Position numbers and translations under genes: made by a program. Below are positions 1 to 31,006 of a stretch of 31,006 nucleotides of DNA, piece after piece. Source of the DNA: a virus. The stretch lies in IMG/VR virus record IMGVR_UViG_3300012352_000501, positions 1 to 31,006 of that record, one strand, 5' to 3'. The notes below the pieces were generated by a model. The model did no database searches and was not told the origin of the DNA. It saw nothing but the letters and a program-made list of their open reading frames with translations. Each line of letters starts with the position of its first letter. Positions within the stretch are counted from its first letter, which is position 1.

Positions 1-55
1 AAAACTACAATTATGAACGTCTATAAATTCCAGTGATTTTAATTCTTTAAACTTT
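1..55. repeat. Terminal 55-nt exact direct repeat, copy 1 (circular-closure overlap)
   Basis: 1..55 (aaaactacaattatgaacg...ttctttaaacttt) is identical base for base to 30952..31006. Confidence 0.97.
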
Positions 56-276
56 GCGAAGGCTAAAGGCTCCAGTTCAATTCCACGTTGCATATCGTAT
101 GAAATGAAACTTTCTTCTGTATCTCCATAAAGCTGTTCGATTGCTTTATCAATAGCATAGGATTTACCTGTTTCGCCTAATCCTTTAATCCCCATTAATT
201 TATGGATTTCACTAGCTGTGAATTTTCCATGGCGTTGTAGGTGCCAACCTTCCGAGCGTTGTTCATTATTTTGCAT
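1..276 (-). CDS. YqaJ / lambda-Exo-like PD-(D/E)XK exonuclease, N-terminal 92 codons (the gene wraps the window junction)
   Basis: ATG at 276-274 on the minus strand. My translation is MQNNEQRSEGWHLQRHGKFTASEIHKLMGIKGLGETGKSYAIDKAIEQLYGDTEESFISYDMQRGIELEPLAFAKFKELKSLEFIDVHNCSF. The frame is open to base 1 (276 nt = 92 codons) and joins 30951 downward in frame. W..R.G..TAS is the usual YqaJ N-terminal motif. Confidence 0.85.
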   Translation of the reverse strand, partial: MQNNEQRSEGWHLQRHGKFTASEIHKLMGIKGLGETGKSYAIDKAIEQLYGDTEESFISYDMQRGIELEPLAFAKFKELKSLEFIDVHNCSF

Positions 277-781
277 ATTCCAAATATTTAGTTTCTAATT
301 CTTTTGATAATTCGTATTTTGATTTGATTTGTTCGATTGTAGCTTTAGCGTTTTTCGCTGCTTCGAAATTAGCCTCTGTAAAAATCGGTTTTTTACTAGA
401 ATCGACTGGCTGAATTGGTTTGATTCGAACACCGTCTGTAATTGCTCCCATCATTTTCACGTTATGGTCGACAAATAACTCGATTCGCATACCTTTCCAA
501 TTCTCGATTATATGACATTCTTTTCCAATTAGCCCGTTTTTCTTCGCAAATCCAGCTAAAATTTTGTTATTAGTAGAATTTAGCTTCAAAGGTTTTATCG
601 GTTCTACAAAGTAGCAAAACACGCCGTCCATTTTGGTTCCAGAAACGTCTACACCAGTTTCAAATTTTACTTCCTTAATAGTAAAAATTAGTGCTTTTCC
701 ATCTGTTTCCATTGCATCGAGATCTGCCGATGCTAAATGCGTTGATTTTCTGAATTTTCTCCAATCTGTTTTAGTTTCCAT
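266..781 (-). CDS. Hypothetical protein (171 aa); candidate ssDNA-binding/annealing partner of the exonuclease
   Basis: Clean ATG ORF whose last codons overlap the exonuclease ATG, which suggests translational coupling. I recognise no family. The functional guess rests only on its position in the operon. Confidence 0.7.
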   Translation of the reverse strand: METKTDWRKFRKSTHLASADLDAMETDGKALIFTIKEVKFETGVDVSGTKMDGVFCYFVEPIKPLKLNSTNNKILAGFAKKNGLIGKECHIIENWKGMRIELFVDHNVKMMGAITDGVRIKPIQPVDSSKKPIFTEANFEAAKNAKATIEQIKSKYELSKELETKYLEYAK

Positions 782-794
782 TTTTTTTTCTGAT

Positions 795-1013
795 TTAAAA
801 TAGGTTAATAATAATTTTCAAGCCGTTTGAATCTAGTTCTAGTTTGCCAATCATTCCGTTGGCTTTTAATACTTCCTTTAATTTTTTAGTACTGATTCCA
901 GATTTACCTTGCTTCATTTTAGTCAGCTGAGTTCCGCTGATACCTTTTACGTCTTTAGCGTTTCCACCAACGTGACTAATTAATGCGTCGTGTATTTTTT
1001 TCTCTAATTCCAT
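795..1013 (-). CDS. Small DNA-binding-like protein (possible HTH regulator)
   Basis: 72 aa and the first gene of the leftward operon, 24 nt downstream of a minus-strand TAnnTTTG box. The segment GISGTQLTKMKQGKSGISTKKLKEVL looks helix-turn-helix-like; this is a weak call. Confidence 0.6.
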   Translation of the reverse strand: MELEKKIHDALISHVGGNAKDVKGISGTQLTKMKQGKSGISTKKLKEVLKANGMIGKLELDSNGLKIIINLF

Positions 1014-1036
1014 ATTGTTATTGGTTTAATTTTTGA

Positions 1037-1044
1037 CAAATATA
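1037..1044 (-). promoter_or_regulatory. Bacteroidota-type -7 promoter box (TATATTTG on the minus strand) for the leftward operon
   Basis: The plus strand reads caaatata; the minus strand reads tatatatttgtca. This is the same extended TATATTTGTC form seen at 8276 and 9899. Confidence 0.6.
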
Positions 1045-1091
1045 TAACAAAAGTTTTATTAAAAAAATTTTTTGTTTCTTTTTTTTAAATA

Positions 1092-1099
1092 TATCTTTG
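1092..1099 (+). promoter_or_regulatory. Bacteroidota-type -7 promoter box (TATCTTTG) for the rightward early genes
   Basis: The sequence aaatatatctttgtcg matches TAnnTTTG. It is divergent from the box at 1037..1044 and lies 28 nt before ATG 1127. Confidence 0.55.
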
Positions 1100-1126
1100 T
1101 CGAATCAAAATTTAAAAACTAGAAAT

Positions 1127-1345
1127 ATGAATTATTTAAACCGAAAAGAGATTGGCGAAATAGCAAAGCTGTCCGAAAGGGCTATTCGCTCACGCTCCGA
1201 ACTTCTGGAGATTTTTCCTGACTATATATTAAAAGGAAAATATTATTATTGCCAAGAAAAGGCAAATGCAATAATCGCATACGTTAAATTCAACCCAAGA
1301 GCAAATTATTTAATCTTTGAATCAAAAATGAATTATGAAAATTAG
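1127..1345 (+). CDS. Small HTH-like protein
   Basis: The track ORF starts at TTG 1097, inside the promoter box. The first ATG at 1127 gives MNYLNRKEIGEIAKLSERAIRSR..., an HTH-like N-terminus. Confidence 0.6.
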   Translation: MNYLNRKEIGEIAKLSERAIRSRSELLEIFPDYILKGKYYYCQEKANAIIAYVKFNPRANYLIFESKMNYEN

Positions 1346-1709
1346 TCAACTACCTAAAGACGTGAGATTCAACGCAGAAACTTACAGACAAAACGCAAAC
1401 CAAACTATTTATGAAATTACTAGCGACGAATTAACTGACGCATTTAATTGGAATACTACTAAAGAGGGATATTATTATTGGAAAAAAATGTTCGATGCTC
1501 CTGCTTCCGAAAAGCCTGAGCAATATCAAATCGGAATCGATACTTTTGAACGTTCGGAAGCGAATATGACGAAAGAAGAAATTTTGGCTTGTTGTCGTTT
1601 TAATATCGATAAATATAACTGGAGAAAAAAAGACCAAGATCTGAGTGACTTTAAAAAAATTATTGACTATGCAAATTTCGCAATTAAACAAATCGAAAAA
1701 AATGACTGA
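1335..1709 (+). CDS. DUF3310-like phage protein
   Basis: The C-terminal half (GIDTFE...ACCRFNIDKYNWRKKDQDLSDFKKIIDYANFAI) fits the DUF3310 pattern as I remember it. Confidence 0.7.
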   Translation: MKISQLPKDVRFNAETYRQNANQTIYEITSDELTDAFNWNTTKEGYYYWKKMFDAPASEKPEQYQIGIDTFERSEANMTKEEILACCRFNIDKYNWRKKDQDLSDFKKIIDYANFAIKQIEKND

Positions 1710-1821
1710 GAAACAACGAATCGTCAGAGTTTTAAATTTCTACTATAAAAGAGGAATTAATTCAGAAAGAGTAAATAATTTATACAGAAAAATTATAAAA
1801 AATGGAAAAGTCAGAAAGTAA
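1702..1821 (+). CDS. Possible 39-aa micro-ORF
   Basis: ATG 1702 overlaps the stop of the upstream gene. Translation: MTEKQRIVRVLNFYYKRGINSERVNNLYRKIIKNGKVRK. It fills an otherwise uncoded 90-nt gap and is below the track cut-off. Confidence 0.3.
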   Translation: MTEKQRIVRVLNFYYKRGINSERVNNLYRKIIKNGKVRK

Positions 1822-2158
1822 TTTATTGGTATTATTAGAATCTGTTGTTTTACTTCAATTATTATTGGAGAATCTAGAAGAACTGCAAGGAACTCATTAC
1901 AATAAACAGCGATTAAAACAGCAAATGAATTCTCTAATTAAAGAGATTGCGCCATTGGCCGAAAGAGATTATAATATTGTCTTTGGAAATGGGCAAGAAG
2001 AAACACTTCAGATTTTAAATGAGTATTCTAAATTGATAAAATTTATTTCGCTTCAGAAACTACCTTCGAAAGTAGCACTTTCTCAAATAGTTGAGGCTTG
2101 GAATAAAGACAATAAGACTATCGAAGCTACAGTTCACAGAATCATAAAAAAGAGTTAA
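1802..2158 (+). CDS. Hypothetical protein (118 aa)
   Basis: ATG ORF tightly packed in the early operon. Confidence 0.7.
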   Translation: MEKSESNLLVLLESVVLLQLLLENLEELQGTHYNKQRLKQQMNSLIKEIAPLAERDYNIVFGNGQEETLQILNEYSKLIKFISLQKLPSKVALSQIVEAWNKDNKTIEATVHRIIKKS

Positions 2159-2159
2159 T

Positions 2160-2345
2160 ATGACACTAAATGAGAAATTTGAAAAAGCTACAGATGGGTG
2201 GATTGTATCTCATGCTTGTGAAGAAATAGCAGACGATTACGCTATTGAGTTTGCAGAGTGGATTAGTAAAGAAGAATATGTAATCAATGGAGCTTATACT
2301 ACGCAAGAACTATTAGAAATGTTTAAAAAAGAAAAAAGGCTATAA
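2160..2345 (+). CDS. Hypothetical protein (61 aa)
   Basis: ATG ORF starting 2 nt after the previous stop. Confidence 0.6.
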   Translation: MTLNEKFEKATDGWIVSHACEEIADDYAIEFAEWISKEEYVINGAYTTQELLEMFKKEKRL

Positions 2346-2393
2346 CCTTAAATTTATCAATTACAATAAGGCTATTCCCTTAAAAAAAATATT

Positions 2394-4022
2394 ATGATTT
2401 TAAGATACTATCAGACCGAAATGATTCAATCTTTATTCGTTAATTTGAATGAATTTAATTCGGTTCTTTGTCAGTCGGCTACTGGATCTGGAAAGACAGT
2501 TATAATGTCGGAATTTATTCGTCAGTGGGTTTCTTTAAATCCTAATAAAAAGGTTCTAGTTTCGGTTCATCGTGACGAATTAGTAAATCAAACTTCACAA
2601 ACTCTTGCAAAATTCGGAATTTTAAATGAGAAAATCACCGCAAAATCGAAAAATGATTTTAAAACCGATGTCTATGTAGGAATGACGCAAACTATTTGGA
2701 GCCGAAAAACGTCTTTAGATATTGGGCTAATGATAATTGATGAGGCTCACGAGCAAATACATTTAAAAACGTTCGATTTATTTTCTAATTGTAAACGTGT
2801 AGGATTTACGGCCACCCCAATTATAAATAAAAGAATTACTTATTACAAATGTAATTACTGCAACCGAAAATATGACACTAGAGAAATATGCTGCTACAAC
2901 GAGCATGTAGATAAATGGGGTGCGCCAGTAACCATGAGCCAAACTTATGATAACATTATCACTGGGATTCCTATAAAAAAACTAATTGAAGAAGGTAGCC
3001 TTGTAGATGAGGTGATTTTTTCATACGATTATTATTCTGAATTAAAAGCTAAAGGCGATGACGATTTCGACGAAAACGAAATTGCTGAGGAATCAGTAAA
3101 GCACGATGATAATGTTTTACAGGAATACGAAGAAAAGGCGAAAGGAAAAAAGACAATGATTTTCACCGCTTCTACAAAACAGAATCTTTCTCTAGTTAAT
3201 ACGTTTAAGGATTATCAGATTAAATCATATGACTCTGTAAATAACGATTCTAGCGAACGCATAAAAGTAGTCGAATGGTTTAAAAATACAGACGGCGCAA
3301 TATTAGTTTCAACTGGTACATTCACTACTGGGTTTGACGTAAAAGAAGTGGAGTGTATAATTATAAACCGACCGACGAAATCTCTGTCTTTATGGCATCA
3401 AATAGTTGGTCGTGGTGCTAGAACTTCGGATTTGATTTTTAAGGATAATTTCATAGTCATAGATCTGGGTGGAAATGTTTCACGATTAGGTAAATGGTCA
3501 GACGAAATAGATTGGCGAGAAATATTTTTTAATGGATTAATTCCAGAAAAAAAGAAAAAAGAACTTTTAATTCAATGCGAAAAATGCGGATATAATTGGA
3601 TTGGACAGAACTCGGATAATTGCCCAGACTGCGGACATAAGAATCAACCGCAGATTAGAATACCAATTGGTGGAATCGGTGAGGAGCAAGAGAACGAAAG
3701 AGTTCAGATGACGACTACCGCATTAAACACGATTCCTATGCCTAATGGAAGGAAAATTGCTGAATTCGTAAAGAGAACTACAAATTCAAAAAACGATTAC
3801 TTTAAAATAATAATCGAAAAGTACATCGATTTATGGAAATTGAATCGTGTCCCAGTTACTATTTACGAAAGCCGAATTAAAAATGGAACTCTAGAGCCTA
3901 AAATTATGGAATATTTAAAAAAGAACTATGGATATGTGAACATGTTAGGTGAAGGAGTTCCGAGAACTTACAAATATTTGCTCGAAAAGATAAAGGAAAA
4001 GCTGAAAGCGTGTTTTATCTAA
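2394..4022 (+). CDS. Superfamily-2 DEAH-box DNA helicase with two zinc-ribbon inserts
   Basis: Motifs seen: RYYQ (Q motif), SATGSGKT (motif I), IIDEAHE (II), GFTATP (III), LVSTGTFTTGFDV (V) and QIVGRGAR (VI). There is a Cys cluster YYKCNYCN...CCYNEH between the lobes, a CEKCGYNW...CPDCGH ribbon after motif VI, and then a roughly 130-aa tail of unknown function. Confidence 0.9.
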   Translation: MILRYYQTEMIQSLFVNLNEFNSVLCQSATGSGKTVIMSEFIRQWVSLNPNKKVLVSVHRDELVNQTSQTLAKFGILNEKITAKSKNDFKTDVYVGMTQTIWSRKTSLDIGLMIIDEAHEQIHLKTFDLFSNCKRVGFTATPIINKRITYYKCNYCNRKYDTREICCYNEHVDKWGAPVTMSQTYDNIITGIPIKKLIEEGSLVDEVIFSYDYYSELKAKGDDDFDENEIAEESVKHDDNVLQEYEEKAKGKKTMIFTASTKQNLSLVNTFKDYQIKSYDSVNNDSSERIKVVEWFKNTDGAILVSTGTFTTGFDVKEVECIIINRPTKSLSLWHQIVGRGARTSDLIFKDNFIVIDLGGNVSRLGKWSDEIDWREIFFNGLIPEKKKKELLIQCEKCGYNWIGQNSDNCPDCGHKNQPQIRIPIGGIGEEQENERVQMTTTALNTIPMPNGRKIAEFVKRTTNSKNDYFKIIIEKYIDLWKLNRVPVTIYESRIKNGTLEPKIMEYLKKNYGYVNMLGEGVPRTYKYLLEKIKEKLKACFI

Positions 4023-4258
4023 AATCACTAAAAAAAGTTAAATGCTTGTAAATAAACGGTTTAAGTATTTTTTGTGTCGTATCGAATTAATAATTTGCAA
4101 AGTCTGTTGTGTAAAAAAAATGCAAAACAATAATTTTTTTTTTAAGTGTAACATCTAAAAAAATACGACATACGTCATATAAAAAATAAAACACCTTATT
4201 TTATTAAGTTTTTTTAAAAAAGTGTGTGATTTATGTGAATAATCACAAAAACATTTAG

Positions 4259-4266
4259 TACATTTA
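4259..4266 (+). promoter_or_regulatory. TAnnTTTA box placed 4 nt before an ATG (leaderless-type promoter candidate)
   Basis: tacatttaca-cc-ATG(4271). The same TAnnTTTACAnnATG arrangement occurs at 19371 and 27447. Confidence 0.4.
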
Positions 4267-4270
4267 CACC

Positions 4271-4561
4271 ATGGAAAATAGAATTAAACAAATTTTAAAG
4301 AAAAAGACCTGTAATTTATTTGCAGATGATTGGTATGATAACACATCATTTGAGATAAATTCTTTAATTGGAAATAAAAAACAATTAAAGTTTGAACCTA
4401 ACATTCGATATTGCTTGACAAAAGCATATTTAGAGAATGGAGATAATAGCATCTCAAGAAAGATGTTTACAATTCAAATACAAAAATATGCTATTGAAAA
4501 TGGCTATAAATTTGAATTTAATAGAACGCATGACTCAAGAGGATTTATTTTAAAAAATTAA
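4271..4561 (+). CDS. Hypothetical protein (96 aa), first gene of the AT-rich island
   Basis: ATG ORF in a very AT-rich stretch (13 G+C in its first 60 nt). Confidence 0.65.
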   Translation: MENRIKQILKKKTCNLFADDWYDNTSFEINSLIGNKKQLKFEPNIRYCLTKAYLENGDNSISRKMFTIQIQKYAIENGYKFEFNRTHDSRGFILKN

Positions 4562-4565
4562 AAAA

Positions 4566-5204
4566 ATGGAATTAAACAAATATTACAAATTACTAAATAA
4601 AATTGTAATTAAAGGAAAATTACAATCGGCTAAAAAAGCTAATAGTTATGGATTAATTAATCAAAAGTTAAGTTTTAATAAAAAACAATTAGAACATTTA
4701 TTTAGTGTTCACCCAATTGCAAAAACAAAGCTACGTGATGAGTTAAAATTGTATTTTGATGGTATTACTAATGTAAATGAATATAATAAGAATGGAATCA
4801 CATGGTGGGATTATTGTAAACCGGAATTAATTAATTCTTATCCAACTTACTTTAAAGATCTACCTAAATTGATAAATAAAATTAATACATTAAAACCATC
4901 AAAAAATTATGTTCTATTTATTGGTAACACATTAGCTGAAACAAATCAATTACCATGTTTAAGTTTGATGCAATTTCAAATTGTAAATAATAAAATCAAT
5001 ATTACTGTTTATCAAAGATCAGCAGATTGTAATTTAGGATTACCATCTGATCTTTATCAAATATATGTTATTAGTTCATTTATTAATTTACCATTAAATA
5101 ACATTACTTTTTTTATTGGTAATGCTCATATATATGAAAATAATATTGAACAAACAAAAAATTTATTAATTGGTAAACCATTTAAGTTTAATTTGAATGT
5201 CTAA
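4566..5204 (+). CDS. Divergent thymidylate synthase / dNMP hydroxymethylase-fold enzyme (short, 212 aa)
   Basis: LPCLSLMQFQIVNNKINITVYQRSADCNLGLPSDLYQIY aligns without gaps to E. coli ThyA [38 protein letters not shown]. The catalytic Cys, Arg166, Ser167 and Asp169 are conserved. GNAHIYENN aligns to GDTHLYSNH, and DELKLYF to HELLWFL. Confidence 0.8.
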   Translation: MELNKYYKLLNKIVIKGKLQSAKKANSYGLINQKLSFNKKQLEHLFSVHPIAKTKLRDELKLYFDGITNVNEYNKNGITWWDYCKPELINSYPTYFKDLPKLINKINTLKPSKNYVLFIGNTLAETNQLPCLSLMQFQIVNNKINITVYQRSADCNLGLPSDLYQIYVISSFINLPLNNITFFIGNAHIYENNIEQTKNLLIGKPFKFNLNV

Positions 5205-5343
5205 AAAAAAATATATAAAACCAAAAACATTAGAGGAATTAGATATTGAAAGAAAAAGATTATTAGTATATCAAAATGATAATAAAAGACTAAAAGAAAT
5301 TTCTGAATATTTAGACTTTATTTATTGGGGTATTAAAAAATAA
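5197..5343 (+). CDS. Possible 48-aa micro-ORF, last gene of the island
   Basis: ATG 5197 overlaps the upstream stop. Translation: MSKKKYIKPKTLEELDIERKRLLVYQNDNKRLKEISEYLDFIYWGIKK. It is below the track cut-off. Confidence 0.4.
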   Translation: MSKKKYIKPKTLEELDIERKRLLVYQNDNKRLKEISEYLDFIYWGIKK

Positions 5344-5347
5344 TTTA

Positions 5348-5355
5348 TATATTTG
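5348..5355 (+). promoter_or_regulatory. TAnnTTTG -7 box (TATATTTG) upstream of the primase leader
   Basis: The sequence tttatatatttgtaaac lies about 100 nt before ATG 5457. Confidence 0.5.
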
Positions 5356-5366
5356 TAAACTATTGG

Positions 5367-5442
5367 AGTGGTAGCCAATACTTAAAATTTTAAAAAGCCT
5401 CTGACATAGTACCACCTACCACTGGACTATCTCGGGGGCTTT
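5367..5442 (+). promoter_or_regulatory. Structured element: long imperfect hairpin whose apical loop is complementary to an upstream 8-mer
   Basis: 5394-5410 pairs with 5426-5442 (11 bp including 2 G.U, one C/C mismatch, then 5 bp), leaving a 15-nt loop accacctaccactgg. AGTGGTAG (5367-5374) is the exact complement of CTACCACT (5416-5423) in that loop. Confidence 0.5.
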
Positions 5443-5456
5443 ACTTCTAAAAAAAT

Positions 5457-7805
5457 ATGACAGTATCAATTTTTAAATCAGTAAAAGACCCAAATAATCC
5501 TTTTCATAAATCGATAGATTATGTTTTAAATAGGATTAGAAATGGAAATTCTAAAGATTTTATCGAACAACTCAGATCTATGAGCGATGAGGATTATAAC
5601 AAAAATAAATCTCAACTTCCAGGAACTTGTTTTAATGGTAAATTCAAAACTCGTTCAGCTTCGGGATTAATTCAGCACTCTGGATTTATCACTCTAGATT
5701 TCGATAAATTAAATTCTATTGAAGAAGCTATCGAGTTGAGAGATTCAATCAGCTCTGATGAGTTCGTTTACGCAGCTTGGATTTCTCCAAGTGGAAAAGG
5801 CATAAAGGTTCTAGTTAAAATACCAGCAGTGCCCGCAAATCATCGAGCATATTTTGAGGCTTTAGAAAAGCATTTTAATCATCATAGTTGGGACAAGTCT
5901 GGATCTGACGTTTCTCGTTTCTGCTTCGAATCTTACGACCCCGATATGTATGTAAATCCAGATTCATCAGTATGGATTGAAATGGAAGAGCCTAACATCG
6001 AAAACGTCGGAACAACAGAACCGATAGTGAGAATGACTTCTGATAATCAAATTATTGAAAAGTTACTAGTTTGGTGGGAAAAGAAATATGGTATGACTAT
6101 CGGAAAAAAGAACACGAATCTTTATATTTTAGCATCTGCATTTTATGATTTCGGAATCTCGAAAGATGACGCACTTCACGAATGCTTGAAGTTTGATTCT
6201 GGTGGGAAGGATAAAGAGATTTCGTCAATAGTCAAATCATCTTATAAAAAGAATACACCGCCAGGAACGAAACATTTTGAGGATAACGTAAAGAAAGAAA
6301 AAATCGAGAAATTAATTCGCTCGGGAAAAACGAAAAAAGAACTTGAAGAACAATTCGATGGAATTGATATTTCTTTACTGAAAGAGAATATCGATGTTGA
6401 TGAGTTTTGGTATTATACAGACAAGGGAAAAATAATGCTTTCAACGCATAAGTTTAAATTCTGGCTAGAGCAAAACAATTTCTTTAAATACTATCCAAGC
6501 GAAAACTCAAACACGTTCACTTTTATTAAGAAGGAGCAGAATATGATTGAGGAAACAAGCGACAAGCTGATTAAAGATTACGTTTTGAGTAATATTCTAG
6601 AGCGTGAGAATATCGGATATGGCCCATATGATTTTATGGCTTCGAATACTGGATATTTTAAACAAGAGTTTCTTTCGATGCTATCGACTACCGAAGTAAA
6701 AATAAAAGAGGACACTGCTTCTGACTGCTTCCTTTACTATAAAAATTGCGTTGTAAATATCAAGAAGGATTCAGTTAAAACTATTGACTACATCGACGTT
6801 GATGGATTAGTTTGGAAAAAACAAATAATAGATAGAGAATTTAAAACAGCAGACCACCACGAGGCTGTATTTAGAAAGTTCATTTGGTTAATTTCGGGAC
6901 AAGACGTACTAAAGTACAATTCTTTTAAATCAGTAATTGGGTACCTGCTTCATTCTTTTAAGACTTCGGCGAATAATAAAGCGATTGTTTTTAACGATGA
7001 AACTATTTCAGAGAATCCAAACGGTGGATCTGGGAAGGGATTATTTTGGAACGCTTTAAAAAATATGCGCAAGGTTTCTCGAATCGACGGAAAACAATTT
7101 AAACCAGATTCAGATTTCGCATATCAGATAGCGACACCCGATACTCAACTGCTAGTTTTCGACGACGTGAAAAAGAATTTTAAATTTGAGGATTTATTCT
7201 CATTAATTACGGAAGGAATAATCATAACGTATAAGGGGCAGACACCAATTACGTTACCAGTAGAGAAATCTCCAAAGATTCTAATCACTACAAATTATAC
7301 TCTAGGAGGTGTCGGTGGTTCTTTCGAAAGAAGAAAATTTGAAATAGAAATGAGCTCATATTTTAGTTACAAACATACACCGCTAGATGAGTTCGGACAT
7401 ATGCTTTTCTCTGACTGGTCGGAATCCGAATGGCTAAAGTTCGACAACTTTATGATTAACTGCGTTCAGTACTATCTTAAAAATGGATTGGTAAAACACG
7501 ATTTTAATAATCTCGAAGTAAGAAAGTTCATCAAAGAAACGTCATTTGAATTTTACGAATGGAGCCAAGATTTGGAAAATATGCCGATGAATATCAGACT
7601 TGATAAAGCGGAGCTGTTTACGAAATTCTGCAACGAATACCAAGACTACAAGAAATGGCTATCGCAAAAGAAATTTACTCAATGGCTAGAAGGTTTTGGA
7701 AAATATTACAAAATCGAATTTAATCAAGGAAGGAATCACACGATGAGATTCATCGAATATGTTACAGAAGAAAAAACAGAAGTAGAATCAGACATACCAT
7801 TTTAA
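5457..7805 (+). CDS. Primase / replicative NTPase fusion (BT4734/VirE-N-like primase domain + PriCT-like + P-loop NTPase)
   Basis: The N-terminus (GFITLDFDKL...AAWISPSGKGIKVLVKI...FCFESYDPDMYVNP) resembles the BT4734/VirE N-terminal primase domain. NTNLYILASAFYDFGISKDDAL is PriCT-like. Walker A is NPNGGSGKGLF and Walker B is LLVFDDV. Confidence 0.85.
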   Translation: MTVSIFKSVKDPNNPFHKSIDYVLNRIRNGNSKDFIEQLRSMSDEDYNKNKSQLPGTCFNGKFKTRSASGLIQHSGFITLDFDKLNSIEEAIELRDSISSDEFVYAAWISPSGKGIKVLVKIPAVPANHRAYFEALEKHFNHHSWDKSGSDVSRFCFESYDPDMYVNPDSSVWIEMEEPNIENVGTTEPIVRMTSDNQIIEKLLVWWEKKYGMTIGKKNTNLYILASAFYDFGISKDDALHECLKFDSGGKDKEISSIVKSSYKKNTPPGTKHFEDNVKKEKIEKLIRSGKTKKELEEQFDGIDISLLKENIDVDEFWYYTDKGKIMLSTHKFKFWLEQNNFFKYYPSENSNTFTFIKKEQNMIEETSDKLIKDYVLSNILERENIGYGPYDFMASNTGYFKQEFLSMLSTTEVKIKEDTASDCFLYYKNCVVNIKKDSVKTIDYIDVDGLVWKKQIIDREFKTADHHEAVFRKFIWLISGQDVLKYNSFKSVIGYLLHSFKTSANNKAIVFNDETISENPNGGSGKGLFWNALKNMRKVSRIDGKQFKPDSDFAYQIATPDTQLLVFDDVKKNFKFEDLFSLITEGIIITYKGQTPITLPVEKSPKILITTNYTLGGVGGSFERRKFEIEMSSYFSYKHTPLDEFGHMLFSDWSESEWLKFDNFMINCVQYYLKNGLVKHDFNNLEVRKFIKETSFEFYEWSQDLENMPMNIRLDKAELFTKFCNEYQDYKKWLSQKKFTQWLEGFGKYYKIEFNQGRNHTMRFIEYVTEEKTEVESDIPF

Positions 7806-7807
7806 TT

Positions 7808-8113
7808 ATGACGGAACATCAACTACAAATCAGCTGTATAGCTTTTTTCAGAAACAATATCACTAGAAAAGGATTAGGCATAATTATACCAGTACCGAAC
7901 GAGCTGGCACGTAAAAGAAAAGACGTGCCCGTTTGTTTAGGTTGCTCCGATACGATTCTTGTATTTAAAGGCAGAATCGTCTTCTGCGAATTTAAAGTTG
8001 GTAAAAATAATCAGCAAGAAATTCAAGTCGCTTTTCAAGAAGCGGTCCAGGAACTCGGATATGAATATCACGTAATTAAAACCATACAAGAATTTGAAAA
8101 CTTACTTCGCTAA
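7808..8113 (+). CDS. VRR-NUC domain nuclease
   Basis: GCSDTILVFKGRIVFCEFKVGKNNQQEIQVAFQEAVQELGYEYHVI matches the PD-(D/E)XK VRR-NUC pattern (D...E.K...Q). It sits near an SF2 helicase, as in many phages. Confidence 0.8.
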   Translation: MTEHQLQISCIAFFRNNITRKGLGIIIPVPNELARKRKDVPVCLGCSDTILVFKGRIVFCEFKVGKNNQQEIQVAFQEAVQELGYEYHVIKTIQEFENLLR

Positions 8114-8240
8114 AAATGGAAAGGAATTCAGACTTTGGTCAATCTATAATGACAACGGTTGGTGGTGTGAAGTTCTATGGATTGAAACTAATATTCGAGA
8201 GGTTTTTGATTTTAGTAAAGTTGAACCATATTTAAAATAA
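8094..8240 (+). CDS. Possible 48-aa ORF with no ATG (TTG start or +1 continuation of VRR-NUC)
   Basis: The frame is open from 8076 to 8240 and reads ...KTYFAKNGKEFRLWSIYNDNGWWCEVLWIETNIREVFDFSKVEPYLK. By hand count its third positions are 10/41 G/C, against 16/39 for the competing ATG ORF 8116..8235. Confidence 0.35.
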   Translation: MKTYFAKNGKEFRLWSIYNDNGWWCEVLWIETNIREVFDFSKVEPYLK

Positions 8241-8275
8241 TTAAACAAAAGTTTTTTTTATTGAAATAATAGTTT

Positions 8276-8283
8276 TATATTTG
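8276..8283 (+). promoter_or_regulatory. TAnnTTTG -7 box within the 12-mer TTATATTTGTCC
   Basis: agttttatatttgtcc. The same 12-mer recurs at 9898-9909. It lies 31 nt before ATG 8314. Confidence 0.6.
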
Positions 8284-8313
8284 TCCCATCAAACAATTAA
8301 AAAAATAAAAACC

Positions 8314-8526
8314 ATGAAAAAACAATTAGAAATTTTAAACGCAATTCAGCTCAATTTAGATTTATTTTATGTAGTATCTTTAGAAGTAGGCAGAATCAGA
8401 TTACAAGGCGAAGCAAATCCAGAATCAATTTCTCAAGCCAAAAAATTTGTAGAATTAGTTTTCGACAACGAACACGGTTGGTTAGCTGGAAAAAATGATT
8501 TTATTTCTATAACTTTAACATTTTAG
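8314..8526 (+). CDS. Hypothetical protein (70 aa)
   Basis: The track start at 8281 is a TTG inside the promoter box. The first ATG at 8314 (MKKQLEILNAIQ...) is preferred. Confidence 0.65.
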   Translation: MKKQLEILNAIQLNLDLFYVVSLEVGRIRLQGEANPESISQAKKFVELVFDNEHGWLAGKNDFISITLTF

Positions 8527-8530
8527 TATT

Positions 8531-8623
8531 ATGAAAAAATTTCTTCAAAAATCAGAGTACCAAATCGCATTCGCATTCTTTGCGGCAATGTATTTTTTAT
8601 TACAAATAATTTTTAGATATTAA
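8531..8623 (+). CDS. Possible 30-aa hydrophobic micro-ORF
   Basis: Translation: MKKFLQKSEYQIAFAFFAAMYFLLQIIFRY. It fills the gap between two genes and contains one hydrophobic helix. Confidence 0.3.
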   Translation: MKKFLQKSEYQIAFAFFAAMYFLLQIIFRY

Positions 8624-8627
8624 AACC

Positions 8628-8927
8628 ATGGCAATAGATACCTACAACAACGAACCAGGTTACTTCGATAAATTAGAAAAACCTGAAACTGATTACAGAA
8701 CCGAAATCGAAGTTCTTGAGGATTACGTCAAAGACACTTTTAATGACGATGAACTGACGGCTTTAGTCGATTCAATTAAAATGCGCTCAATACTTATTTC
8801 GAGAACGAACGACAGAATCAATAAAATCGAATCAGATCTAGCAACGTTTGGAAATATCAGCTCAGATGATAGAATCGAATTAGCACAAAGAAAATTATTG
8901 CTAACCAAGTTAATTCAAGATTTATGA
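8628..8927 (+). CDS. Hypothetical protein (99 aa)
   Basis: ATG ORF with an ATGA stop/start overlap with the next gene. Confidence 0.7.
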   Translation: MAIDTYNNEPGYFDKLEKPETDYRTEIEVLEDYVKDTFNDDELTALVDSIKMRSILISRTNDRINKIESDLATFGNISSDDRIELAQRKLLLTKLIQDL

Positions 8928-9358
8928 ATATTTTCTATCTAGATTCAGACCCAGTAAAAGCCGCAGAGCAACATTACAATAAACACGTCGTGAAAATGGT
9001 AATAGAAGCAGCGCAACTATTATGCACCGCTCATCATATCGAAGGCGATGGAAATGTTCCGTATAAAAAGACACATATTAACCACCCATCAGCTGTTTGG
9101 GTACGTTCTTCAGTAGAAAATTATATGTGGTGCTATAATTATATGCTAGCACTTGGCGACGAATACACGAAGCGATACGGCAGAAATCATTTAACGATAG
9201 AAAAGTGCAAAGAAATTCTTTCTTTCGCTCCGCATAAAGTTACAAGGTTCGGATTTACAGATCCACCGCAATGTATGCCAGACGAATATAAATCGTCAGA
9301 TACAATCGAAGCATATCAGAAATATTATCAAATCGGCAAAGCCCACTTAAAAAATTAA
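8924..9358 (+). CDS. Conserved phage protein of unknown function (144 aa)
   Basis: The N-terminal FYLDSDPVKAAEQHYNKHVVKMVIEAAQLL motif looks like a widespread phage/viral family that I cannot name with confidence. Confidence 0.7.
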   Translation: MNIFYLDSDPVKAAEQHYNKHVVKMVIEAAQLLCTAHHIEGDGNVPYKKTHINHPSAVWVRSSVENYMWCYNYMLALGDEYTKRYGRNHLTIEKCKEILSFAPHKVTRFGFTDPPQCMPDEYKSSDTIEAYQKYYQIGKAHLKN

Positions 9359-9361
9359 ATT

Positions 9362-9502
9362 ATGAAATTCAAAATCAAAATTCAAAATGGTCGCTGGACC
9401 GTGAACGGAAAACTATTCAAGGATTTAACCTTGGACGAAATCAAAATATTGTCTATATTTATCGAATCATTTAAAATACACGACCATGAGATTGTCGATT
9501 GA
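9362..9502 (+). CDS. Possible 46-aa micro-ORF
   Basis: Translation: MKFKIKIQNGRWTVNGKLFKDLTLDEIKILSIFIESFKIHDHEIVD. It starts 3 nt after the previous stop. Confidence 0.4.
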   Translation: MKFKIKIQNGRWTVNGKLFKDLTLDEIKILSIFIESFKIHDHEIVD

Positions 9503-9626
9503 GTTATTCATTATTGAGATAGGCATGAGATTCGAAAGAATTATTTTTAAATTATTCGGGAACAAAAGATTTGCTCCAGATGAAACCAAATGGAATTAGT
9601 ATAAATCGCAAAACGGAATACGAGAT

Positions 9627-9737
9627 ATGAGACATCAAGAAACAATCTGGGAGCAAGAACAAAGGCTAAAAGAAGAAGCAAAGAAGCTATCGGAACAGAA
9701 TAAAAATAAACCAGTTAATAAATACTTATTAAAATGA
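9627..9737 (+). CDS. Possible 36-aa micro-ORF
   Basis: Translation: MRHQETIWEQEQRLKEEAKKLSEQNKNKPVNKYLLK. It has an ATGA overlap with the next ORF. Confidence 0.35.
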   Translation: MRHQETIWEQEQRLKEEAKKLSEQNKNKPVNKYLLK

Positions 9738-9892
9738 TACCAACCCCAAAATTCGGTGAAGAACATGTAGACTTTATCGACAGATGTATGTCCGACGACG
9801 TTATGAAAAAAGAATATCCGAACGAAAAGCAACGACTAGCAGTTTGCGCTTCGAATATTAAGATGGCCAAAAAGCCTAAAGAATTAAAATAG
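9734..9892 (+). CDS. Small Cys-containing protein (52 aa)
   Basis: Translation: MIPTPKFGEEHVDFIDRCMSDDVMKKEYPNEKQRLAVCASNIKMAKKPKELK. The F.DRCM...QR.A.C pattern recurs in small phage domains that I recall seeing near head genes. Confidence 0.5.
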   Translation: MIPTPKFGEEHVDFIDRCMSDDVMKKEYPNEKQRLAVCASNIKMAKKPKELK

Positions 9893-9898
9893 TTTTCT

Positions 9899-9906
9899 TA
9901 TATTTG
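9899..9906 (+). promoter_or_regulatory. TAnnTTTG -7 box within the 12-mer TTATATTTGTCC
   Basis: agttttcttatatttgtcc, 28 nt before the terS ATG at 9934. Confidence 0.6.
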
Positions 9907-9933
9907 TCCTTTGAATAAACAATTTTTTTCAAT

Positions 9934-10203
9934 ATGGAAGATGGTAGAAAAAATAATGGAGGTGCTAGAGAAGGAGCAGGAAGGCGACCAAAAGCTGATG
10001 AAATAAAAGTAATCGAGCAGATGGATGCAGTTATGGTTCCAGAGAAAGTTTGGGAATCTTTAGCGAAAAGAGTTATGGAAGGCGAAACGAACGCAATTAA
10101 AACTTGGCTTCAATATAGATTCGGAATGCCGAAACAGATAATCGAGCAAACGAATATCAACCCAGACAGACCGAATATTGTTTTTATTAAGAAAACAAAG
10201 TAA
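9934..10203 (+). CDS. Putative small terminase subunit / DNA-binding protein
   Basis: 89 aa with a Gly/Arg-rich N-terminus (NGGAREGAGRRPK). It is the first gene of the unit that contains terL. The assignment is by position and composition only. Confidence 0.5.
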   Translation: MEDGRKNNGGAREGAGRRPKADEIKVIEQMDAVMVPEKVWESLAKRVMEGETNAIKTWLQYRFGMPKQIIEQTNINPDRPNIVFIKKTK

Positions 10204-10233
10204 AACAGTACCTTCTACGCTACCCATAAGAAC

Positions 10234-10331
10234 AGCGTACCAGGGAAGGTCTTTTGCATATTGCGTTAAGGTGTAAAGGTTGCATTCTGGTTTCATATGC
10301 CAGAGGGGTGGTTCGATTCCACGCTACGCTA
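10234..10331 (+). tRNA. tRNA-like element 1 (CAU anticodon arm; non-canonical, 98 nt)
   Basis: T arm GGTGG-TTCGATT-CCACG (10307-10323, outer pair mismatched). Anticodon arm CTGGT-TTCATAT-GCCAG (10287-10303). D arm GTGT-AAAGGTT-GCAT (10271-10285). The 3' acceptor CTACGCT pairs 6/7 with AGCGTAC at 10234-10240, which leaves about 28 extra nt before the D arm. Confidence 0.45.
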
Positions 10332-10337
10332 CAAAAC

Positions 10338-10461
10338 AGTCAGGTGGCGGAATAGTTAGGAATATTAAAGTTCCTTTCAAGGTAGACGCAATCGGAAGGT
10401 TAGGTTATGGTAAAGCGACCATTATAAATCCTGTGTACAGGTTCGAATCCTGTCCTGACTA
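10338..10461 (+). tRNA. tRNA-like element 2 (no identifiable anticodon arm, 124 nt)
   Basis: Perfect T arm ACAGG-TTCGAAT-CCTGT (10437-10453). Acceptor AGTCAGG (10338-10344) pairs 7/7 with CCTGACT (10454-10460). It has a class-II-like start GTGGCGGAATA...GGTAGACGC, but a hairpin AGGAA-TATTAAAG-TTCCT is inserted at 10358-10375. No 5-bp stem with a 7-nt loop was found by exhaustive hand scan. Confidence 0.35.
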
Positions 10462-10474
10462 CAAATTTTTAATT

Positions 10475-10633
10475 ATGAAATTTATAGGATTTACAAAATT
10501 TATTTATCCAACTAAATTAAAATTTTACAGAAACGTCTATGGCTCCGAAATAGAGATTTTAAAATGTAAATCGATCTGGATTGATTCGGACCATAATTTT
10601 TACAGATGCATGGAACACTATGGAAGAGGTTAA
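10475..10633 (+). CDS. Possible 52-aa micro-ORF upstream of terL
   Basis: Translation: MKFIGFTKFIYPTKLKFYRNVYGSEIEILKCKSIWIDSDHNFYRCMEHYGRG. This is the only part of track ORF 10280..10633 that does not lie on the tRNA-like elements. Confidence 0.3.
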   Translation: MKFIGFTKFIYPTKLKFYRNVYGSEIEILKCKSIWIDSDHNFYRCMEHYGRG

Positions 10634-11903
10634 ATTTTCAGATAAATACGAACCTTTATTTGATTTACTACTAGAAACTGATTCAGCTTTAAAAAAAGTT
10701 GATACAGTTTGCTTGTCTGGTGGTCGTGATTCGGGAAAGTCTTTCGCTTTAGGTTGCTTCGTCGGATTAGCAACTGCCCAATATAATCATCGAGTGCTAT
10801 TCACTAGACAGACGATGTCCTCAACCGATAACTCGATTACTGCCGCACTAGATAATCGTTTGAAATTATTAGGAATCGACAACCTTTATAATTTCGCCAA
10901 TAACAATTACACGGTTCGGGATTCAATAGGCAAGATTTCTATAACGGGGCAAAAGACTTCAGTAGGAACTCAAACGGCGAAGCTAAAATCACTTGAGGAT
11001 TATTCGATTTTTATAACGGATGAAGCTGAGGAACTTACTAGCTATGAAGAGTGGATAAAAATAAAACGTTCGATGAGAGCAACCGACGTTCAGTGTCTTT
11101 CGATTCTTTGCTTCAACCCACCTACAAAAAAACACTGGCTTTATAATGAATTGTTCCAAGGAGTTCCAGATGGATTCAATGGCATAATTGATAATGTACT
11201 TTATATCCATACGACTTACCTAGATAATGGCCAAGAGAATATGGCACCGCATAACTGGTTTGAATATGAGCGTTTGAGATTAGTATATGAAAGCTATTTG
11301 GCAACCGATAAAGATGATCAGCCCTTCCTTCCTAAAAAAGTAATCCGAGAATACAAGGAATACAAAAGCACAATTCTTGGTGGCTTTAGAGATTCGGCAG
11401 AAGGTGTTATTTTCGACTACACTATTGGGGAATTTTACGAAAGCGAATATGGAGCCGTTTACGGAATGGACCAAGGATTCACTCACCCGACGGCATGCGT
11501 CAAAGTGTTCGTGGATAAAAACGAAAAGAAAATTTATTTAAAAGAGGTTTTTTATAAAACGAATCAGACCGCAACTCAGATCTATAACGTCATAAAAGAC
11601 GAAGTTGGATTCACTAGAATTTGGTGCGATAGTGCAGCCGCAATGTTCATTAAAGATTTGTACAATAAGGGGCTGAATATAAAGGCGTGTAAGAAGCCGA
11701 AAATTAAAGATAGGATAAATCTAGCTTTGGACTATGAAATTATCATAGACAAGGATAGCATTAATCTACAGAACGAAATGAACAACTACAGATGGTCCGA
11801 CAAGAATCAAGACCAACCGTTTGACGATAACAATCACGCCATAGATGCCTGGGGTTATGCGTTCACTCATATTATAAATGAGAATATTGCACAGATTCTA
11901 TAA
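10620..11903 (+). CDS. terL: Terminase large subunit (PBSX XtmB / Terminase_3-like)
   Basis: Walker A is LSGGRDSGKSF and Walker B is IFITDEAEE. The C-terminal RNase-H-like nuclease carries WCDSAAA and NNHAIDAWGYA. ATG 10620 is preferred over the track TTG at 10581. Confidence 0.9.
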   Translation: MEEVKFSDKYEPLFDLLLETDSALKKVDTVCLSGGRDSGKSFALGCFVGLATAQYNHRVLFTRQTMSSTDNSITAALDNRLKLLGIDNLYNFANNNYTVRDSIGKISITGQKTSVGTQTAKLKSLEDYSIFITDEAEELTSYEEWIKIKRSMRATDVQCLSILCFNPPTKKHWLYNELFQGVPDGFNGIIDNVLYIHTTYLDNGQENMAPHNWFEYERLRLVYESYLATDKDDQPFLPKKVIREYKEYKSTILGGFRDSAEGVIFDYTIGEFYESEYGAVYGMDQGFTHPTACVKVFVDKNEKKIYLKEVFYKTNQTATQIYNVIKDEVGFTRIWCDSAAAMFIKDLYNKGLNIKACKKPKIKDRINLALDYEIIIDKDSINLQNEMNNYRWSDKNQDQPFDDNNHAIDAWGYAFTHIINENIAQIL

Positions 11904-11907
11904 TTTT

Positions 11908-11923
11908 TTTTATATATTTACAG
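11908..11923 (+). promoter_or_regulatory. 16-mer TTTTATATATTTACAG (late-type promoter candidate), copy 1
   Basis: Identical to 19366-19381. It contains a TATATTTA box and lies 14 nt before ATG 11938. Confidence 0.5.
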
Positions 11924-11937
11924 ATAATTTTAAAACT

Positions 11938-12147
11938 ATGGCAAAAAGTAAAAAATTTATTCCCATGAAAGACCTTGGGAAGTCGCACACTAAAGAGCAT
12001 CTGAATAGATTCTTTCCATTTTTAAGCAAAGAATTTAGAAAGATTGAAGCCGAAGAACTAGAATCTGAAGAAACTTTCAGAGAATTATTCGGTGAAGAGG
12101 AATTGGATTTGAATAAATTGAGAGTGATTTACGAATTTCAGAAATAG
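11938..12147 (+). CDS. Hypothetical acidic protein (69 aa)
   Basis: The track start at 11878 lies inside terL and upstream of the promoter-like 16-mer. ATG 11938 (MAKSKKFIPMKDLG...) is preferred. Confidence 0.6.
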   Translation: MAKSKKFIPMKDLGKSHTKEHLNRFFPFLSKEFRKIEAEELESEETFRELFGEEELDLNKLRVIYEFQK

Positions 12148-12152
12148 AAACA

Positions 12153-12530
12153 ATGAAATACAGAAGTAAAAACGATATTAAATATTTGGACTTCATAGCT
12201 TTTACGGAAGCGATTGAAGGAATGGAAACTGACTTGGTTTACGTCGCTACTAATGTAGTGAAGTATTTCAAGACAACTGATATTGAAGGATTTTCTAAAG
12301 CCTTGGAATCTAAAAAGAAACCAGTGCTGAGATTTAAAGTTGATTTGAATTTCGAGAAAGCCGTTAAATTTATCGATGCTGATACTTTAGTAAAAGACGG
12401 CGATGTGATAGATTTCTTAAAACTAGTAACCAAGAAAAAATACTTCTGGCAAAAGATAGATTACAACAAAGTTTCTTTAGCCGAAGTGGAATATGTATTG
12501 GGGCTTTTTACGAATGCGCTGCCGAAATAA
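12153..12530 (+). CDS. Hypothetical structural-module protein (125 aa), zero-frame product of a probable frameshifting gene
   Basis: ATG ORF. It has the architecture of a tail-assembly-chaperone G/GT pair (see 12153..12769). Confidence 0.75.
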   Translation: MKYRSKNDIKYLDFIAFTEAIEGMETDLVYVATNVVKYFKTTDIEGFSKALESKKKPVLRFKVDLNFEKAVKFIDADTLVKDGDVIDFLKLVTKKKYFWQKIDYNKVSLAEVEYVLGLFTNALPK

Positions 12531-12769
12531 AAGCGCAGTATGAATGGATTTACAACCCACCTATTACGGCAGTAGGTGGAGAGATTACAAACGGAGCGAT
12601 AGAAAGACAAGAGTTCAACCAACATTATGGCGGTTACATCGAAATCATTTATCTATTAACTCAAGGCGACTTCACGAAATTCGATGAAGTAGTGAACTGG
12701 GATCTGCATAGATTCCTTTTTCAAGGGGAATATCTTTTAAGGAAAAGAACAATTGAACAAATGAAATAA
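12153..12769 (+). CDS. Probable -1 frameshift fusion product (about 205 aa)
   Basis: The -1 frame is open from 12383 to the stop at 12767-12769. It has no ATG, GTG or TTG before its last three codons. It encodes the protein-like sequence ...AQYEWIYNPPITAVGGEITNGAIERQEFNQHYGGYIEIIYLLTQGDFTKFDEVVNWDLHRFLFQGEYLLRKRTIEQMK, and its stop overlaps the next ATG (TAATG). Confidence 0.6.
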
Positions 12770-13221
12770 TGAACGAAATTAGTATTTTAAATAATTGGAT
12801 TATATCGGAATTTGACAAAAACAATTTAGTCAATACCATTTCTATTGTTCCTACATTACAGATGGATTCGAATAAAGAAAACGTTTATCCATTAGTAAAT
12901 ATCGACATGCTGAATAGTGTAGTTCAAAACGATGTTATTGTAGTTTCTTTCGAGATTACTATCGTACAGCAAAGAGATAAAAGGCCAGTAAAGACTGATT
13001 CGAAATTGTTAAACGATACGAATTATTTGGATAACGTAAACGAAACTCATTCGATTGCCGAAAGATTTATAAACGTTCTAGATAGACAGAATAATTCATT
13101 GAATATTGAACTCGATACGATTTCGAAATTAGAGTTCTTAAAAGAATACAGCAGAGAGAATCTTGACGGGGTTCAATTTACTATTGATTTATCAATTCCA
13201 AATCTAGGAACTAGTTGTTAA
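12769..13221 (+). CDS. Hypothetical virion (neck/connector-region) protein (150 aa)
   Basis: ATG ORF lying between the frameshift gene and the gp10-like genes. The function is guessed from position only. Confidence 0.7.
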   Translation: MNEISILNNWIISEFDKNNLVNTISIVPTLQMDSNKENVYPLVNIDMLNSVVQNDVIVVSFEITIVQQRDKRPVKTDSKLLNDTNYLDNVNETHSIAERFINVLDRQNNSLNIELDTISKLEFLKEYSRENLDGVQFTIDLSIPNLGTSC

Positions 13222-13604
13222 GTGAAGTTGAAATAAGAGCGATTGCCCAAGAGGTAGTAAATAGAGCGAAGTCAACAGCTCACGTTGAAACAGGCGCATT
13301 AAAGCGTTCTATTTCATACACGTACGTTCGGCAGGTCGTTATATTTCGTGAGTTATTTTACGGACAATTCGGGGACAACTCGGAGTTGGAGAAAATAGCA
13401 AAAAAATTAATACCAAACGGAGTAGCTTGGAAAATAATTTATACTAATTTCGGTGGAGACACTTACGAAGTAGGAAAGACAAGACAAGGCAGAGCGACGC
13501 AGAGCAAAGTTCTTTCGGCGGTTAAAAGAACGGCAACCAATAGAATAAAGGCTTTGATTAGTCTAGCACAAAAGAAAAGAAAAGATGGCGAAGCGCAGGA
13601 CTAA
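13215..13604 (+). CDS. HK97 gp10-like head-tail joining / tail-completion protein
   Basis: It carries a VETGALKRSI motif (T-G-x-L-x-x-S-I). The ORF has no in-frame ATG at all, so the TTG start at 13215 (overlapping the upstream stop) is likely. Confidence 0.65.
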   Translation: MLSEVEIRAIAQEVVNRAKSTAHVETGALKRSISYTYVRQVVIFRELFYGQFGDNSELEKIAKKLIPNGVAWKIIYTNFGGDTYEVGKTRQGRATQSKVLSAVKRTATNRIKALISLAQKKRKDGEAQD

Positions 13605-13920
13605 AGACCAGATCGATGCGGACAAGATAATCAAGAAGCAGTTGAATATTCTCGGCGAAAAGATTTATGAAGAGGCACGAGAAAATTCACGCTTCGATAC
13701 GGGACAGTTGCAGAACTCGATTAACTACATGGTAAAGCCTGACACGAAATTAACGATGGGCCAAGTGTATTACGGGAAATATAACTATCCGAAAGGAATT
13801 AATACTGGAGAGAAAAATGCTCTGTTAATCGCAGTAAAAGAATACGCAACGGCAACGACTAAAATAATTGTAAAAGAAATAAACGACCAAATAAATGAAC
13901 AGTTTACCAGTAGAAAGTAG
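13585..13920 (+). CDS. Second HK97 gp10-like paralogue
   Basis: It carries FDTGQLQNSI at the equivalent position and has an ATG start. Confidence 0.65.
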   Translation: MAKRRTKDQIDADKIIKKQLNILGEKIYEEARENSRFDTGQLQNSINYMVKPDTKLTMGQVYYGKYNYPKGINTGEKNALLIAVKEYATATTKIIVKEINDQINEQFTSRK

Positions 13921-15058
13921 AACGATAATAAATACAGAAAGTCAAATCACTTTTTGTAATTCGCCAATTCATTTAAGAATTCAAAACGATGACCAAGATA
14001 CGTCTATCAAATCAGCTATCGTTTATTTGTGGATTTGGAACGGTGACCAAGATAAAGTTTTAGGAAAACCAAACTTCACTTTAAAGAAGGATAAAGTTAG
14101 TGCCGATGACGATTACATTAATTTTCAAGTCGCTGATTTAATTAAGTCGTTTTTAATTACACCTTCAAACGCATTAAATACGAACCAACCAACTTTCGCT
14201 TACAATCAATTGACCAATCCAGCTATAACTGGGCAAGGTGTTTTCTGGCAGATAGTCGCAGATGTTACTTCTGGCGAAGAAACCATTCGAAAAAACTACA
14301 CGACCGCTTTTGCAACTCTAGGATATAATTGGAACTATGAGCAAAATGCCGTTTATTCGTACGGAATCGCTCCGAATCCAGCAAACAGATGGTACAATCC
14401 ATTAATTCATAACTACATCAGTCAGAGTTTTAATCTAACAAGGACTGTTTCGGAAGCAACGACAGCAAATATGATTAACGTTCAGCAGATTACACCGCCA
14501 AGTAACTGGACTAGATGCTCACGTGACCCGTATTTGGTTGTATTTCTTAATAAATTAGGGCTTTGGGAAATGTTTACACCGAATGGAAAGGCTACAATTT
14601 CTACAAAACTAGATTCCGATACTTCGAACAGAGTATTCCGTGACCCATTAATGGTAGACAATAGCTTTACTCACTCGAAATTACGTGATAATTTGCTAGT
14701 AACACAGCAGTACACTATAAATACTGGCTCACTTACCGAAGAAATGGTGTCAATTGTAGAGCAATTAATTTATTCACCTAAAGTTTATTTGATTAAATTT
14801 GCAGGAGACATAGAGAATAATCCAACCACTGGAATTACGGTTGATAGCACATACGTTACAGCTGACGATACGAATATCACGGTGGATAATCAAGGAATCG
14901 CAAACGAATTATTAGGATTTTATAAAACTCATTATCAGATACCTGTAGTTGTAACAGATTCCGATTTCACAAAAAAGACTAGAGTGAACGACCGAAACGC
15001 TATTGACTACAATATTAAGTTTGAAGAAACCAATAATAAAATAAACAATATCAGATAA
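13895..15058 (+). CDS. Virion structural protein (387 aa), function unknown
   Basis: Long ATG ORF in the structural block, with an ATGA-type overlap with the next gene. Confidence 0.75.
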   Translation: MNSLPVESRTIINTESQITFCNSPIHLRIQNDDQDTSIKSAIVYLWIWNGDQDKVLGKPNFTLKKDKVSADDDYINFQVADLIKSFLITPSNALNTNQPTFAYNQLTNPAITGQGVFWQIVADVTSGEETIRKNYTTAFATLGYNWNYEQNAVYSYGIAPNPANRWYNPLIHNYISQSFNLTRTVSEATTANMINVQQITPPSNWTRCSRDPYLVVFLNKLGLWEMFTPNGKATISTKLDSDTSNRVFRDPLMVDNSFTHSKLRDNLLVTQQYTINTGSLTEEMVSIVEQLIYSPKVYLIKFAGDIENNPTTGITVDSTYVTADDTNITVDNQGIANELLGFYKTHYQIPVVVTDSDFTKKTRVNDRNAIDYNIKFEETNNKINNIR

Positions 15059-17289
15059 TGATAACAGAAGTTTTTATTTCAATAGACGGGCAAAACTACA
15101 CGAAACTTGACCTTCATAAAGATGAGAACATTTCAATGAAATATACTCAGAAGGATTTACAAGACATTAGCAAGATTTTCTCGCCATACTCTATGAGTTT
15201 CACTTTTCCTGCTACACCTAAAAATCGCGCAGCCTTTGGATTCTTTGGAGATACCGACGTGATAAAAATAAATACTGAAAATAAATTTGCTTGTAAGATT
15301 TATACAGATGGAGTTCTAAATTTAACGGGTTTCATTTTACTTTCGGATTTAAAATATAAAAATAACGTTCCGACCGATTTCACTGGAAACTTCGCAACTT
15401 CGATGACTAACTTGAAGGATAGAATTGGAGATGCTTTAATTGGGGATTTGGCTACCGAGAGATTGAAAATAAATTGGACACCAAATACAGTTTACAGTTT
15501 ACTTCAAGGAGCGAATAATACAACTATCGACGGCGTGAACGTTTCTTATTTCGTTCCGTTAATTTCTAGCAATAGAGTTCTTGGATTTAATTCTAATATA
15601 GAGAGTGGATTGAAGGACAACGTGGCTTATGATTCAACTGTTACACCTACTAGTAACGGAACAATAAAATCATACGAATTAAGACCCTGTCTTTCGTTCA
15701 GTTCTATTATAGAATTGATTAAAAAGAAATATAATCTGAGCGTCATTTGTCCTTTAGACGAAAGGCCAGAATATAAAGATTTGTTTATCTGGTGTAATTC
15801 AGAAACGATGCTTTCGAATGAGGCTAAAAAGATGACACTGAAACAAGGATTCGGTGGAGTTTCTTGGTACGATTCAAAAAACGAAGGAGATATTCCAGAC
15901 CCAAAGAAATACGTTGGAACAACTAACCTTTCGGACAATAGTTTTAAAGTCATAAAGCAGAGAAACGAAAACGAATGGGACAAGTTCTTTTCTTTTAAAA
16001 TAGCACTTGAAAATGTATTGATTACGGGAAACAGCTCGGCTAGTTCAAGCATTAACGTGACACTAGTTAGGAAGTCTGACAACATAATTCTTGCTAGCAA
16101 ACAAATAGATCTGGCAGACGGGAAATTTTTTGATAAAATTCAAATCAACGATTCTTTATTTGTAAATAACGAAATCGAGTTTTATGTTTACGTTCAATTT
16201 AATCAACCGACTAGTTGGACAAATGCAACCTACGGAATAGAGTTTAAATACTACGACGGAAAATATGGCCCATTTAATTCAAAGAGATACGCAACATATC
16301 AATACCAGTCTTTAGTAAATAACAATGCGGTTGATATTCTAGCGACGAACATCGATTTATTTAAAACATTACCTAGTATAAAAGTGATTGATTTCTTAAC
16401 TTCTTATTTTAAGATGTTTAACATTTCGGTTTTCGATACTTCGCCAAACGATGAGAATCTTTACTGGCTTACACCTGAGGATATTCAGACTTCGAAGAAA
16501 GCATATTCAAAATCTGTATTGGATTACACTGCTTATGTAAATGCTAGTGACTTTAAAAAATCAACGGCTAGTGATTATAATTACTACAATTTCAAACACG
16601 CTGATTCTAAATATAAAAGCAACTTGGACTATTTAAGTCAGACAGGATTCGAATATGGCCAAGCGGTTAATCCTTTAGTGAAGCCTGCAAATACTAGAGA
16701 ATTCATAGTTCAGACTACATTTACATTAATGGTCCCCGTAATTTTAAACGGAACAAGTGACGTCGTTACATATTACGGATTCGATAATTCATCGCCCGAA
16801 ATACTTCCAGACGGTGAGGCTAGATACACCCCGAACTATGGCGAACTAACTATTTTCTATAATTACGGAAACACACCCATATCAAGCGTTCTAGGAGTTC
16901 AGAATAATAATACAGCTGGAACACTTTTAAATTCTCCGTTAAGTAACTATATGAAGGTATTGCCTTGGAATAAAAATTTGAACTCTTTAGGGTTTTCGAA
17001 TCTTAAATTCCAAGATGTAGTTTATGATAAATCACTTTATTCAAAATATTATTCTGCCCAAACGACAAGATTATTAAATCCAAACGTATTGTCTCAAGAA
17101 TATTCTTTAATTTTACCATCGAACGAAATCTATTTGAACGATTCTAATAGTTTTCAAGGCCAAGGCGAAACACCAACGGGCTTTAGATTACAGAATGACA
17201 TAATAATAGCAGAAAATTTATTCACGATACTAGACGCAACGATTGATATAACGACGGGCAAAACTAAAATAACACTATTAAATTTCTAA
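15058..17289 (+). CDS. Large virion structural protein (743 aa), possibly tail tip/baseplate
   Basis: Long Asn/Ser/Thr-rich ORF that sits directly before the tape-measure-like gene. Confidence 0.75.
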   Translation: MITEVFISIDGQNYTKLDLHKDENISMKYTQKDLQDISKIFSPYSMSFTFPATPKNRAAFGFFGDTDVIKINTENKFACKIYTDGVLNLTGFILLSDLKYKNNVPTDFTGNFATSMTNLKDRIGDALIGDLATERLKINWTPNTVYSLLQGANNTTIDGVNVSYFVPLISSNRVLGFNSNIESGLKDNVAYDSTVTPTSNGTIKSYELRPCLSFSSIIELIKKKYNLSVICPLDERPEYKDLFIWCNSETMLSNEAKKMTLKQGFGGVSWYDSKNEGDIPDPKKYVGTTNLSDNSFKVIKQRNENEWDKFFSFKIALENVLITGNSSASSSINVTLVRKSDNIILASKQIDLADGKFFDKIQINDSLFVNNEIEFYVYVQFNQPTSWTNATYGIEFKYYDGKYGPFNSKRYATYQYQSLVNNNAVDILATNIDLFKTLPSIKVIDFLTSYFKMFNISVFDTSPNDENLYWLTPEDIQTSKKAYSKSVLDYTAYVNASDFKKSTASDYNYYNFKHADSKYKSNLDYLSQTGFEYGQAVNPLVKPANTREFIVQTTFTLMVPVILNGTSDVVTYYGFDNSSPEILPDGEARYTPNYGELTIFYNYGNTPISSVLGVQNNNTAGTLLNSPLSNYMKVLPWNKNLNSLGFSNLKFQDVVYDKSLYSKYYSAQTTRLLNPNVLSQEYSLILPSNEIYLNDSNSFQGQGETPTGFRLQNDIIIAENLFTILDATIDITTGKTKITLLNF

Positions 17290-17290
17290 A

Positions 17291-19354
17291 ATGGCTGAAG
17301 AAAGCAATAATATTGAACAAAAAATTGTATTAAATTATCAGACTAATGCAAACGAAACTTCTAAAGAGGTTAATGCTTTAGCTGGAGCCGTTGAAAATGT
17401 AACCGATTCTCAAAAGCAAAACGATACACAAACTCAAAAGTCTGAAGACGGATATAAATCATTCAAGACGCAGATTAGGGAAGCCACTCAGGACTTAATG
17501 AAGATGTCGGCTATTTATGGCGAGTCATCAAAAGAAGCTGTAAACGCAGCGAAAAAGGTCGCAGAGTTAAAAGACCAAATGGGATTCGCTAAAGACTTGG
17601 TTGATAAATTTAATCCTGACCAAAAGTTCAAAGCACTCGGAGCAGCTACACAATTAGCAACTAATGCAACAACGGCACTAGTTTCTGGTATGGCTTTATT
17701 TGGCGACCAATCTCAAAAGACACAAGAAACTCTTTTAAAGGTTCAAGCTGCGATGGCTTTCTCGGAATCTATCACGAACCTTTCGGAATTAGGTGACCAA
17801 TGGAAGTTATTAAAATCGACCATTACATCAAGCACTCTAGTTCAGAATATCAATACTGCTTCTACAGTAATTGCGGGATCTGTAATGAAATTATTTGGAG
17901 CTGGAGTTGATACCACTTCGAAATCTTTTAAAGGATTAAAGGCTGCAATAATCGGGACAGGAATCGGGGCTTTAGTTGTCGCATTAGGATTAATCATAAA
18001 TAATTTCGATGAGATTAAAAAAGTAGTCTTGAGATTAGTTCCTGGACTATCCGCAGTTGGCGACACGATTATGAACATCGTGAATTCGGTGACTGATTTT
18101 ATCGGAGTTACTTCGGAAGTTGATAGGGCTTTAGATAGATTAAAAAGTAATGCAGATGCGTCGATAGCTTTAAACAAAAAATTCCTAGCCGAACATGGTG
18201 ACCAATTAGACGAATTTACTAAAAAGAAAATCGAAGCTAAAAACGCATACAGTGAGGCTATAAAAGAAGATGGCGCCAATCAGACTGCTTTAGCGAAAAG
18301 ATTAAATCGTGAACTTGCGGCAATCGAATATTCTCGTGGAGATGAGGCAAGAAAATTAGCTGCAGACGAAGCCGAGAAAGCAGCCGAGCAAAGAAAGAAA
18401 GACCGAGAGAAAGCTGCAGCAGATGCGGAACAAAAAAAGAAAGAGGCACTTCAGAAACTAAAAGAGGAATATGAAGCAAGACAGCAATTAATTAGAGAAC
18501 AAGCAGAAAAGGCTAGAGAGGAATATGAAGCCGCAGTAAAGCTAGAAAAGGATATTAAAAAAGCGAATGAAGATGCTTTAAAAACCGAAAATGAACTAAA
18601 GGTTGAAGCCGAGAATGAAGAGTATGAAAGAAAGCTTGGAATCTTAAAAGCGGCAAACCTATCTACTGAAGAAGCCGAGAAAGAACACAAAAGAAATATA
18701 GCCGCATTAAATGACGAATATTATGCTGGCGAATCGGATAAAGCTACCGAAAGAGATGCAAAAAAGAAAGAGGAAGCTGAAAAGTTTGCCGCAGATAGAA
18801 TACAAACCGAAAAGAATATTCAAGATTCTATTGCTTCTATAACTCAAAACGGGATTAGCCTAGTTGATTCGTTGGAGCAGTTAGGATTAAGAAAATCAAA
18901 AGCGACCGAAGGAATCCGAAAAGGATTAGCATTGGCCCAGATCGCTGCAGATAGTGCGGTTGCCGTATCGAAAGCAATTCCAATGGCATTACAAGCTGGT
19001 AAAGAAGCCGCAGCAATAGCTGGTCCAGCTGCTCCAGTAGTGGGCCCATTAGTTACTGCAGCCTCATTAGTTGGCTCGACGGCTACGATAGCAAAAAACG
19101 TTGCGAGTGCTAAAAAGATTCTACAAGGCGGTTCAGTTTCGGCTGGAGGCGGTGGGGCTTCCGCTCCAAGTACACCATTGATGGGTTCTTCAGTTCCGCA
19201 AGTTCAGTTTCAAGCGAGTGCCGAGAATAACATCGCTACAACTATTGCAGCAAATACAAACGCACAGCCACCAGTTCAGGCTTTTGTAGTTTCTACGGAA
19301 GTAACAACTGCTCAAGCATTAGACAGAAAAAAAATTAGCGCAAATAGTTTTTAA
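17291..19354 (+). CDS. Tape-measure-like / internal virion protein (687 aa)
   Basis: It has hydrophobic Gly/Ala segments (GLKAAIIGTGIGALVVALGLII, and the C-terminal AAIAGPAAPVVGPLVTAASLVGS). These flank a long Lys/Glu/Ala coiled-coil region. Confidence 0.55.
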   Translation: MAEESNNIEQKIVLNYQTNANETSKEVNALAGAVENVTDSQKQNDTQTQKSEDGYKSFKTQIREATQDLMKMSAIYGESSKEAVNAAKKVAELKDQMGFAKDLVDKFNPDQKFKALGAATQLATNATTALVSGMALFGDQSQKTQETLLKVQAAMAFSESITNLSELGDQWKLLKSTITSSTLVQNINTASTVIAGSVMKLFGAGVDTTSKSFKGLKAAIIGTGIGALVVALGLIINNFDEIKKVVLRLVPGLSAVGDTIMNIVNSVTDFIGVTSEVDRALDRLKSNADASIALNKKFLAEHGDQLDEFTKKKIEAKNAYSEAIKEDGANQTALAKRLNRELAAIEYSRGDEARKLAADEAEKAAEQRKKDREKAAADAEQKKKEALQKLKEEYEARQQLIREQAEKAREEYEAAVKLEKDIKKANEDALKTENELKVEAENEEYERKLGILKAANLSTEEAEKEHKRNIAALNDEYYAGESDKATERDAKKKEEAEKFAADRIQTEKNIQDSIASITQNGISLVDSLEQLGLRKSKATEGIRKGLALAQIAADSAVAVSKAIPMALQAGKEAAAIAGPAAPVVGPLVTAASLVGSTATIAKNVASAKKILQGGSVSAGGGGASAPSTPLMGSSVPQVQFQASAENNIATTIAANTNAQPPVQAFVVSTEVTTAQALDRKKISANSF

Positions 19355-19365
19355 TTAAAAAAGAA

Positions 19366-19381
19366 TTTTATATATTTACAG
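19366..19381 (+). promoter_or_regulatory. 16-mer TTTTATATATTTACAG, copy 2; the ATG follows 1 nt later
   Basis: Identical to 11908-11923. The TATATTTA box at 19371-19378 is followed by 4 nt and then ATG 19383. Confidence 0.5.
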
Positions 19382-19382
19382 C

Positions 19383-20396
19383 ATGAAAACCTATGAATTA
19401 ATTTTTCCTGAAGGTGGTATTGGAGTTTTTAAAGTTAGTCTTGTAAAAAATCCAGCTATTGAAACAACCTTAATGAAGTTTTCTTCTGAAGAAAAAATGT
19501 ATTTTTCTAACGAGGAAAAAAGAATTGTTTATGCCCCTGCGATGATTCCTAATAAGATGATTTTCAGAAATAACATTCAAGGCGAACCAGCGAATGTTTT
19601 TTATACTGCCGAAACTATCGAGAAACTTCAAGAAAATTACTTTAGAAATAAAGGCAATTTTTCAACGAATCTTGACCATTCGGATAATAACGTGGAAGGA
19701 GTTTTTCCTTTCGAATCTTGGATTGTTCAAAATAAAGAAATCGACAAATCAAAAGAAATGGGCTTCGACGTTCCGAACGGAACTTGGATGATGGGCCATA
19801 AGATAGATAACGATTCTGTTTGGAACGATTACATTAAAACCGGTAAAATAGACGGACTTTCAATTGAGGCAAGTCTTTTACATAAAGAACAATTAACCAA
19901 TAAAGTAAATATGAGCAAACTAGATGCCGTAATTGAGGCAATTAAACAAGTTTTCTCTGCAGATGAAACTGTAATCGATACAGAAATGGCAGTAGAAAAA
20001 GAAGATGATTCAGCTGAAGTAGTAGCAGAAGAAGTTGAGGTGGAAGTACCTACCAAAGAAGCAGACAAGGAAGCCGAAAATCCTGAAGAAATGGTTGACG
20101 AACCAGCTATTGAAGAACCAGTAGTGGAAGAAGGATTGGCAACGGATGCTGAAGGTACAGACCTAGACGAATTAAAAGCAGAGAACGATGCTTTAAAAGC
20201 AGAGAACGCTGACTTGAAAGAGCAACTAGCGAAATCGGAAGCCGAGAAAGTAAAAGCTGAAACAGACTTAACTAAAATGGCGAAAGAAACACCAGCTGCT
20301 AAACCTATCAAGAACACTCCGAAAGAAGTTTCTAAAAGTTACGAAGAAATGAGTAATTTCGAAAAATTGAAATTTAACCGAGAAAACAAACGATAG
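19383..20396 (+). CDS. XkdF-like prohead protease fused to an acidic coiled-coil scaffolding domain
   Basis: VSLVKNPAIE, RIVYAPAMIPN, NLDHS, FESWIV and GTWMMGHKIDNDSVWNDYIKTGKIDGLSIEA follow the XkdF (Peptidase_S78_2) pattern. The C-terminal roughly 150 aa are Glu/Ala/Lys-rich. Confidence 0.75.
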   Translation: MKTYELIFPEGGIGVFKVSLVKNPAIETTLMKFSSEEKMYFSNEEKRIVYAPAMIPNKMIFRNNIQGEPANVFYTAETIEKLQENYFRNKGNFSTNLDHSDNNVEGVFPFESWIVQNKEIDKSKEMGFDVPNGTWMMGHKIDNDSVWNDYIKTGKIDGLSIEASLLHKEQLTNKVNMSKLDAVIEAIKQVFSADETVIDTEMAVEKEDDSAEVVAEEVEVEVPTKEADKEAENPEEMVDEPAIEEPVVEEGLATDAEGTDLDELKAENDALKAENADLKEQLAKSEAEKVKAETDLTKMAKETPAAKPIKNTPKEVSKSYEEMSNFEKLKFNRENKR

Positions 20397-20398
20397 TC

Positions 20399-20587
20399 AT
20401 GGCAGAAGTAAAAGAAAAAAAAGAAAGCAAATTTTTAAATCCATTTTATTCTGGAGTTTCTTACGCAGATTTTTTAGCATCTATTCCTAAAGGGAAAAGC
20501 GTTGAAGAACATTGCAAAGGAATTTTAACTCAAGAAGAGATTGAATTTTTAAATGCAGAAATCGAACTTATTAAAAACAACAAATAA
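20399..20587 (+). CDS. Hypothetical protein (62 aa)
   Basis: ATG ORF between the scaffold and capsid genes. Confidence 0.6.
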   Translation: MAEVKEKKESKFLNPFYSGVSYADFLASIPKGKSVEEHCKGILTQEEIEFLNAEIELIKNNK

Positions 20588-20596
20588 AATTAAATT

Positions 20597-21640
20597 ATGT
20601 CAATAACATTTTCTGGTACTAAATTACCACAAAGTCAGATTCAAGAAATTCAATCTGAAATCTATGCTGATTGGGGAACATTCAGAGATAGAGATGTAAA
20701 CATTCAAGAGAACCACAAATCTGGTACTGAAGTTTACGAAAGTAAAGTAACCGTTGCAGCTAAAGCGTATACAAGCGCAGGAGTTTCTACAGACGGAACA
20801 ATCGATTTATCAACACAGAGATCTGCTGTAAACCTTACGAAAGTTGAGTTTTCAGATACAGTTGATAACAACGTATTATTAGACACTCGCTTTGAGAAAT
20901 CAATGGCGCAAGGTGCTTTCAACTTGGTTTCTTCTGAGTTTGATAACGCAGTTCTTCAATATGTTTCTCCAGCTATCTCTAGCGCAATGGAATCAATGAT
21001 TTGGGACGGAGCGACTACAGCTCAAAAAGCATTAATCGCTGGATTAACTCCAGGAGCTGGACAAGGTTCAATCTCTGCAGGTGCTCAAACTCTAGCAGCA
21101 GCAATGCCTACGAATTTGATCAACTCATTCCCAGCTACGATTTTGCACAACGCTTCTCAATCTAAAGCTACACCAGGTGCTGGATTAGGAGATTACAAAA
21201 AAGTGTTAAGTATCTCAGCTGTTACTGCTGCATCTATCGCAGGAGAGTACGCAAAAATATTTGCTACTATCGACCCGAAAGTATTGAACGATACTTTAAA
21301 CCCAGTAATGATTTACGCTCCACTAGGAGACAAGCAGTTGATGAAAATCGCTAACAACTCTGTTGGAGCAGCTTCAAATCAAAACTTCTTATTCGAAGGA
21401 ACTGGAGCAAACGAGAAAGCATACTACAACGGAATTGAAATCAAATTCAAGCCATTAGTAGGATTCAGAATTGCTTCACCAGCGGTTTATTTATTAATCC
21501 TTATGGATTTAGTTTCGGACATGAACATCTTGGAAACAGGTAAAATGGCGAACGGAGCTGATTTAATGTACATCAAAAATGTACAAGCATTATCAACTTG
21601 GGTAACAAACCAAAGATACATCACTCTTTACGGAGGATAG
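20597..21640 (+). CDS. Major capsid protein (probable)
   Basis: 347 aa, directly after the protease/scaffold gene and followed by a strong hairpin terminator. Its composition is typical of HK97-fold capsid proteins. No specific motif was checked. Confidence 0.65.
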   Translation: MSITFSGTKLPQSQIQEIQSEIYADWGTFRDRDVNIQENHKSGTEVYESKVTVAAKAYTSAGVSTDGTIDLSTQRSAVNLTKVEFSDTVDNNVLLDTRFEKSMAQGAFNLVSSEFDNAVLQYVSPAISSAMESMIWDGATTAQKALIAGLTPGAGQGSISAGAQTLAAAMPTNLINSFPATILHNASQSKATPGAGLGDYKKVLSISAVTAASIAGEYAKIFATIDPKVLNDTLNPVMIYAPLGDKQLMKIANNSVGAASNQNFLFEGTGANEKAYYNGIEIKFKPLVGFRIASPAVYLLILMDLVSDMNILETGKMANGADLMYIKNVQALSTWVTNQRYITLYGG

Positions 21641-21648
21641 TAATAATC

Positions 21649-21673
21649 AAAGCCCCTTTAATTAGGGGCTTTT
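21649..21673 (+). terminator. Hairpin terminator/attenuator after the capsid gene
   Basis: AAAGCCCCT (21649-21657) pairs with AGGGGCTTT (21664-21672) around a 6-nt loop, giving a 9-bp stem. An A-tract lies before it and a T-tract after it. Confidence 0.7.
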
Positions 21674-21691
21674 AAAAAACAAAAAATAATT

Positions 21692-22237
21692 ATGAGTTGT
21701 GTAACACTAACAAAAAGTAGAAAGCTAGCATGCGTTTCTAAAATGGCTGGAATTACAGCTATTGGTATTGCTCCATACGATTCATTGAATAGAGTAGTGA
21801 CCACTGACGCAGGAGTTGTAGCAATTCCATACGCAGCAAACACTATCGCTAGATTTGAATTAAAAAACACCGCCACTAAATTTTTAGAAAACGGAGTTTC
21901 GGGTGGAGACAATCGCTCTACTGGGGTGACTGGTAACATCTCTTGTATTTTCAACGTTGGATCTGGAGAGGATTTGGCATTGAACAAACAAGTTGAAGAA
22001 ATGTTAAAAGGTGAAGTTGTTTTATTCCTAGAGAAAAAAGACGGAACTATTGTTGCGGCAGGTTCTCAGTTAGGAGCATTGGCAGTTACTGCTGATTCTG
22101 ACACTGGAGGAACAATTGGAGACCTTAACGGGTACACGGTTACTTTCAACACAATGGAGCCAGATTTCTCAAGAAAATACTTGCTTACAGGTGCTGGATT
22201 AACTGAATACGCTACTGCTTTAAAAGCATACGTGTAA
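21692..22237 (+). CDS. Major tail (tube) protein-like (181 aa)
   Basis: It forms its own transcription unit, bracketed by two terminator hairpins. It is Gly/Thr-rich and beta-type (ARFELKNTATKFLENGVSGGDN...GYTVTFNTMEP), similar to siphophage tail tube proteins. This is a tentative call. Confidence 0.5.
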   Translation: MSCVTLTKSRKLACVSKMAGITAIGIAPYDSLNRVVTTDAGVVAIPYAANTIARFELKNTATKFLENGVSGGDNRSTGVTGNISCIFNVGSGEDLALNKQVEEMLKGEVVLFLEKKDGTIVAAGSQLGALAVTADSDTGGTIGDLNGYTVTFNTMEPDFSRKYLLTGAGLTEYATALKAYV

Positions 22238-22261
22238 TTCTATCTAAATAAATAATTAAAA

Positions 22262-22287
22262 AGCCAGTTATTATGCTGGCTTTTTTT
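22262..22287 (+). terminator. Rho-independent terminator
   Basis: AGCCAG (22262-22267) pairs with CTGGCT (22276-22281) around an 8-nt loop. A T7 run follows. Confidence 0.75.
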
Positions 22288-22300
22288 ATAAATTTCAAGT

Positions 22301-22630
22301 ATGAAAGTATTATTTTTAGAAACAGAACTAACTTTTTCATTAATTCCTAGAGTTTTCCCGTCGTTAATTGATAATTTAATCTTAAATTTACGCAATGAAA
22401 TAACTAATGTTGAGATTAATCCAGAAATATCTTTTACGATTACGGATAAATTGAACATAAAAATTCTTTCACAGCCTAGTGATTTCGAATCTCAAAACAA
22501 ATACGAGATAGAATTGAAAAACGGATTAAATGTAATTTACAGAGGGAAACTTTTAATTTTAGAACAAGGAACAAACATACAAAATTACGAATATGGCAGC
22601 CAGACGAAAACAAGATTTGACTACAAATAA
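22301..22630 (+). CDS. Hypothetical protein (109 aa)
   Basis: ATG ORF preceded by TAAATTTC plus 4 nt. It overlaps the portal start by 38 nt. Confidence 0.6.
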   Translation: MKVLFLETELTFSLIPRVFPSLIDNLILNLRNEITNVEINPEISFTITDKLNIKILSQPSDFESQNKYEIELKNGLNVIYRGKLLILEQGTNIQNYEYGSQTKTRFDYK

Positions 22631-23948
22631 AGATACACATGTATTTTCGGCAGACGTGAAGATGAGTGCCTTTCAGCCTATCGACGTGAAGCCCGTTTTT
22701 GGTCGTCGATGGATTACGAATGGTGTTAATAATATAAATTTCGATACCTATCGAAATGCATATGACGATTCGCCTACAAATTCAAGTATCATTAATGCTT
22801 TCGTGAACTACGTTTACGGCGAAGGGTTGATTGATATTAACGGCGAGAACATAAGCCAATATATTTCAGAAGCAGATGTTCTTTTACTAGTTCAAGATTA
22901 TAAGATTTATGGTGGATTCGCCTGTCAAGTTATTTGGAGCATGGCAAAAACACCTTTAAGAATCGAATATATTCCGATTTATAAATTAGCCGTTAATTAC
23001 GACCAGGATTCTATCGAAGTCGATGGGTATTGGTACTCTTGGGATTGGAAAAACAATTTCGTGTACAGACCAACTTTTTATCCTAAATTTGACGGAACTT
23101 ATAAAGAGGAAAACCTTGAAATATTAGTTGTAAGACGTGCAACTGCAGAGCCATTTTTTCCTATTCCAGATTATTTGAGTGGAATTCCTTGGGCCGAAGT
23201 AGAAGGCGAACTTGCTAATGGCGGAAAAAACCATTTTAAAAATGCTTTAGGAGCATTAACTGTAATCAATTACAACAATGGTCGTCAAGCTACACCAGAA
23301 TTGGCTAGACAAGAGGCGAAAAAAGTTCGTGATAATTACGTCGGAACGGATAATCAAGCGAAAGTAATCGTTTCATTTAACGAAAGCGCAGAGAGTGCGG
23401 TTGTAGTTGACCAATTACACCCACCTGAATTGAACCAACAAAATGTATTTTACTCTGAAGAGGCTGAAAGAAAGTTAATCGTGGCGCATTCAGCTCCACC
23501 TATCTTATTCGCAGGCTCTAATTCGGGAAGTGGATTCAGTTCGAACGCAGATGAAATAGCAGTAGCGACTAAAGGATTATACAGAAGACATATAAATCCA
23601 ATGAGAGGTGTGATTTTAAACGGGCTTGAATCTGTTTTTAAATTGATTGACCCAGAAATAAAATTGGACTTTAAGGATTTCAAAGAAGAAACTGAATTGG
23701 AAAATAAAGCCGAAGTTGTAGGAAGCCCTCAGGCGATTACTTTAGATGATAAAACTCTAGAAGCCCAAGCCCAATTAAAAGGCTCTGTCGGTGGAGTTCA
23801 GTCTTTATTAGAAGTTCAAGCCTCATATTCATCTGGAACTACTAGTTATGAAAGCGCAATTGCAATACTATATCTGATTTTCGGATTCATTAGAGAACAA
23901 GCGATTCGATTATTAGGAAATCCGCAAAAAGAAAGTACACAGATATGA
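22593..23948 (+). CDS. Portal protein (probable)
   Basis: 451 aa. The N-terminal GRRWITNGVNNINFDTYRNAYDDSPTNSSIINAFVNYVYGEGL fits the W-x-x-G-x-x-N...SP...II...Y..G.G pattern that I associate with portal families. Confidence 0.6.
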   Translation: MAARRKQDLTTNKDTHVFSADVKMSAFQPIDVKPVFGRRWITNGVNNINFDTYRNAYDDSPTNSSIINAFVNYVYGEGLIDINGENISQYISEADVLLLVQDYKIYGGFACQVIWSMAKTPLRIEYIPIYKLAVNYDQDSIEVDGYWYSWDWKNNFVYRPTFYPKFDGTYKEENLEILVVRRATAEPFFPIPDYLSGIPWAEVEGELANGGKNHFKNALGALTVINYNNGRQATPELARQEAKKVRDNYVGTDNQAKVIVSFNESAESAVVVDQLHPPELNQQNVFYSEEAERKLIVAHSAPPILFAGSNSGSGFSSNADEIAVATKGLYRRHINPMRGVILNGLESVFKLIDPEIKLDFKDFKEETELENKAEVVGSPQAITLDDKTLEAQAQLKGSVGGVQSLLEVQASYSSGTTSYESAIAILYLIFGFIREQAIRLLGNPQKESTQI

Positions 23949-24403
23949 TAACATTATGGTTAAATTCGAATGATATTCCAGCATTAACTGCTTTCAGTGG
24001 GAATATTGACGCAGATAGTTTAAAGCCTCATATTTATACGGCTCAAACTACCGATTTAAAAAGAGTTCTTGGACTAGAGTTGTACAATAAAATCGATGAA
24101 GATTATATCGCTGGAACACTAGACGGAGTTTATAAAACTATTTATGATAATTACGTCGTGGATATGTTAACATACTTCGCATGTACTAATTATATGGCTT
24201 TCGGTGGCTATAAAACTTCAAACAACGGAATCTATAAAGAAGGAAACGTTGATTTAAAAGAGGTTTCTGTATTAATCGGAAGGTACAAGCAATTAGGAAC
24301 GAACGTTGAACTGAACTTCTACGATTATATGAAAACCATTTCGATTAACGAGTGGTTAAATACGACCGATATTGAAGACAACAAAGTAATCCCTTGGTAT
24401 TAA
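23945..24403 (+). CDS. Head-tail adaptor-like protein (152 aa)
   Basis: It has an ATGA overlap with the portal gene. The call rests on position and size only. Confidence 0.5.
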   Translation: MITLWLNSNDIPALTAFSGNIDADSLKPHIYTAQTTDLKRVLGLELYNKIDEDYIAGTLDGVYKTIYDNYVVDMLTYFACTNYMAFGGYKTSNNGIYKEGNVDLKEVSVLIGRYKQLGTNVELNFYDYMKTISINEWLNTTDIEDNKVIPWY

Positions 24404-24404
24404 G

Positions 24405-24884
24405 ATGGCACAGCAATTTATAAACGTATCGCAACCAAATGACGGATTAGGGGATTCTTTAAGACAGTCATTTATAGAAACGAATGAGAACTTTAGCGAA
24501 CTCTATCAGAATAAAGTCGATAAAGTAACGGGACAGGGATTATCTGACAACAATTTTACCGATGCCGAGCAAGTAAAGTTATCGAACATTCAAGAAAACG
24601 CAGAAGAAAATGTTCAGCCCGATTGGAATCAGAACGATGACACTCAAGACGATTACATTAAGAACAAGCCAACAACTTTAGGATTCCAAGAAATTTACAA
24701 TTCAGAAGTTTTGTCTCAAGGAACGGAAACATTCAACCTTCCAGACGGAGTTGTTGTAGCGATGATTCACGTCGAAAGAGGTTTTAAACTTTCTACCGAA
24801 TGGAGTCAAGCAAGTAACGTTTTAACAATTACGGGATTAACCGCAGTTGGAAAACGTGTTTCAATATTAGGATTCATAAAATAA
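24405..24884 (+). CDS. Tail fibre / receptor-binding-associated protein (159 aa)
   Basis: N-terminal GLGDSLRQSFIETNENFSELY and GQGLSDNNFTDAEQVKLSNIQENAE are motifs common at tail-fibre N-termini. Confidence 0.65.
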   Translation: MAQQFINVSQPNDGLGDSLRQSFIETNENFSELYQNKVDKVTGQGLSDNNFTDAEQVKLSNIQENAEENVQPDWNQNDDTQDDYIKNKPTTLGFQEIYNSEVLSQGTETFNLPDGVVVAMIHVERGFKLSTEWSQASNVLTITGLTAVGKRVSILGFIK

Positions 24885-24899
24885 ATAAACAAAAAACAA

Positions 24900-27446
24900 A
24901 TGAAAAAATTAAAATTATTTATCAGCTTATGGTTTACTATGTTTTCGATAGTAATGTTTGGCCAAGCGGAGTACGAAAAAATTGCTATAACGCAAAACAC
25001 CCAAGATAACACAGCGGGTCGATTATTAGTTCAAGACGTTACAACTGGCGAAGTTCGCTGGATTTTAAAAAGTATCTTGGACAACAAATTTAACCAACCA
25101 ACAGGAAATGCAACTCAGTATCTAGACGGAGCTGGAACACCAACTACATTTCCAGTTTTAGGGCAATCAGATCGAGTAATTACAGAGGTTAGAAATAGCA
25201 CTGGTGCTACTATAACAAAAGGAACGGTTGTTTATTTAAACGGAGCGACTGGCGGAAAACCAAATGTTCAGAAAGCTCAAGCAAACTCAGAAGCTACTTC
25301 ATCTGGAACGTTCGGAGTTATTCAATCTGATATAAATAATAATTCAAACGGCTACGTTGTAGTAATAGGAACTGTTTTAGGATTAAACACATCAGCTTAT
25401 ACAGCTGGGCAAGTATTATGGTTGAGCCCAACTACTGCGGGTGGATATACTACTACAAAACCAGTAGCACCTAATCACGCAGTGTACGTCGGAATCGTTA
25501 CTTTAGCAGCTACGCAGGGAACGATAGAAGTGAAAATTCAAAACGGATATGAACTTGATGAGATACATGACGTTTTAATCACTTCGAAAACCGATAATGA
25601 CGGATTGATTTATGAATCATCTTCGGGGCTTTGGAAAAATAAGCAGATAACAAAAGCGATGGTTGGATTAGCAAACGTTGATAATACTAGCGATTTAAAC
25701 AAACCTATTTCGACGGCTACTCAAACGGCTTTAAACTTAAAAGAAAATACAGCAAATAAAAATACAGCTAATGGATATGCGGGACTTGGAAGTGACGGGA
25801 AGTTAATATCAAGCCAGTTACCTGCTATTACAATAACAGATACATTTGTTGTAGGTTCTCAAGCGGCAATGTTGGCATTAACGGTAGAGACAGGAGATGT
25901 AGCAGTGAGGACTGACGTAAATAAATCATTTATATTAAAAGGAACAAACGCAGCAATTTTATCCGATTGGCAAGAATTATTAACACCAACGAGTTCAGTG
26001 ACTTCGGTATTCGGAAGAAATGGAGCAGTAACTGCTAACACTGGGGATTATACGGCTGACCAAATTAATGAAACGGCTAGCAGGAAATTTCAGACTTTAG
26101 CGCAACAAACTTATAACGATGCGACTAGTTCAATCCAAACTCAATTGAATAGTAAAGAGCCTTCGATTACTGCGCCTGGGACAACGGGTTCATATTGGCG
26201 AGGTAACAAGACTTGGGCAACATTAGACACTTCTGTAATTCCCGAAAATGGCGCTTTATTTTTCACAAATGATAGGGCGAAAATTGCAGTAACAGCAAAC
26301 TCAGGGACAATAAATAGAGTTTCAAAATTTAATACTAACGGAAGTATTGCGAATAGTCAAATTTTTGACAACGGTTCTTCGGTAGGTATTGGGACAGATA
26401 GCCCTAATTATTCTGCAGCTGGAAGAACAACAGTAGATATAAACGGAAGTTCTCAATCAATGTTGGCTTTAAGTACTGCGGGAGTTGGAAAAGGCTTTTT
26501 ATTTCATACGGGTACAGATTTATTGCTTTCAAATGAAATAAACGGGGCAATTAAATTTAATACTAACGGAAGTCAAAAAATGGTAGTTGAATCAGCAGGC
26601 AATGTTGGGATTGGAACAACCTCACCAGTTTATAAATTTCACGTAAACGATACTTCAGATGGTATTGTTGGTCATTTTAGCGGTGGTGTTTCAAACTATA
26701 CATTAATATCATTTAAATCAAACGAAGCAAGTGTTTATTCTACTTCGTTAGGTAGTTACAATAGTGGTTTACTATTTAGAACGGGTGCTACTGATAGAAT
26801 GTATATAAATTCAAGTGGCAACGTAGGAATTGGTACAACTTCGCCAAGTGCTAAATTAAATGTATTGGGAGATATTCATATAGGTGATTATGGTAGTTCA
26901 GCAACAAGAAATTTAGACTTTAGAACAAGTACAAATTTATTTGGAATTACAACTTTTCCAACAAACTCGGACGGTACTTTAATACAATATTCTTGGGCAA
27001 ACGGTGGACAAGGCCCATTAAAATTTGGAAATGCTTCAAGCGTTGTTCTTGTTTTAACTGCTTCGGGTACTGTTTTAGTTCCAACTCTAGGGACAGGATT
27101 AGTGTATTCAAATAACGGAACTTTAACAAGTACAAATCCATCTGATAGAAGATTAAAAGATAGTATTATGGATTTGCAATATGGTTTAAGTGACATATTA
27201 AAATTGCGCCCAGTTTCTTATTTATGGAAAAATGATAAAATAAATCAAGGAAAACAATTTGGTTTTATAGCGCAAGAAGTTCAAGAAGTTATGCCGGAAT
27301 TAGTAAAGGAATTTAAAACTGAAGAAGGCGAAAGACTAGGATTGGATAAAGAAGGGATTTATGCGGCATTAGTAAAAGCGATTCAAGAACAACAAGTTCA
27401 AATCAAAGAATTGCAAAAAGAAGTTGAATTGTTAAAAAATAAATAA
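24900..27446 (+). CDS. Tail fibre with a C-terminal peptidase-S74 intramolecular chaperone domain
   Basis: The C-terminus (SDRRLKDSIMDLQYGLSDILKLRPVSYLWKND...FGFIAQEVQEVMPELV...LDKEGIYAALVKAIQEQQVQIKELQ) is S74-type. The body carries VGLANVDNTSDLNKPIS and three G-N/S-VGIGT-x-SP repeats. The N-terminus resembles a signal peptide. Confidence 0.85.
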   Translation: MKKLKLFISLWFTMFSIVMFGQAEYEKIAITQNTQDNTAGRLLVQDVTTGEVRWILKSILDNKFNQPTGNATQYLDGAGTPTTFPVLGQSDRVITEVRNSTGATITKGTVVYLNGATGGKPNVQKAQANSEATSSGTFGVIQSDINNNSNGYVVVIGTVLGLNTSAYTAGQVLWLSPTTAGGYTTTKPVAPNHAVYVGIVTLAATQGTIEVKIQNGYELDEIHDVLITSKTDNDGLIYESSSGLWKNKQITKAMVGLANVDNTSDLNKPISTATQTALNLKENTANKNTANGYAGLGSDGKLISSQLPAITITDTFVVGSQAAMLALTVETGDVAVRTDVNKSFILKGTNAAILSDWQELLTPTSSVTSVFGRNGAVTANTGDYTADQINETASRKFQTLAQQTYNDATSSIQTQLNSKEPSITAPGTTGSYWRGNKTWATLDTSVIPENGALFFTNDRAKIAVTANSGTINRVSKFNTNGSIANSQIFDNGSSVGIGTDSPNYSAAGRTTVDINGSSQSMLALSTAGVGKGFLFHTGTDLLLSNEINGAIKFNTNGSQKMVVESAGNVGIGTTSPVYKFHVNDTSDGIVGHFSGGVSNYTLISFKSNEASVYSTSLGSYNSGLLFRTGATDRMYINSSGNVGIGTTSPSAKLNVLGDIHIGDYGSSATRNLDFRTSTNLFGITTFPTNSDGTLIQYSWANGGQGPLKFGNASSVVLVLTASGTVLVPTLGTGLVYSNNGTLTSTNPSDRRLKDSIMDLQYGLSDILKLRPVSYLWKNDKINQGKQFGFIAQEVQEVMPELVKEFKTEEGERLGLDKEGIYAALVKAIQEQQVQIKELQKEVELLKNK

Positions 27447-27454
27447 TATCTTTA
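27447..27454 (+). promoter_or_regulatory. TAnnTTTA box 4 nt before the first lysis-cassette ATG
   Basis: tatctttaca-aa-ATG(27459). Confidence 0.4.
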
Positions 27455-27458
27455 CAAA

Positions 27459-27644
27459 ATGAGAAGAACAAAACCTACATGGTTCAGTAAAACGAAAAAC
27501 GCAGTTTCTATACTTTCAGATACTGCCGTTGTAATGCTTTTGGCTTTAGGTTATGCCGAAAATAGCATGGAAATATTAATTTGCAGAGTTGGTATTTCGG
27601 GAATTATGAACGCAATTAATGTATTCCTAAAAGAAGAAAATTAA
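27459..27644 (+). CDS. Holin candidate (61 aa membrane protein)
   Basis: It has two hydrophobic stretches (AVSILSDTAVVMLLALGY and ILICRVGISGIMNAINVF) and is the first gene of the lysis cassette. Confidence 0.5.
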   Translation: MRRTKPTWFSKTKNAVSILSDTAVVMLLALGYAENSMEILICRVGISGIMNAINVFLKEEN

Positions 27645-27886
27645 TGAATACCGAGTTTAAAGATTTGAATCAAAAAGTCGATAGGATTCTATACTATTTA
27701 GAATCTGACCCAAAAACAAAACAGGAAGGGCTTGTCGAGAAAGTATCTCGAATCGATGCCGATTTGGAAAATCTTTTAACTCGTGAAAAAGTTTACCTAG
27801 CGAAGTTTTCAGCTTTAGCTTTCGCAGGTGGTGCCGTTTTCCAACTGTGTTGGATATTCCTTCAGAAACTATTTATGAAACCATGA
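27644..27886 (+). CDS. Membrane-anchored lysis-cassette protein (80 aa; holin/antiholin candidate)
   Basis: The N-terminal half is soluble and coiled-coil-like. The C-terminal transmembrane segment is FSALAFAGGAVFQLCWIFL. It has ATGA overlaps on both sides. Confidence 0.5.
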   Translation: MNTEFKDLNQKVDRILYYLESDPKTKQEGLVEKVSRIDADLENLLTREKVYLAKFSALAFAGGAVFQLCWIFLQKLFMKP

Positions 27887-28410
27887 TAACAGAAAACGAG
27901 TTTAAAAATCTTTCTATTACTTTCGGAATTCCAAAACCTTCGATAAAAGCAATTCAGCTAGTTGAAAGTGGGGGATCTGGTTTTGATAAAAAGACTGGTA
28001 AAATAAAGATTCAATTCGAGCCGTCTTGGTTTAAAAGATTAACTAGGCTATTTATAAAAAACGGTGTCGAAGGACAAGAAGCAGAGTGGTTGGCTTTTAA
28101 TAAGGCTTTCGCAAAGAATCCTAATAAAGCAATGGAATCTACATCTTGGGGTTCTATGCAAGTAATGGGATTACACTGGAAGCGACTAGGATTTGACTCT
28201 GTCGGGGAAATGGTTGACTTCGCAAAGAAATCGGAAAAGAATCAACTATGGCTTGGGCTTCGATTTATAGCTACAGACGTGAGAATATTTAGAGCCTTAA
28301 AAAATAAAGACTGGAATACATTCGCAAAGTATTACAATGGGCCCAACTACAAAGAAAAGGGCTATCATATTAAATTAAAAAACGCAGAACTAAATTTTAG
28401 AACATTATGA
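27883..28410 (+). CDS. Endolysin, N-acetylmuramidase (DUF3380-like)
   Basis: IKAIQLVESGGSGF, WGSMQVMGLHWKRLGF and FAKYYNGPNYKEKGYHIKL match the muramidase family pattern. ATG 27883 (ATGA overlap) is preferred over the track GTG at 27847. Confidence 0.8.
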   Translation: MITENEFKNLSITFGIPKPSIKAIQLVESGGSGFDKKTGKIKIQFEPSWFKRLTRLFIKNGVEGQEAEWLAFNKAFAKNPNKAMESTSWGSMQVMGLHWKRLGFDSVGEMVDFAKKSEKNQLWLGLRFIATDVRIFRALKNKDWNTFAKYYNGPNYKEKGYHIKLKNAELNFRTL

Positions 28411-29036
28411 AAGAATTTTTAAAAAAATCGTGGGCTTGGATATTATCAGTATTGGTATTGGCTTCCGTAATCGTTACGAAAACCTACAACGAGAAAATCC
28501 AAAAGAAAAATGTTGAAGCACTACAGAGTGAATTAACGAATTACAAATTGAAAGACGGAACGCTTGTTGCTTCGAATAAAAGTTTGCTTTTCGAAAACGA
28601 ACAGCTGAATAAATCTCTATCCGAAAAGGATAAAGAGTTGGCAAATAAATTCTCGGAAGTAAAAACAGTGACCAAAATACAGGAAGTATTAAGAATCGAC
28701 ACTATAAAGATAGTTTATAAAGACAGTGTTAAGTGTAATTTCAGAAGAGTTGGAATAGTAAAAAATAAAAGCTATTCACTAGACTATATCACTACTCAAA
28801 AGGGTATTAAATTATCAAATATAGTAGTTCCAGACACTGTTACTGTAATCACTGGTAAAAAGCGAAAATGGTTTCTAGGAAAAGAAACCGAAACAGTCGA
28901 TGTACTACACTCAAACGTACTTATTAAAACAGAGGACATTAAGCATATCGAGAATACACCGAAAAAAAAATGGTATGACACGAATTTATTTAAAATCGGT
29001 GTCGGATTTATAGGTGGCGCAATAATTTTAAAATAA
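28407..29036 (+). CDS. Spanin-like / membrane-anchored lysis accessory protein (209 aa)
   Basis: It has an N-terminal transmembrane segment (SWAWILSVLVLASVIV), a coiled-coil region, and a hydrophobic C-terminus (FKIGVGFIGGAIIL). It is the last gene before the terminator. Confidence 0.5.
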   Translation: MKEFLKKSWAWILSVLVLASVIVTKTYNEKIQKKNVEALQSELTNYKLKDGTLVASNKSLLFENEQLNKSLSEKDKELANKFSEVKTVTKIQEVLRIDTIKIVYKDSVKCNFRRVGIVKNKSYSLDYITTQKGIKLSNIVVPDTVTVITGKKRKWFLGKETETVDVLHSNVLIKTEDIKHIENTPKKKWYDTNLFKIGVGFIGGAIILK

Positions 29037-29057
29037 TTTACTTAATAATTATTTTGG

Positions 29058-29085
29058 GCCATAGTTAATCTATGGCTTTTTTTTT
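29058..29085 (+). terminator. Rho-independent terminator of the late/lysis unit
   Basis: GCCATAG (29058-29064) pairs with CTATGGC (29070-29076) around a 5-nt loop. A T9 run follows. Confidence 0.85.
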
Positions 29086-29102
29086 AACTTAAAATAAAAA
29101 AT

Positions 29103-30260
29103 ATGTCAAAATGGTCGATTTACGATAATGATTTGCTCGAATCATTACAGAAAAACAAAGAAATAAATCAAAGCGAACTAGCGAAGTCAATATTTAGAAA
29201 GTATAATCTTGAATTTACTTCTAATGAAACGGAAGCCCTAGCGAAGTACATAAATAGAAACAGAAAAAGGTTTCTTGACGAATACGAAGGAACATATGAT
29301 GCAACTAATTCGCTTGACGTGGATAATACTAGCGTAAAACATATGTGGATTAAGAACAAAGAGGCTTCACTTTTCGTAAAAAATCCAAATTATATCGAGC
29401 AGGAGCTGACTAAAATCTCAGATCTAAAATCTGACTTGATAAAAGACTTACAAGAGTATTCGCCAAAGTTCGTAAAACTAGAAAGGGTTGAGAATAAAGA
29501 AAGCTATTTGCTAATAATTGACCCAGCTGATATTCATATCGGAAAACTGGCTTCTGCTTTCGAATCTGGAGAGAGTTATGATAATCAAATCGCAGTTCAG
29601 CGTGTATTGAGCGGTGTGATTGGAATATTAAACAAGGTTTCGTCTTTCTCTATTGATAAAATAGTTTTTATCGGTGGTAACGATATTTTGCACGTTGATA
29701 ATCCTCAGCGAACTACGACTAGTGGAACACCGCAAGATACTGACGGAATGTGGCACTCTAATTTTTTAATCGCTAAAAATTTATACACGAATATTATCGA
29801 AATGTTGCTTCCTATCGCAGACGTTCATTTTGTTTTTAATCCTTCAAATCACGATTACACGAATGGCTACTTCCTGGCCCAAGTAATTCAGACGTATTTT
29901 AGGAATTCTGAAAATGTTACTTTCGATTGTAGTATTTCGCACAGGAAATATTTTACTTATGGAAATAATTTAATTGGAACTACACACGGAGATGGTGCGA
30001 AGGTTACAGATCTGCCTTTATTAATGGCGCACGAGGCTGTAGATTGGAGCAAATGCAAACATAGGTATATTTATACTCATCACGTGCATCATAAAAACAG
30101 CAAGGATTACATGGGAGTTTGCGTTGAAAGTCTGAGAAGCCCTAGCGGAACAGATTCGTGGCATCACAGAAACGGATATCAGCATGCTCCGAAAGCAGTG
30201 GAGGCTTTTCTTCACTCTAAAGATTTTGGGCAAATCGCTAGAATAACTCATATTTTTTAA
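29103..30260 (+). CDS. Calcineurin-like metallophosphoesterase (Mre11/SbcD-type nuclease or phosphatase) with an about 130-aa N-terminal extension
   Basis: Motifs appear in the canonical order: IIDPADIHIG (DxH), FIGGNDILH (GD), FNPSNHDY (GNHD/E), GTTHGDG (H) and YTHHVHHK (GHxH). Confidence 0.75.
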   Translation: MSKWSIYDNDLLESLQKNKEINQSELAKSIFRKYNLEFTSNETEALAKYINRNRKRFLDEYEGTYDATNSLDVDNTSVKHMWIKNKEASLFVKNPNYIEQELTKISDLKSDLIKDLQEYSPKFVKLERVENKESYLLIIDPADIHIGKLASAFESGESYDNQIAVQRVLSGVIGILNKVSSFSIDKIVFIGGNDILHVDNPQRTTTSGTPQDTDGMWHSNFLIAKNLYTNIIEMLLPIADVHFVFNPSNHDYTNGYFLAQVIQTYFRNSENVTFDCSISHRKYFTYGNNLIGTTHGDGAKVTDLPLLMAHEAVDWSKCKHRYIYTHHVHHKNSKDYMGVCVESLRSPSGTDSWHHRNGYQHAPKAVEAFLHSKDFGQIARITHIF

Positions 30261-30300
30261 TTACATTTACAAAGTTTCTATTTTTTTTTAATTCTGATAA

Positions 30301-30337
30301 AAAAGCCCGATTAACTTGATTGTATAATCGGGCTTTT
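30301..30337. terminator. Bidirectional hairpin terminator between convergent genes
   Basis: AAAAGCCCGATTA (30301-30313) pairs with TAATCGGGCTTTT (30325-30337), a 13-bp stem with an 11-nt loop. An A-tract and a T-tract flank the two sides. Confidence 0.8.
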
Positions 30338-30343
30338 GAATTT

Positions 30344-30616
30344 CTAAAAAGCTGCTTCTATTTTCCAGCCTTGAATCGTATTAAAGTAAACCGATTCGCC
30401 TTGAGGATTGACCCATTCTCGGCCACGTAAATTAATTGCGACTTTTACTTTTTGACCTTCCGTAAAGGAATCTAATAAACTACATTTATCTTGAACGAAT
30501 TGAACGGAAATATGCTGCGGGTATTGTTCCTCAGTTGTTACTACAACGCTTCTACTTTTAAACGTTCCTTTTTCTTCGATTCCTTGAACTTTTTTGATAA
30601 TTCCTACTACTTCCAT
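30344..30616 (-). CDS. DUF3127-family OB-fold protein (SSB-like), last gene of the leftward operon
   Basis: MEVVGIIKKV...KSRSVVVTTEEQYPQHISVQFVQDKCSLLDSFTEGQKVKVAINLRGREWVNPQGESVYFNTIQGWKIE follows the DUF3127 pattern (ET.eqYPq...f..wgDk.d....G..v.v...l.sRE....Y.....aWkI). Its ATG overlaps the exonuclease stop by 10 nt. Confidence 0.75.
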   Translation of the reverse strand: MEVVGIIKKVQGIEEKGTFKSRSVVVTTEEQYPQHISVQFVQDKCSLLDSFTEGQKVKVAINLRGREWVNPQGESVYFNTIQGWKIEAAF

Positions 30617-31006
30617 TGTTTGTTTTGTTTTAATTTATTAATATACTCATTTTTAATTTCTACTGCTTGTTCAATTCTCGATTTCATTAGTTCTTGAACT
30701 TCTTCATCCGCTTCTAATTCGATAGTATGATAAAATTCGGTTCCATCGATTACTATATAGTTGAAGAAATAGGCTTTTTTCCTTCCTGTACACATCATCT
30801 GCATTTGCATTTGATAGTAATATGGTTTTGAAATTTCTTCTTCTGCCACTAGTCTAAAAAAGTTGCTATTTTTAGGGCATTTTATTTCTAAAATTGCATC
30901 TGTTCCAACTAATCCGTCTGGAGATGCGCCTGAGTTTTCGTCGTGTTCGAAAAAACTACAATTATGAACGTCTATAAATTCCAGTGATTTTAATTCTTTA
31001 AACTTT
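30607..31006 (-). CDS. YqaJ-like exonuclease, C-terminal part (same gene as 1..276)
   Basis: The frame is open upstream of the track ORF start. It reads ...FEHDENSGASPDGLVGTDAILEIKCPKNSNFFRLVAEEEISKPYYYQMQMQMMCTGRKKAYF..., with the SPDG, EIKCP and YxxQxQxQM motifs of the YqaJ/lambda-Exo fold. The whole gene is 621 nt (206 aa). Confidence 0.85.
   Translation of the reverse strand, partial: KFKELKSLEFIDVHNCSFFEHDENSGASPDGLVGTDAILEIKCPKNSNFFRLVAEEEISKPYYYQMQMQMMCTGRKKAYFFNYIVIDGTEFYHTIELEADEEVQELMKSRIEQAVEIKNEYINKLKQNKQWK
30952..31006. repeat. Terminal 55-nt exact direct repeat, copy 2
   Basis: Identical to 1..55. An open reading frame runs through it in phase with the other window end. Confidence 0.97.

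Follow-up and report, generated by a model that had tools for sequence, protein, structure and literature searches.

An open reading frame in the window, by which we mean the whole stretch of 31,006 nt that was analysed, encodes a compact protein of the thymidylate synthase (ThyA) fold, which sequence comparison supports as an enzyme directed at cytosine, not uracil. Every computational test that was run agrees with this, and the best reading of the protein is as a predicted folate-dependent dCMP C5-methylase or C5-hydroxymethylase. Phage ThyA homologues with Asp at the position of E. coli Asn177 are an entry point to DNA cytosine modification, which shields phage DNA from restriction enzymes and CRISPR, and they are a source of useful enzymes as well. 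The window is the complete 31-kb genome of a small Bacteroidota phage (about 34% GC), in which the gene lies in the replication module, with a helicase on one side and a primase on the other:

4566..5204, + strand: gene of the compact ThyA-fold enzyme, a predicted dCMP C5-(hydroxy)methylase (Pfam, phrog_160, AlphaFold, Foldseek, hhalign).

The phage is without a close cultured relative, and a nucleotide search of a phage collection with positions 3000-9000 returned no match. Two small flanking ORFs (4271-4561 and 5197-5343) were considered as partners and set aside, their adjacency being conserved only in the sister phage L011.

The frame opens with ATG, and its product has the 212 aa given by an earlier, sequence-only reading, whose assignment to the ThyA fold was likewise confirmed. 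Pfam PF00303 matched residues 5-207 with 71.6 bits (cut-off 24.3, E 7.7e-20), phrog_160 was matched at 1.7e-25, and the family profile was aligned to E. coli ThyA by hhalign over 203 columns with 97.9% probability. The AlphaFold model (pLDDT 94, pTM 0.90) was matched by Foldseek to many solved ThyA structures with TM 0.82-0.85 (about 0.84) and E about 1e-15. The protein is a confident member of the fold. According to HMMER, Foldseek and hhalign, it is closest in both sequence and structure to canonical ThyA and not to T4 gp42, and it is nearer to canonical ThyA than to any phage hydroxymethylase.

Residues were equated through sequence and profile alignments, not through distances measured in the model. 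The nucleophile, the adjoining substrate-binding residues and the base-specificity position were located as follows:

4956..4958, + strand: codon of the catalytic nucleophile Cys131 (E. coli Cys146), in the invariant motif N-Q-L-P-C (alignments).
5016..5027, + strand: codons of Arg151-Ser152-Ala153-Asp154 (E. coli R166-S167-C168-D169; alignments, with roles taken from PMC5175136 and PMC13326640).
5049..5051, + strand: codon of Asp162, at the base-specificity position (E. coli Asn177, T4 gp42 Asp179; alignments, invariant in 122/122).

By alignment, the catalytic and folate-activating residues are all retained (C131, E59, R151, S152, D154, Y95, H188 and Y190). E59, W81, Y95, C131, Q150, R151, S152, D154, G158, H188 and Y190 are conserved in the family, in which the equivalents of the catalytic Cys, Glu58, Arg166, Asp169, His207 and Tyr209 (C131, E59, R151, D154, H188 and Y190) are invariant; the phosphate-binding Arg151, the deoxyribose-gating Ser152 and the pterin-binding Asp154 are all kept. 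Gln150 corresponds to E. coli Gln165. P93-T94-Y95 was paired by hhalign with E. coli P92-V93-Y94, with moderate certainty, since MAFFT can place the gaps of this loop in more than one way.

Arg151 (codon 5016-5018) follows Cys131 by 20 residues, and Asp162, within LGLPSD, follows Arg151 by 11. From this spacing the sequence-only reading had placed an Asp at the Asn177 position, and both alignments bore it out: HMMER against solved ThyA chains set 'yqrsadcnlglpsdl' opposite 'YQRSADIFLGVPFNI', and the hhalign register at Asp162 was identical, so the equivalence is independent of gap placement. Asp was invariant at this position in all 122 family members (the query, Hankyphage and the 120 best matches), and also in an 81-sequence alignment. 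Among representatives at 50% identity, Asn177 was accompanied by His147 in 24 of 25 and Asp177 by a residue other than His in 34 of 36, so that one or other pairing was held by 58 of the 61; in the 212-aa protein the His147 position is occupied by Leu132. In MetaGPA, phage contigs for which cytosine modification was demonstrated by experiment were told apart from the rest best by two residues, those at positions 177 and 147 (PMC8670742). PMC8670742, PMC13326640 and PMC6400193 cite work on the role of T4 Asp179 and on the Asn177Asp exchange, by which ThyA of E. coli and L. casei comes to prefer dCMP. The mutants concerned, E. coli ThyA N177D and L. casei TS N229D, are dCMP methylases by the account cited in PMC8670742, and share with the protein described here a canonical ThyA scaffold bearing the specificity Asp, to which the natural clade adds H147L, L143Q, W83C, F176S, an altered clamp and the loss of about 32 C-terminal residues.

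A dCMP-acting, methylene-tetrahydrofolate-dependent enzyme of the thymidylate synthase fold is the best explanation of these data, and one that we consider probable, if well short of certain. It would act as a dimer on dCMP, not dUMP: Cys131 would attack C6 of the cytosine ring, Asp162 would read and protonate its N3/N4 face, and Glu59 and Asp154 would activate and hold the folate. Because the base-reading residue would select cytosine, 5-methyl- or 5-hydroxymethyl-dCMP is the most likely product. The one-carbon unit would be passed to C5 to give, with a little under even chances, 5-methyl-dCMP, somewhat less probably 5-hydroxymethyl-dCMP and, in the small remainder, other products. The product would then be raised to the triphosphate by host kinases, or possibly by a DUF3310 protein of the phage, and would enter phage DNA through the host replicase, which is proposed because the phage is without a polymerase of its own; escape from restriction would be the likely benefit. 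Where the sequence-only reading suggested that the phage may make 5-methyl- or 5-hydroxymethyl-dCMP, a dCMP enzyme is supported by Asp162 and the non-His residue at 147, while substrate, product, modified cytosine in the virion and an anti-restriction role are what we infer from it.

The complete window genome was searched for companion genes, and no dCTPase, T4-type dNMP kinase, deaminase, DHFR, DNA polymerase, glycosyltransferase or methyltransferase was found in it. To our knowledge, every well-studied full-replacement system carries several such genes, PaMx74 being an example; with no dCTPase, replacement of C in the DNA of the window phage is probably partial. The earlier statement that dCTPase and glycosyltransferase are missing stands, while its 'no dNMP kinase' was too strong, because a T7 gp1.7-like DUF3310 protein is present:

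1335..1709, + strand: gene of a 124-aa DUF3310 protein, a candidate T7 gp1.7-like nucleotide kinase (Pfam, PHROG, BLASTP).

This protein scored 25.4 bits against Pfam DUF3310 (cut-off 24), was matched by PHROG 'nucleotide kinase' families at 1.7e-09 to 1e-04, and in BLASTP resembled the C-terminal portion of T7 gp1.7 (30% identity, 79 aa, E 5e-4). Very tentatively, it could phosphorylate modified dCMP.

For the wider family, companion genes were sought in about 160 loci with flanks of 6-10 kb, using as queries T4 gp1, gp56 and beta-glucosyltransferase, the DHFR, hydrolase and deaminase of PaMx74, and a C5 methyltransferase; nothing was found but a deaminase in the lineage L003-L005 and methyltransferases in L008. 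Apart from an adenine methyltransferase, the common neighbours that clustering brought out were all genes of replication, regulation or structure, and the ThyA-like gene is usually the sole nucleotide-metabolism gene present. Of 157 loci from prophages or viruses, 68 have it abutting a D12-class N6-adenine DNA methyltransferase, in both gene orders and mostly with overlaps of 4 or 8 nt. Such tight pairing with a Dam-like adenine methyltransferase in prophages points to DNA modification. In L003-L005 a gene of the dCMP-deaminase family lies 19 nt downstream, an adjacency described for 5mC phages in a study that tested 7 Asp177 homologues, 5 of which made 5-methyl-dCMP (bioRxiv 10.1101/2024.12.05.627091). 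The L008 phage also encodes a C5 DNA methyltransferase, which would be superfluous in a genome where 5mC had taken the place of every C.

The deaminase neighbour also speaks for a reading that we hold to be unlikely, in which the protein is a dCMP methylase but its product leaves the DNA route: a dCMP/dCTP deaminase, from host or phage, would turn the 5-methyl-dC nucleotide into dTMP or dTTP, as a thymidylate by-pass in an AT-rich phage. For 5mC phages, deaminases that make dTTP from 5-methyl-dCTP are on record, and Xp12 has been proposed to use the route (bioRxiv 10.1101/2024.12.05.627091); the AT-rich window and the place of the gene between helicase and primase would fit it too. The documented route, however, accompanies full 5mC replacement and does not substitute for it, and no deaminase was found within 10 kb in 157 of the other loci or anywhere in the complete window genome. 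Moreover, the adenine methyltransferase pairing suits DNA modification better than pool balancing, a task for which an ordinary Asn177 ThyA would serve more simply.

A dCMP enzyme whose product is destined for phage DNA is also to be preferred to the database annotation, that of an ordinary thymidylate synthase converting dUMP to dTMP, in which the Asp would be tolerated through compensating changes in the pocket; this we regard as improbable. The closest matches are indeed canonical ThyA and not T4 gp42, Gln150 and the P-T-Y around the catalytic Tyr are ThyA-like, standing alone as a nucleotide-metabolism gene is typical of auxiliary phage ThyA genes, and short archaeal ThyA models are known (NCBIfam TIGR03283, 201 positions). 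Asn177, however, which reads uracil in canonical ThyA and also characterises the dUMP hydroxymethylases of the SPO1 gp29 type, is replaced by Asp162, the very exchange that, in the mutants cited above, turned the E. coli and L. casei enzymes towards dCMP, and this invariant Asp covaries with the loss of His147 as it does in modified-cytosine contigs. All NCBIfam equivalog models scored far under their cut-offs, the best thymidylate synthase model with 59.2 bits against 327 and TIGR03284 with 53.9 against 108.35; together with Asp162 and the covariation, these scores uphold the cytosine-directed enzyme that had been proposed from the sequence. The protein has lost Trp83, Phe176 and Leu143, along with the C-terminal tail and two arginines of the clamp; C84, S161, L132 and Q128 are the equivalents of Trp83, Phe176, His147 and Leu143. 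The protein stops about 32 residues early, without the C-terminal tail that seals the ThyA site for hydride transfer, and has 81 residues after the Cys, compared with 98 in gp42, 118 in E. coli ThyA and 124 in PaMx74.

In ThyA, the S-R-R phosphate clamp is donated by the partner subunit. Its replacement by SKN, noted in the sequence-only reading, was found again at:

4899..4907, + strand: codons of Ser112-Lys113-Asn114, replacing the S-R-R phosphate clamp (K113 and N114 invariant).

S112-K113-N114 aligns with ThyA S125-R126-R127. That reading had also found no N-terminal Arg21-type motif, which does not hold, as an invariant Lys24 aligns with Arg21 and T4 gp42 has Lys there too. In place of the four-arginine clamp (R21, R126', R127', R166) the protein has K24, K113, N114 and R151, the clamp being weakened by R21K, R126K and R127N, and the changed residues (K24, K113, N114) are common to the whole clade. 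Of the suggestion that the substrate may differ further, the clamp change stands, clade-wide, while a substrate other than dCMP lacks positive support because Ser152 is retained, Ser at the 167 position being the deoxyribose selector in the MilA study (PMC5175136).

The choice between a methyl and a hydroxymethyl product was approached through the residue three before the nucleophile:

4947..4949, + strand: codon of Gln128, at -3 from the Cys (E. coli Leu143, T4 gp42 Asp145; hhalign register, family-invariant).

This position is reported to separate methyl from hydroxymethyl products (PMC6400193, PMC13326640), and in T4 gp42 the D145N mutant made no 5hm-dCMP (PMC6400193). Gln128, invariant in the family and neither hydrophobic nor acidic, fits the published product code on neither side, since methylases have Leu there and hydroxymethylases Asp/Glu. 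With T4 gp42 the protein shares the specificity Asp (Asp162), Lys at the Arg21 position, a small residue at 83 and the absence of a ThyA-type C-terminal tail (PMC6400193). In gp42, Asp145 and a Ser-x-Tyr motif are said to be needed for water activation, whereas the protein has Gln and Pro-Thr-Tyr in place of the acidic -3 residue and the water-holding Ser/Thr-x-Tyr. The gp42 profile match was weak (hhalign 20.6% probability, 69 columns), and membership of the T4 gp42 family was ruled out. T4 also supplies a dNMP kinase, dCTPase and glucosyltransferases, which the window phage does not.

The Xp12-type methylases were compared through PaMx74 and its Xanthomonas-phage relatives. The ThyA fold, Asp177, a non-His residue at 147 and Asp169 are shared; PaMx74 has D, P and N at 177, 147 and -3, where the 212-aa protein has D162, L132 and Q128, and both N-V-P-C in the former and Q-L-P-C in the latter place an amide, not an acid, at -3. 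The PaMx74 enzyme differs in its 298 aa, full C-terminal tail, F/Y at 83/176 and R-R clamp, whereas the protein here has C84 and S161, a truncated end and no R-R pair. The PaMx74 gene adjoins genes for a deaminase, a pyrophosphohydrolase and DHFR, and that phage encodes a DNA polymerase of its own; the window phage is without all of these, and the adjacent deaminase alone recurs in one relative (L003-L005). The 5-hydroxy-dCMP synthases RB69 gp48 and DLP3 gp80 share the fold and Asp177 but have D169N, an acidic -3 residue and a flavin- and O2-dependent reaction; with Gln at -3 and an invariant Asp154 in place of the D169N mark, this type was ruled out (PMC13326640).

Very unlikely, in our view, is another cytosine substrate (CMP, dCDP/dCTP or polynucleotide cytosine), or a product neither methyl nor hydroxymethyl. 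Towards it lean the clade-wide remodelling of the phosphate site (K24, K113 and N114 for three arginines), the Lys at the Arg126 position, also found in the CMP-preferring MilA and BcmA (PMC5175136), an active site without lid residues and tail, a -3 Gln that fits no published product class, and the precedent of flavin-dependent 5-hydroxylation in the ThyA fold for unexpected chemistry (PMC13326640). Against it, Arg151 and the main ribose gate of the MilA study, Ser152, are retained, His188 and Tyr190, which bind the 3'-OH of a free mononucleotide, are invariant, and with Asp154 in place the protein lacks the published hydroxylase mark. We know of no ThyA-fold enzyme acting on polynucleotides. 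A MilA-type CMP enzyme is not supported either, since despite the invariant, MilA-like Lys113 the Ala for Ser167 of MilA and BcmA, which makes room for the 2'-OH, is Ser152 here. The signature unique to the clade (Gln at -3, K/N clamp) may nevertheless mean a product or substrate outside the methyl, hydroxymethyl and hydroxy classes.

The dCMP C5-(hydroxy)methylase predicted here is one of a clade of compact proteins (about 211 aa) that occurs in phages and prophages of Bacteroidota, Hankyphage among them, and is marked by Gln at -3, SKN for SRR, small residues at both 83 and 176 and a missing C-terminal tail. Members were found in the genomes of >130 Bacteroidota species, in about 190 contigs of IMG/VR and among many metagenome proteins. 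A literature search returned no report of activity or DNA composition for any member, and the Hankyphage papers make no mention of the ThyA-like gene or of base modification. It is conceivable, although we would sooner doubt it, that one stripped-down ThyA derivative, without lid or tail and with a remodelled phosphate site, suffices for small, often temperate, polymerase-less Bacteroidota phages, including the globally abundant, broad-host-range Hankyphage, to write modified cytosine with host kinases and replicase only, and that in prophages it forms a two-gene counter-defence cassette with a Dam-like methyltransferase. If this were true, and a single enzyme did the work without a kinase, dCTPase or polymerase dedicated to it, it would be the smallest known pre-replicative modification system, and the reading of gut prophage DNA would change for modification-sensitive sequencing, host-range studies and phage engineering. 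The clade also offers a natural test of which residues decide between hydride transfer and water addition in the ThyA fold. The enzyme type of the window phage is carried as well by the very common Hankyphage, one of the commonest prophages of human gut Bacteroides, with 52 host species reported: the 'thymidylate synthase' of Bacteroides phage p00 (DAC76694.1) is of the same clade and of equal length, with 52% identity and the shared signature. In Hankyphage-type prophages the gene lies at the right end beside the Dam-like methyltransferase, whereas the window has it in the replication module of a genome without a methyltransferase.

The terminal 55 nt of the window were identical at both ends (nt 1-55 and 30952-31006), so it is a complete, self-closing small phage genome, a circularly closed assembly of ~30,951 bp with a GC content of ~34%. 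All its ORFs were scanned against PHROGs and Pfam, which identified a large terminase, portal, protease, tape-measure-like protein, tail fibre, endolysin, SSB and small unknown ORFs, as well as:

1335-1709, (+), DUF3310 protein, 124 aa, PHROG 'nucleotide kinase' families
2394-4022, SNF2/DEAD helicase
4566-5204, (+), ThyA-like protein, 212 aa, located between the helicase and primase genes
5457-7805, BT4734-type primase/helicase
8924-9358, (+), 144-aa protein, phrog_624 'DNA binding protein'
29103-30260, exonuclease

DNA polymerase, integrase, DNA methyltransferase, dCTPase, deaminase, DHFR and glycosyltransferase were not found among the window's ORFs. Pfam gave the 8924-9358 product a weak hit, below threshold, to pyrimidine-dimer DNA glycosylase; gp16 of the 5mC phage PaMx74 is a 38%-identical homologue, and no PDB entry matched by sequence.

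The 212-aa protein matched Pfam Thymidylat_synt (E 7.7e-20, 71.6 bits, cut-off 24.3), PHROG 160 and >100 solved ThyA chains (best E 1e-11). Its AlphaFold model, based on an alignment of 81 relatives, was confident (pLDDT 94, pTM 0.90). The comparison with ThyA structures suggested by the sequence-only reading gave TM 0.82-0.85 to canonical ThyA of Elizabethkingia, M. tuberculosis and E. coli; in a viral structure library, proteins of the type of T4 gp42 (dCMP hydroxymethylase) ranked far down. HMMER, MAFFT and hhalign all returned the same register, in which Cys131 corresponds to the catalytic Cys146 of E. coli ThyA (whose numbering is used for diagnostic positions), Arg151 to Arg166, 20 residues apart, and Asp162 to the base-specificity residue Asn177, 11 residues past Arg151 (LGLPSD vs LGLPFN). 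The claimed spacing and Asp were thereby upheld, with no other placement of the Asp by any of the three methods. The reported SKN in place of the SRR clamp was likewise borne out, S112-K113-N114 aligning concordantly with S125-R126-R127, and hhalign paired Gln128 with Leu143 and P93-T94-Y95 with P92-V93-Y94. An N-terminal Arg21-type motif had been reported missing; the Arg is indeed not there, but the position is recognisable and occupied by an invariant Lys24, and T4 gp42 also has Lys there. To the limit of sequence analysis, a cytosine-directed enzyme is supported.

A word-indexed protein search gave 1,486 matches at E <= 1e-5, the best 120 of which were all 210-217 aa long with 60-99% identity. 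With the query and Hankyphage added to these 120, the Asp162 equivalent was present in 122/122 sequences, and E59, W81, C84, Y95, K113, N114, Q128, P130, C131, L132, Q150, R151, S152, D154, G158, H188 and Y190 were also (near-)invariant. Relatives in culture were limited to Hankyphage p00 of Bacteroides and temperate Bacteroides phages related to it, whose proteins are 52% identical and carry the annotation 'thymidylate synthase'; no experiments on any clade member were found in the searchable literature. Family proteins were encoded by ~190 stretches in IMG/VR, including a sister phage (L011) whose protein is 99% identical, and by at least 132 genomes in GTDB (one genome per species), almost all Bacteroidota: Flavobacterium, Chryseobacterium, Pedobacter, Sphingobacterium, Prevotella, Muribaculaceae and other Bacteroidales. 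This compact variant is widespread in Bacteroidota phages, Hankyphage included. Three gene copies lying far apart on the Flavobacterium MAG chromosome CP051546.1 (L097, L103, L108) are consistent with a transposable Mu-like prophage in multiple copies. When 1.84 billion representatives clustered at 50% identity were searched exhaustively with HMMER, a compact clade emerged, with 21 members at E <= 1e-30 (many of these fragmentary), and graded into longer Asp177 proteins and thereafter canonical ThyA.

Literature-diagnostic positions were tabulated for full-length 50%-identity representatives. His147 together with Leu three residues before the catalytic Cys (-3) was found in 24/25 Asn177 proteins, and non-His at 147 in 34/36 Asp177 proteins. 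In MetaGPA, positions 177 and 147 best divided thymidylate synthase homologues of modified-cytosine from those of unmodified phage contigs (PMC8670742); the covariation observed here reproduces that pattern on independent data. Three groups were distinguished among the Asp177 proteins. Those with Leu at -3 are ThyA-like (aromatic 83 and 176, R-R clamp, full C-terminus) and presumably methylases, and those with Asp at -3 are T4 gp42-like. The compact clade has Gln at -3, Cys at 83, Ser/Ala/Cys at 176, K/R-N replacing R-R, and 79-98 residues past the Cys vs 118 in E. coli ThyA. Gln at -3 was also observed in some full-length (266-289 aa) Asp177 homologues (P0181, P0214 and P0253); because these keep the C-terminal region, it is a wider signature, not tied to truncation and not previously described.

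The enzyme is predicted to belong with the cytosine-directed ThyA homologues of phages, an established kind, as an unusually compact variant that by its residues falls outside the published code for product type. It is a superfamily member but does not pass as a true thymidylate synthase, all NCBIfam equivalog models for the latter being matched well below their cut-offs (59 vs 327 bits). The flavin-dependent 5-hydroxy-dCMP synthases are marked by D169N (PMC13326640), which is lacking here, Asp154 being invariant. According to the MilA study (PMC5175136), ribonucleotides are kept out by Ser167, and a change of Arg126' to Lys helps to let them in; the studied protein shares the Lys but retains the Ser equivalent, so dCMP is still the expected substrate.

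Evidence on the product points both ways: methyl is slightly favoured, hydroxymethyl is somewhat less probable, and something else is the least likely. The proposed hydroxymethylase signature combines an acidic -3 residue with Ser/Thr-x-Tyr, and D145N inactivates the T4 enzyme (PMC6400193). Unlike T4 gp42, itself a weak profile match to the family (20.6%, hhalign), the studied protein has neither element. Its non-acidic -3 residue favours methyl, as does the likeness of this amide to the Asn that our alignment places at -3 in the PaMx74 dCMP methyltransferase. The latter, however, still has its C-terminal tail, R-R clamp and aromatic residues at 83 and 176, and its gene is accompanied by genes for a deaminase, a pyrophosphohydrolase, DHFR and a DNA polymerase of the phage's own, none of which the window has. 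Also for methyl, the neighbourhoods of family genes contained no gene using a hydroxymethyl group, and in a larger phage (L003-L005, contig >=65 kb) a dCMP-deaminase-family gene (10655-11095 in L003) starts 19 nt after the gene for a 64%-identical homologue (P0060). The L003 deaminase partially matches the NCBIfam anti-phage dCTP deaminase model. In such an arrangement, 5-methyl-dCMP was the product of 5/7 Asp177 homologues assayed, and the neighbouring enzyme was a 5mC-selective dCTP deaminase, converting 5-methyl-dCTP to dTTP (bioRxiv 10.1101/2024.12.05.627091). For hydroxymethyl, Trp83, Leu143, Phe176 and the entire C-terminal tail are gone from the studied protein, and C-terminally truncated ThyA loses dTMP formation. 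In ThyA these elements close the site for hydride transfer (PMC6400193). A counterweight to the truncation argument is that short archaeal thymidylate synthases have an NCBIfam model of 201 positions.

The predicted consequence is virion DNA with modified cytosine. Host enzymes would phosphorylate the modified nucleotide and the host replicase would insert it into phage DNA; C is expected to be replaced in part, not completely, because dCTPase and a phage polymerase are missing. Homologues of T4 gp1, gp56, beta-glucosyltransferase and the PaMx74 DHFR and hydrolase were found near no family member. The sequence-only reading's genome without dCTPase or glycosyltransferase stood, but it had overlooked a possible kinase, the DUF3310 protein, which weakly matches the C-terminal part of the T7 nucleotide kinase gp1.7. 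Limited to the window phage and L011, it would be an optional helper at most.

In the window and closer relatives the ThyA-like gene lies among replication genes, usually as the sole nucleotide-metabolism gene, and the small ORFs flanking it in the window are not conserved alongside; Hankyphage-like prophages have it at the right end of the element. In these prophages a D12-class (Dam-like) N6-adenine DNA methyltransferase directly adjoins it in 68/157 loci (within L048-L090 and L094-L173; for example L077 10636-11496 and L089 9127-10008), and the true fraction is higher because many remaining loci end at the gene. Either gene may come first, the two mostly overlapping by 4 or 8 nt, and the pair looks like a conserved cassette. 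Its retention despite the swapped order suggests a common role, the simplest being counter-defence through DNA modification, which would suit the Hankyphage group, reported in 52 host species (PMC12629997). Separately, the phage of one family member (L008) also has, 1-3 kb downstream (11562-13490), genes for an N6/N4 methyltransferase and a C5 cytosine DNA methyltransferase; complete replacement of cytosine by 5mC would make the C5 enzyme redundant. In a single case (L064, 9578-10645) no stop codon separates the methyltransferase frame from the ThyA-like frame that follows, giving a 355-aa ORF, and an upstream stop codon breaks the methyltransferase N-terminus; a true fusion, gene decay or an error in sequencing could each account for this.

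What the first reader, a model, noticed from the sequence alone, without database searches (positions are those of the whole stretch)
10202..10470. Two over-long tRNA-like elements and a nest of short direct repeats between terS and terL
Seen in sequence: two canonical T arms lie on the + strand, G53-TTCGATT at 10307-10323 and TTCGAAT at 10437-10453. Each is followed by a 7-nt 3' acceptor strand whose complement lies far upstream. CTACGCT (10324-10330) pairs 6/7 with AGCGTAC (10234-10240). CCTGACT (10454-10460) pairs 7/7 with AGTCAGG (10338-10344). Element 1 has a good D arm (10271-10285) and anticodon arm (CTGGT-TTCATAT-GCCAG, anticodon CAT). However, about 28 extra nt separate the 5' acceptor strand from the D arm, the variable loop is only 3 nt, and the total length is 98 nt. 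Element 2 begins like a class-II tRNA (GTGGCGGAATA...GGTAGACGC). It carries a hairpin with an 8-nt loop (10358-10375) inside the would-be D loop. I found no 5-bp/7-nt-loop anticodon arm anywhere, and its length is 124 nt. The region is also laced with direct repeats: CTACGCTAC at 10215-10223 and 10324-10332, AAAACAGT at 10202-10209 and 10333-10340, AATCCTGT at 10427-10434 and 10446-10453, GGAAGGT at 10244-10250 and 10394-10400, and AAGGT five times within about 160 nt. Inference, three possibilities: (a) expanded phage tRNAs or tRNA mimics, for example decoys or replacements against host anticodon nucleases, or RNase P / CCA-adding processing handles; (b) decayed tRNA pseudogenes or scars of host tRNA capture; (c) a structured pac/TerS recognition region, given the position between terS and terL.
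Basis: partly seen in the sequence, partly recalled or inferred. Interest (0 to 1): 0.7.

Follow-up and report, generated by a model that had tools for sequence, protein, structure and literature searches.

The report
Mobile tRNA-like RNA cassettes in a phage
Between the phage's two DNA-packaging genes lie an odd methionine-type tRNA gene that standard tRNA finders miss and a recently inserted copy of a widespread, apparently undescribed, mobile tRNA-shaped element whose ends are conserved and whose middle differs from copy to copy.

Summary
The interpretation needs correcting.

- **Element 2 (10338-10462).** It is a full-length member of a large family found only in uncultivated phages. Two scans, each capped at 120 rows, gave about 190 IMG/VR contigs, with up to 12 or more copies per contig.
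  - The family keeps a leucine-tRNA "top half": acceptor AGTCAGG/CCTGACT, a tRNA-Leu D arm, U48, the T arm and A73.
  - The anticodon/variable region is replaced by a hypervariable body, giving total lengths of 54-196 nt.
  - The window gained its copy recently. Relatives with 91.6-97.7% identical flanks lack exactly these 130 nt.
  - Identical units sit in unrelated flanks in other phages. At two orthologous loci the flanks are 80-100% identical while the bodies are unalignable.
- **Element 1.** It is not 98 nt. The conserved unit is 71 nt (10262-10332) and belongs to a 61-contig family of tRNA(CAU)-like genes. These have conserved non-Watson-Crick pairs at 1·72, 6·67, 7·66 and 49·65, and ARAGORN and Rfam miss them at default thresholds.
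- **Rejected readings.** The pac-site and decayed-pseudogene readings are not supported.
- **Open question.** Function is inferred only. The likeliest reading is a non-decoding tRNA mimic matured by the host tRNA-processing enzymes.

The parts
9899..9906 (+). TATATTTG, a match to the Bacteroidota -7 promoter box TAnnTTTG, 28 nt upstream of the terS-like ORF. It is the likely promoter of the transcript that carries both elements.
   Evidence: No further TAnnTTTG lies between 10203 and 10475. The promoter consensus is from my own knowledge of Bacteroidetes promoters. Function is inferred.
9934..10203 (+). 89-aa ORF, a small-terminase candidate assigned by synteny only.
   Evidence: No Pfam or PHROG hit. 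There are 205 homologues. In relatives with 64-73% identity the gene overlaps TerL by 11 nt. In L140 it directly precedes TerL.
10202..10223 (+). AAAACAGT...CTACGCTAC. These are short direct repeats of the element-2 5' junction and of the element-1 3' end. They may be the remnant of a collapsed tRNA-like unit.
   Evidence: L002 and L003 read TTCCACGCTAC here, matching the element-1 T-stem/acceptor 3' strand. The remnant reading is inference.
10234..10240 (+). It is lineage-specific and is not part of the conserved unit.
   Evidence: It is used in the single-sequence MFE fold, but the z-score is only -1.16. It is absent from L140, L141 and the rest of the 61-contig family.
10262..10332 (+). Element 1, a 71-nt non-canonical tRNA(CAU)-like gene.
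- Acceptor: 10262-10268 / 10324-10330, with only pairs 2-5 Watson-Crick.
- D arm: 10271-10285.
- Anticodon arm: 10287-10303, with CAT at 10294-10296.
- T arm: 10308-10322.
- A73 at 10331 and C74 at 10332.
   Evidence: Rfam tRNA scores 24.7 bits, below the cut-off of 29. ARAGORN calls it only at a lowered threshold.
10329..10335 (+). Left copy of the 7-nt direct repeat CTACAAA. It consists of the tRNA-like 3' end plus trailer and bounds the 130-nt insertion.
10338..10462 (+). Element 2, a member of the AGTCAGG-chassis (tRNA-Leu-derived) family.
- 5' acceptor strand: 10338-10344.
- U8 at 10345.
- D stem: 10347-10349 / 10387-10389.
- G18 G19 at 10381-10382.
- T arm: 10437-10453.
- 3' acceptor strand: 10454-10460.
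- A73 at 10461 and C74 at 10462.
   Evidence: Family covariance model R1 scores 63.6 bits, E = 4.5e-15, covering model positions 1-92. The element is absent from L001, L002, L003 and L272.
10358..10375 (+). Hairpin AGGAA-TATTAAAG-TTCCT inserted inside the D loop of element 2.
   Evidence: Other family members lack it. L023 carries a different D-loop insertion.
10398..10422 (+). Nested, degenerate second 5' half inside the body of element 2. GGTTAGG can pair with CCTGACT through G-U pairs, and it is followed by an ATGGT/ACCAT hairpin.
   Evidence: The Rfam tRNA hit at 10398-10461 uses it as the acceptor plus D arm. It suggests that the body arose by fusion or duplication of family units (inference).
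10459..10465 (+). Right copy of the CTACAAA direct repeat.
10475..10633 (+). Conserved 52-aa ORF that starts 13 nt after A73 of element 2 and overlaps the TerL start.
   Evidence: phrog_35589, E = 1.3e-6. It is conserved with synonymous-type changes in L002, L003, L271 and L274.
10620..11903 (+). Large terminase (Terminase_3). Its probable true start is the ATG at 10620.
   Evidence: Pfam and PHROG hits. Relatives have 427-aa gene calls.

Best explanation
The region is an accessory non-coding-RNA slot in the packaging operon of a phage that infects Bacteroidota. It holds two different tRNA-derived genes.

**Element 2 (10338-10462), shown.** It is a recently acquired copy of a mobile, phage-specific family that keeps only the top half of a leucine tRNA.
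- Retained parts are the 7-bp acceptor AGUCAGG/CCUGACU, U8, a tRNA-Leu D arm with A14, A15, G18 and G19, U48, the T arm, A73, and a C74-A/U trailer like that of neighbouring genuine phage tRNAs.
- The anticodon and variable arms are replaced by a body that is free in length and sequence.
- Units move as discrete pieces of about 60-200 nt.
- Their bodies are exchanged at fixed loci.

**Element 2, inferred.**
- Body exchange most simply occurs by recombination through the conserved ends of 24-27 nt.
- The element is co-transcribed with its neighbours from the promoter at 9899.
- It is cut out by RNase P and RNase Z and receives CCA, yielding a stable RNA of about 125 nt that cannot decode. This processing also cuts the operon transcript 13 nt upstream of the next ORF.
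- It then acts through its conserved top half. My preferred role, at roughly 30% likelihood, is a decoy or competitor for a host factor that reads tRNA acceptor ends. Such a factor could be a defence toxin, or LeuRS, whose E. coli-type identity set the chassis retains.
- Mere transcript punctuation or selfish spread are nearly as likely.

**Element 1 (10262-10332).** It is an ordinary-length member of a separate conserved family of phage tRNA(CAU)-like genes with fixed mismatches in the acceptor stem. It is probably a working, non-standard Met/Ile2-type tRNA or a mimic of one.
For: **Family membership and tRNA-Leu origin**
- Model R1 matches 10338-10462 over its full length at 63.6 bits.
- Positions 5-26 of the chassis consensus are 100% identical to annotated tRNA-Leu genes in all 5,426 E. 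coli genomes.
- The D and T stems show compensatory changes: 92% of cells are paired, and 9 pairs have changes on both sides against 3.1 in shuffles.
- T-stem variants from the 5'-seeded sample keep pairing.

**Non-decoding**
- ARAGORN at default calls only 22 of 115 members, with inconsistent anticodons.
- Total lengths range from 54 to 196 nt.

**Phage-specific**
- Only 14 hits occur among 185,579 species genomes, and all are MAG contigs.
- No hit occurs among 50,697 GenBank phage records.

**Recent gain**
- L001, L002 and L003 have flanks 97.7%, 93.0% and 91.6% identical (long downstream segment) and lack exactly 130 nt bounded by CTACAAA. L272 lacks them as well.
- An independent assembly, L270, carries the insertion.

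**Mobility**
- Of 71 element pairs with similar bodies, 56 have no flank similarity on either side.
- L015 and L018 share the same unit, identical over 94 nt, in unrelated flanks.

**Body exchange**
- At the terS-terL locus and at a locus upstream of a 215-aa ORF, most flank pairs are 80-100% identical, the 3' chassis is mostly 88-100% identical, and the bodies score about 28-61% in global alignment. That amounts to unalignable bodies, with at least 5 and 7 types respectively.

**Expression context**
- Of the nearest long flanking ORFs, 329 of 398 are co-oriented with the element.
- About one third of copies end 2-38 nt before a same-strand ORF.
- A TAnnTTTG box ends exactly 4 nt before A1 in 17 of 261 copies.
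- Genuine tRNAs in the same loci share the N73-C-A/T trailer and lack an encoded CCA.

**Element 1**
- It belongs to a 61-contig family.
- The inner four anticodon-stem pairs are 100% paired, with 3-4 pair types each, and the loop is CUCAUAA in 23 of 26 sequences.
- Non-Watson-Crick pairs are conserved at 1·72, 6·67, 7·66 and 49·65.
- ARAGORN at default of 48.
Against: - **No expression data.** Maturation, CCA addition and charging are all inferred from the anatomy.
- **Ascertainment bias.** The samples were seeded on exact 16- or 25-mers, and my extraction required pairing, so conservation and pairing percentages are inflated.
- **The bodies look unconstrained.** They are on average no more stable than shuffles (mean z = -0.17). 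Their ends do not form a closing helix more often than shuffles. They show no complementarity to the phage's own genome. This gives no positive evidence that the body does anything.
- **No conserved partner.** The commonest neighbouring protein cluster is present in only 19 of 206 loci.
- **The element is dispensable.** Near-identical phages lack it, so it may be neutral or selfish.
- **Sequence conservation is unexplained by processing.** RNase P and RNase Z read shape rather than sequence. Strict conservation of the acceptor sequence is therefore not explained by processing alone.
- **Element 1's acceptor is weak.** Only 4 of its 7 acceptor pairs are Watson-Crick, which is unusual for an RNA that is charged and used in translation.
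Confidence: 0.55

Rival explanations
1. Purely selfish mobile DNA. Under this view the AGTCAGG-chassis units are tRNA-derived, SINE- or MITE-like parasites of phage genomes. Their conserved ends are needed only for their own propagation, and they give the phage nothing.
For: - Near-identical phages differ by presence or absence of the unit.
- Identical units sit in unrelated flanks.
- Multi-copy arrays occur.
- Truncated, 'solo' and internally disrupted copies exist, such as L178, L070, L152 and L158.
- There is a weak excess of abutting flanking direct repeats of 4-8 nt: 23 observed against 10.8 +/- 2.9 in permutations.
- The bodies look unconstrained.
Against: - Compensatory changes keep the D and T stems paired. 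Flanking ORFs are co-oriented with the element 329 to 69. Both point to selection at the RNA level, which a DNA-only parasite would not need.
- No reverse transcriptase, transposase or integrase appeared among the family matches of the window's proteins, and no partner protein is shared across loci.
- The flanking-repeat signal is weak, variable in length, and inflated by orthologous copies.
Confidence: 0.22
2. Transcript punctuation only. Under this view the elements serve only as RNase P / RNase Z cleavage sites. These sites separate cistrons and give the downstream ORF a short A-rich leader, as in the mitochondrial tRNA punctuation model.
For: - The elements lie between ORFs in an operon with no internal promoter or terminator.
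- Many copies end 13-16 nt before an ATG.
- Only the top half, the part these enzymes recognise, is conserved.
Against: - Arrays of 6-12 or more copies inside ORF-free tRNA clusters need no extra cleavage sites.
- Shape-reading enzymes do not explain strict conservation of the acceptor and D-arm sequence, or of the LeuRS-type elements A73 and U48.
- Relatives function without the element.
Confidence: 0.13
3. Genuine decoding tRNAs. Under this view element 2 is a class-II tRNA (Leu, Ser or Tyr type) with introns or expansion segments that are removed or tolerated, and the family supplies codons to the phage.
For: - A few family members of about 72-90 nt have plausible anticodon arms, including Leu UAA/CAA/UAG, Lys UUU, Ile GAU and Val UAC.
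- Many copies lie in tRNA arrays.
- ARAGORN in intron mode at 70% threshold can force a Tyr(ata) call with a 60-nt intron on the window copy.
Against: - 93 of 115 members are not called.
- The shortest members have no room for an anticodon arm.
- Insertions occur at many different positions, including the D loop, the body and the 3' acceptor strand.
- The window copy has no 5-bp stem with a 7-nt loop.
- Bacteria have no known tRNA splicing endonuclease (my own knowledge), and no RNA ligase or endonuclease family appeared among the window protein matches I saw.
Confidence: 0.05
4. Decaying tRNA pseudogenes, or a structured pac/TerS recognition site specific to the terS-terL junction.
For: - Detector scores are sub-threshold.
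- The position is between terS and terL, and tRNA-like elements recur at that junction in another phage group: L093, L148, L162, L166, L190, L197 and L212.
Against: - Both families are conserved and show compensatory changes.
- Most copies are nowhere near terminase genes, since TerL is present in only 19 of 206 loci.
- There are up to 12 or more copies per contig.
- Element 2 is absent from close relatives.
- In L271 and L274 the slot holds unrelated sequence.
- More distant relatives have terS overlapping terL with no spacer.
Confidence: 0.04

Closest known systems
Phage-encoded tRNA genes and tRNA arrays
   Same: - They share acceptor, D and T arms and the same N73-C-A/T trailer without an encoded CCA.
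- Many copies are interspersed with genuine tRNAs in arrays.
- Element 1 has a full cloverleaf with a CAU anticodon.
   Different: - Element 2 and most of its family have no anticodon arm and are 54-196 nt long.
- All family members share one acceptor sequence, whatever 'anticodon' a program assigns.
- The body is hypervariable and is exchanged at fixed loci.
- Element 1 has conserved mismatches at 1·72, 6·67, 7·66 and 49·65, and default detectors miss it.
Murine gammaherpesvirus 68 tRNA-like/pre-miRNA genes (TMERs) and the engineered 'tRNA scaffold' for RNA expression. Both are cited from my own knowledge and were not checked in the paper library.
   Same: A virus-borne or designed tRNA-like module is used as a processing and stability handle. 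It is cleaved by tRNA-maturation enzymes and carries a non-tRNA sequence. In MHV68 there are several tandem copies per genome.
   Different: - Those are eukaryotic and driven by Pol III, with the payload downstream of the tRNA-like part. In the engineered scaffold the payload is a closed stem replacing the anticodon arm.
- Here the payload lies between the D and T arms, is not stem-closed and is not notably structured.
Bacterial and phage Y RNAs (YrlA) with a tRNA-like domain (PMC4201824, from the hit list; read only as an abstract)
   Same: They are non-coding tRNA mimics with T-arm and D-arm-like modules, and some are found in phages.
   Different: - The topology differs. In YrlA the RNA ends form the Ro-binding stem (my own knowledge), whereas here the ends form the acceptor stem.
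- No Rfam Y-RNA family matched at E up to 10.
tRNA-derived SINEs of eukaryotes
   Same: They are short, non-autonomous, tRNA-derived units dispersed in unrelated contexts with a conserved head. Here there is also a weak signal of variable-length flanking direct repeats.
   Different: - The genomes here are dsDNA phages, and no reverse transcriptase partner was found.
- There is no A-rich or LINE-derived tail.
- Both ends of the tRNA shape are retained, not only the 5' head.
Integron attC sites
   Same: They have conserved imperfect inverted-repeat ends around a centre that varies in length and sequence (57-141 bp, from my own knowledge). They are associated with exchangeable units next to small ORFs.
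   Different: - The elements here carry unmistakable tRNA signatures: a GGTTCGAATCC T loop, a tRNA-Leu D arm and A73.
- They usually move without the adjacent ORF.
- No integrase was seen in the window.
Phage T4 stable RNAs 'species 1 and 2' (rnaC/rnaD) in the tRNA cluster (my own knowledge, not checked)
   Same: They are over-long stable RNAs of unknown function, encoded among phage tRNA genes and matured along with them.
   Different: I could make no sequence or structural comparison here. Those RNAs are single-copy in T-even phages and are not reported as a mobile, hypervariable family.

Membership tests
Canonical tRNA (Rfam RF00005 / ARAGORN) | Score at or above the curated threshold (29 bits), or an ARAGORN default call | tested here: not met
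   Both hits score 24.7 bits. ARAGORN at default finds 0 genes. Calls appear only at -ps80 or lower.
Canonical tRNA (Rfam RF00005 / ARAGORN) | 7-bp acceptor stem | tested here: inconclusive
   Element 2 pairs 7 of 7. Element 1 has 4 Watson-Crick pairs plus the conserved non-pairs U·U, U·U and A·C.
Canonical tRNA (Rfam RF00005 / ARAGORN) | 5-bp anticodon stem with a 7-nt loop | tested here: inconclusive
   Element 1 meets this, with covariation across its family. Element 2 does not. The Rfam alignment deletes the arm, and ARAGORN offers only a 4-nt 'anticodon' or a forced intron.
Canonical tRNA (Rfam RF00005 / ARAGORN) | Length about 70-95 nt | tested here: inconclusive
   The conserved unit of element 1 is 71 nt. 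Element 2 is 124 nt to A73.
AGTCAGG-chassis tRNA-Leu-like family (defined here) | Full-length match to covariance model R1, which covers the acceptor, the D stem and the T arm | tested here: met
   10338-10462 scores 63.6 bits, E = 4.5e-15, over model positions 1-92. It is the only strong hit in the window.
AGTCAGG-chassis tRNA-Leu-like family (defined here) | tRNA-Leu-type D arm, U48, A73 and C74 | tested here: met
   The window copy has GGCGGAATAG...GGTAGACGC, a T before ACAGG, and A10461 and C10462. The consensus D arm is identical to E. coli tRNA-Leu.
Non-canonical tRNA(CAU)-like family (defined here) | D arm GTGTAAAGGTTGCAT, a CAU anticodon loop, and non-Watson-Crick pairs at 1·72, 6·67, 7·66 and 49·65 | tested here: met
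   The window copy matches the pattern and carries U·U, U·U, A·C and G·G at those positions. Its loop is UUCAUAU rather than the usual CUCAUAA.
Bacterial initiator tRNA-fMet | A 1·72 mismatch plus three consecutive G-C pairs at the base of the anticodon stem | tested here: not met
   The 1·72 mismatch is present in 24 of 26 sequences. The anticodon stems (CUGGU/GCCAG and similar) lack the three G-C pairs. The feature list is from my own knowledge.
tmRNA | Detection by ARAGORN's tmRNA model | tested here: not met
   No tmRNA was found at default or at a 70% threshold.
Y RNA / YrlA | Match to the Rfam Y-RNA families | tested here: not met
   No such hit at E up to 10 in 10100-10600.
pac / TerS recognition site | Present and conserved in all close relatives at the packaging genes, and essentially unique in the genome | tested here: not met
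   Element 2 is absent from L001-L003 and L272. The slot holds unrelated sequence in L271 and L274. Family copies are multi-copy elsewhere.
SINE-like retroposon | Target-site duplications and a reverse-transcriptase partner | tested here: inconclusive
   There is a weak excess of abutting repeats, 23 against 10.8. No reverse transcriptase appears among window proteins or common neighbours. Host-encoded enzymes could not be examined.
Substrate of RNase P / RNase Z / CCA-adding enzyme / LeuRS | Cleavage at positions 1 and 73, CCA addition, and leucylation | not testable with these tools
   Only the anatomy is compatible.

The most novel reading that the evidence does not exclude
The AGTCAGG-chassis elements are a previously unrecognised class of phage RNA genes. 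Each is a horizontally mobile, modular cassette made of a leucine-tRNA top half, possibly chargeable by LeuRS, that carries an exchangeable body. Phages of Bacteroidota would use them in conflict with the host. The top half might act as a sponge for toxins or enzymes that act on tRNA acceptor ends. Alternatively, the body might supply target specificity. Body replacement at fixed loci would then reflect diversifying selection rather than neutral recombination.
Probability: 0.3. Interest if true: 0.85.

Novelty: new variant of a known kind. Interest (0 to 1): 0.7.

Why it matters
Standard annotation leaves these loci blank, or calls them odd or pseudo tRNAs. Yet one family occupies up to several kilobases of some phage genomes and recurs in about 190 or more uncultivated phage contigs.

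- **If the RNAs are matured and stable,** they would be a natural counterpart of the engineered tRNA scaffold. They would also form a new layer of phage non-coding RNA, possibly anti-defence.
- **Fixed loci with unalignable bodies** offer a clean natural system for studying short-homology cassette exchange in phages.
- **The tRNA(CAU)-like family** has conserved acceptor mismatches, which shows that phage tRNA repertoires are under-counted by default tools.
- **Natural variants with and without element 2** (window and L270 against L001 and L272) make the question directly testable.

Tried and rejected
- **Standard detectors.** ARAGORN at default and Rfam at gathering thresholds found nothing in the window. 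Permissive Rfam gave only sub-threshold tRNA hits.
- **Known phages.** blastn of the region against GenBank phages gave no match. The chassis consensus matched only generic T arms.
- **Host-tRNA capture.** The exact 25-mer occurs in no isolate genome.
- **Antisense or spacer-like body.** No non-self complementarity was found in the window or the loci. The only hits were homologous bodies in other elements.
- **Structured payload.** Bodies are not more stable than shuffles (mean z = -0.17). Closing helices are not enriched.
- **Conserved partner protein.**
  - The top neighbour cluster is present in only 19 of 206 loci.
  - The commonest neighbours are TerL, DUF932, a GIY-YIG/NUMOD3 endonuclease and TerS.
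- **Donor of the window's copy.** Body-specific patterns were absent from IMG/VR and the JGI metagenomes.
- **Long-range acceptor for element 1.** It is thermodynamically possible but not significant, and it is not conserved.
- **Element 1 as a member of the element-2 family.** Rejected, because R1 does not match it.
- **Literature.** Seven full-text searches, including the exact sequences, returned no description of either family.
- **Integron-like [element + ORF] cassettes.** Rejected, because similar elements rarely share the downstream flank (3 of 71 pairs).
Full report
**1. The observation**

Short repeats in 10202-10470 exceed dinucleotide shuffles:
- 7-mer pairs: 12 against 2.5 expected (P about 0.0015).
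- 8-mer pairs: 4 against 0.64 (P about 0.03).
- AAGGT: 5 occurrences against 0.76.

ARAGORN at default and Rfam at gathering thresholds report nothing in the whole 31-kb window. With permissive settings, Rfam's tRNA model gives two hits of 24.7 bits against a cut-off of 29. One is at 10262-10331: a complete cloverleaf with anticodon CAT and a poor acceptor. The other is at 10398-10461: acceptor, D and T arms with the anticodon arm deleted. ARAGORN finds the same two only at 80% threshold or lower.

**2. The phage**

- The TerL is a Terminase_3 protein. Its best match among GenBank phages is 36.6% identity to Nonlabens phage P12024, followed by Riemerella phages.
- The window encodes a helicase, a primase-like protein, thymidylate synthase, SSB, exonucleases, portal, tail fibres and endolysin. 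No integrase or reverse transcriptase appeared among the family matches.
- A TATATTTG box, matching the Bacteroidota -7 consensus (my own knowledge), lies at 9899 upstream of the 89-aa ORF. No other such box or terminator lies before 10475.
- The 89-aa ORF has no family hit. It has 205 homologues. In relatives with 64-73% identity it overlaps TerL by 11 nt, so it is a small terminase by synteny.
- The spacer between terS and terL in the window's lineage is therefore derived.

**3. Element 2 belongs to a large phage family**

*How widespread it is.*
- The 25-mer is in only 14 contigs among 185,579 species genomes. All are MAG contigs, five of them binned as Bacteroidota.
- It is in no GenBank phage.

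*What the members look like.*
- They share AGTCAGG-TG-GCGGAAT(T)GGTAGACGC at the 5' end and T-ACAGGTTCGAATCCTGT-CCTGACT-A-C at the 3' end.
- Between these lies an unalignable body. Total length is 54-196 nt, and 115 of 122 extracted copies are unique.
- Positions 5-26 of the consensus are identical to annotated tRNA-Leu genes in every E. coli genome.
- A14, A15, G18, G19, U48 and A73 are kept. Together these make up the E. coli LeuRS identity set, which does not include the anticodon (my own knowledge).

*Structure support.*
- On a 45-sequence alignment the acceptor, D and T pairs are 92% paired. Nine pairs have double changes against 3.1 in shuffles.
- In the 5'-seeded sample the T stem varies by compensatory or wobble changes.
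- Both samples are biased by how I seeded and extracted them.

*Model search.* A covariance model built from the alignment (R1) matches window 10338-10462 end to end at 63.6 bits (E = 4.5e-15). It finds no other strong hit in the window and does not match element 1. It finds 12 or more copies in L012 and 6 or more in L018, L023 and L052.

*Not ordinary tRNAs.*
- ARAGORN at default of 115 members, with anticodons of many specificities on the same acceptor.
- A minority of 70-90-nt members look like plausible Leu, Lys, Ile or Val tRNAs.
- The shortest members have no room for an anticodon arm.
- Bodies are purine-rich and on average no more stable than shuffles (mean z = -0.17). They are not closed by a helix more often than shuffles, and they have no complementarity elsewhere in the sampled DNA.

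*The window copy is composite.* It has a 25-nt hairpin insertion in the D loop (hairpin at 10358-10375). It also has a nested degenerate 5' half (GGTTAGG, 10398-10404, plus a D-arm-like hairpin).

**4. Recent gain, mobility and body exchange**

*Gain in the window.*
- L001, L002 and L003 have flanks 97.7%, 93.0% and 91.6% identical (long downstream segment).
- All three carry element 1 but lack exactly 130 nt bounded by CTACAAA. L272 and L273 do too.
- An independent assembly, L270, has the insertion.
- CTACAAA is the last two acceptor bases plus A73 plus a CAAA trailer. Genuine tRNAs in these phages have the same N73-C-A/T-A trailers and no encoded CCA.

*Mobility across the family.*
- Of 71 element pairs with similar bodies, 56 share no detectable similarity in either 400-nt flank.
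- L015 and L018 share the same unit, identical over 94 nt. Identity stops within two bases of A1 and C74.
- Abutting flanking direct repeats of 4 nt or more are about twice as frequent as in permutations: 23 against 10.8 +/- 2.9. The signal is weak, variable in length, and inflated by orthologues.

*Body exchange at fixed loci.*
- The converse also holds. At the terS-terL junction of one phage group, and upstream of a 215-aa ORF in another, most flank pairs are 80-100% identical.
- The 3' chassis there is mostly 88-100% identical.
- The bodies score about 28-61% in global alignment, which amounts to unalignable. There are at least 5 and 7 types respectively.
- L166 and L190 have 99% identical TerS and identical flanks but unrelated bodies. 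The L190 body recurs at about 97% identity in an unrelated AT-rich context, L117.
- The simplest mechanism is recombination through the conserved ends of 24-27 nt. This is inferred.

**5. Context**

- Elements are co-oriented with the nearest long ORFs 329 to 69.
- About a third end 2-38 nt before a same-strand ORF. The downstream ORFs are diverse.
- In 17 of 261 copies a TAnnTTTG box ends exactly 4 nt before A1, so the transcript should start at the element. These copies belong to a few orthologous groups.
- No neighbouring protein is shared by more than 19 of 206 loci. The commonest are TerL, DUF932, a GIY-YIG/NUMOD3 endonuclease and a gp3-type TerS.

**6. Element 1**

- Its 3' 25-mer is in only five contigs. 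Its D arm plus CAU loop pattern finds 61 contigs.
- None of the non-window members has the upstream AGCGTAC strand. The conserved unit is 71-72 nt.
- In 26 distinct sequences the inner four anticodon-stem pairs are always paired, with 3-4 pair types each. The loop is CUCAUAA in 23. It is UUCAUAU in the window lineage and in L230.
- Acceptor pairs 2-5 are Watson-Crick, with two compensatory changes.
- Positions 1·72 (U·U or C·U in 24 of 26), 6·67 (U·U in 19 of 26), 7·66 (A·C or A·A) and 49·65 (G·G or G·A) are conserved non-pairs.
- ARAGORN at default of 48. Rfam gives 23-26 bits.
- Many copies sit in tRNA arrays.
- It is therefore a conserved, non-standard tRNA(CAU)-like gene, not a 98-nt element and not a pseudogene.
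- It lacks the three G-C pairs of initiator tRNAs.

**7. The slot is polymorphic**

Among close relatives, the space between terS and the 52-aa ORF holds different contents:

| Loci | Content of the slot |
|---|---|
| window, L270 | element 1 + element 2 |
| L001-L003, L272, L273 | element 1 only |
| L274 (TerS 91% identical) | an unrelated structured sequence of about 135 nt |
| L271 (TerS 97% identical) | a crAss001_48-like 66-aa ORF plus that same sequence |

More distant relatives have no spacer at all. This excludes a pac role and marks the site as an accessory-cargo hot spot.

**8. How it probably works**

*Shown:* identity, family membership, recent insertion, unit mobility, body exchange, pairing-preserving variation, co-orientation.

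*Inferred:*
- The elements are transcribed from the 9899 promoter.
- RNase P and RNase Z excise them and CCA is added.
- The RNA cannot decode.
- It acts through the conserved top half.

Because the acceptor and D-arm sequence is conserved, and not only the shape, I favour recognition by a sequence-reading partner. That could be a decoy for an enzyme or toxin acting on acceptor ends, or for LeuRS. I put this at about 30%. Selfish spread is at about 22% and punctuation alone at about 13%.

**9. Comparison and novelty**

The elements work like tRNA mimics or scaffolds (MHV68 TMERs, the engineered tRNA scaffold, YrlA) and spread like SINEs. They fail the membership tests for canonical tRNA, tmRNA, Y RNA, initiator tRNA and pac site. 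Seven literature searches, including the exact sequences, and Rfam 15 contain no description. I rate the finding a new variant of a known kind (tRNA-derived non-coding RNA).

**10. Limits**

- There are no expression data.
- Sampling was capped and seeded on exact words.
- Hosts are unknown.
- The flanking-repeat and promoter statistics include non-independent orthologues.

Noticed in passing
L274:965-1090; L271:1290-1425; L140:13330-13470 (- strand); L279-L283: A third conserved non-coding element of about 135 nt occupies the same terS-to-ORF slot in close relatives, in place of the tRNA-like elements. Its sequence runs ACTGGCT - hairpin - GGGAAT - hairpin - CGGGAGC - hairpin - GCRAGTTAGTAAG N4 GGTGGGAAAGGCTAACA. 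The hairpins covary (CTCAAG/CTTGAG against CTGATA/TATCAG). ACUGGCU can pair with AGUUAGU. There is no Rfam hit.
   Followed up: partly
L166:13390-13470, also L190, L197, L212, L214, L148 (oriented as): A second tRNA-like chassis follows the AGTCAGG element directly and lies upstream of TerL. Its acceptor is CGGCTATG...CATGGCCG and its T arm is GCAGGTTCAAATCCTGC. Its middle also differs in L212. These phages therefore carry a tandem pair of tRNA-like elements between terS and terL, as the window does.
   Followed up: partly
L027, L032, L111, L114, L012 (5' flanks shown): A small GAAAGA-loop hairpin recurs about 5 nt upstream of A1 of several family copies. Examples are GCTCG-GAAAGA-CGAGC with the variants CCTCG/CGAGG and GCTTG/CAAGC. 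It may be a leader or processing signal.
   Followed up: no
L152:1912-2110; L158:5114-5320; L178 (- strand, from position 4099 of the reverse complement); L070:3140-3230: Aberrant family copies exist. L152 and L158 have insertions of 50-90 nt inside the 3' acceptor strand. L178 is a 'solo' form in which the 5' 16 nt are joined directly to CCTGTCCTGACTAC. L070 has lost the T arm.
   Followed up: no
15 of 206 family loci, e.g. L018:4408-5085, L038:13013-13684: GIY-YIG + NUMOD3 homing-endonuclease genes lie within a few kb of the element arrays. They could drive gene conversion at the conserved chassis. They are absent from the window.
   Followed up: partly
window 10475-10633 and 10620: A conserved 52-aa ORF (phrog_35589) lies between the elements and TerL and overlaps it by 14 nt. 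The TerL start is more likely the ATG at 10620, which gives 427 aa as called in relatives, than the TTG at 10581.
   Followed up: partly
L271:1086-1286: In a relative with 97% identical TerS, the slot also holds a 66-aa ORF of Pfam family PF21825 (crAss001_48-related, E = 1.4e-16). A similar small protein follows a family element in L022.
   Followed up: partly
L270 (Logan ERR3489832), 3' end of the contig: An independent short-read assembly of the same phage breaks exactly at ...CCTGACTACAAA, the 3' end of element 2. This is what a repeated sequence in the sample would produce.
   Followed up: no
L012:1-3900 (- strand): A stretch of about 3.7 kb in a 62-kb phage contig has no convincing ORF. 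It is filled with 12 or more family copies and variants interspersed with five genuine tRNAs. One variant has a covarying acceptor, AGTCGGT/ACCGACT.
   Followed up: partly
window 8924-9358: A 144-aa ORF just upstream of the packaging genes matches phrog_624 strongly (E = 3e-51, 'DNA binding protein'). It matches Pfam Pyr_excise (pyrimidine-dimer glycosylase) weakly and below the cut-off.
   Followed up: no
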